A stretch of 38,238 nucleotides of DNA, from positions 1 through 38,238 of the IMG/VR virus record IMGVR_UViG_3300043640_000112; one strand, written 5' to 3'. The notes beneath the pieces were generated by a model, which worked only from the letters and a program-made list of their open reading frames with translations, searched no databases and had not been told where the DNA came from. Shown piece by piece: positions 1-38,238 of this stretch. Position numbers and translations under genes: made by a program. This DNA comes from a virus. The stretch's first letter is position 1; each line of letters begins with the position of its first letter.

Positions 1-127
1 ATGTGTATCTGGGGTATGAAGATCTTTAGGATAATATAGACGCTCAATTTCTTTACCAAGTTCTTTGGCTAAATCTTTCAGATCGTCTATTTTTTCACTA
101 TGTGTGTGTCCGCTGATTAAAATATTC
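1..127. repeat. Terminal overlap: identical to 38112-38238, marking a circular or terminally redundant contig
   Basis: Direct comparison of the first 127 nt with the last 127 nt shows an exact match. ORFs read through the junction. Confidence 0.95.
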
Positions 128-192
128 ATAATCCCCCCGTGAGTTTTACCTAATAAAAACGACACACACGATAACATATGTTCTTCACTCAT
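1..192 (-). CDS. Hypothetical small protein, 65 aa once the circle is closed. The ATG is at 192-190 and the last two codons plus stop lie at 38111-38106.
   Basis: My translation is [65 protein letters not shown]. Its start overlaps the upstream stop as TAATG. It contains an ISGHTH motif but is far too short for a phosphoesterase. Confidence 0.4.
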   Translation of the reverse strand, partial: MSEEHMLSCVSFLLGKTHGGIMNILISGHTHSEKIDDLKDLAKELGKEIERLYYPKDLHTPDTH

Positions 193-407
193 TAACCCCC
201 TCCATTTTCTAATAAATCAATATGGCCTATAGCGGCAAAACGTGCTTCTTGATCACTTTCATAAGCTTCATTTCCACATATAGCATCTCTAAAATTAATT
301 TCTTTTCCATTAAGAAATCTATTTTTTAATTGTTGATAGATTATATAGTAAGATTTTTTTTTAGAATCATTTAATATTTCAAATTCATATTCACCAAACT
401 TTTCCAT
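192..407 (-). CDS. Hypothetical protein (71 aa)
   Basis: ORF in the track, tightly packed in the leftward operon, coupled by TAATG to the next gene. I recognise no motif. Confidence 0.5.
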   Translation of the reverse strand: MEKFGEYEFEILNDSKKKSYYIIYQQLKNRFLNGKEINFRDAICGNEAYESDQEARFAAIGHIDLLENGGG

Positions 408-628
408 TATACTGCCTCCAATCGATCATAAAAGTGCAGGAAACTACGGCATAATTCCGCGAATCCTTCCATTGCTACAGGATGTATCCCTGATTCTGCA
501 ACCGCACTTTCTACATCATCTGTGTCTAACTGTAAATCGAAACCGAAACATTTATTTTTCTTAATCCATATATTGTAATCTTGCGCCATTAAATCATATA
601 AAGTTATTTCAGAAATACTTTTAGACAT
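407..628 (-). CDS. Hypothetical protein (about 73 aa from the internal Met)
   Basis: ORF 407-673. The Met at 628 is preceded by AAGGAG at about 7 nt spacing, so I prefer this shorter start. Confidence 0.5.
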   Translation of the reverse strand: MSKSISEITLYDLMAQDYNIWIKKNKCFGFDLQLDTDDVESAVAESGIHPVAMEGFAELCRSFLHFYDRLEAV

Positions 629-638
629 TTGAATCTCC

Positions 639-851
639 TTATTCTTGGTCTTCGATTGGTAAGCTTTGTACATATGCTTCTACTACATTAAGTTGAAAAG
701 CTAGCTCATGATAGAACTCTTTTAATTCTTTGGTACTAACGCTTTCATGATTTTTAAATTTACATAAATATGTGTTGTATTCTAATACGATTGAATGAGC
801 CATACATTCATGTTTAAAGTTACTCCTTGTAATATCTATTTTTAATTTCAT
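639..851 (-). CDS. Hypothetical protein (about 70 aa from the internal Met)
   Basis: ORF 639-917. The Met at 851 (MKLKIDITR...) follows an AAGGA ribosome-binding site. Confidence 0.45.
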   Translation of the reverse strand: MKLKIDITRSNFKHECMAHSIVLEYNTYLCKFKNHESVSTKELKEFYHELAFQLNVVEAYVQSLPIEDQE

Positions 852-1031
852 TTCTATTTCCTTAAGTATTGTTGCGAAAACCCATGTTACAACACTTGAA
901 ATAATATTACAATACATGAAAGGAAATTAGAGTGATTTTGTAGATATCTATCTGTGTGCTATCTTTGTATTTGGGAGGTAGAGGACGACACATTACTTTA
1001 TCGTGATAACAGCTCTGTAGTGCCTCGCGAG

Positions 1032-1049
1032 TTATTAATCGATTAATAA
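1032..1049. promoter_or_regulatory. 18-bp perfect palindrome TTATTAATCGATTAATAA in a divergent intergenic region (operator candidate)
   Basis: Read directly. Nearby are TAGATATCTA (about 945-954) and TTATC-GT-GATAA (about 998-1009). Confidence 0.4.
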
Positions 1050-1071
1050 TATATTTCACAGGAGCCCTTAA

Positions 1072-1248
1072 ATGAGCGAAATAAAAAACTATTCAGACGA
1101 GAAGGAAGATACCCATTACAATGGCGTTCCTTCTATGTACGGCAAAATGGTAAATGAGCAAAATAAAATGCAGCCTAAATATTGCGAACCTGGCGAAGCT
1201 GGTGGTGGAATGCGCGGTGAGCACAGTAATGAACAAGCTGGACCATAA
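1072..1248 (+). CDS. Small hypothetical protein (58 aa, below the ORF-track cutoff)
   Basis: The ATG is preceded by GGAG. Translation: MSEIKNYSDEKEDTHYNGVPSMYGKMVNEQNKMQPKYCEPGEAGGGMRGEHSNEQAGP. Confidence 0.35.
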   Translation: MSEIKNYSDEKEDTHYNGVPSMYGKMVNEQNKMQPKYCEPGEAGGGMRGEHSNEQAGP

Positions 1249-1282
1249 TGATTAGGCACTATAAAGTACAAAAGGTTAAATA

Positions 1283-1663
1283 ATGGGCATATGGAAAGAA
1301 TCTAAATACCGTCCTGAGTACTGCGAGGTAGCTATTGAAGTGCTATCCGCAGGAAAAAGTTTAGCGGCAGTTTGTGCGCAAATAGGAATATGTCGGGAAA
1401 CTCTTACAAACTGGAAAAATGCTCATCCTGACTTTAATGCAGCCATGCGATTTGGTGTACAAAAATGTCAAGTTTATTGGGAAGATATGGGGATGGATGG
1501 AATCCAAGGAAATATAGAAAAATTTGGAGCCTCTCCTTGGATCTTTTCCATGAAAAACCGTTTCCGTGAAGACTACAAAGAAGAAAAAGAAGACAAATCA
1601 GATACTGCCGTATCAGTGCTCGAGAAAATCATATCGGGTGAACTAAAGATAAAAAATGATTGA
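1283..1663 (+). CDS. terS: Terminase small subunit (HTH type)
   Basis: N-terminal pattern KYRPEYCEVAIEVLSAGKSLAAVCAQIGICRETLTNWKNAHPDF is typical of HTH small terminases. The gene overlaps the terL start by 8 nt. Confidence 0.7.
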   Translation: MGIWKESKYRPEYCEVAIEVLSAGKSLAAVCAQIGICRETLTNWKNAHPDFNAAMRFGVQKCQVYWEDMGMDGIQGNIEKFGASPWIFSMKNRFREDYKEEKEDKSDTAVSVLEKIISGELKIKND

Positions 1664-3158
1664 TGTCTACAATTTGGAAGATTTTGCACCTGCGTTTTTT
1701 AAAATCTCTGACAAACAAGGGCAGCTTGTGCCATTTGTGTTTAACCGATCACAATTATTTGTACACGCAAAAATTGAAAACCAACTAAAACGATTAGGTT
1801 ACGTACGCGTGTTGATTTTGAAAGGACGCCAGCAAGGGATATCTACATATATACAAGCTAGGTTTTTTCACCGGGTATTAACAATGCCCGGTACAAATGC
1901 TTTTATCCTTACGCATATGACTGATGCCACCCAAGCCATTTTTGAAATGACAAAGCGATATAACAATAATTTACCTAAGGGTTTAGCGCCCACTCCTGAT
2001 AAAGACAACGAAAATAGACTGTTGTTTAATAGGCTATCATCAGGATACAGGGTTGGTACCGCTGGCTCTAAAACCATCGGACGCTCCATGACGAATCAAT
2101 TACTCCATTTGTCAGAATATGCGATGTATGACCAACATGTGGAAATTAAGACAGGCATTGAACAAACTGTTGCTGATTTACCCGGAACTGAAAAGATAAA
2201 AGAGTCAACGGCCAAAGGTATAAACAACGCGTTTTATATGGATTGGATGGACGCTAAAGAGGGAAAATCAGATTGGGAGACCATCTTCGTCCCGTGGTAT
2301 TGGGATGACGGTTATACAAGAGGCGCAAAAGATATTATCCTAAGTGAAGAGGAAAAGGATTGGTTGCAATTATATAAAACCGACGGCCTAACGATGAACC
2401 ACATTGCATGGCGAAGAAATAAACTTGCGGATTTTGATGGTGATTACGAACAAAAGTGCAAACAATTTAGACAAGAATATCCTTTTACCGATGAAGAGGC
2501 CTTTTTAAACTCTATTACTGACACCTTTATCACGGTTGAACCTGTGCAACAGGCCCGTAGAAACAAGGTATTTAGCGAAGCGGCCCTGATAATAGGTGTT
2601 GACCCCGCAAGAGGCGGTGAAGACAAGAGTGCGGTATGCAGGAGAAACGGACGTGTTGTCACAAACATTGAGACCTACAAGGGATTAAACACCATGCAGT
2701 TAGCCGGCAAGCTTAAGTTAATTCTGGATAACGAACGACCACACAAGATGTTTATAGATAGCATAGGTATTGGAGCTGGCGTGGTAGACAGATTGCAGGA
2801 AATGGGATATGAAAATGTAATAGGAATAAATGTCTCGCGCAAATCATCTTTGCCTGATAGATTTAAAAATCTGCGTTCAGAATTATGGTCAGAGATGCGA
2901 GATTGGTTTAATCAAGATATGCCTGTGCAGATTCCAGACGATCCCGAGCTGCAAAAAGAAATATGCGGTCTTGGGTCTCATCCAGATAGCTCTGGCAGGC
3001 TACAAATTGAAAGCAAGGATGATGCGAAAGGACGTGGAATGAAAAGCCCTGACTGTGCCGATGCTCTGATGATTACATTTGCCTATGGACAACACGCGGG
3101 AATATCATCTTACCAACCTAATTTTATACCGGAACATACAGCAGGACGATTGATTTAA
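1656..3158 (+). CDS. terL: Terminase large subunit (500 aa)
   Basis: Walker-A-like LKGRQQGIST, a C-terminal nuclease-like region (GVDPARGGEDKSA...), a size typical of P22-like gp2, and a position between terS and portal. Confidence 0.88.
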   Translation: MIDVYNLEDFAPAFFKISDKQGQLVPFVFNRSQLFVHAKIENQLKRLGYVRVLILKGRQQGISTYIQARFFHRVLTMPGTNAFILTHMTDATQAIFEMTKRYNNNLPKGLAPTPDKDNENRLLFNRLSSGYRVGTAGSKTIGRSMTNQLLHLSEYAMYDQHVEIKTGIEQTVADLPGTEKIKESTAKGINNAFYMDWMDAKEGKSDWETIFVPWYWDDGYTRGAKDIILSEEEKDWLQLYKTDGLTMNHIAWRRNKLADFDGDYEQKCKQFRQEYPFTDEEAFLNSITDTFITVEPVQQARRNKVFSEAALIIGVDPARGGEDKSAVCRRNGRVVTNIETYKGLNTMQLAGKLKLILDNERPHKMFIDSIGIGAGVVDRLQEMGYENVIGINVSRKSSLPDRFKNLRSELWSEMRDWFNQDMPVQIPDDPELQKEICGLGSHPDSSGRLQIESKDDAKGRGMKSPDCADALMITFAYGQHAGISSYQPNFIPEHTAGRLI

Positions 3159-3224
3159 CGGTGTATAGTTCAGGCTGGTAGAACTGATGTTGAGATAGCG
3201 CTGGTTCGAATCCAGCTACGCCGA
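3159..3224 (+). tRNA. tRNA-like element with a truncated or non-canonical anticodon arm (66 nt, no encoded CCA)
   Basis: Hand fold: acceptor CGGTGTA/TACGCCG is 7 bp with one G-U pair. U8-A9 are present. The D arm is GTTC-AGGCTGGTA-GAAC. The T arm is GCTGG-TTCGAAT-CCAGC. Only 14 nt (GATGTTGAGATAGC) lie where about 22 nt of anticodon arm plus variable loop are expected. Confidence 0.5.
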
Positions 3225-3257
3225 CTTATTTAAAGTGTATGATTTAAAGGATTAGAT

Positions 3258-3440
3258 ATGTATTTATTACAAGACGTGATGATAGATGAAAAAAAAGAAA
3301 TGTTATTAATACATAAGATTGAAAATTTATATCATTTTTTGCATGGCGCGCATAATGTTTGTGACCATGAAAATTCAAGTTCAACTTTTCATCAAGCCTG
3401 TCATGCGGTTCAGGAAATAATTAATTTTATTAAAAATTAG
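3258..3440 (+). CDS. Hypothetical His/Cys-containing 60-aa protein bracketed by the two tRNA-like elements
   Basis: ORF with an AAAGGA ribosome-binding site. Its stop (TAG, 3438-3440) abuts the first base of the second tRNA-like element. Confidence 0.4.
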   Translation: MYLLQDVMIDEKKEMLLIHKIENLYHFLHGAHNVCDHENSSSTFHQACHAVQEIINFIKN

Positions 3441-3519
3441 GAACTGAGAGCGGCGCATTGGGAAGTCCGCCACGTATAAAAGCGTATGAATTAGAGTTCG
3501 AATCTCTACAGTTCCACCA
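3440..3519 (+). tRNA. tRNA-like element with encoded CCA and a non-canonical D/anticodon region
   Basis: Acceptor GGAACTG/CAGTTCC is 7 perfect bp, followed by discriminator A and CCA. The T arm is TAGAG-TTCGAAT-CTCTA. I found no 5-bp stem with a 7-nt loop for the anticodon arm. The best pairing is ACGT/GCGT with a 6-nt loop. Confidence 0.5.
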
Positions 3520-3541
3520 ACAACCTAACTAAAAGGATTTA

Positions 3542-5869
3542 GTGATGGCCAAGAAAAATGAAAAAATAGCACGTGAAGCGCGGCTCGCCTGTGAAAAATG
3601 GCGCGAGGGTTTCAAGTGGAATATTGACCAATACCACGAGATGCATACCTTTGTTCTAGGCCAGCAATGGACGGACGAAGAAGAAGACGACATGATTAAA
3701 ACGTTTCGTAAAGTGCCGATGGTTGCTAATAAACTCGGTGCTATGGCGAACTCGTTACTCGGTGAGCAACAACAAAATACCCCGCAGCTTCAAGTCGTAC
3801 CGATGACTAACTGTGATGAGAATATAGCACATCTTCGAGAACTCATTGTTAAAGACATTATGTTTTCTACTGATGCCACCATTACCTATCAAGTTGCTGC
3901 TGGTCAAGCTGCAATAGGTGGCTATTCTGCTTTCTATGTTGGCACAGATTATACCCATCAACGATCATTTGACCTTGATGTTTGTTATGGTCATTTCAAA
4001 GATGCAACTCGCACCTATTTTGATATTAGTGCCGAGACTCCAAACAAAACAGATGGAATGCACGGTGGCTATATAACTCGTATGAGTCGCGAGAAATTTA
4101 TAAAAATATATGGCAAAGACTTAGAAGAAAAAATATCTAAAACTATGAGCCCTACCGCAAGTCAAGAAGATATAGCACTGGCTGTGCAACCATCTGAAGG
4201 AGATGATCCTTTCACATGGGCAGATAATGAAGCTATTACTATACTAGACCATTTTAAGAGAAAATTTTCAAATGATACGCTGTATAAATTATCAAATGGA
4301 AAAACTTATAATCAAGAAGAACTTGATGAATTAATAGAAGTCTCTAAAGAAAAGAATGCGTTGCTTGAACAGCACAGAGAAGATATCGATTTAACTCAAG
4401 CTATTGGTCAAGATATGCCTGGTATGAATAGGATGCCGGAAAACGGATTGAACGAAAATTACGGAATGAACGACGTTCAATCCGGTGAATCTCAAGGTAT
4501 TGCCAGCATGGGAGACTCAAATGCCGAAGAAGTCGAAAAGGCTGACGAGTTTGACGAAAACATGATAACACTTTGGGATGATGGAGAACCTGTACGCATT
4601 GAAGATAAGAGAAACTTTAAATCATATAAAATTTGGCATTATAAGATTGCTGGTGATTACATATTAGAGGATGGTGAATTTCCAGCCGAACAACTTCCTA
4701 TAATATTTATGGATCAAAATTCATTTTACGATAAGAATGGTAAGCAGATTTGTCGCAGCTTCTTTGGGGACTGTAGAGACACTCAGCGCTATATAAATTA
4801 TATCCGTACTCAATCAGCCTTTATACTAAAAATATCGCGCTACGATCAGTTTATAGGCTCTAAGAAGAACGTTCAGGGGTTAGATACCCAACGTAACTGG
4901 CGTGACCCTAATAGTGTCCAAGGTCTATTAGCTTATGATGAATCACCATCTGGAGCTAAGCCGGAACAGTTAAGACCTCCTGAATTATCAGCATCCTTAC
5001 TTCAACAATATGAAATTGCGATACAGGATTTGTATCTGGCTACTGGTTTATATCCTACGCAGCTAGGACAACAAGGTAATGAAGTATCAGGAAGTGCAAT
5101 TGATGCGCGTACGCGTCAAGGCTCTTATGCAACTTATTGCTTTTTCAACTCAGTAAACCGAGCTATAACTACAGGAGGCTCTGTAGTGAATGAAATGATA
5201 CCTCGAGTTTATGATTCGGAACGCGTTATAACATTGATGATGCCGGATGAAGGCATGAAAAATATCACTGTTAATAAGCAAATGGATGACTATGGCGAAT
5301 TGATAGAAAACGACATAAGAAAAGGAACTTATGAAGTCAGACTTAAAGCAGGGCCAAGTTTCGAAGGGCAGAAAGCAGAAGCGTTGCAATCCTTGCGCGA
5401 AGTTCTACAAGCAGACCCAGAAACCTTTAAGTTGGTTGCCGACTTGTATGCTGACAATCTACCTCTCTCTAACAATCTTGAAATTAAAAACAGATTAAAA
5501 ACCATTGTGCCGCCTGAAATCATTGAAGCAGGTAAAACAGGCAAGATGCCTAATGAAATGGGCAAAAATCAACCCACACCTGAACAAATGCAAATGCAAA
5601 TGCAACAACAACAAATGCAGATGGAGCAACAATTTAAACAGCAACAAATTGAAATTAAAAAGCAGGAATTACAGCTTAAAGCACAACAAATGCAAATTGA
5701 TTTGGAAATAGAGCATCAAAAATTACAAGCAGAAGAGATGTCTGTAATGGGAGAAATAGAAGAAAGTAAAATGCGTTATATGGCTGAAACAGGACGGACT
5801 GAAGCCGATACATCGATAGCTCATGCTAATAATTTGGTAAAACTATTAACGCATAAAATGGATTTATAA
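3542..5869 (+). CDS. Portal protein with a long C-terminal Gln/Met-rich coiled-coil (barrel-like). The ATG at 3545 may be the true start.
   Basis: 775 aa, immediately after the terminase genes. The N-terminal pattern is typical of P22-type portals. The C-terminus is a Q-rich heptad region. Confidence 0.88.
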   Translation: MMAKKNEKIAREARLACEKWREGFKWNIDQYHEMHTFVLGQQWTDEEEDDMIKTFRKVPMVANKLGAMANSLLGEQQQNTPQLQVVPMTNCDENIAHLRELIVKDIMFSTDATITYQVAAGQAAIGGYSAFYVGTDYTHQRSFDLDVCYGHFKDATRTYFDISAETPNKTDGMHGGYITRMSREKFIKIYGKDLEEKISKTMSPTASQEDIALAVQPSEGDDPFTWADNEAITILDHFKRKFSNDTLYKLSNGKTYNQEELDELIEVSKEKNALLEQHREDIDLTQAIGQDMPGMNRMPENGLNENYGMNDVQSGESQGIASMGDSNAEEVEKADEFDENMITLWDDGEPVRIEDKRNFKSYKIWHYKIAGDYILEDGEFPAEQLPIIFMDQNSFYDKNGKQICRSFFGDCRDTQRYINYIRTQSAFILKISRYDQFIGSKKNVQGLDTQRNWRDPNSVQGLLAYDESPSGAKPEQLRPPELSASLLQQYEIAIQDLYLATGLYPTQLGQQGNEVSGSAIDARTRQGSYATYCFFNSVNRAITTGGSVVNEMIPRVYDSERVITLMMPDEGMKNITVNKQMDDYGELIENDIRKGTYEVRLKAGPSFEGQKAEALQSLREVLQADPETFKLVADLYADNLPLSNNLEIKNRLKTIVPPEIIEAGKTGKMPNEMGKNQPTPEQMQMQMQQQQMQMEQQFKQQQIEIKKQELQLKAQQMQIDLEIEHQKLQAEEMSVMGEIEESKMRYMAETGRTEADTSIAHANNLVKLLTHKMDL

Positions 5870-5897
5870 AGGATTTAAATAAACAGGGGATGTTGAA

Positions 5898-6800
5898 ATG
5901 GCTACAGAATTTGGAAATATTGATGATATGTTAATAGGAGGGACGTCGCCGAGTATTCCGCCGACATCTGAGAGCAAAGACGATTATCAAATAGCAGATG
6001 ATGCACCGGATAATGATTTAGATACTCCGGAACCTACGAACAAAGATGATTTTTATTCGACACCTAAAGAAAAATCTATTGAAGATGAAAAACCTTTTGA
6101 TGAACCACAAGAGAAAGAAACTGATTCTGACGATTATGGTAATCCTAAAGAAAAGCCTCGCACTTATACAGAAGAAGAAGTTAATGAAATGTTTAGGAAG
6201 CGTTTTAAAAATCGCACAGAAGAAGAAGTAAAACCAACTCCTCAACAATATGCTCAAGCTGAAGCAACAGGTTTTGAATATAATCCTGAGTCTAACGATA
6301 ATTGGGAAGTGCAACTCAAACATTTTGTAAAACAAACTGTTTCACAAATGCAGGTAGAGGAAGTTCAAAAACAAAATACATTAAGAGAAAAACAAGCGCA
6401 TGTTGAATTTCAAGATAAATTTATTCAAGGAATGGAAAAATTCAATGATTTTAAAGAAATTGTAGCATCTCAGCCCATTGATGATGCAATGACTTTAGCT
6501 TTAAGAGAAATATCTAATCCAGCTGCCTTTATTTATGCTGCCAGTAAACGCCAACCTCAAGAGCTTGAACGGATATCAAAAATTAGCAATCCAAACGCGC
6601 GCTATGCAGAAATGATTCGTCTTGAAGAACGCATGAAAAAAGCAGCTCAAGGAACTAAAGCACCTAAGCCCATAAGCCGTAGTAGTAACGATGCATCAAT
6701 TCCAGTTAAAGCCAAACCAAAAGAACCTAGTATTGAGGACTTAATTGCAAGTTCTGATGCTAAGAGGCGTGCACAGATGACAGCTAAGCGAGGAAGATAG
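5898..6800 (+). CDS. Scaffolding protein
   Basis: 300 aa, highly charged and helical, acidic at the N-terminus, located between portal and capsid. Confidence 0.65.
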   Translation: MATEFGNIDDMLIGGTSPSIPPTSESKDDYQIADDAPDNDLDTPEPTNKDDFYSTPKEKSIEDEKPFDEPQEKETDSDDYGNPKEKPRTYTEEEVNEMFRKRFKNRTEEEVKPTPQQYAQAEATGFEYNPESNDNWEVQLKHFVKQTVSQMQVEEVQKQNTLREKQAHVEFQDKFIQGMEKFNDFKEIVASQPIDDAMTLALREISNPAAFIYAASKRQPQELERISKISNPNARYAEMIRLEERMKKAAQGTKAPKPISRSSNDASIPVKAKPKEPSIEDLIASSDAKRRAQMTAKRGR

Positions 6801-6809
6801 AAGCGAAAA

Positions 6810-6826
6810 GCCCCTTAAATAGGGGC
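6810..6826. terminator. Hairpin GCCCCT-TAAAT-AGGGGC, overlapping the palindrome GGCGTTAACGCC. Likely terminator for the leftward gene 6878-7126.
   Basis: 6-bp GC stem. On the minus strand it is followed by TTTTCGCTTC. There is no T-run on the plus strand. Confidence 0.45.
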
Positions 6827-6877
6827 GTTAACGCCGACCAGGATTCCCCGATCCATTTAGAAGAATTATATTTTATT

Positions 6878-7126
6878 TTATTGTAGAAAGCTAGGTTCTT
6901 TTTCAGAATAAATAGTATTCATATATGTTAAATCACCATCATTCTGCGTATCAAATTGCCTTTCAATATCTAATGTATCTATGTATTTCCAAAATTCTTG
7001 GCCATCAGAATCACTTATTAGAGCTAATGCAGAGACAGGAGAAAATACTTCAGTTTGGTCATTTTCATTAATATATATATTCCAATGATTAGTAACCGGG
7101 ACAACATTTTTAATGTTAAGTTTCAT
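6878..7126 (-). CDS. Hypothetical protein (82 aa), opposite-strand moron-like gene inside the head module
   Basis: Clean ORF on the opposite strand, with a very AT-rich upstream region and a hairpin downstream. Confidence 0.55.
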   Translation of the reverse strand: MKLNIKNVVPVTNHWNIYINENDQTEVFSPVSALALISDSDGQEFWKYIDTLDIERQFDTQNDGDLTYMNTIYSEKEPSFLQ

Positions 7127-7189
7127 TTTCTGCTTACCTTATAATTAAAATTATGCATTGTATGTATTTTGGGTATTAATGCAACCTTG

Positions 7190-7233
7190 CAATAACAATA
7201 ATTTAATATATATTTCTCTTATTATTGTTATTG
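7190..7233. promoter_or_regulatory. 13-bp perfect inverted repeat CAATAACAATAAT / ATTATTGTTATTG with an 18-nt spacer
   Basis: Read directly in the divergent region between 7126 and 7442. A second inverted repeat, TTAAGTAA...TTACTTAA, follows at about 7263-7300. Confidence 0.4.
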
Positions 7234-7441
7234 AGTAACCATAAATCTGTGAGAAAGTCTAGTTAAGTAATTTATATCAATAACTTACTTAAAGTATAAA
7301 TACATTATTAAGAGGGTTGATTTACTGTGATCAAACTGAGGATTAAATTTACTGAAAATTTTATACTAGATTTATACCAAACTTATCAAGAGATAATTAA
7401 TGGAGTTATCCCCAGAAAATGTGGATAAGAAAAGGAGGAAC

Positions 7442-7702
7442 ATGAATATTTTAGAAGAAGCATTAAAATTGGTTAATGGAGATAGGCAACAAAATTATGG
7501 AGACATACATGATTCATTTAATCGAATTGCAGGGTTTTGGTCAGCATATTTAGGTATACATGTAGATATATTTGATGTTGCAAAAATGATGATTTTATTG
7601 AAAGTTTCACGCGCCAAAGATAATAATCATATTGATAGTTATATCGATATTGCAGGTTATGTGGCATGTATTGAAAAATTATTGAATACAAAAGATATTT
7701 AA
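7442..7702 (+). CDS. Conserved small phage protein (86 aa). It resembles the family I recall as DUF6378.
   Basis: Strong ribosome-binding site AAAAGGAGG before the ATG at 7442. Motifs present: GDRQQNYG, IAGFWSAYLG, DVAKMMILLKVSRA and DSYIDIAGY. Confidence 0.55.
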   Translation: MNILEEALKLVNGDRQQNYGDIHDSFNRIAGFWSAYLGIHVDIFDVAKMMILLKVSRAKDNNHIDSYIDIAGYVACIEKLLNTKDI

Positions 7703-7713
7703 TTATTTGTGAT

Positions 7714-7742
7714 TTGACAGATTGTTAATACAATACTAAGAT
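7714..7742 (+). promoter_or_regulatory. Sigma70-like promoter candidate TTGACA-N17-TAAGAT upstream of the capsid gene
   Basis: Consensus -35 hexamer, 17-nt spacer, acceptable -10 hexamer. It lies about 155 nt upstream of the capsid ATG. Confidence 0.45.
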
Positions 7743-7896
7743 AGTTTTAATTATTACTGATGTGTATTGGCCTCCATCAGCCGCTGCTAAAAAAAATTGG
7801 CGTGTAATTCGTCTTCCGCCGGACAAATGATAGTTAGGAGCTTAAGCATGATGCTTGAGTAATTAATCAACATTTGTTCGTCAGGGAGATAGAACA

Positions 7897-9144
7897 ATGG
7901 CCAATGTATTTCGTGAAACTCAATATGTATTAGATGACGTCTTCATCCGATTTTGGAATAGTTTAGCTTTCGCAAGAACCGCTAACAGAAACCTCGAAGG
8001 TGACTTCAAAAACCTCAGATTTGCAACCGGTCAAACACTTGATTATCGCTTAGAAGAAAGATATCTAGCCGGTGAAGGCGCTACAGCCACAGCAGAAGCA
8101 CGCGTGCAGGTCATTCGACCACTTTCTATCACTAAACAATTCCGAACAATGATTGAATATACAGGTTTCAACCTGACATTCGATCGAGCTCGAGATGAAC
8201 CCTATTTAGAAATGGCAAATGCTCCGCGTGCTAAGCGTCTTGCTAATTTAGTCGAAAACTTCATTGCTGATTCATTTCAAACACAAGTTTATCAATCTGT
8301 AGGAACTCCAGGCGTTCCGGTAGATTTTAATACTATTTTAACTGCCGATGCACTTATGACGCAGCTGGGTATTCCAGAAGATGGTAAAAGGTATTCCGCT
8401 GTGCCCCCTAGAGTATCAGCTAATCTAAATAATGACCTATTTAATGTATTCAACAACACAGTTAATACTGGTGCATTGATTGATGGTTTCGTAGGACATT
8501 TATCAGGCTTTGATTTCTTTAAAACTAACTTCTTAAAACGTCAAATAGCTGGGGCCGGTGAAGCTGGTGGTTCGCCTCCTGCTGGCATGTTATTAGGTGG
8601 TCTTGTAACTAATGGTCCAATCGTTGGCGGTAATACAATTGCTGTAGGTAGTTTAGGCCAATCACCAGGGACTGTTGTATTTAATGTAGGTGATGTTATC
8701 CAAGTGGCACCCGCTGCGGGTGTCTATATGGTCAATCCTTTGACTTATGAGCCCATCTATGAAGCGCCTGCACAGTTCGTTGTTACTTCACAAGTAATCA
8801 CCTCTGATGGTGCTACGGCAACAATCCCTGTTAACCCCACAATCGTTATTGACGGTGCGCGTCAAAACATTAGTGCTGCTATTCCAAATGGTGCACAAAT
8901 GTTGTTGTATGCATCTCACAACGTCTCACTTGCTTACCATACTCAATCTGTGGTCTTTGCCGCTCCTCCTATCAAAGAACTTCGAGGTGGTGTTGAGGCT
9001 GTGACTAGATATTCTGATTTGTACAAGTTAGCGATGACCTACTCTTTGGGTGCGGACATCCGAAACTACGAACAGTTAGATCGTATCGATGTTATATGCG
9101 GTGTGGCAATTAACCCTGAGTTTGCTGTGATGATTATGTCCTAA
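7897..9144 (+). CDS. Major capsid protein
   Basis: 415 aa, follows the scaffold gene, has a strong ribosome-binding site (CAGGGAG), and is followed by a strong terminator. Confidence 0.8.
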   Translation: MANVFRETQYVLDDVFIRFWNSLAFARTANRNLEGDFKNLRFATGQTLDYRLEERYLAGEGATATAEARVQVIRPLSITKQFRTMIEYTGFNLTFDRARDEPYLEMANAPRAKRLANLVENFIADSFQTQVYQSVGTPGVPVDFNTILTADALMTQLGIPEDGKRYSAVPPRVSANLNNDLFNVFNNTVNTGALIDGFVGHLSGFDFFKTNFLKRQIAGAGEAGGSPPAGMLLGGLVTNGPIVGGNTIAVGSLGQSPGTVVFNVGDVIQVAPAAGVYMVNPLTYEPIYEAPAQFVVTSQVITSDGATATIPVNPTIVIDGARQNISAAIPNGAQMLLYASHNVSLAYHTQSVVFAAPPIKELRGGVEAVTRYSDLYKLAMTYSLGADIRNYEQLDRIDVICGVAINPEFAVMIMS

Positions 9145-9147
9145 CTA

Positions 9148-9185
9148 AAAATTGACACAGTGCTTTTTTAGGCTGTGTCAATTTT
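9148..9185 (+). terminator. Rho-independent terminator after the capsid gene
   Basis: A 13-bp stem AAAATTGACACAG/CTGTGTCAATTTT with a 12-nt loop. The T-run forms the end of the stem. Confidence 0.7.
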
Positions 9186-9209
9186 ATGCTTGATTAAAAC
9201 AGGGAGTTA

Positions 9210-9458
9210 ATGATGCGCATACAACGTACAGATGAAATGATTATATATTTAGGAAAATCAGTTTCTCGAAAAGCCTTTAGAGTATTTGTTTATGCTAAAG
9301 ATGGGCGCCAAAGGATTGCTGAATCTTATGAAGAATTTGATTTACTTACTCACAATCAAGAATGGTTTGCCACAAAAGAAGAAGCAATAGCACCAAAAAA
9401 AGAAGTTATTGAGGAACCAAAAGAATTTGTAAAGCTCCGTAAAAAAACGGGGGGATAA
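9210..9458 (+). CDS. Hypothetical protein (82 aa)
   Basis: ORF with an AGGGAG ribosome-binding site, coupled to the next gene by ATAATG. Confidence 0.5.
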   Translation: MMRIQRTDEMIIYLGKSVSRKAFRVFVYAKDGRQRIAESYEEFDLLTHNQEWFATKEEAIAPKKEVIEEPKEFVKLRKKTGG

Positions 9459-10399
9459 TGGCTTACACATTCAGAGACTTTGCTTTTCAAATGTATCGTC
9501 TAATAAATGCTTCCAATCCTACAACGCCTTTGCATGGTGATGATGAAAAGCTCTGTTTACAGGTCTTAAATCAGCTCATGCAAGCCTATGCTGGTAATGG
9601 GCAAATGTTGACGATTGCGAAAACTCTGAATTGCCCAATTAATAACGATATTCATACAATTCGATTTGTTGATAACAATTATCCAACCGATACCATTATG
9701 ACAGAAATTGTGGCGCTTGTTACGGCTTCTCCCCTAATTACAGTCGCTAATGGTACGCTTTATAATATAGGCGATTTGGTTTCGGGAAATGGGATACCCG
9801 CATTAACAGTTATCATAAATATTGATGGAAATATACTCACATTAAGTAATAATTCAACAATTACAGGCTCATCTACATTAACGTTTATTCGACCTAATGT
9901 AATACCTGGCATTGTATTTATTAAACAAGGCCGTTTAGCAAATTTAGATAATGCTTGGTTAATTCTTTCAGGAGTGACTTATCCGCTTATTGATAAATCT
10001 CGTGATGATTTTCTAGCGGCTTGGAAGTACGAACCTTTAAAAGGGCTTCCTAGATTTGCCATCGTATTTCCGAATACAGAATATGTTGATATTCAGTTAT
10101 ATCCTGCTCCTAGTCAGTTCTTTGAATTCTTTTGCCGCGGTAAATTTCAATTATCTGAATATACAAAAGACTCTGATATGTCAAATTTGCCTCAGTATTT
10201 CATTCGATTCCTGCTGTTCGCCGGTGCACGTGACGTTTGCATGTACAAAGGAAGATCCGAAGCGTGGACCCCAAAACACGAGCAATTTTATCAAGAAGCC
10301 TATGATATCATGGTATCAACTAGCGAAATGAATCTTTCAATTACAGGTGATGAACAATCTCTCTTAAATGGAGCATGGCGTGTAAAAGCCGGAATTTAG
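9458..10399 (+). CDS. Tail adaptor / head-to-tail protein candidate carrying an inserted ~60-aa GxGIP module
   Basis: Its position after the capsid gene matches gp4 in P22-type order. Residues about 85-146 resemble the tandem module in the fibre gene 17411-19228. Confidence 0.45.
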   Translation: MAYTFRDFAFQMYRLINASNPTTPLHGDDEKLCLQVLNQLMQAYAGNGQMLTIAKTLNCPINNDIHTIRFVDNNYPTDTIMTEIVALVTASPLITVANGTLYNIGDLVSGNGIPALTVIINIDGNILTLSNNSTITGSSTLTFIRPNVIPGIVFIKQGRLANLDNAWLILSGVTYPLIDKSRDDFLAAWKYEPLKGLPRFAIVFPNTEYVDIQLYPAPSQFFEFFCRGKFQLSEYTKDSDMSNLPQYFIRFLLFAGARDVCMYKGRSEAWTPKHEQFYQEAYDIMVSTSEMNLSITGDEQSLLNGAWRVKAGI

Positions 10400-10458
10400 C
10401 GGTGATTGGAGAGTTAGTATTAATTAATATATAATAAATCTTTTTAGGAGGGTTTATT

Positions 10459-11202
10459 ATGAATGAAATTAATGGTTTTAAAATTATTGAAAAATTGGAT
10501 AAAGGATATGTAATTGCTAAATGTAAAGAATGTCTAAAAGATTGGAGGGTTTACATTTACACATTGAATAATAAAAAAAGTTGCGGATGTAATAGCTGGA
10601 GTCAATTGAAACCGCTCCCTGAATTTATAAATGGATTCAAAATAATAAAATGTTTTGGATATGATAAGTTGAAGGGAAGAAGGGCACTTGTTGAATGTAA
10701 AGTATGTAAAATTGAATATGAAGTTGACCCAACAAAGCTTAAATATAGACAACATTGTGGGTGTATGAAAAAAAATATTATTGCATGTAAATATGCAAAA
10801 TCTCATCCACAATTAGCTCAGGCAATAAAACATATGCTTGGTAGATGTTATAACGAAAATGATAAGGATTATTATAATTACGGTGCCAAAGGCATTACAG
10901 TGTGTGATGAATGGAGGCAGGATAGAAATAAATTTTGCGAGTGGTCATTAGCTAATGGATTTAGAAATGAAGAATTACTGTCAATTGATAGGATTGATGG
11001 TAGTAAAGGTTACTGTCCAGACAATTGCAGATGGACAAATGCCAAAGAACAAGGACGTAATACGCGAAGAAACGTATTAAATATGAAGTTAGCCGAAGAA
11101 ATAAGGAATTCAACGATGTCAAAGGTGGAGTTAGCAAAAAAATATAAAGTAAGCTGGTCAACTATTTGGCTGGTAATAAATAATCGCATATGGATTAAAT
11201 AA
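10459..11202 (+). CDS. Free-standing HNH/homing-endonuclease-like DNA-binding protein
   Basis: Duplicated zinc-ribbon units (INGFKII...CKxC...CGC, twice). Core YNYGAKGITVCDEWRQDRNKFCEWSLANGF...LSIDRIDGSKGYCPDNCRWTNAKEQGRNTRRN. C-terminal HTH-like tail. Lower G+C than the flanking genes. Confidence 0.65.
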   Translation: MNEINGFKIIEKLDKGYVIAKCKECLKDWRVYIYTLNNKKSCGCNSWSQLKPLPEFINGFKIIKCFGYDKLKGRRALVECKVCKIEYEVDPTKLKYRQHCGCMKKNIIACKYAKSHPQLAQAIKHMLGRCYNENDKDYYNYGAKGITVCDEWRQDRNKFCEWSLANGFRNEELLSIDRIDGSKGYCPDNCRWTNAKEQGRNTRRNVLNMKLAEEIRNSTMSKVELAKKYKVSWSTIWLVINNRIWIK

Positions 11203-12974
11203 TGCCTATTCAATCGCTTCCGATATTCTGCTACTACGATGTTCAACGGTTTACGCAATTTGGTTCTATGGATTGTGCCAATTGGTATGGAATTCAAGTA
11301 GAAGCAGCTAAAAAAAAACAAGCTTTATATCCTGCAATGGGAAGAAAGCATGTTAATTATTTGAATGAAAATCGGCTTGTATTTGACACAGAACCTCGAG
11401 ATGAATTTAGAACAATTAATTATATGTACATAATAGAAGGAACAGAAGTTATACAGTATGATTTATTTTTTAATGCCAGAACTATAGGAAGTATTGGTTT
11501 AACCGGAACACTTTGGTTTGCTTATTTGCCTGTAGGAAATACTGTTTATGCGTTATTAACAAATGGAGTAAATATTTACATAATAACGGAAACTGGCACT
11601 ACAGTGACTTTTCAAATATGTACCGACACAAATGCCCCTATAAAGCCTCAATATGTGGCAGCATTTGGTAGCCGATTTGTTGTAAGCCAAATGGATACGC
11701 CAATAAATTATCTTACTCAGATTAACTTAGGAGGTTCTCCTCCTGTTGATCCGGCTAAGATTTTTACTATTCCTGACGGAGGTTCTGGATTTCCCCTGTT
11801 TTTCAGTTCCTCAGGAATTGTACGGTCTTATGCTGTATTACATAGCCAATTATATATTTTTACAGATTTCTCCACAGATATTTGGGCAAATATTGCAACA
11901 CAAATCACAGTAGCAGGTGTTACACGTGAGTTTCCATGGAAAATTAATACTTCATATAATTGGGATTATGGTATTGCTGACCCTTTAAGCCTATCTGTAG
12001 ATTTTGGAAGAATGGTATGGCTTGGTAAAAACTTAAATGGTCTTGTATCATTTATGTCTTCTGATGGCGGTCAACCTGTAGATATATCAACTCAAGCTAT
12101 TAATGTATTACTTGAAAATGCTTCTGATACTGATACAGGAATTAGTCCATTTTTGCGATTAACTACTGATGGTTTTCTATATCAATATGAGAACACTATA
12201 TTTTATAGAGCTTCAGCAGGTATTTATGATAATACAGAGTTACTTGACCCAACAACATCTGCTAATTCAATTGAATATAACTTTGAAACAAAAACGTGGG
12301 GTCGTGTTATTGAATTAAATGGCAGTCGTTGCCGGATTCAAAAACATGTATATTTTAATAATAAACATTTGGTAATTGTACAAGGCGATCCAGCTATTTA
12401 TGAAATGGCAGGCAATATCTACTATAATGAAACTAGAAATATTGCACAGACTAATATTCAAGCATCAGATGCTTTCTTAAAGTTTCCCATGCGTTATGAA
12501 TTAGTTACTCAACAAATTTTTCAGGAAGATTATTCGGAGTTCATTGATGATTATGTCGAGATTGACTTTGTATTTGGGAATCAAACGTTTTATCGTAACA
12601 ATGCGCCGTTTCTTAATACGGAGTTTATTGTTAGTGAAACGTCTACGCCGACAACTCCTGTTTACATGGTTACCGAAGACGATAAGTTTATCATTACGGA
12701 AGGTTCTAATACGCCTTCGTTTGAAGATACTCATTACAATGCCTTATTTAAACCTCACATTGAGCTATATTACTCTGATGACGGTGGTGTTTCTTTTATT
12801 ACAGGTGATCTTCGGGAGTTTAGCCCTCTGGGACAATATAGATGGCGGATGCGCTGGTATGAACTCGGAATCAGTCGAAACCGATGCTATAAGCTCATTT
12901 GTGTTAGCTCAGCGCCTATAGTTATATTAGGAGCTGTTAGAAACACAAGACGTGCAAGTGGAGGTGCAAACTAA
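11202..12974 (+). CDS. Tail hub / tubular protein candidate (590 aa)
   Basis: Position matches gp10 in P22-type order. Composition is beta-rich. The start overlaps the HNH gene stop as TAATG. Confidence 0.45.
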   Translation: MPIQSLPIFCYYDVQRFTQFGSMDCANWYGIQVEAAKKKQALYPAMGRKHVNYLNENRLVFDTEPRDEFRTINYMYIIEGTEVIQYDLFFNARTIGSIGLTGTLWFAYLPVGNTVYALLTNGVNIYIITETGTTVTFQICTDTNAPIKPQYVAAFGSRFVVSQMDTPINYLTQINLGGSPPVDPAKIFTIPDGGSGFPLFFSSSGIVRSYAVLHSQLYIFTDFSTDIWANIATQITVAGVTREFPWKINTSYNWDYGIADPLSLSVDFGRMVWLGKNLNGLVSFMSSDGGQPVDISTQAINVLLENASDTDTGISPFLRLTTDGFLYQYENTIFYRASAGIYDNTELLDPTTSANSIEYNFETKTWGRVIELNGSRCRIQKHVYFNNKHLVIVQGDPAIYEMAGNIYYNETRNIAQTNIQASDAFLKFPMRYELVTQQIFQEDYSEFIDDYVEIDFVFGNQTFYRNNAPFLNTEFIVSETSTPTTPVYMVTEDDKFIITEGSNTPSFEDTHYNALFKPHIELYYSDDGGVSFITGDLREFSPLGQYRWRMRWYELGISRNRCYKLICVSSAPIVILGAVRNTRRASGGAN

Positions 12975-13267
12975 TGACTATATTTTTAGACAGAATAGAT
13001 GCGGCTCCAGTTCTAGGCAATGTATTTGAATATCCTTTTGCGACATGGCTTGCTGTATTGGTGAATGTGCTTAATGAAAATATACAAGATATTCAAAACG
13101 ATTTTAATTTATTACAAGCACAAAGTTATACAAGTACACAAATAACTGACATGTTTACAGCAGGAACATTGGTCAATGGTGTACTCTTATATGATTCAGT
13201 ATTAAACGTTTATGTAGGGATGCAAAACGGCACTTTAGTAAAGTTTACAACAAATGCATACCCATGA
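12974..13267 (+). CDS. Hypothetical tail-associated protein (97 aa)
   Basis: ORF coupled to the upstream gene by CTAATG. The C-terminus GVLLYDSVLNVYVGMQNGTLVKF resembles the short motif seen in the fibre proteins. Confidence 0.45.
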   Translation: MTIFLDRIDAAPVLGNVFEYPFATWLAVLVNVLNENIQDIQNDFNLLQAQSYTSTQITDMFTAGTLVNGVLLYDSVLNVYVGMQNGTLVKFTTNAYP

Positions 13268-13284
13268 TGTTCCACGTGGAACAT
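13267..13284. promoter_or_regulatory. 18-bp perfect palindrome ATGTTCCACGTGGAACAT (copy 1)
   Basis: Read directly. It overlaps the last base of the upstream stop and lies 19 nt before the ATG at 13303. A second copy is at 19589-19608. Confidence 0.6.
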
Positions 13285-13302
13285 TAGTAAAAGGAGATTA
13301 AT

Positions 13303-13953
13303 ATGGGTTGGTTAGACAGTTTTCTTCATCCAGAAAAAGGATATCAAGCGGGTCAATCAGAGCTTGAAAAATATTATCAACAAGCCCAACAAGGATTACA
13401 GCCATATAATCAACATGGGCAAGAAGCTTATGGTGGATTATCTGATGCTATGAAACAATTATTGGACCCTCAGGCATTGCAAGATAAATGGTCCAAGGGA
13501 TATCAAGAAAGTGGTGCTGCTAAACAAAATGAAGCGATGGCATCTCAGCATGGATTAGATGCTGCAAGTTCTATGGGACTTATGGGCTCTTCTCCCGCAC
13601 TGCAAGCTATACAATCTGGAACGGCTGGAATTGGTGCTCAAGATAAACAGCAATATATGAACGATCTTATGCAAAAATATATGCAAGGAACTGGGATTGC
13701 TGGAAATGTCTACGGCCAAGGCTTAAATGCAGCCGGTCAAATGAGTAATAATGCTATGAACATGGGCCAAAATTCCGCTGGTATGGCATATGGTCAGCAA
13801 AATTCCCCAGGTAATCTGTTGGCGAGCATTCTAGGGGGTGCAGGTGGATTATTTGGCAGCGCATTAGGAGGACCAATGGGCGGCATGCTTGGTGAAAAAA
13901 TGGGATGGGGTAAATATCAACCATCTAATTCCTGGCATACAGGAGGACAATAA
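13303..13953 (+). CDS. Gly/Gln/Met-rich internal virion (ejection) protein candidate
   Basis: Low-complexity 216-aa protein. Position and size parallel P22 gp7. Confidence 0.5.
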   Translation: MGWLDSFLHPEKGYQAGQSELEKYYQQAQQGLQPYNQHGQEAYGGLSDAMKQLLDPQALQDKWSKGYQESGAAKQNEAMASQHGLDAASSMGLMGSSPALQAIQSGTAGIGAQDKQQYMNDLMQKYMQGTGIAGNVYGQGLNAAGQMSNNAMNMGQNSAGMAYGQQNSPGNLLASILGGAGGLFGSALGGPMGGMLGEKMGWGKYQPSNSWHTGGQ

Positions 13954-15062
13954 TGGTTACAGGAATTCCATTACCAGGCCAACCAGGCGAAGCATTATTA
14001 AAAGGCATAAATAGCGGCTCTAGCATGTTTTCACGCCTAATGCAGCCTGTGCTTGAGCGTGAAAAACAAAAACAATTAGAAGAACATTTTCAAGAGCAAT
14101 TAAAACTTAGTAAAGCTGCTTCAGGACGTGCTGCACAATCTGCTGCAGATGCACATCGTAAAATGGATCCAAAATGGCAAATGCAACAATTACAACAAAA
14201 AATTGCATATCTTAATTCATTAAGAGGTCAAAATAGCAATCAATCGGCACAAGGAGTTACGCCGGAAGGCTCTCCTCAAGACATGATGAAATTATTAGGT
14301 GATGAGCAACAAGAAATGTCTCAAGGCCAAGGCGCGCTTATGCCAGAAGAAGAGTCTCAGAAAATAATGCCTCAAACTCAGAAAATGGCTGCTCAAAATC
14401 AAGGAACTGGTCAATTGCCTGCTGGTTTAAATATAGATGAGATTATCAAAGGTCTTACTTATCAATCACTGGGATTAAAACAACCTGCGAATGGAATTTA
14501 TAAAGAACCTCCAGAATTGAAGCGTCGAAATGATTTGAAAACCAAAATGGATGAGGCCAAATATAAACATGATTTGAAGATTGAGGAAGCAAAGACGGCG
14601 GCTGATTTAAAGAATGAACAAACACATCATAAAGTTATAGAAGATGCCAGAAATGATTTGCCGCATCTCAATGAAACATTACGCTCATTAAAAATCATGA
14701 AAAAGATTGCTGATGATCCGGCTAACAAAGATTTGTTTGGACATTGGATTGAAGGGCATGATACGGCGGCAAAACGTGCTAAAAATCCTAATGCGGGTAC
14801 TTGGCAAGTCTACGGTCTTGACCCTATCGTTGCGGCTGAAATGAAGATGGCAGCGCGGGGTAACCAGCTTGCTTTGAAAAGCGCTTTAAGTAATAAGGCA
14901 AACTTTGCAGAAGACCAAGGCGTTGCGGCATCTAAAATCAATGGCGCTATCGATAAGATTAGCCGTCAGATTAAAGAAATGTCTCGAATTGCCAATGACG
15001 GCAGTGATGACTTTTCAAAAATGAGTGATGAGGAATTGCGGGCGATTGCAGGGGGCAAATAA
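13953..15062 (+). CDS. Internal virion (ejection) protein candidate
   Basis: 369 aa, coiled-coil and Q-rich, translationally coupled (TAATG). Position parallels P22 gp20. Confidence 0.5.
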   Translation: MVTGIPLPGQPGEALLKGINSGSSMFSRLMQPVLEREKQKQLEEHFQEQLKLSKAASGRAAQSAADAHRKMDPKWQMQQLQQKIAYLNSLRGQNSNQSAQGVTPEGSPQDMMKLLGDEQQEMSQGQGALMPEEESQKIMPQTQKMAAQNQGTGQLPAGLNIDEIIKGLTYQSLGLKQPANGIYKEPPELKRRNDLKTKMDEAKYKHDLKIEEAKTAADLKNEQTHHKVIEDARNDLPHLNETLRSLKIMKKIADDPANKDLFGHWIEGHDTAAKRAKNPNAGTWQVYGLDPIVAAEMKMAARGNQLALKSALSNKANFAEDQGVAASKINGAIDKISRQIKEMSRIANDGSDDFSKMSDEELRAIAGGK

Positions 15063-17275
15063 TGGCCTATACAGAAGAGCAACGACGAACAGCACGCCAA
15101 GAGCTTGCGCGACGTGAAATAGCTCGCCGTCAACAAGCTAATCCTCAGCAAGCCGAAGAAGAGGAAGATATACCTTATACTCCTCCTCCAAAAAGAACAG
15201 GATGGGAAAGCATTGGTGAAGATATCGGAGAATTGCCAGGCAAAGCGCTCGATTATGCAATGGATTTGCAGAATCAAATCGGTCAATCTGGTGGTCAGGT
15301 TTATAACAAACCAGGTCGAGCGCTTAAAAACTTATTGGCGGGCGTTGGTGAATTGGGTATTGGTACATTGAACTTTCCCCATGAAGCTATTAAATATCTG
15401 GGCGAAAAGAATGTTATTCCCGAAGGGCTTAAAAAATACAATGAATTGCCATTTACTCATATACCTGATTTAGGTATTGAGAAAGCTATGGGACTTAATA
15501 AGGCTCATGAAGGCGATCAATTCTTACGTCAATTACCTGGTCTTATTGCGGGTGGTAAAGCCCTGAGATCAATTCCAGGCGTGAAGGGTTCAGGTAAAAA
15601 AATAGCAGCTCAATTCCAACATGGCCCTCTCAAAAGAAAAGTTGAAGCGCTTGAGAAACAGCACGAAGTAGCAACCGGAGAACATACGGCGGCTACGGGC
15701 GAATATAACGCTTTAAAAGACTTTTTAGAGAGTCAAGCGGGCTTTGAGACAAGTAACCCTAATGCATTGACTAGGAAGGCCACAGAAGCCCAGCAAGCAC
15801 TGAAAGGACTTCAAGAGCAATCAGCAGCAGTACCAGAAGCATTGCGTGCCACAGAAGAGCCTGTAGCTCCTCAAAAAACGCCTTTGTCATTGGTTGAGCC
15901 TGTGCGAGCCGGTGAAAAGCCTGAAATCAGTGAAGAACCTATTAGACAGGCTGAGAGTTTACTTAAAACTAATGCTCAAAAATCTGACGAACATGAAGCA
16001 GCCATTTCTCAGCATTTAGGAGAAGGTAATGCACATCGTAAACGAGTCGCAGAAAAATTGAATCCCATTCTTGAAGAAAGACAGGCTGAAATCGGAAAAG
16101 GCTATGATAAATACATTAATGGTCTTAAAGATAAGCAAGTTACTTTAACTAATCCTCGGGAAGCCAAGGCAATAACCCAAGACATTCATAAGCTTTTAAA
16201 AGAGGGTGACACTTCATCTAAAGAAATGATTAGGCTCACTGATGAACTGGCTAATCTTGGAAAGGGCGAAACGATGCCCGCAGATAAATTTGTATCAGCC
16301 TATCGAAGCTTGCGAGGGATGGCGCAAAAAACTCGTTCTAGCGCTTACGGAAAATCACCCCAGGAGTTTGACAGGCTAATAGAAGCAGCCGATTCAATGG
16401 ATGCTGACGTTGGTAGGATGAAAAAAATTATTGATTCAGGTCTTGGTGAAGATAATTTGGAAGAATTAGGAAAGTTGAATCACCGTTATGCTACGGAAGT
16501 CGCCCCATTATTTAAAAATAAATTCTTCCAGCACATGCAAGCGAATAATAAAGCGCCTACAAATATGATAGAGCAGCTCACTAATGAACCCTATATCAAA
16601 TCGACCAATCCCAATAAAGTAACGGGTACGCAGATTTTGAATGAGATTATAAAAGCCGATCCTGAACTATTACAAAATGTAGTAGGAGAGCGATTTGCAC
16701 ATAAACCGGAATCATTGCATCAATGGGATGAAGCAGCGCATAGTTTTATTCAACATATGCCTGAACTGCAAGAATTACGTGGAAAGCATTTTGAAGCTAA
16801 ACAAGCTGAGGCACAATCTAAGCTCGATTTAGACCGCGTTAAACAAGAACATCAAATGCAACGTGAACAAGTCGATGCAGTTCATCGCAAAGAGATTCAG
16901 AAAGCTTCTGAACAGACTCGCGCAAAAAAAGCTGAGGTTCACAAAGAAAACGTAGCTAAGGATGAAGAACATAAGGCCAAGGCCAAATACTATAAAATGC
17001 AACAAGAAATGAAGGCGCTTGATGAACGTCATACTAAATTAACTGACAGTGCTAAAAAGATGAAAGAAAAGTCTAGGCGTAAAAATATATCGCTCAAGGA
17101 GAAATTAGACATTGAGCATCAATTGTCACAAACTAAGAAGCAATTGGGAGCAATTGAAAAAGATAGAGCACGATTAAAGAAAACAGGAAAGGTTATCGGA
17201 GGCACAGCAGTAACGTTAGCTGTGGGAGCACCGATTTATAAAAAAGCTAAGTCTATCGTAGAATTGGGCGATTAA
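15062..17275 (+). CDS. Large internal virion (ejection) protein candidate with a C-terminal hydrophobic segment
   Basis: 737 aa, highly charged and helical. C-terminal segment VIGGTAVTLAVGAPIY. Position parallels P22 gp16. Confidence 0.55.
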   Translation: MAYTEEQRRTARQELARREIARRQQANPQQAEEEEDIPYTPPPKRTGWESIGEDIGELPGKALDYAMDLQNQIGQSGGQVYNKPGRALKNLLAGVGELGIGTLNFPHEAIKYLGEKNVIPEGLKKYNELPFTHIPDLGIEKAMGLNKAHEGDQFLRQLPGLIAGGKALRSIPGVKGSGKKIAAQFQHGPLKRKVEALEKQHEVATGEHTAATGEYNALKDFLESQAGFETSNPNALTRKATEAQQALKGLQEQSAAVPEALRATEEPVAPQKTPLSLVEPVRAGEKPEISEEPIRQAESLLKTNAQKSDEHEAAISQHLGEGNAHRKRVAEKLNPILEERQAEIGKGYDKYINGLKDKQVTLTNPREAKAITQDIHKLLKEGDTSSKEMIRLTDELANLGKGETMPADKFVSAYRSLRGMAQKTRSSAYGKSPQEFDRLIEAADSMDADVGRMKKIIDSGLGEDNLEELGKLNHRYATEVAPLFKNKFFQHMQANNKAPTNMIEQLTNEPYIKSTNPNKVTGTQILNEIIKADPELLQNVVGERFAHKPESLHQWDEAAHSFIQHMPELQELRGKHFEAKQAEAQSKLDLDRVKQEHQMQREQVDAVHRKEIQKASEQTRAKKAEVHKENVAKDEEHKAKAKYYKMQQEMKALDERHTKLTDSAKKMKEKSRRKNISLKEKLDIEHQLSQTKKQLGAIEKDRARLKKTGKVIGGTAVTLAVGAPIYKKAKSIVELGD

Positions 17276-17410
17276 TCTTCAAGGACGAAGACATAAAACG
17301 ACCAGGCCGCAAAGACTAGAATTGACAGTATAAAGCCCATGGAAGTTTCCTATAAAAATTGCATTATATAAAAAATTTGTGCAAAAAACAAGCATTATAA
17401 GGATATAAAG

Positions 17411-19228
17411 ATGACAATGGTGCGTGGATACGATCCGATTTGGAAAGAAGTTGATCTTACAGGACATCTCTTTGATGACACTTTTTATCTATTTATCTTA
17501 GAAAATGATATACCTTATATACCATCTACTACGTGGCAAGACCCATTCGGTAATGTTCCCTGGAGTAATCCAATAAGATTTTTTGCAAATGGCACACTTC
17601 CAAACAATATTTATTACGATCCTGATACTGTCTATCGGTTGGAATTTAGACAAGGACCAACACAATCAGATCCACTTATATATTTGATTGAAAATTATGT
17701 TCCTGGCTCTAGTGGTGATATGCCTGTTGATGAAACTTTTTTCTCTACAGATAATCAAGTAAGCAATCCTCAATTTGCGCTGATTAATTTTGCGAGTCCA
17801 TTAACGCTAAATAGCATTAGCACTCAAATAATAAACTTAGCCCCAGGATGGTTTTTGCATTTAACGGGTGCTGGGAATGTTACTTTAACGCAAGTGTTAT
17901 TAAATAGCGCCGTTGTAGACCCAACAAATGCATCTTACGCGCTACAAATTCAATTAAGTGGTAGTTGGACCAATGCTTTCTTAAGCCAAAGATTTACTAG
18001 AAATGGAGTGTTATGGGCTAATACATATATATCTTCTTCTATAATGGCATTGTCTGGGAATGCACCACAAACTATTTCAGCGACAATCGTTGATTCTCAA
18101 GGCAATACAGTAGCTTCTGTATTAGGAAGCACACCTTTAACCGAAACATTCAATGAATATCGTGGTGTTGATTTAGCGCCTGCTTCGGCTGATACCGACT
18201 TTCCTCCTGCTGCTTATATTGAATATCAATTATTATTGCCAAATAATTGCAACATTACATTATCTAGTGTTCAATTAATTTCCGGCGATGTGCAACTTAC
18301 ATATCCCTATGAACAAACAACGATTGAACGTCAAATTGACCAAACATATCATAATTCATTCCCAATTGTACCAATTGGAACAATTATTGACTTTGGAGGA
18401 TTTAATACACCATTACATTATTTATTATGCGATGGGGCTGCTTATAGTCGAACAACTTATAATTTATTATTCCAAGAAATAACGGCATTAGAGACCGTTA
18501 CTTTGACATCTACTTCTCCTACTTTCACGGTGATATCTGGTGCAAAATATCGAATTGGAATGGGACTTGAAGGAACGGGGATTCCAGCATTTACTACGAT
18601 AATAAACATTTCTGGCAATACCATTACAATGGCATCCCCAGCTACAACTACCGGCCCATCAGCCGTCAGATTCTACGCAGCAGCCCCTATATATTTGGAA
18701 ACTGTAACTTTAACATCTACCATGTCTACATTTACAGTGACATCAGCTGCAAATTATGGCATTGGAATGGCTGTAACTGGAAGTGGTATTCCATCGGCCA
18801 CAATAATTACAAATATTTCCGGGACCACTATCACTATTTCGCACGCAGCCACTATCACAGGAGCCTCTTTATTAAAATTTTATGGCGTTGGCAACGGGGA
18901 TGCTTCAACTACATTTAATATCTATAATCTACAAGATTTTGTCATTGCCGGTACTGGCGGCTCATTATTTGGATCTAATGATAATACGATTGGCGCATCA
19001 GGAGGTTCAGCCATGCATACATTGACTATCCTTGAAATGCCAGCTCATACTCACCCAGGTGTAACACCTTCAATAGGTTTAGGTCAAGCAGATTCTCCAG
19101 GCGGTGGGGCTTCTTTAATTTCTGGATCGGGCTTTTCAATGAGTGTTGCATCTCAAGGAAATAGTAGTCCTCATTCAATTGTTCAACAAACAATGTTGAT
19201 GAAAAAATGTATTAGATTTGAATATTAA
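17411..19228 (+). CDS. Tail fibre with a tandem GxGIP module pair and a C-terminal phage tail-collar domain
   Basis: Tail-collar signature FNIYNLQDFVIAGTGG...GGSAMHTLTILEMPAHTHPG (about 18911-19060). Two ~65-aa repeats lie at 18488-18685 and 18695-18892. Confidence 0.85.
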   Translation: MTMVRGYDPIWKEVDLTGHLFDDTFYLFILENDIPYIPSTTWQDPFGNVPWSNPIRFFANGTLPNNIYYDPDTVYRLEFRQGPTQSDPLIYLIENYVPGSSGDMPVDETFFSTDNQVSNPQFALINFASPLTLNSISTQIINLAPGWFLHLTGAGNVTLTQVLLNSAVVDPTNASYALQIQLSGSWTNAFLSQRFTRNGVLWANTYISSSIMALSGNAPQTISATIVDSQGNTVASVLGSTPLTETFNEYRGVDLAPASADTDFPPAAYIEYQLLLPNNCNITLSSVQLISGDVQLTYPYEQTTIERQIDQTYHNSFPIVPIGTIIDFGGFNTPLHYLLCDGAAYSRTTYNLLFQEITALETVTLTSTSPTFTVISGAKYRIGMGLEGTGIPAFTTIINISGNTITMASPATTTGPSAVRFYAAAPIYLETVTLTSTMSTFTVTSAANYGIGMAVTGSGIPSATIITNISGTTITISHAATITGASLLKFYGVGNGDASTTFNIYNLQDFVIAGTGGSLFGSNDNTIGASGGSAMHTLTILEMPAHTHPGVTPSIGLGQADSPGGGASLISGSGFSMSVASQGNSSPHSIVQQTMLMKKCIRFEY

Positions 19229-19248
19229 ATTATAAAAAGGAGAATAAT

Positions 19249-19584
19249 GTGACAATTCCATGGAATGCAAATTATCTTGAAACTCTCTCATTTAGTGATA
19301 CTGATTTTCAAGTGGGATGTACTGTTGATGAAGACCAGATTGTTACGATACCGGGAATTGATACCGATAAATATCAAGCTTATTTTGAATACGCATCAAA
19401 TTCTAATGTATTTGTTTGCAAAAATTCTATTCCTGTTATTCCAGCTGGAGGCAGCGTAGGTGCGCAGCCTTATAATGAATTCAAACCTATCAAACGTTAT
19501 GTACAAGGTGGAGATGTGTTACACTTTATTACACCAGATGATATTGCTTACATCGGAGTTTCATTAAGAAAATTACAAGGTTAA
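19249..19584 (+). CDS. Hypothetical protein (111 aa, GTG start)
   Basis: AAAGGAG ribosome-binding site 7 nt before the GTG. Located between two fibre genes. Confidence 0.5.
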   Translation: MTIPWNANYLETLSFSDTDFQVGCTVDEDQIVTIPGIDTDKYQAYFEYASNSNVFVCKNSIPVIPAGGSVGAQPYNEFKPIKRYVQGGDVLHFITPDDIAYIGVSLRKLQG

Positions 19585-19588
19585 ATAG

Positions 19589-19608
19589 AATGTTCCACGT
19601 GGAACATT
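19589..19608. promoter_or_regulatory. 20-bp perfect palindrome AATGTTCCACGTGGAACATT (copy 2)
   Basis: Read directly. It starts 5 nt after the stop at 19584 and ends 20 nt before the start at 19628. Confidence 0.6.
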
Positions 19609-19627
19609 AATATAATCACAAGGATTC

Positions 19628-22600
19628 GTGATGGTAAACACGATTAAATTTAGCCAGATGACGGATGGCGGCAATTTAGCTAATGATGAAAAAACTCCGG
19701 GATTATTGGGTGGGGCAAATGTATTATTTAATAATCCTTGGACATTTTTGCCCTCCGGAACAACAGCCGATAGGCCAACGCCATCGTCCTTAATTAACTA
19801 TCGTCTGCGATTTAATACGACCGATCAGTTATACGAGTACTATGATGCGGTGCTAGGTGCGTGGACTCAATTGCAAGAGAGCGCGTTTACTCAAGGCCCA
19901 TTTGTAATTTATACGGCAGATCCTTCTATCCCTGATGGTCAAAACTTAGGTGCGCTTGCTGACGGCATTCTGAAGCAGACCATTACCCTTGGCGTGGCCA
20001 CCGTTGATATAGCGGTGAATGGTGTTGATTTCTATGGCCCGGGCTATACAGGTTATCTAGTCGCGCCTGCTGGTATTGCGGATATTGATGGTAATTTCAT
20101 CCTTACAACAACAAGTGTTGGCGCTTCAGCCGTTAATAGCTTGCGTGTTGTAAATAGCATCACCGGAAATCCTGTTCTTATAGAAAGTATTGGATTTGAT
20201 ACGAATGTTGGATTAAGTCTAATTACTAAAGGAACAGGCCAATTAAGATTAGAAAGTGGTAATGCAACACAGCCTTTAATAATTGTTAGCGGAACATTGG
20301 GTAATCATTTTACTCGTTTCGCAATGGCAGATACGAGTGCCGATAGGACGGCAACATGGCAAGATTCAGACGGCACTATAGCATGGCTATCGGATGTGGC
20401 TGGTACTGTTACATCGGCACAGGGTACAGAATTTCAAGTTTTAGTAAACGGTAATTTTGGCACACAAGAAACAGGCGCTTGTATATTTACATTGCCACAA
20501 GACATTGCGGCAATCAGTTCTCCCACATTCAATTCCCTAACATTGACAAACCCATTAACCGTTCCAAATGGCGGTACAGGGTTGGCAACGTTGACGGCAT
20601 ATACATTGCTTGCAGGCGGTACAACATCTACCGGGAATTTACAGCAAGTAGGGGCTGGAGCCGCCGGACAATTATTGCAATCGGCTGGTGCTGGCGCATT
20701 GCCTACATGGACAACTTCCACATTCCCAAGCGGTTCTGGAACGTTGAACCATATGTTGCGATCTGATGGAACAAACTGGGTTGAAACCACATCGACAACA
20801 TTAGATGCTTCAGATAACTTCGCAGGCATTACATCAGCAGCAATTGGAAACTTATCATTAGCAGTTAACACATTAAGCTCCAGTAACTCTAATGGTAATA
20901 TTTATTTACAACCAAATGGTGTTGGTAGAACAGTTGTTACCAATGCAAGTGCTCCCTCCTCAGCATTTTTAGGTGATTTTGGAATTGTAACGGTTTCTGC
21001 CAGTGCTAGCCAAACTACAACAACTTATAGCGCAAATAGCGGACAATCATCGCAGCTTTATTTGGCAAAAAGTCATAGTACAACACCTGGATCATTTTCA
21101 GCGATTGGTTCATCTGAGGTTATTGGCCAGATTTTTGCATATGGTGATGATGGAACGCAATTTACTGAATCATGCAACATTAGATTTTTTGTTAATGGCA
21201 CTGTTTCAAGTGGCATTGTTCCGGGGCAAATACAATTTTTAACGGCCAATAGCTCAGGCGCAATAACACAGGCTCTTGCGATTGATTCTGCGCAACAAGC
21301 TACGTTTGCAAATAATATTATCCAAAGTGGGTTTTTAAGAGGAACAACAGAAATACAAGACTCTGTGGCAAATGTCTTGCTAGATTTTGCAACAAGTGGT
21401 GGCACTCCATTTAACTATTTCCAGATTACAAATAATCCCACAGGTGCTGGTCCAAACTTAAATTCTCTCGGCGGAGACACTGATGTTGGCATGAATTTTA
21501 CAACAAAAGGGAATGGTAGATTTTTTTGGCGCAGCACTCATGCGACTCCATTTGTTATTTTAAATGGAACTGCATATCAGCGCACCAACCAATTTAACTT
21601 CCCCGACCTATCTGGAAACTTTGCTTATACTTTCCCGGCAGCCACAGGAACGATTGCTTTGACAGCAGACCTTACTAGCTATGTCACTGCGGTAAATGGT
21701 ACAGCAAACCGTATAACATCAACTGGTGGTACGACACCAACTATTGATATATCGGCAAGTTATGTTGGTCAATCCTCAATTACAACTCTTGGTACGATTG
21801 GAACGGGGGTTTGGAACGGTACATTAGTTTCACCAATTTATGGCGGAACTGGCGTTAATAATGGCAGCAATACATTAACATTGGCTGGCACACTGGCTAC
21901 AAGTGGTGCATTTTCTTCTGTATTTACGATGACAGGTGCCACGAATGTGACGTTTCCCACAACGGGGACATTGTTGACATCTGCGGGTGCCGTAACTTCC
22001 ATTACTGGAACTGCAAATCAGGTCATTGCATCAGCATCTACGGGCGCGGTTACTTTGAGTTTGCCGCAATCTATTGCAACCAGTAGCTCGCCCACATTTG
22101 TAACTGTGACTGGAACAACATCGGTTGTTGCCGGCGCCACAGGAAGTCCAGCGAACTATATAGTTTCTGTTGCGCCTGGCGCAAGTGCAGGCAATATAGT
22201 TATAACAGCGGCTAATAGTGCGGGTAATTTTAATGGCTTTATCACTAATGCCTCAATGTCAGACACAAGGACTTGGACATTCCCAGATAGATCCGGCACT
22301 GTAGCTATTCCAGTAAACGGTACTTTTTCTCCAACAATTGAATTTGGAGGAGCCTCGGTTGGAGTTACTTACTCTAGTCAGATTGGAAAATTCCAATTAG
22401 TAGGCAATGTTGCCACGGTTCAGTGTTTTGTTACTTTATCAAATAAAGGTTCTTCTGTAGGTAATGCTGCTATAGGAAATCTTCCATATGCCCCTGTTGA
22501 CAATAGCCAAAGTTTTCCCATTGGGCAAGTATCTAATATATCATTTTTAGGCACATCCGTTGGAGTCACAGTAACAACTGCTGCTGTAGCTGTACTTTAT

Positions 22601-22696
22601 TATAATATTACAGCCTCTACACCTGTAGTCCTTACTGATACCAACTTTACAAATACAAGCTCGGTTATTGTAACGTTTTCATATTTTATATCTTAA
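19628..22696 (+). CDS. Long tail fibre / receptor-binding protein (1022 aa)
   Basis: Gly/Thr/Ser/Ala-rich. Recurrent fibre motifs: PSGTTADRP...RFNTT...YEYYD..W, LPQDIAAISSPTFNSLT, GGTG(L/V)..., and TWTFPDRSGTVA. Confidence 0.85.
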   Translation: MMVNTIKFSQMTDGGNLANDEKTPGLLGGANVLFNNPWTFLPSGTTADRPTPSSLINYRLRFNTTDQLYEYYDAVLGAWTQLQESAFTQGPFVIYTADPSIPDGQNLGALADGILKQTITLGVATVDIAVNGVDFYGPGYTGYLVAPAGIADIDGNFILTTTSVGASAVNSLRVVNSITGNPVLIESIGFDTNVGLSLITKGTGQLRLESGNATQPLIIVSGTLGNHFTRFAMADTSADRTATWQDSDGTIAWLSDVAGTVTSAQGTEFQVLVNGNFGTQETGACIFTLPQDIAAISSPTFNSLTLTNPLTVPNGGTGLATLTAYTLLAGGTTSTGNLQQVGAGAAGQLLQSAGAGALPTWTTSTFPSGSGTLNHMLRSDGTNWVETTSTTLDASDNFAGITSAAIGNLSLAVNTLSSSNSNGNIYLQPNGVGRTVVTNASAPSSAFLGDFGIVTVSASASQTTTTYSANSGQSSQLYLAKSHSTTPGSFSAIGSSEVIGQIFAYGDDGTQFTESCNIRFFVNGTVSSGIVPGQIQFLTANSSGAITQALAIDSAQQATFANNIIQSGFLRGTTEIQDSVANVLLDFATSGGTPFNYFQITNNPTGAGPNLNSLGGDTDVGMNFTTKGNGRFFWRSTHATPFVILNGTAYQRTNQFNFPDLSGNFAYTFPAATGTIALTADLTSYVTAVNGTANRITSTGGTTPTIDISASYVGQSSITTLGTIGTGVWNGTLVSPIYGGTGVNNGSNTLTLAGTLATSGAFSSVFTMTGATNVTFPTTGTLLTSAGAVTSITGTANQVIASASTGAVTLSLPQSIATSSSPTFVTVTGTTSVVAGATGSPANYIVSVAPGASAGNIVITAANSAGNFNGFITNASMSDTRTWTFPDRSGTVAIPVNGTFSPTIEFGGASVGVTYSSQIGKFQLVGNVATVQCFVTLSNKGSSVGNAAIGNLPYAPVDNSQSFPIGQVSNISFLGTSVGVTVTTAAVAVLYYNITASTPVVLTDTNFTNTSSVIVTFSYFIS

Positions 22697-22709
22697 AAGA
22701 TATAGATAA

Positions 22710-22738
22710 TTAACACCTTGACAAAGATATGCTAGAGT
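22710..22738 (+). promoter_or_regulatory. Cassette-1 promoter TTAACA-N14-TGC-TAGAGT (extended -10)
   Basis: 17-nt spacer counted by hand. The same architecture and a shared GCTAGAGTGAAT core occur at 25244-25272. Confidence 0.55.
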
Positions 22739-22774
22739 GAATGTGGATTTTTAATAATAACGTGGAGAGACAAG

Positions 22775-23026
22775 ATGTCCGAAGTAAAAGAAATGGGTTT
22801 GTTAGAATCGATGAAAGCGCAACATGCTGCATTTTTACAGCAAAGGGATCAAGCGCAAGTAAATTTTCAACAATTAGTTGGTGCGATTTTTGCGCTTGAA
22901 AGCATGATTAAACAGCATGAAGAAAAATTAGTGGCAGCACTAAAAGAACAGGTCGAGGGAGTAGTTCCTGCCGAACCAGTACCCACCGAACCACAAGGAG
23001 TTAGTGAAAATGAAGAAGCCTGCTAG
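22775..23026 (+). CDS. Small coiled-coil protein, cassette-1 paralogue of 25309-25548
   Basis: LESMKAQHAAFLQQRDQAQVNFQQLVGAIFALESMIKQHE aligns with LDQLKEQHTQFLQQREQTQTNLQQLIGAIFACELMIKKHE. Confidence 0.65.
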   Translation: MSEVKEMGLLESMKAQHAAFLQQRDQAQVNFQQLVGAIFALESMIKQHEEKLVAALKEQVEGVVPAEPVPTEPQGVSENEEAC

Positions 23027-23102
23027 AAAGATGGAAGAAAAAAACATCCGGAATATGGACGATAAAAAAGACAATAAAATGGTAAAGAAAAAGATGCAAT
23101 GA
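23010..23102 (+). CDS. Lys-rich micro-ORF (30 aa), in the +1 frame overlapping the end of the upstream gene
   Basis: MKKPARKMEEKNIRNMDDKKDNKMVKKKMQ. A similar 32-aa ORF sits at 25928-26026. Confidence 0.35.
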   Translation: MKKPARKMEEKNIRNMDDKKDNKMVKKKMQ

Positions 23103-23133
23103 AAAAGGACTGCAAATAATCAAGGAGCGAATC

Positions 23134-23343
23134 ATGGCCTACGATGAGACACCAAGAAAGCCAATCGAAGTTAGAGAGGGAAAAGGAGGGGGGCGCGCAG
23201 GTCATGATGAGCTTATTGATCGCGCTGGTGACGCTGGACAATATGGCGTGCGAACCGATGCGGCAGCTGAGGGCGTGGGCTATTTGGGGGTTGATGATTT
23301 AGACAGGATAAGACGCAAAAATCTTAAACATAAAACCAGATAA
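23134..23343 (+). CDS. Small protein (69 aa), cassette-1 paralogue of 26036-26236
   Basis: Shares an N-terminal MAY(D/E) and a C-terminal EG.G(Y/F)LG(V/I)D(D/N)LD(R/K)(I/M)RR(K/R). AGGAG ribosome-binding site 6 nt upstream in both copies. Confidence 0.6.
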   Translation: MAYDETPRKPIEVREGKGGGRAGHDELIDRAGDAGQYGVRTDAAAEGVGYLGVDDLDRIRRKNLKHKTR

Positions 23344-23362
23344 ATTATAAGGAGATAATGAT

Positions 23363-25198
23363 ATGGCTATTTTAGCAATTGGACGTTATTTCGTAGGTGA
23401 TCCTAATATTGTTGGAATTGTCACAACTGATGATTTGGCCACCATTATTGCCGATGGATATCTTACTGCTCAACAACCAATTATTAATTCTTTAATTAAT
23501 GGTGATTTTGAATGGCTCACTACTGACTTAATATTAATATATTATTCTCCTACAAGTATTGGATTTTTTACAAGAGATGCAATTAATAATACTTTCGTAG
23601 AATTTAATCAAGCAGGGCAAGTACAGGCTATAACCGGTACTTCACGTCAAATATTGTCAAATAATACGAGTGGAACTCCAGAAACAGGCAATATTACACT
23701 TACAATTGCTAACAACCCTATATTGCCAGGAACCGGCGGTGTTACTTTGCCTACAGGCACTACAATACAACGAGCAGGAAGTGCAGGTACTATACGATTC
23801 AATTCTCAAACAAGTGTTTTTGAAGGAACAGTTAATGGAAGTGCATGGTCTTCTTTAGGATCGTCAAGTATACAAGGAACCGCTAATCAAGTTTTAGCCA
23901 ATGGTACTAGTGGCAGTCCAGTAACAGGGGCTGTGATTTTAACATTGCCTCAAGATATCAATACTATTAGTAGTCCAAGTTTCACTGCTTTAACCGCAGG
24001 GAATTTGAATTTAATTAATTCAACTTTATCTAGTATTTCCACTAATTCTAATTTGGCTTTAGTACCAAATGGAACGGCTGCTGTATTAATTGGTCAAAAT
24101 ACAGCATTTGCACCTATAGCAGGATTTCCTAATAATTTACAAATAATTAGTAAATCAGGATCGCAAGCGGGTTTAACCATAGGAACATTTTTAGCAAATG
24201 GCCAAGGATCAGTATCTTATTTATATAAGAGCAGAAGTACTTCTCCTGGATCATTCACTACTGTTCAAGTTGGAGATAGTTTGGGCCTTTATGGATGGTC
24301 AGCAGATGACGGCACAAGTTTTGTAAATGCTGCTAATATTGGGGTTTTTGTTACAGCTATTTCTCCAGGAAGTCTTTCTACACGCATGGCTTTTTTATTA
24401 AGAAATGGTGTTAGTGCTCCAACAGGAGCATTGCAATTAAATTCCGACCAAACTGCACAGTTTTTTGGAAATGTTACCAATGCTAGCGGTCATTCATTTA
24501 TCAGTAATTCTCCTACTATAAATTTAGGTTCTTTAGCATTAACCGGGGCTAATAATGCAGGTAACTTTGCTAATATTTTAACTAACGCTTCAACAGCAGC
24601 AGCTAGGACTTGGACCTTACCAGATGCAACAGGTACAATAGCACTAACTTCACAACTAGCCACTCCCGCCGCTTTAACAAAAACAGATGATACTAATGTT
24701 ACTTTAACTTTAGGAGGAACTCCATCTACGGCTTTACTACAAGCTACTTCCTTGACGTTAGGATGGACAGGTCTTTTAAGTCCAACTCGTGGAGGAACAG
24801 GTGTAAACAACAGTACTAATACCCTAACAATTAATGCGAATTCAACCATTAATCAAAATGTAAGCACGACTGCTATACCAACTTTTGGATCATTAATTAC
24901 TACACCTGCAAATTCGGATGATTCATCATTATCTTTAGGAACTGCCTATCAGAATACATTAGGTTACGATATAGTTTTGACCGTATATTTGGCAATTACA
25001 GCCGCGACAGCTGGTTCAGTGGCCGTAGGAGTTGGGGCTACCAATACACCAACCCAACAAAACGTAATATCTGGATTTACCATTGCCGCATTATCAATTA
25101 TACCTATAACTATTTATTTGCCGACTTCATATTATGCATTAGTAAGTCTTACAAGTGTTACGGGTAGTATTTCTGGACAACAAATAATGCCAGTTTAA
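23363..25198 (+). CDS. Tail fibre / receptor-binding protein (611 aa), with an N-terminal anchor shared with 26267-27118
   Basis: N-terminal PNIVGIVTTDDLA...GY...IYY motif. Shares fibre motifs with the 1022-aa protein (LPQDINTISSPSFTALT, RTWTLPDATGTIALTS, RGGTGVNNSTNTLT). Confidence 0.85.
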   Translation: MAILAIGRYFVGDPNIVGIVTTDDLATIIADGYLTAQQPIINSLINGDFEWLTTDLILIYYSPTSIGFFTRDAINNTFVEFNQAGQVQAITGTSRQILSNNTSGTPETGNITLTIANNPILPGTGGVTLPTGTTIQRAGSAGTIRFNSQTSVFEGTVNGSAWSSLGSSSIQGTANQVLANGTSGSPVTGAVILTLPQDINTISSPSFTALTAGNLNLINSTLSSISTNSNLALVPNGTAAVLIGQNTAFAPIAGFPNNLQIISKSGSQAGLTIGTFLANGQGSVSYLYKSRSTSPGSFTTVQVGDSLGLYGWSADDGTSFVNAANIGVFVTAISPGSLSTRMAFLLRNGVSAPTGALQLNSDQTAQFFGNVTNASGHSFISNSPTINLGSLALTGANNAGNFANILTNASTAAARTWTLPDATGTIALTSQLATPAALTKTDDTNVTLTLGGTPSTALLQATSLTLGWTGLLSPTRGGTGVNNSTNTLTINANSTINQNVSTTAIPTFGSLITTPANSDDSSLSLGTAYQNTLGYDIVLTVYLAITAATAGSVAVGVGATNTPTQQNVISGFTIAALSIIPITIYLPTSYYALVSLTSVTGSISGQQIMPV

Positions 25199-25243
25199 AA
25201 AAATAATATATTAAAGGAAAATATTTATAAATAACCGCGCATA

Positions 25244-25272
25244 TTAACATATTTAAAATTTAATGCTAGAGT
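25244..25272 (+). promoter_or_regulatory. Cassette-2 promoter TTAACA-N14-TGC-TAGAGT (extended -10)
   Basis: Same hexamers and spacing as 22710-22738. The downstream leader is also similar (GTGAATrTG.ATTT...AATAAC..GGAG). Confidence 0.55.
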
Positions 25273-25308
25273 GAATATGATTTATTTAAAATAACAGGGA
25301 GCGTTAAG

Positions 25309-25548
25309 ATGTCAGATACAAAAAGCAATGAGATTCAAAAAGAATTAAGTTTATTAGATCAACTCAAAGAACAACACACTCAATTTTTGCAGCAACGCGA
25401 ACAAACTCAGACTAATCTCCAGCAATTAATTGGAGCTATTTTTGCATGTGAATTAATGATTAAAAAACATGAAGATGCTATTAAAGAATTGTCATCAGAA
25501 AATTTAGGAGCTCAAGGAAATGGCGAAGCTTACAACCAAGAAGCGTAA
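25309..25548 (+). CDS. Small coiled-coil protein, cassette-2 paralogue of 22775-23026
   Basis: See the alignment given for 22775-23026. Confidence 0.65.
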   Translation: MSDTKSNEIQKELSLLDQLKEQHTQFLQQREQTQTNLQQLIGAIFACELMIKKHEDAIKELSSENLGAQGNGEAYNQEA

Positions 25549-25747
25549 TTCATTACCTAAATCAGAATTTGCATTACCAGGCGAACGTAAGTTTCCAATT
25601 AATGATGCTTCCCACGCAAAAAATGCCAAAGCACGAGCATCAGAAATGGAACACAAAGGAAAATTATCTACTTCTAGTAAAGCTAAGATAGATTCTAAAG
25701 CTGATAAAATTTTAAAACGCGGCGAGCCTAAAGGAAGTAAACGATGA
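25520..25747 (+). CDS. Small basic protein (75 aa) with the motif FALPGERKFPINDASHAKNAKAR
   Basis: The start codon is at the position homologous to the cassette-1 micro-ORF start, also in the +1 frame. The (K/R)xFPIxDxxHxxNAxAR motif recurs in small phage proteins as far as I recall. Confidence 0.5.
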   Translation: MAKLTTKKRNSLPKSEFALPGERKFPINDASHAKNAKARASEMEHKGKLSTSSKAKIDSKADKILKRGEPKGSKR

Positions 25748-25923
25748 ACGTGCTAGCAACATTTATTAGTACTCAATTAATTAAAGCTATAGAGAGTGAA
25801 TTTATTAATCATTCACCTGAAATACAGGCTGCTATTATCCACCAGATTCAAAATTTTCTGATTGAAGGAACTATCTGGGTAGAAAATAAACTTGCAATTT
25901 CAAAAAAATCAACTGGAGAGTAA
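25744..25923 (+). CDS. Hypothetical protein (59 aa, below the ORF-track cutoff)
   Basis: ATGA overlap with the upstream stop. Translation: MNVLATFISTQLIKAIESEFINHSPEIQAAIIHQIQNFLIEGTIWVENKLAISKKSTGE. Confidence 0.4.
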   Translation: MNVLATFISTQLIKAIESEFINHSPEIQAAIIHQIQNFLIEGTIWVENKLAISKKSTGE

Positions 25924-25927
25924 AGTC

Positions 25928-26026
25928 ATGAAGAAAGAAAAAAAACCTATGAAAAAAATGGAAATGAAAGAGAAAAAAATGGAGCGTAAGAGTGATAAAA
26001 AAGACAAAAAGGATTGCCGTTATTAG
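25928..26026 (+). CDS. Lys-rich micro-ORF (32 aa) containing A7-A8 runs
   Basis: MKKEKKPMKKMEMKEKKMERKSDKKDKKDCRY, paralogous in composition and position to 23010-23102. Confidence 0.35.
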   Translation: MKKEKKPMKKMEMKEKKMERKSDKKDKKDCRY

Positions 26027-26035
26027 GAGATGATC

Positions 26036-26236
26036 ATGGCATATGAAAATGATCCGATTAAACGTCAAGATAGTGATGGTAAAGATAGAAGAATTAAGAT
26101 AGGGTATAATGCTGAAATAGATTCTGCTAAGGCTGCAAGAGATAATACATTGAAAGATTCAGATCCGATGGTCGAAAAGGAAGGATTTTTAGGAATTGAT
26201 AATCTAGATAAAATGAGACGCAGAAAAGTTAGATAA
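26036..26236 (+). CDS. Small protein (66 aa from MAYEN), cassette-2 paralogue of 23134-23343
   Basis: By homology to MAYDETP and by AGGAG spacing of 6 nt, the ATG at 26036 is favoured over the track start at 26030. Confidence 0.6.
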   Translation: MAYENDPIKRQDSDGKDRRIKIGYNAEIDSAKAARDNTLKDSDPMVEKEGFLGIDNLDKMRRRKVR

Positions 26237-26266
26237 TTATTCATCAAATTATATGGAGATAATTAA

Positions 26267-27118
26267 ATGATTACATCGATAAAAAGGGATTTTAACTTAT
26301 TTCCTAATATTGTGGGGATTGTTACGACAGACAATTTAGCCGCAATTACTACAACAGGTTATTTTAATACTCAATTAGCAGCAGTTGAATTATTAAATAA
26401 TGGAATATGGCAATGGGAGCTGGAAGATTGGATTGTAATTTATTACGCTACCAATTTAATTGGATTATTTACTTATAATGCCTCGACAGATGCTTTTGTA
26501 TCGTTAGCAGCTAACGGAGGAATTTCTAATACTTTACCTTCCGCTGATATTATCGTCGGTAATTCTTCAAATATAGCTACCGCTGTAGTTATGTCTGGTG
26601 ATGTACACATTAGTAACACTGGCGTAACAACCATTCAAGCCGGCGCTGTATCAGGCTCTAAGATTGCTAATAACGCCGTAGACTATGCTCAATTGGCGTT
26701 GGATGTAGCGGCTACAGTCACTGTTACTTTAACAGCCACTCAAATCAAAGCCTTATATGATACCCCGGTACAATTAGTCGCAGCACCAGGTGCTGGAAAA
26801 TTAATTTTAATTGATAGTATCTTATGGGATATCGCTTTCGTATCAGCTCAATATACAGCTGGCGGCGCTATTCAGGCTCAATATGGAAATACAGTTCATG
26901 GCGCTGGCTCTCCAGCCTCAGCATCTATTGCAGCAGCTACATTGAATGGAATAGCAGCTAGTGGGTTTATTGCTAACGGTTCAGGTTCAGCAACATTAAA
27001 CGCACCTGCAACTGTAGAAAATACCGCGGTATTTTTGTCTAATGCAACTGGCGATTTTGCAACTGGCGATTCAACGGCCACTTTATATGTGCGATATAGG
27101 ATTGTAAGCCCCGCATAA
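26267..27118 (+). CDS. Short tail fibre / receptor-binding protein (283 aa) with the shared N-terminal anchor
   Basis: N-terminal PNIVGIVTTDNLAAITTTGY...IYYATNLIGLFTYN aligns with 23363-25198. The C-terminus is Ala/Gly/Ser/Thr-rich and beta-type. Confidence 0.75.
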   Translation: MITSIKRDFNLFPNIVGIVTTDNLAAITTTGYFNTQLAAVELLNNGIWQWELEDWIVIYYATNLIGLFTYNASTDAFVSLAANGGISNTLPSADIIVGNSSNIATAVVMSGDVHISNTGVTTIQAGAVSGSKIANNAVDYAQLALDVAATVTVTLTATQIKALYDTPVQLVAAPGAGKLILIDSILWDIAFVSAQYTAGGAIQAQYGNTVHGAGSPASASIAAATLNGIAASGFIANGSGSATLNAPATVENTAVFLSNATGDFATGDSTATLYVRYRIVSPA

Positions 27119-27158
27119 AGATAGTCAATGAACAAGCTAAGGATAGCTTTAATTTGGT

Positions 27159-27200
27159 TCCTGTGTGGATGCTAGGATGCATATACCCACACAGGATTTT
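27159..27200 (+). terminator. Rho-independent terminator ending the late/fibre transcription unit
   Basis: A 10-bp stem TCCTGTGTGG/CCACACAGGA followed by TTTTATATTT. Confidence 0.75.
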
Positions 27201-27259
27201 ATATTTCTCACCAATATATTTACTAAATCACTTGCTTATTTGTCAGGAGGATATCTGTT

Positions 27260-27661
27260 ATGCAAGATTTACAGCAATGGATTAAAAATTGCGAAAAACT
27301 AAATTTAGAATCTTATATTGATACAAATGGTCATTTAACCATTGGATGGGGAAGAAACTTAGAGAATGGTATTCGTCTAGATGAAGCTGAATTAATGTTT
27401 AAAAATGATTTAAAGCAAACGATTCAAGAATTGGATGCTCAACATTGGTTTGTAAATTTACCTGATAATGTTCAAGCTGCTCTTATTAATATGAACTTCA
27501 ATCTAGGTATTACCAAATTGAATGGTTTTAAAAAAATGATTGCGGCACTCCAAACTAAAGATTACACAACTGCTGCTTTAGAGGCTTTAGACAGTCGTTG
27601 GGCAAAGCAAGTAGGTCAACGAGCTACAGATATATCGGTAATGATTAGAGAGGGAAAATGA
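27260..27661 (+). CDS. Endolysin, T4-lysozyme-like (GH24)
   Basis: CEKLNLESYIDTNGHLTIGWGRNLE matches the GH24 E-x-L-x-x-Y-x-D-x-x-G-x-x-T-I-G-x-G signature. Confidence 0.85.
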   Translation: MQDLQQWIKNCEKLNLESYIDTNGHLTIGWGRNLENGIRLDEAELMFKNDLKQTIQELDAQHWFVNLPDNVQAALINMNFNLGITKLNGFKKMIAALQTKDYTTAALEALDSRWAKQVGQRATDISVMIREGK

Positions 27662-27834
27662 CAAAGGAAGAACGATTCGAATTGCTATGGACTCATTATC
27701 ATCGCCAATTAGATGAAAATAGAGCCGTAGGAAGAGCGTTGGATGAACTTAGGGAGCAAGTTCGGGAGCTAAAGGATGAGCTTAACGCAAGAGCAAGTAG
27801 AACACATAAACGTAGTAAATTGGTTTCACCATGA
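27658..27834 (+). CDS. Possible small coiled-coil ORF (58 aa). It overlaps the endolysin stop (ATGA) and 59 nt of the next gene.
   Basis: Open frame MTKEERFELLWTHYHRQLDENRAVGRALDELREQVRELKDELNARASRTHKRSKLVSP. No transmembrane segment. The long overlap makes it doubtful. Confidence 0.25.
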   Translation: MTKEERFELLWTHYHRQLDENRAVGRALDELREQVRELKDELNARASRTHKRSKLVSP

Positions 27835-28207
27835 CTTTCCAGAGTTAGCAGATGACTTTCATCACTTTGCTAATGAGAGATTCATTGATGTTAAAAATAA
27901 TCCCGGTCTTTGGCAGCATGCTAAAAATTTGTCAAAGATGGGAATAAAAAAAGGAGTTTCAGACTTTTTTCTAGCGCTGCCGGTTCAGAACGAATCTGGT
28001 GTTTGGTTGGCTGGATTGTGGATAGAGTTAAAAGTTGGAAAGGGAAAACTTACACCTGAGCAATCGGCTTTCATACACCGTAAATTACAACGTGGCTATG
28101 AAGCTGTAGCTGTATGGGGTGAGGATGCTGCTAAGGCAGTTATTTTGACGTATTTAAAAAGGGGTGTTGAATATGGAGAGCTTACGAGTCACCATCTTAA
28201 GGGATGA
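27776..28207 (+). CDS. VRR-NUC domain nuclease
   Basis: PD-(D/E)xK-type motifs GVSDFFL and WIELK, followed by LTPEQSAF, with typical size. Confidence 0.8.
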   Translation: MSLTQEQVEHINVVNWFHHDFPELADDFHHFANERFIDVKNNPGLWQHAKNLSKMGIKKGVSDFFLALPVQNESGVWLAGLWIELKVGKGKLTPEQSAFIHRKLQRGYEAVAVWGEDAAKAVILTYLKRGVEYGELTSHHLKG

Positions 28208-28382
28208 TGATTATGATTCATTCGTGATACCGGATGTGGAACTTTTCTTAGAACATTTGAGAGCTGATCCAAAGATAGCTGAGAAGTATAAACGCATGGA
28301 CGCAGAAGAGTTTAGACAGTGGGTCGAGGACGACTTAACACCTAAACAATTTGAAAAGTTAAAGGCTTTAAATAATTTATAA
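28164..28382 (+). CDS. Hypothetical protein (about 69-72 aa)
   Basis: ORF overlapping the end of the VRR-NUC gene. The likely start is the ATG at 28173. Confidence 0.4.
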   Translation: MLNMESLRVTILRDDDYDSFVIPDVELFLEHLRADPKIAEKYKRMDAEEFRQWVEDDLTPKQFEKLKALNNL

Positions 28383-28398
28383 ACAGGGAGCGTTAAAA

Positions 28399-28902
28399 AT
28401 GAGTGAAACAAGTTATGAGTTTGATCCATGTGAATTAGATGAAAGTGAGGATGAAGAAGTAACGTTAGATAACTGGAAACCGAAAGTCTTCCAAAAAGAA
28501 ATAGCAACTTCTGAGTGGCGTCAAAAATCTATAGGAAATAATTTTAATCAGCACCCCGGATTAGATGAACTTAAAAAAATTCATGTATATCTTAATAAGA
28601 AAGTTTCAGATAGTGACTTAATGAAAGCATTTGGAATCAACGCAGAAACTTTAATAGCAATTAAGAAAAATAAATATCATCCAGTAGATGGAATTTCATT
28701 AGATAATCTTAGTAAAATATATGAAGAATTTGATTCAATTGAAAAGAAAATTGATAATTGCTTACGCGCTATAAATTATATAGCTAGTATTATTTTTTTG
28801 GACAGTGAAGAAAAAGATAAATATAAACTGGCGTGTAAAAAGCCAAAGAAAGATAAAAAGAAACCAAAATATGATGAAGATATTTATGGCGAAGAAGAGT
28901 AA
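28399..28902 (+). CDS. Hypothetical protein with acidic termini and a Lys-rich C-terminal region (167 aa)
   Basis: ORF with the ribosome-binding-site context AACAGGGAGCGTTAA, identical to that of 25309. Confidence 0.55.
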   Translation: MSETSYEFDPCELDESEDEEVTLDNWKPKVFQKEIATSEWRQKSIGNNFNQHPGLDELKKIHVYLNKKVSDSDLMKAFGINAETLIAIKKNKYHPVDGISLDNLSKIYEEFDSIEKKIDNCLRAINYIASIIFLDSEEKDKYKLACKKPKKDKKKPKYDEDIYGEEE

Positions 28903-28918
28903 TATTTAATCATCTAGT

Positions 28919-29017
28919 CCGACATTTCCTATTGTCGCCGTATGGTGTGCAAGAAATGTCGGGTGGCTCCGAGAGGGTAGCAATAGCTATCATATGCGCA
29001 AGACGCTGCCGGAGCCA
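28919..29017. other. GC-rich structured intergenic element (two long stems). Candidate ncRNA or bidirectional transcription stop.
   Basis: Stem A pairs 28919-28928 (CCGACATTTC) with 28953-28962 (GAAATGTCGG). Stem B pairs 28964-28971 (TGGCTCCG) with 29010-29017 (CGGAGCCA). Loop sequence CTATTG (28929-34) is complementary to CAATAG (28981-86). Confidence 0.35.
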
Positions 29018-29080
29018 TAATTTCTGGAAACATCTCAACGTTCCCGATACTTTTTCTACAACATGGTAGATAAGCTATTT

Positions 29081-29461
29081 TTATTTAACTGATTTTATCT
29101 TATATGATTCTATCATAAAGCCTTTCCCATATGCATCAATGGCTTCTTTAATCATTTTGTCTTTATATTTAAATTCCTTATGACATGCATGCGTAGTAAC
29201 ATCATATTCATCATAATGCCATAATGGCAAAATAGGTATTAATTTTAATTTTGTTAAATAAAAATTGGAGCTTTTTTGCAATTTTTTAATCCTTGAATGA
29301 AGTACTGATTTTTGGTGCATAGTTATTAATGGTAATTTATGCAATCCATCTACATCTAAACTAGAATCTTTAATAAAATTCCCTATTTTTTTTACTTCAT
29401 TATAATTTTTTCGCCACAAATCTACATTCCGTGTATTCATATTGTCCTTATAGTTATTCAA
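29081..29461 (-). CDS. Hypothetical protein (126 aa)
   Basis: ORF at the end of the leftward operon. Its start overlaps the helicase stop. Confidence 0.5.
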   Translation of the reverse strand: MNNYKDNMNTRNVDLWRKNYNEVKKIGNFIKDSSLDVDGLHKLPLITMHQKSVLHSRIKKLQKSSNFYLTKLKLIPILPLWHYDEYDVTTHACHKEFKYKDKMIKEAIDAYGKGFMIESYKIKSVK

Positions 29462-31163
29462 AAACTTTCTGTTTTATCCTATATCCACTATTGTCAAATT
29501 TCAACATAATTTTTGATGGTATATTCACATGTTCAAGCATTTGTTCCATTTTAGAACGTATGCTCATATAGGGATACCATTCGCTAGGTTTATTACAATG
29601 TTTTTTAATGAATTGTCCATAGAATACATGCTTTGCTTTATCGTTTATGGGCGTATAGTTTTCATAATAGGCTGCAATCTGGCCGTTATCATTTCTACAT
29701 CGGTACATGCAATTTACTCGAAAGCCTGTCTTAGAGTCAGATATTGCATATTTTGCATCAATTACCTCAAGTTCTTTTAATTCATTAGCTGCGTTAGTGA
29801 AAAGGGTAAGTTTTTTATTAGGATCAATTAATTCATGTTGACAGCTTCGACAATGTCGACTTGCGAGATCATTTTTGACTCTGCATTCTGCGTTTGTACA
29901 ATCTTTAAACTCAAAAAAATATTCACAGCGTTTATCATTGATAATTCCAATACAACGGCGAGCTGTCTCTGTATTTAATTCCATACAAGTAGGGCATTTG
30001 ATTACTCTGGGTTTATCATCGTCTAAAGTCTGTTTAACAGCTTTTAAAAGAATCGGATTATCCCAATCTCGATGACGTTCAATGTTGCCTGCAAAGTCTA
30101 AAATTAAAGCGTTTTCTTTTTTTGTTTTGGGTGACAATCGCAATGATCGGCCCATGGTCTGAACAAGAAGCACAAGACTTTCTGTCGGACGCAGATAGGC
30201 AATCGTATCAAACGGGGGCACATCAACCCCAACTGAAATAATAGCGATATTAACAAGATACTTAATAATTCCCGCGCGTGCCTTATCAAGGATTTTCGTT
30301 CTTTCATATTCTGGAGTATCTCCAAGTATTAAAGCTGATTCATATCGAGGTAGATAAGTTATTATCTCTTCAGCATGCTTTCGCGTAGTTGCAAAAATAA
30401 AAACTCCATATCGGCTCTGGTTTTCCATGATATATATAAGTTGTTTGCAGATAAGCTCTGTTAAACGATTACTCTTTGTAATGACCTCTTCTAGTTCTTT
30501 TTCATCGAATTTACCATTCTGTTTTATACGCACTTTTGAGAAATCAATTATAAGTTCTTTATCTATTTGAAAACATGGTTCAATCAGATATCTATCACAT
30601 ATAAGCTGCTCTGTGGTAATATTTCCAACCTGAGATTGAAATAAACATTCTTTGCCAACGATTGTTGTTCCCTTAAATCTGAAATTTGTACCTGTAGCAC
30701 CGAGCAATCGCATGTCGGGGTATTCTTGCTTGTAATGACGCAATATACGCATAAAGCAAGTTGCATGATGAAGATAGTTAATAGCATGAGCCTCATCGAC
30801 GACAATGATATTGAATTTAATCTTTCCAATAGTTTCATTTTTATTTATTCCATTAAGTACTGATTGAGGGGTGCCAAACACAACGGGTGCGCTGGCGTCT
30901 TTTGTACCGAGTGCGGCACAATATATTGAAGCATGACCGCCCTGATCATTAAAAGTGGCAAAGTTATTGCGTACTAATTCTGCGTTGTTAACAAGGCATA
31001 GGGCGCGTTTACCGGCCTGTTGCATTGTGAGGAGTATGCTAGCCAGCATAAGGCTCTTTCCGGCTCCCACGCTTGCCATTAAGAGAACCGGCTCATCATT
31101 CTTTTTTAGGGCTTGCCAACACTCTTGGACGGCTTGTTGCTGATAGGGCCTCAGTTGTTTCAT
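29454..31163 (-). CDS. SF2 DEAD/DEAH-box DNA helicase with a C-terminal Cys-rich zinc-finger region
   Basis: LRPYQ, Walker A SVGAGKS, DEAH box VVDEAH, GATGT, and later CPTC...C...C and CRSC clusters. Confidence 0.9.
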   Translation of the reverse strand: MKQLRPYQQQAVQECWQALKKNDEPVLLMASVGAGKSLMLASILLTMQQAGKRALCLVNNAELVRNNFATFNDQGGHASIYCAALGTKDASAPVVFGTPQSVLNGINKNETIGKIKFNIIVVDEAHAINYLHHATCFMRILRHYKQEYPDMRLLGATGTNFRFKGTTIVGKECLFQSQVGNITTEQLICDRYLIEPCFQIDKELIIDFSKVRIKQNGKFDEKELEEVITKSNRLTELICKQLIYIMENQSRYGVFIFATTRKHAEEIITYLPRYESALILGDTPEYERTKILDKARAGIIKYLVNIAIISVGVDVPPFDTIAYLRPTESLVLLVQTMGRSLRLSPKTKKENALILDFAGNIERHRDWDNPILLKAVKQTLDDDKPRVIKCPTCMELNTETARRCIGIINDKRCEYFFEFKDCTNAECRVKNDLASRHCRSCQHELIDPNKKLTLFTNAANELKELEVIDAKYAISDSKTGFRVNCMYRCRNDNGQIAAYYENYTPINDKAKHVFYGQFIKKHCNKPSEWYPYMSIRSKMEQMLEHVNIPSKIMLKFDNSGYRIKQKVFE

Positions 31164-31446
31164 TAGACATCCTGTCTTCTAAAGATTCATTAATTTCTGT
31201 TCTAATATCGTGGCCATCACAATATCTTAATAACATCTGATACATGTTTATTATATCTTTAGGGAATATGAGTTTTTTTTCATTCTCGCAATAGTTATCA
31301 ATCATAGATTGGATTTTAGTTAACAATGGCTCATGCATCTTGTAAATATCGCTATCTGCATCATAGGAAGTATATGCGTCGCCCCAGCTTTGTAGATCGT
31401 ATAGCTCTTCTTTCGTAAAGTCATTCATCTTTAGAATTCCCCACAT
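31096..31446 (-). CDS. Hypothetical protein (116 aa). Its 3' end overlaps the helicase start by 68 nt.
   Basis: ORF in the track. I recognise no motif. Confidence 0.45.
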   Translation of the reverse strand: MWGILKMNDFTKEELYDLQSWGDAYTSYDADSDIYKMHEPLLTKIQSMIDNYCENEKKLIFPKDIINMYQMLLRYCDGHDIRTEINESLEDRMSNETTEALSATSRPRVLASPKKE

Positions 31447-31463
31447 TATCTTGCTTAATTTGA

Positions 31464-31499
31464 CTTACCCTCACAAATTGATTAAATTCGGAAGGTAAG
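31464..31499 (-). promoter_or_regulatory. 9-bp-stem hairpin between ssb and the downstream gene
   Basis: On the minus-strand RNA, CUUACCUUC pairs with GAGGGUAAG (one G-U pair). No clear U-run follows. Confidence 0.3.
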
Positions 31500-31524
31500 A
31501 TGATTTTCTAGGTCATTTTAGTTA

Positions 31525-31893
31525 TTAAGCAATAAAATCGGCTGGTGGTTCTTCCCTAAACGAATCATTATTTATTCGTGAAATAAATTGTATTTCGTTT
31601 CCTGTTACGGAATATAACCATTGGCCTTTTTTATCACCGACTGTTGCTTTGACATTGACTATATCTCCTTCAATATAAACAATATCACCAACTTCTGTAT
31701 TTTCATCTACAACGGTTCCAAACTTGCTAAAGAAATTAACCAAATGCCAGGTAGTAATTAATTTAACTTCTCCCTTAGAATTGGTATATCTTTTGTTTGT
31801 TACAACCGTCAAGCATGTAACTTTATCACCGCTTTTTGCAAAGCCATGATGTTTTTTTCCTACTCTTCCTAACAATGTTGCTTTCGCAAGCAT
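31525..31893 (-). CDS. ssb: Single-stranded DNA-binding protein (OB fold)
   Basis: Pattern LLGRVG...TTWHLVNFF...GDIVYIEGDI matches bacterial/phage SSB. Adjacent to recT. Confidence 0.78.
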   Translation of the reverse strand: MLAKATLLGRVGKKHHGFAKSGDKVTCLTVVTNKRYTNSKGEVKLITTWHLVNFFSKFGTVVDENTEVGDIVYIEGDIVNVKATVGDKKGQWLYSVTGNEIQFISRINNDSFREEPPADFIA

Positions 31894-32822
31894 TACGATC
31901 TCTCCAATTGAGATAAAAGTCTATTAGCATTAGTACTAGAAAGTTCAGAAAGGTCATTGACTTTATAATACTGCAATACCTTTGTGACACGTTCCGCGCT
32001 AAATGCTTTCTCTTCCATTAGCAATGAAATTTTATCGATTTGTTCATCACTAATTTTAATATCATCATCGGTTATTTCATAGCTTCCTCCTTTTTCTTGT
32101 TGAATCTCTTCTGCTTCTGATTCGATAACATTATTATTTAGTATGCTTTTAACTCTTTCTGTTTGAGTATTGCCGTTAATAATCATTAAATTCTTTTGGT
32201 TCTCAATTTTTGTCTGGTCCATTTCTTCCTCGCCATAAGTCCCGGCGAATAATTCTTGAAAACACATGCGTAAACACTGGCTTTCAGCTACTTTTTTAAT
32301 CATAGTAGCTGGTTTCCCACCTTGCGCCATGTATCCTTTGTCGTTTTTGTAGGGACCTGCTTCTTTCCATAAACTTTTACCAGTTGAATATTCTATTAAT
32401 TCAGCGAATACAAATGATGATCTTTCCGAATTTTTACGTTTAGTAATACAATAAGCCCCTAACAATTTTCCCCTATTTTTTAAATTATATTGATGTTTAA
32501 TTTTTCCGTCTGCCACTTCAAATAAATCATTTTCATAGACTGCATCACTTTGATGATAATCATAATCTTTATGTGCCTGAGCTGATTTTCTATAACCATC
32601 TCGGCCAATAAATGTCTGCGCTGCATCTTTTTCGTTATATTTAACAGCCCATATTTCACGTAAAAATGGATTAAGATTCGTAGCCTTTCCCATTCCAACA
32701 AAAAATTTAAATTCTAAATCAGTTAATTTTGGTGCAAACAATTTACGAATTTCTTCTAATTTTTGTTTGTCTTCCCATATGGTAATGTTAGATACATATT
32801 CTATAGATAATGCTGTACTCAT
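31893..32822 (-). CDS. recT: RecT-family single-strand annealing recombinase
   Basis: GKATNLNPFLREIWAVKY...FIGRDGYRKSAQ is typical of RecT. I chose the start at 32822 because of the GGAG ribosome-binding site and the TAATG overlap with the exonuclease stop. The track ORF extends to 32912. Confidence 0.85.
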   Translation of the reverse strand: MSTALSIEYVSNITIWEDKQKLEEIRKLFAPKLTDLEFKFFVGMGKATNLNPFLREIWAVKYNEKDAAQTFIGRDGYRKSAQAHKDYDYHQSDAVYENDLFEVADGKIKHQYNLKNRGKLLGAYCITKRKNSERSSFVFAELIEYSTGKSLWKEAGPYKNDKGYMAQGGKPATMIKKVAESQCLRMCFQELFAGTYGEEEMDQTKIENQKNLMIINGNTQTERVKSILNNNVIESEAEEIQQEKGGSYEITDDDIKISDEQIDKISLLMEEKAFSAERVTKVLQYYKVNDLSELSSTNANRLLSQLERS

Positions 32823-33661
32823 TAATTGACTCCTTTCATCAAGAATGTACGTGTTCCACGTTTGTTGGCTTTCCACGTTATAATCGGCTTCCCACTGACG
32901 TCTGTTAAACATTCGGCATCTTCCATAAATTGCATAATATTAAATTTGTATTTTTCCTCTACCTCACTTAAAGCCTTTATTTTAAAGCGTGTATCGATTA
33001 ATGTTGTGAATTGTTCTGCTATCTCTGGTGCAATTGTTTTTATTTTTTCCGGATCATGTTTTGGATACATCAGTCTTAAATCAATTTGATTAATCGGCTC
33101 TGGTGCAGTTCGTGTTTCAACACAATTCCAAAACTTTTTAGCAGCTTGAATTAATTTTTCTTCCAATTCTAAATCACGCGCATATTTAAATTCTCTATAG
33201 TCATTACCGCCGATTAATACCGCAATATACGCACAATCCGCATTCATCACCGCACAGTAATGAGCTACTTGCACCAAATAAGGCATAGGAATCACATCAG
33301 AGCCATTTTCTCCCCATTCACTGGCCATAAAGCCTGATGAACATTTAACTTCAAGCACGGCGTTTAATGAAGATATAAAGCCATCCACGTTTCCACGTAA
33401 AAATTCATAGACTGGATGTGCTGCTGTATTAGGCGTTTCTACGGTAACATTATTTCTTTTTGCAAATTCTTCTCTAATAACATTTTCTAATTGATGTCCC
33501 CAATATTGGAATGGAGTCATCTCATCGCGTGTCTCAACTTCACCAATTTTTTCTAAGTATAATTGGTAAGGAGTTTTATAATTTGATAGTCCTAAAATGA
33601 TTGGCATATCGCTACCACCAATTCCCAAGAGCCTTTCTTTTCTTTGTTGTTCAGTAATCAT
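32822..33661 (-). CDS. YqaJ-like (lambda Exo-type) recombination exonuclease
   Basis: N-terminal ERLLGIGGSDMPIILGLSNYKTPYQLYLEK, with PD-(D/E)xK-type motifs (VDGF...LEVK). Confidence 0.85.
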   Translation of the reverse strand: MITEQQRKERLLGIGGSDMPIILGLSNYKTPYQLYLEKIGEVETRDEMTPFQYWGHQLENVIREEFAKRNNVTVETPNTAAHPVYEFLRGNVDGFISSLNAVLEVKCSSGFMASEWGENGSDVIPMPYLVQVAHYCAVMNADCAYIAVLIGGNDYREFKYARDLELEEKLIQAAKKFWNCVETRTAPEPINQIDLRLMYPKHDPEKIKTIAPEIAEQFTTLIDTRFKIKALSEVEEKYKFNIMQFMEDAECLTDVSGKPIITWKANKRGTRTFLMKGVN

Positions 33662-33753
33662 AATTTATCCTTTTAAAAATTAATTTTTTTAAATTAATTA
33701 AGCTATAAAATTGAAAATTCCGTATTTCATAATCGCCTCCATTCACTCAGTTA

Positions 33754-33793
33754 TTGTAATTCAATTGCATAAACATTACAACCCATGTAATAT
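33754..33793 (+). promoter_or_regulatory. Early rightward promoter TTGCAT-N17-TAATAT flanked by inverted repeat TTGTAAT/ATTACAA
   Basis: The -35 is at 33765-70 and the -10 at 33788-93. The inverted-repeat arms at 33754-60 and 33775-81 bracket the -35. The promoter lies about 30 nt upstream of the Cro-like gene. Confidence 0.5.
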
Positions 33794-33821
33794 ATTATTC
33801 TAAATTAAATAAGGAAAATAA

Positions 33822-34028
33822 ATGATCCCTAATGATGTTTTAGAGAAATATGGCAGTTATTATAATTTTAGAAAAGAAACCGGTATGTCTGCTTCCTCTT
33901 TGTTTAATTGGATTACATGGGGCTATGTGCCGGAAAATTCGCAATATAAGTTGGAACGACTGACTAATGGCGAACTTAAGGCCAAATGGCCCCCTGATGA
34001 TTTTAATGACAAGGAGACTTATGAATAA
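33822..34028 (+). CDS. Cro/YdaS-like HTH regulator
   Basis: GSYYNFRKETGMSASSLFNWITWGYVPENSQYKLERLTNGEL matches the YdaS/Cro-type HTH pattern. It is the first gene of the early operon. Confidence 0.6.
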   Translation: MIPNDVLEKYGSYYNFRKETGMSASSLFNWITWGYVPENSQYKLERLTNGELKAKWPPDDFNDKETYE

Positions 34029-34362
34029 ATCACTAGATGATTGGTACGCCGCAACACAAAAAATGATTAAAGAGGCTTATTGTGAGCGCATTGTAAGCAA
34101 AGAAAAAATGAAGGGAGTTGTAGACCTTTGGATTGAACGCTTAGACTTATTAGAACAAATAGACCCCGGAATTGCCGAACGATATCAACGCCGTAAAGCC
34201 ATGCAAAAATCATTTTCTTATGAACAAATCGACTTTATCTGCTATCAAACCGGTGATTGGTATATCGAGTGGCAAGATAAGATGTGGGTGGATAGTAAAC
34301 CCAATCAGCATTGGCTAGGAGTTGCCAAAGAGCAGCTTAAAACCATGATTTGTGGAGAATAA
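34021..34362 (+). CDS. Hypothetical protein (113 aa from MNKSLDDW)
   Basis: AAGGAG ribosome-binding site before the ATG at 34021. ATGAATAA overlap with the upstream stop. Confidence 0.5.
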   Translation: MNKSLDDWYAATQKMIKEAYCERIVSKEKMKGVVDLWIERLDLLEQIDPGIAERYQRRKAMQKSFSYEQIDFICYQTGDWYIEWQDKMWVDSKPNQHWLGVAKEQLKTMICGE

Positions 34363-34363
34363 A

Positions 34364-34567
34364 ATGAACGTTGAATTTTGGCATAATTTCTCACTGATTT
34401 GGCTATCTATTGGAATGGTTATTTTGGCAAGATGGTGTAGATCATTGTCTCGTGATTTACGATGCGTTGAACTTTGGATCATCTTGAACGACAGAAAAAT
34501 TAACCCTAAAAATGACGAAGAATCACCATCAGATTTGGCTTACATGAAAGAGAAGGGGTTTTTATGA
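34364..34567 (+). CDS. Small membrane protein candidate (one transmembrane segment)
   Basis: The ATG follows GGAG. Hydrophobic segment FSLIWLSIGMVILARW. Confidence 0.45.
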   Translation: MNVEFWHNFSLIWLSIGMVILARWCRSLSRDLRCVELWIILNDRKINPKNDEESPSDLAYMKEKGFL

Positions 34568-34746
34568 TTGAAGAATTTTATCAATTGTACAAAGCTGGGC
34601 GAGCTATGGTTGAAACCTTGAGACATAAAGACCTTTCGGAGTCTTTTAAGGACTTTATTGATTCATTGGAGGCTGGTTCAAAGTCTTTAGATAAATCAAA
34701 TCCTGCCTATTACGAACGTTGGAAAAAGGAAAGAAATAATGAGTGA
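34564..34746 (+). CDS. Hypothetical protein (60 aa)
   Basis: ORF with ATGA coupling. Confidence 0.45.
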   Translation: MIEEFYQLYKAGRAMVETLRHKDLSESFKDFIDSLEAGSKSLDKSNPAYYERWKKERNNE

Positions 34747-34954
34747 AAACGTAAACATTACCGAAGCAAAAATGAGCCTAAAACATCATGTGAAATTCTT
34801 TGAAAGCCTACTTAAGCACATCCGAAAAGGTGAAGAACCTATGCTTAGTCGTTCAATGTGGGCTACGTGGTGTCTTCATCGCTACATTGAGGACAGGCTT
34901 ATGGATGACATTAAAAAAGTTATTTATGAAAATTCGGTTAATCCAAAACAATAA
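34739..34954 (+). CDS. Hypothetical protein (71 aa)
   Basis: ORF overlapping the upstream gene by 8 nt. Confidence 0.45.
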   Translation: MSENVNITEAKMSLKHHVKFFESLLKHIRKGEEPMLSRSMWATWCLHRYIEDRLMDDIKKVIYENSVNPKQ

Positions 34955-34966
34955 AAGAGGATAAAA

Positions 34967-35212
34967 ATGGATTTTAAAATTGGAGACCAAATTTGGTGGT
35001 TTCAAGCAAAAGAGCGTCTGTCTATGTATCAATTAAGCAAAATATCTCCTGATACCATAACATTGGTTCATGATGTAGTAACTGATATTGTAGAAGATTT
35101 ACTTGTTTGCTGGCATGGTACCCATAATCCAAAAGAAATATGGGGTAAATCTAGGAAAGAAGCGTGGGATCGCCTTAAAAATGAACTTGAAAAATGGGGG
35201 TCTTTAGATTAA
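34967..35212 (+). CDS. Hypothetical protein (81 aa)
   Basis: ORF with a GAGGA ribosome-binding site. Confidence 0.5.
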   Translation: MDFKIGDQIWWFQAKERLSMYQLSKISPDTITLVHDVVTDIVEDLLVCWHGTHNPKEIWGKSRKEAWDRLKNELEKWGSLD

Positions 35213-35337
35213 TGAAACTATCTTGATTTCATTGATTTATCAACGGCAAACAATTTAAATCAAAGCTGTGAAATTAAAATTACTTGGTATAAGATAATTT
35301 TACGCCAACTGGAGATACAAAAAGCAAAGGAGATTTG

Positions 35338-35526
35338 ATGATAATCGATATATATGCGAAATCCGTACAATTGCTTGAACATGTAGCTAATTCTGTACAT
35401 GAAAGAGACAATAAAAATCCTAATTTACTTTGTTTTAGTATCAGTGAAGTTCATGTAGTTGAAAAATGGCTAAATGAATTGATTAAAGAAGTAAAAAACG
35501 ATTGTATTTGTCTTAAACCAGAATAA
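35338..35526 (+). CDS. Hypothetical protein (62 aa)
   Basis: AAGGAG ribosome-binding site, with the ATG at 35338. Followed by a terminator. Confidence 0.45.
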   Translation: MIIDIYAKSVQLLEHVANSVHERDNKNPNLLCFSISEVHVVEKWLNELIKEVKNDCICLKPE

Positions 35527-35527
35527 T

Positions 35528-35567
35528 AAAAAACCCGTTGGTGTCTCCACTTTTCGGGTTTTTTTAT
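35528..35567 (+). terminator. Rho-independent terminator
   Basis: AAAAAACCCG ... CGGGTTTTTTT stem followed by a T-run. Confidence 0.7.
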
Positions 35568-35791
35568 TCTATATCTTAACGATAACTTTACTATGAAAGT
35601 AAATATAACATGGATATAGTAAGATGCTTAGAAATAAAAAGGAATAATAAATGATTAAATAGAAATTTTGGGCATCCTGGCCCATCCCATCTACCCCTAG
35701 TAGTTGGATACATCCTGCTAATAATAAGTTCTTCGCCTGCAAAGAAGAGGAACAAACTAACGTTAATGCTAATTAACAAAAGGATTCTATC

Positions 35792-36631
35792 ATGTCTATT
35801 GAAAAAAACACACCCAATCGATTAAAAAAATATGGTTTCGGTTTTTCTACTTTTTTAAATTCTACAATGGATTTAATCCCAGATGATGGTGCTTTAGGAA
35901 TATATATATATCTCGGTTCTAAATCCGAAGATTGGGACATTCAAGAAAAAGATATAATGCGTCGTTTTAAAAAAGGACGTGATTATGTACGCGCTAAAAT
36001 GAGAATTTTAAAAGACCTTGGCCTCGTGAAAACAATTGCCTATAGAGATGACAGTGGACGTATAGTTGCATGGGACACATGTCTATTTTCCCAGATTCCT
36101 GAAAACCCGTCATCTGGTGATTCATCCAGATTCCTGAAAAACCAGAATGTGGCTGAACCAGAATCTGGAAAACCAACCCATATACTAAATAAAGAAAAAG
36201 AATTAAAAATAAAAGAAAGAAAGAAAACAAACAAAGAACAGCCTGTTGTTGTTTTTTCTTGTAAGGAAACTATTAAAACCCATGTTGAAAACACTACTAA
36301 CAAACGTGATGATTATGTTGAAGATGAAATTATCGACCAAATAGCTTTTTATGCGGCTAAAGACATTGGCAAAGATTCAGAAGTGAAAAAGAAAGTTAAT
36401 ATAGGATTAAAACTCCTTAAAGAGGGTAAATGGCTTATTCCTCAAGGTTGGAATGGCATAACTTCACAATCCATTATTGAAAAAGACGAAGAATATGCAA
36501 GATCTAAACAGCTTCAATATCAACAAGAAGCTCGAGCTATGAAAAATATTAAAGAATTGATGGTCTCTAAAGCCGGTGAACTAGCTCTTCAAGAAATGCT
36601 TAAAAAAGTTAGGATTAATGCGGCATGTTAA
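35792..36631 (+). CDS. Replication initiator with an N-terminal winged-helix domain (lambda O / DnaD-like role)
   Basis: LGIYIYLGSKSEDWDIQEKDIMRRFKKGRDYVRAKMRILKDLGLVKT looks like a wHTH. A low-complexity linker coincides with the iterons and an A-rich tract. Confidence 0.65.
   Translation: MSIEKNTPNRLKKYGFGFSTFLNSTMDLIPDDGALGIYIYLGSKSEDWDIQEKDIMRRFKKGRDYVRAKMRILKDLGLVKTIAYRDDSGRIVAWDTCLFSQIPENPSSGDSSRFLKNQNVAEPESGKPTHILNKEKELKIKERKKTNKEQPVVVFSCKETIKTHVENTTNKRDDYVEDEIIDQIAFYAAKDIGKDSEVKKKVNIGLKLLKEGKWLIPQGWNGITSQSIIEKDEEYARSKQLQYQQEARAMKNIKELMVSKAGELALQEMLKKVRINAAC
36091..36174. repeat. Four iteron-like direct repeats (CCAGAnTnnTGnAAAACC), a candidate origin of replication inside the initiator gene
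   Basis: CCAGATTCCTGAAAACC (36091), CCAGATTCCTGAAAAACC (36126), CCAGAATGTGGCTGAACC (36142), CCAGAATCTGGAAAACC (36158). Followed by an A-rich tract at 36181-36240. Confidence 0.6.
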
Positions 36632-36855
36632 GTCGGCTTCAATGCCAAACAATAATATTTAATCTCGGTCTTAAATTTGGAGTATCGCCAAAGCTCATAG
36701 CAACGCGTCTATTGAGTTCTGAAGACAAACAGTATATGTTAGAGGGGTTATTAACGATCGAGGCTCTGGAGTGTGCTGTAGAGGCTTGGAAGGCATCAGG
36801 AACACCCGATCATGCGCATGGAAATACCGAACCGCTAAAAAAGGGGGGATATTGA
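36625..36855 (+). CDS. Hypothetical protein (76 aa)
   Basis: ORF overlapping the initiator stop (ATGTTAA). Confidence 0.4.
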   Translation: MLSRLQCQTIIFNLGLKFGVSPKLIATRLLSSEDKQYMLEGLLTIEALECAVEAWKASGTPDHAHGNTEPLKKGGY

Positions 36856-36856
36856 T

Positions 36857-37843
36857 ATGAAATTTGAGGATTGGCTTAGTCAACAAAACAGTCGTGAAGA
36901 TATCATTGGAGAAATGGCTAGAAAATATGAAATAGATTTTAAAGCTAATTTGGATGAGTTACAAAAAAAAGCTATAATCCTAAATGATGTTTCTTTTAAC
37001 CCAATAAAAGGAGACGTAAAAATGGAAGCAAGTGTTAATCAATATTGTGGTGCTGAGGCACTTTTGAAAGATAAATGTATAGATGTCGGTTTAGAGTCAA
37101 TTGCATCGGCCCAAAGAACCGGTTATGCAGCTGAAGCAACTTCACAACATGGATTTAATCATGTTGATGGAACTGCTCAAAGGATGGCTATTGCTGAGCT
37201 TGATGCTATCAATAATGTAGGTGATGATGTATGTGATAGTTCCCGTGATCTTATGCGAGATATTCATGGAACTGATAATCATTTGAGTGGTTCTGTAGAG
37301 CGCCTGGGTTTATTTAATGCGGGTGTTACTGAGCGCAATGCGGATAAGACGCAAGCTGAAGTAGAACGTTTTGGATTATCAGAATTAGAAGCTATTCGCA
37401 ATGCAGAAAAATATCTTTTTGCAGGTATGTCTCAAAATGCCAAGGATATTCTTCTTAAAAGTTGTGCGGATACTTCAAGTATTAAAGACCAATCAGCTAG
37501 TCAATTTAAAGATTTATTATTACAAAATGCTGAAAATGCTAAAGATGCAGCTATTACAGCCTGTACAAATGTAAAAGATTTGATTATTCTGGGTGATAAA
37601 CATTACTCACAAATTCAAATTGAAGCATTAAAAAATAAAGAAGAATTAGCTAGACAAATTGCTGAATGTTGCTGTGAGCAAAAAGCATTAACAATTGAAA
37701 AAGCTAATGATACTCAGCAATTAGTACGAGAACTTGATAAAGAAAGATTGCGAGATGAATTAGCAAAGACTCGAGAAGAACTAATAGCTTTGCGAGTAAG
37801 AGCAACTTTGCCTCCAGCTCTAACAGGTTCAATTACTATCTAG
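36857..37843 (+). CDS. Hypothetical helical protein (328 aa) with a CCC motif
   Basis: Long clean ORF followed by a terminator. I recognise no family. Confidence 0.55.
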   Translation: MKFEDWLSQQNSREDIIGEMARKYEIDFKANLDELQKKAIILNDVSFNPIKGDVKMEASVNQYCGAEALLKDKCIDVGLESIASAQRTGYAAEATSQHGFNHVDGTAQRMAIAELDAINNVGDDVCDSSRDLMRDIHGTDNHLSGSVERLGLFNAGVTERNADKTQAEVERFGLSELEAIRNAEKYLFAGMSQNAKDILLKSCADTSSIKDQSASQFKDLLLQNAENAKDAAITACTNVKDLIILGDKHYSQIQIEALKNKEELARQIAECCCEQKALTIEKANDTQQLVRELDKERLRDELAKTREELIALRVRATLPPALTGSITI

Positions 37844-37851
37844 CTCGATTT

Positions 37852-37883
37852 ACGGTAGGGACGATATTTGTCCTTACCGTTTT
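37852..37883 (+). terminator. Rho-independent terminator
   Basis: ACGGTAGGGA / TCCTTACCGT is a 10-bp stem (one G-U pair) with a 9-nt loop, followed by TTT. Confidence 0.6.
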
Positions 37884-37930
37884 AAACAGTTACTTTTTGA
37901 TAAAATTATTTAATACGTTAGGATAGCATC

Positions 37931-38140
37931 ATGCAAACTGGAATTGTAAAATGGTTTAACGAAGCAAAAGGTTTTGGATTTATTACAAGTGAAGAGAAAG
38001 ATTATTTTGTGTATTTTAAAGAAATCCAAGGAACTGGATTTAAAACTTTGAAAGAGGGTGAGAAGGTGCGTTTTACCACTGAATCCTCACCCAAAGGCCC
38101 CGTTGCTAAGAATGTGTATCTGGGGTATGAAGATCTTTAG
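37931..38140 (+). CDS. cspA: Cold-shock domain protein (CspA family)
   Basis: [15 protein letters not shown] carries RNP1, YFVYF is an RNP2 variant, and the protein is 69 aa. Confidence 0.9.
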
Positions 38141-38238
38141 GATAATATAGACGCTCAATTTCTTTACCAAGTTCTTTGGCTAAATCTTTCAGATCGTCTA
38201 TTTTTTCACTATGTGTGTGTCCGCTGATTAAAATATTC
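38112..38238. repeat. Terminal overlap, identical to 1-127
   Basis: Exact match by direct comparison. Confidence 0.95.

What the first reader, a model, noticed from the sequence alone, without database searches (positions are those of the whole stretch)
22710..27118. Two tandem, self-promoted receptor-binding cassettes with paralogous small accessory genes
After the 1022-aa fibre gene the same unit occurs twice.
- Promoter: both units carry TTAACA-N14-TGC-TAGAGT (22710-22738 and 25244-25272). The spacing is identical, the GCTAGAGTGAAT core is shared, and the leaders are similar.
- First gene: an ~80-aa coiled-coil protein whose core is well conserved between the two copies (alignment in the feature entry).
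- Overlapping ORF: its ATG sits at the homologous position, in the +1 frame, in both units.
- Lys-rich micro-ORF of 30 aa in one unit and 32 aa in the other.
- A 66-69-aa protein sharing MAY(D/E) and LG(V/I)D(D/N)LD(R/K)(I/M)RR(K/R).
- A fibre whose first ~80 aa (PNIVGIVTTD.LA...GY...IYY) are shared while the distal parts differ completely (611 aa versus 283 aa).
- Cassette 2 has two extra small genes (25520-25923).

I do not recognise this arrangement, with a dedicated promoter and three conserved small proteins upstream of each exchangeable fibre, as a described fibre-chaperone or adaptor system. It may be a portable host-range module with its own expression control and assembly factors.
Basis: partly seen in the sequence, partly recalled or inferred. 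Interest (0 to 1): 0.8.

Follow-up and report, generated by a model that had tools for sequence, protein, structure and literature searches.

The report
Duplicated fibre operon in uncultured podovirus
This phage genome carries two diverged tandem copies of an operon (promoter, several tiny unknown-function genes, then a fibre gene) that is single-copy in its many uncultured relatives, so it is a recombination-made duplication of a conserved family module, not a new portable host-range cassette.

Summary
Both units have an identical TTAACA-N17-(TG)nTAGAGT promoter-like site, and the coiled-coil (47% id), Lys-rich micro-ORF, 66-69-aa protein (32% id) and fibre N-terminal domain (46% id) are paralogous. 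About 55 related loci from an abundant uncultured ~37-kb P22-like podovirus family change the interpretation. The canonical, normally single-copy unit is promoter, coil, DUF6582-like, p59, K-rich micropeptide (ends KKDCRY), p69, anchor-bearing fibre, terminator, endolysin. Unit 2 is canonical. Unit 1 has lost two small genes and its K-rich ORF is cut short by a 1-nt deletion. The left half of the region resembles one lineage (L001) and the right half another (L023/25/30), so unequal recombination probably created the tandem. Other relatives carry two anchor-sharing fibres with only one small-gene set. Small-protein types assort independently of anchor and fibre types, and mosaic breakpoints fall at the p69/fibre junction or inside the anchor. 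So the small genes are generic, trans-acting family genes, not cognate partners travelling with each fibre. Their function is unknown; p69, always immediately upstream of a fibre, is the best candidate for a fibre attachment or assembly factor. Moderately interesting.

The parts
22710..22738 (+). Promoter-like site 1: -35 TTAACA, 17-nt spacer, extended -10 TGCTAGAGT
   Evidence: Conserved in relatives (A7).
22775..23026 (+). Coil protein, copy 1 (83 aa): conserved amphipathic-helix core plus acidic tail
   Evidence: 3.5-residue hydrophobic periodicity. About 91% nt identity to L001 over the first 62 codons.
23010..23102 (+). K-rich micro-ORF, copy 1 (30 aa). It is fused to the start codon of the deleted DUF6582-like gene and truncated by a 1-nt deletion, so the conserved PMKKDCK end is lost.
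23134..23343 (+). p69, copy 1 (69 aa, type A, ends KNLKHKTR)
   Evidence: 0 non-synonymous and 10 synonymous codon differences versus L001. The AF2 model is largely disordered.
23363..25198 (+). Fibre 1 (611 aa): class I N-terminal anchor (about aa 1-85) plus a unique distal part. No terminator follows it.
25244..25272 (+). Promoter-like site 2, with identical hexamers and spacing
25309..25548 (+). Coil protein, copy 2 (79 aa)
25520..25747 (+). DUF6582-like small basic protein (75 aa), an ancestral cassette gene
   Evidence: phrog_16160 E=7e-27. Pfam DUF6582 scores 24.6 bits, below the 27.3 cut-off. Present in 37 loci.
25744..25923 (+). p59 (59 aa helical protein), an ancestral cassette gene
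   Evidence: Cluster 2 in 21 loci, 28 loci by HMM.
25928..26026 (+). K-rich micropeptide, copy 2 (32 aa, intact KKDCRY end, GGAG ribosome-binding site)
26036..26236 (+). p69, copy 2 (66 aa, type B, ends RRRKVR). The ATG at 26036 is preferred over 26030 because of the GGAG spacing and the conserved MAY start.
26267..27118 (+). Fibre 2 (283 aa): class II anchor, short shaft and C-terminal jelly-roll knob. This type is highly conserved in the family.
27159..27209 (+). Terminator-like hairpin (CCTGTGTGG...CCACACAGG) with a U-rich tail, closing the unit before the endolysin gene (27260)
   Evidence: Compensatory changes in 8 of 16 pairs across 12 relatives.

Best explanation
The region holds two diverged tandem copies of a conserved operon from an uncultured ~37-kb podovirus family with a P22-like portal, hub and ejection proteins.

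The canonical operon is a sigma-70-type extended -10 promoter, five small genes (coiled-coil protein with acidic tail, DUF6582-like protein, p59, Lys-rich micropeptide ending KKDCRY, p69), the last fibre gene, and an intrinsic terminator. The endolysin gene follows. The operon is normally single-copy.

In this genome an unequal recombination between two lineages joined the end of an L001-like operon to the promoter of an L023/L025/L030-like operon. The result is two promoters, one terminator, and two fibres that share the ~80-aa N-terminal docking domain but have different distal parts: a class I variable fibre of 611 aa and a class II conserved fibre of 283 aa with a jelly-roll knob.

Inferred: both fibres mount through the shared anchor on the same kind of virion site, giving the phage two adhesins. 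Also inferred, with lower confidence: the small proteins act in trans as generic helpers of fibre assembly or attachment, not as cognate partners. On this reading p69 is a disordered, strongly constrained linker or attachment factor for the conserved anchor, and the coil is a functional analogue (not a homologue) of the T4 gp57A fibre chaperone. The redundant first set is already eroding.
For: Shown:
- Paralogy of all parts.
- Single-copy canonical cassette in relatives.
- Promoter consensus TTAACA-N17-TGnTAAAGT conserved across 24 aligned upstream regions and unique in this genome.
- Terminator after the terminal fibre: 26 of 42 distinct fibre downstream regions have one, and first or internal fibres mostly lack one (L052 is an exception). 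It shows covariation.
- Mosaic origin: 19202-23436 is best matched by L001 (80-91% nt), and 25343-28731 is colinear with L023/25/28/30/33.
- Loss of DUF6582-like and p59 genes and a frameshifted K-rich ORF in unit 1.
- One small-gene set with two anchor fibres in L052, L021, L008 and L022.
- No co-variation of small proteins with anchor or fibre type.
- p69 is always directly upstream of an anchor fibre and under strong purifying selection, with 0 non-synonymous against 10-15 synonymous differences. It has no autonomous fold, pLDDT 52.
- Fibre 2 model has an alpha/beta N-terminal domain and a jelly-roll C-terminus that matches some annotated tail fibres in BFVD.
- P22-like context: portal, Phage_stabilise/gp10-like hub, weak gp7 match.
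Against: - No experiment or homology ties any small protein to fibre assembly. The link is synteny within one phage family, where everything is syntenic.
- The coil shows no homology to gp57A (hhalign probability 0.09%).
- DUF6582-like genes lie near lysis or head genes in other phages.
- L001 and L003 lineages with a single cassette also lack p59 or the DUF6582-like gene, so the losses in unit 1 need not result from redundancy.
- The K-rich frameshift could be a sequencing error.
- The host is unknown, so recognition of the promoter is inferred.
- No exact crossover sequence could be defined. The junction at 25199-25243 is 45 nt of unique AT-rich DNA.
- The conserved 283-aa protein could be a head fibre instead of a tail fibre.
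Confidence: 0.55

Rival explanations
1. One reading: each unit is a portable host-range module in which a dedicated promoter and three cognate assembly or adaptor proteins travel with, and are specific for, their own exchangeable fibre.
For: The whole unit, promoter included, is duplicated here. p69 is always adjacent to a fibre. Similarity to relatives resumes exactly at the -35 element on the left border.
Against: - Only 1 of about 55 loci has two sets.
- Two-fibre relatives have one set.
- p69 types A and B and the coil types assort freely with anchor classes I and II and with distal domains.
- Breakpoints lie at the p69/fibre junction (26247-26273) or within the anchor (23436-23580).
- Unit 1 lacks two of the five genes.
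Confidence: 0.1
2. The small genes have nothing to do with fibres. They would be small virion-internal or ejected proteins, or host-takeover proteins (compare the small basic T7 proteins gp6.7 and gp7.3; own knowledge), expressed from a strong host-type promoter and merely syntenic with the last fibre gene.
For: - DUF6582-like genes occur in head-tail or lysis contexts in other phages.
- The K-rich micropeptide and the acidic-tailed coil have compositions typical of nucleic-acid-binding or mimicking proteins.
- The small proteins do not co-vary with the fibre.
- The promoter is among the best sigma-70 matches in the genome, so expression could be early or constitutive.
Against: - The p69-fibre adjacency is invariant even where coil, DUF6582-like and p59 genes are replaced (L015, L057).
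- The genes share one promoter-to-terminator unit with the fibre.
- No positive evidence exists for any alternative role.
Confidence: 0.25
3. The anchor-bearing proteins, at least the conserved 283-aa one, are head fibres or capsid-decoration trimers and not tail receptor-binding proteins. The small proteins would then serve capsid decoration.
For: - The C-terminal jelly roll gives its best PDB matches to trimeric capsid cement proteins of podoviruses (7dou, 8h89_J, 7eel_H), though weakly, at E about 2e-3 to 1e-2.
- The 283-aa type is unusually conserved for a receptor-binding protein, at 69% identity or more in over 120 clusters.
- In Klebsiella phage MY01 a DUF6582-like gene precedes a 'head fiber protein' gene.
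Against: - The Foldseek matches are weak (TM 0.26/0.49), and the jelly roll is a generic fold of fibre knobs as well.
- BFVD matches include annotated tail fibres and the C-termini of 600-1150-aa fibre-like proteins.
- Class I members carry the shaft motifs shared with the 1022-aa fibre.
- The genes lie in the tail-fibre block, after the ejection-protein genes.
Confidence: 0.1
4. The tandem arrangement is an assembly chimera of two co-occurring strains.
For: The contig is a metagenome assembly. Its left and right halves resemble different lineages. Both coil proteins are recorded on only this one contig.
Against: - A strain chimera would replace one cassette, not duplicate it.
- The only sequence shared between the end of fibre 1 and the start of unit 2 is short. 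The units are only about 67-72% identical at the nucleotide level, with one 13-nt exact repeat.
- The contig closes on itself with overlapping ends.
- Its length of 38.2 kb is within the family range of 33-40 kb.
- Mosaicism is pervasive in the family.
Confidence: 0.05

Closest known systems
Modular and branched receptor-binding-protein systems of podoviruses (Klebsiella phages KP32, K11, KP34: anchor domain, branching domain and conserved docking peptide; PMC13352976, PMC12692247)
   Same: There are several fibres per virion. A conserved N-terminal attachment module is joined to exchangeable distal parts. Recombination breakpoints fall at or after the anchor. A second RBP is gained as a route to a wider host range.
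   Different: Here both fibres carry the same ~80-aa homologous N-terminal domain, instead of an RBP1 anchor plus a short RBP2 docking peptide. No T7 gp17-type anchor or branching domain was detected by sequence. The fibre gene sits in its own promoter-terminator unit behind five small genes that have no counterpart in those systems.
T4 gp57A, the general tail-fibre trimerisation chaperone (79 aa, helical, oligomeric, absent from the virion; PMC3004832)
   Same: The coil is about 80 aa, with a predicted amphipathic helix or coiled coil. It would act on several fibres and is not cognate to any one fibre.
   Different: There is no detectable homology (hhalign probability 0.09%). The coil has a variable acidic tail and an invariant N..Q..GAI.A motif. 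Its function is untested. gp57A is not encoded next to the fibre genes.
Downstream fibre chaperones and assembly proteins (lambda Tfa, T4 gp38, Mu U/U'; own knowledge)
   Same: These are small accessory genes tightly linked to a fibre gene.
   Different: Those genes lie downstream of the fibre gene, co-vary with the fibre C-terminus and belong to known Pfam/PHROG families. Here the genes lie upstream, do not co-vary with the fibre and match no such family.
P22 immI region (mnt, arc, ant with their own sigma-70 promoters between the ejection-protein genes and tailspike gene 9; own knowledge)
   Same: The tail machine is P22-like, and small genes with a strong host-type promoter lie immediately upstream of the last adhesin gene, which can be read through from that promoter.
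   Different: No ribbon-helix-helix, antirepressor or any regulator domain was detected. There is no sign that this phage is temperate.

Membership tests
Sigma-70-type extended -10 promoter | -35 hexamer close to TTGACA, 17±1 nt spacer, TGn plus a -10 hexamer with A2 and T6 | tested here: met
   TTAACA-N17-TGC-TAGAGT at 22710-22738 and 25244-25272. These tie for the top score in the genome.
Sigma-70-type extended -10 promoter | Conservation of the two elements and their spacing in relatives while the flanks diverge | tested here: met
   The consensus TTAACA...TGnTAAAGT was recovered from 24 upstream regions (A7).
Sigma-70-type extended -10 promoter | Transcription initiates 5-9 nt downstream of the -10 element | not testable with these tools
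   This needs 5'-RACE or dRNA-seq. The host is unknown.
Intrinsic terminator closing the unit | GC-rich hairpin followed by a U-run, with the structure conserved by covariation | tested here: met
   27160-27195 plus a U-rich tail. 8 of 16 pairs show compensatory changes. The long loop (about 14-18 nt) is atypical.
Phage tail fibre / receptor-binding protein | Sequence membership in a described fibre family (Pfam, PHROG, NCBIfam or PDB) | tested here: not met
   The 611-aa and 283-aa proteins have no hit.
Phage tail fibre / receptor-binding protein | Modular build: conserved N-terminal attachment domain, variable distal part, knob-like C-terminal domain, and location in the tail gene block | tested here: met
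   BFVD matches include annotated tail fibres. Neighbouring genes are a Collar-domain fibre and a 1022-aa fibre.
Phage tail fibre / receptor-binding protein | Located on the tail and binds a host receptor | not testable with these tools
   A head-fibre reading is not excluded.
T4 gp57A-type fibre chaperone | Sequence or profile homology to gp57A | tested here: not met
   hhalign probability 0.09%. No PHROG hit.
T4 gp57A-type fibre chaperone | Small (about 80 aa) helical, oligomerising protein | tested here: inconclusive
   Length 79-83 aa. The 3.5-residue hydrophobic periodicity was reached by 5.4% of shuffles. No structure model was made. Oligomerisation is untested.
Tail-fibre assembly proteins (Tfa/gp38-like) | Profile match, downstream position, and co-variation with the fibre C-terminus | tested here: not met
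   No profile match. The genes are upstream. Spearman correlation with the distal part is 0.03.
DUF6582 / phrog_16160 | Profile match above threshold | tested here: inconclusive
   For the 25520-25747 product, PHROG E=7e-27, but Pfam scores 24.6 bits, below the gathering score of 27.3. Homologues occur in Klebsiella, Komagataeibacter, Tunturiibacter and Salmonella phages.
Branched RBP system (anchor + branching domain + docking peptide) | RBP1 with a T7 gp17-type anchor and a branching domain, and RBP2 with a short conserved docking peptide | tested here: not met
   Both fibres share a full ~80-aa homologous domain. There is no Pfam or PHROG anchor match. The physical docking partner was not identified.

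The most novel reading that the evidence does not exclude
The family-wide operon would encode an undescribed set of generic fibre-mounting factors for a P22-like tail. These would be an intrinsically disordered, highly constrained 69-aa linker (p69), an ~80-aa coiled-coil chaperone unrelated to gp57A, and a ~30-aa poly-Lys micropeptide ending KKDCRY. They would be expressed from their own host-type promoter and would let any fibre bearing the ~80-aa anchor be plugged in. That would explain why second fibres are repeatedly gained at this locus.
Probability: 0.3. Interest if true: 0.6.

Novelty: new variant of a known kind. Interest (0 to 1): 0.4.

Why it matters
If the small proteins prove to be generic mounting or assembly factors, the operon would define a new plug-in adhesin system. 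It would belong to an abundant phage family with no cultured member, represented by hundreds of metagenomic genomes. It would also add three ORFan families to the short list of fibre accessory factors, including a conserved poly-lysine micropeptide that gene callers are liable to miss.

The locus also gives a clear natural example of how a podovirus gains a second adhesin. In this window the gain came from unequal recombination between lineages that duplicated a whole operon. In relatives it came from inserting only a fibre gene.

If the small proteins have some other role, the finding reduces to an ordinary mosaic duplication in a tail-fibre region.

Tried and rejected
Searches that found nothing or nothing informative:
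- DNA search of 22600-27200 against GenBank phages: no match.
- tblastn of the 283-aa fibre against phages: no match.
- The portal gene finds only distant P22-like portals at 23-32% identity.
- Pfam, PHROG, NCBIfam and PADLOC scans of all small proteins and fibres: nothing except DUF6582/phrog_16160.
- PDB profile searches with the coil and p69 alignments, and phmmer with the 611-aa fibre: nothing significant.
- First IMG/VR scan with the 2-sequence coil alignment: nothing, because of poorly chosen patterns. The anchor alignment later retrieved 34 loci.
- Rfam on the whole window: only a tRNA.
- Literature search for DUF6582: no paper.
- GTDB genome scan for a host or prophage: only two MAG-binned phage contigs.

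Ideas tested and rejected or left unresolved:
- Homology of the coil to T4 gp57A: rejected.
- Rosetta-stone search for p69 fused to a fibre, over 1.84 billion representatives: 34 of the 38 related clusters are stand-alone proteins of 51-92 aa, plus one of 416 aa. The few long hits at E about 1e-4 are multi-stretch and probably spurious.
- AF2 of p69: low confidence (pLDDT 52), so no fold search was attempted.
- Lysis function for the small proteins: none has a transmembrane segment.
- Regulator like P22 Arc or Mnt: no DNA-binding domain was found.

Look-ups of the largest related genomes (33-40 kb) found single cassettes only.
Full report
**1. What is in the window**

The window is a complete phage genome. 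Its ends overlap.
- It encodes a large terminase, a P22-like portal and a major head protein. It also encodes a hub protein related to P22 gp10/Phage_stabilise and a weak P22 gp7-like ejection protein.
- The fibre-like genes are 17411-19228 (Collar domain), 19628-22696 (1022 aa), 23363-25198 (611 aa) and 26267-27118 (283 aa). An endolysin gene follows at 27260.
- No GenBank phage is similar at the DNA level. The nearest portals are 23-32% identical.

**2. Check of the observation**

- The promoter-like sites TTAACA-N17-TAGAGT, with TG one base upstream of the -10 hexamer, lie at 22710-22738 and 25244-25272.
- The 13-mer TGCTAGAGTGAAT occurs exactly twice in 38 kb.
- No other site in the genome combines a 6/6 match to TTAACA (5/6 to TTGACA) at the -35, 17-nt spacing and TGnTAnAnT. 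The two sites tie, with one minus-strand site at 9723, for the best simple sigma-70 score.
- The two coil proteins are 47% identical (E=4e-22).
- The two 66-69-aa proteins ('p69') are 32% identical (E=3e-8).
- The fibre N-termini are 46% identical over 79 residues, and nothing beyond that is similar.
- The Lys-rich micro-ORFs align, and each has a GGAG ribosome-binding site.

**3. The family context changes the picture**

A profile of the coil protein found 59 relatives, many on 35-38-kb contigs. Scans with the fibre anchor and the coil brought in 53 loci. HMM annotation of all of them shows a canonical, single-copy gene order: coil, DUF6582-like protein, p59, K-rich micropeptide, p69, anchor-bearing fibre, endolysin.
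- Further look-ups in large family genomes again showed one cassette.
- The family is abundant. There are 472 p69 clusters and 347 clusters related to the 283-aa fibre at 90% identity.
- The family has no cultured member in the GenBank phage collection searched. The species-representative genomes hold only mis-binned MAG contigs.
- Unit 2 of the window is the canonical form.
- Unit 1 lacks the DUF6582-like and p59 genes.
- A 1-nt deletion relative to L001 (GATGCCAATGA to GATG-CAATGA) also removes the family-conserved C-terminal PMKKDCK from the unit-1 K-rich ORF.

**4. It is a transcription unit**

- Twenty-four upstream regions from diverse relatives give the consensus TTAACA-N17-TGnTAAAGT. 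A conserved GGATTTTTTAA leader and a GGAG follow, while the sequence further upstream is unrelated.
- Downstream of the terminal fibre, most relatives have a GC-rich hairpin plus a T-run. Overall, 26 of 42 distinct fibre downstream regions have one, and most first or internal fibres of two-fibre loci lack one (L052 is an exception).
- In 12 relatives, 8 of the 16 predicted pairs of this hairpin show compensatory changes.
- In the window the hairpin lies at 27160-27195, after fibre 2. Nothing comparable follows fibre 1.
- The window therefore has two promoters and one terminator. Initiation and termination are inferred, not shown.

**5. Origin of the tandem**

- Window 19202-20549 and 22705-23436 are best matched by L001 at 80-91% nt identity. 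This covers the start of the 1022-aa fibre gene, the promoter, the coil, the K-rich ORF, p69 and the first 25 codons of fibre 1.
- Window 25343-28731 is colinear with L023, L025, L028, L030 and L033 at 68-74%.
- The simplest reading is one unequal recombination between two lineages. It joined the end of one operon to the promoter of the other. The 45-nt junction (25199-25243) is unique AT-rich DNA.
- An assembly chimera is unlikely. Strain chimeras replace sequence and do not duplicate it. The units share only short exact repeats. The contig closes on itself.

**6. Are the small genes cognate partners of 'their' fibre? No.**

(a) Other relatives have two anchor-sharing fibres but one small-gene set.
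- L052/L035 has a class I fibre of 275 aa directly followed by a class II fibre of 485 aa.
- In L021 a 162-aa fibre is inserted between the DUF6582-like gene and p59.
- In L008 and L022 an extra fibre lies upstream of the coil.

(b) p69 comes in two types: A (ending KNLKHKTR) and B (ending RRRKVR). The anchor comes in two classes: I (ITAIGRYFVGDPNIV, with variable distal parts) and II (ITSIKREFNLFPNIVGIVTTD, mostly the conserved 283-aa form).
- All four combinations occur.
- Pairwise-identity correlations are 0.10 for p69 versus anchor and 0.06 for coil versus anchor. Both small proteins give 0.03 against the distal part, compared with 0.43 for anchor versus distal part.

(c) Mosaic breakpoints lie at the p69/fibre junction (26247-26273 in unit 2) or inside the anchor (23436-23580 in unit 1). 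The fibre ORF is the exchangeable unit, not the cassette.

(d) Coil, DUF6582-like and p59 genes are replaceable (L015, L057, L003). DUF6582-like genes also occur next to lysis or head-tail genes in unrelated phages.

**7. What the small proteins might be**

- None matches Pfam, PHROG, NCBIfam, PADLOC or PDB sequences, apart from DUF6582/phrog_16160.
- The coil has a conserved 45-residue core with 3.5-residue hydrophobic periodicity and a variable acidic tail. It resembles T4 gp57A in size and kind; gp57A is a 79-residue general fibre chaperone (PMC3004832). It is not homologous to gp57A.
- p69 is the only small gene whose adjacency to an anchor fibre is invariant.
- p69 is under strong purifying selection: 0-1 non-synonymous against 10-15 synonymous codon differences.
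- p69 has no autonomous fold (pLDDT 52, two short helices).
- The p69 family is narrow and almost entirely stand-alone, with 38 clusters at 50% identity among 1.84 billion proteins and no convincing fusion. This profile fits a partner-dependent linker or assembly factor, but that is inference.
- The K-rich micropeptide (21-50 aa, KKM(D/E) repeats, KKDC(R/K)Y end) is conserved in frame, start and ribosome-binding site across the family. It is a real gene of unknown role.

**8. The fibres**

- The AF2 model of the 283-aa protein (pLDDT 76) has an alpha/beta N-terminal domain, short beta segments and a C-terminal jelly roll.
- PDB matches are weak and are mostly viral jelly rolls, including trimeric capsid cement proteins.
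- BFVD matches are mainly uncharacterised phage proteins. Some are annotated tail fibres, and some are the C-termini of 600-1150-aa fibre-like proteins.
- 'Fibre with a knob' is therefore supported. 'Tail receptor-binding protein' is plausible but unproven. The unusual conservation of the 283-aa type leaves a head-fibre reading open.

**9. Verdict**

- There is a separately promoted and terminated fibre operon with undescribed small genes, and its linkage to the fibre is real.
- It is a conserved single-copy family module whose small genes are generic. The tandem in this window is a rare recombinational duplication whose first copy lacks two of the small genes and has a truncated K-rich ORF.
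- Relative to known modular and branched RBP systems (PMC13352976, PMC12692247), this is a new variant: a shared full-length anchor domain, upstream ORFan accessory genes, and its own promoter and terminator.
- Interest is moderate, because the function of the small proteins remains open.

Noticed in passing
window 27119-27259: The intergenic element between fibre 2 and the endolysin gene is conserved in many relatives. It contains a small hairpin (AAGCTAAGGATAGCTT), a long hairpin with a U-run that shows compensatory changes, and a possible long-range pairing ATGAACAAG/CTTGTTCAT just upstream of the endolysin ribosome-binding site. It might regulate endolysin expression. No Rfam family matches.
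   Followed up: partly
window 3159-3224 (+): A tRNA gene lies between the terminase and portal genes (Rfam RF00005, 41 bits).
   Followed up: no
window 1-192 and 38106-38237: The two contig ends encode the same peptide (NILISGHTHSEKIDDLKDLAKELGKEIE). The contig is therefore a circularly closed or terminally redundant complete genome.
   Followed up: partly
window 22739-22774 and 25273-25308; alignment A7: A conserved leader motif GGATTTTTTAA lies 5-15 nt downstream of the -10 element in most relatives. It could be an operator or a 5'UTR element.
   Followed up: no
window 27260-28900 and the whole genome: A simple hydropathy scan found no holin- or spanin-like transmembrane protein near the endolysin. 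The genes after it are a 58-aa coiled protein, a VRR-NUC-like protein and acidic proteins.
   Followed up: no
window 7714-7742 (+): TTGACA-N17-TAAGAT lies about 150 nt upstream of the major head protein gene (7897). It is another good sigma-70-type match in front of a highly expressed structural gene.
   Followed up: no
L003 10288-10839; L052 10186-10803; L028/L048 4933-5415: ORFs are inserted between the coil gene and the next small gene in several relatives. The L003 ORF has an Endonuclease_7 domain, L052 has a 205-aa ORF, and L028/L048 have a gap of about 480 nt. In L003 the endonuclease ORF is in frame with the K-rich ORF.
   Followed up: partly
window 17411-19228, 19249-19584, 19628-22696 and homologues in the loci: The other two fibre genes also have family-conserved N-termini (RG.NPIW.EVDL...FDDTFYLF and MVDTIKFSQMT) with variable distal parts. 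A conserved 111-aa protein lies between them. All three fibre loci therefore follow the anchor-plus-variable-tip pattern.
   Followed up: partly
L033 8633-8890: An 85-aa remnant of an anchor-like ORF lies immediately upstream of the coil promoter. It may be the relic of a lost extra fibre.
   Followed up: no
L060 (MAG: Pedobacter sp., 36.9-kb contig) and L059 ('uncultured archaeon'): Whole phage genomes of this family are binned into MAGs. The strong GGAG Shine-Dalgarno sites and the sigma-70-type promoter argue against a Bacteroidota host, so the Pedobacter label is probably a binning artefact.
   Followed up: partly
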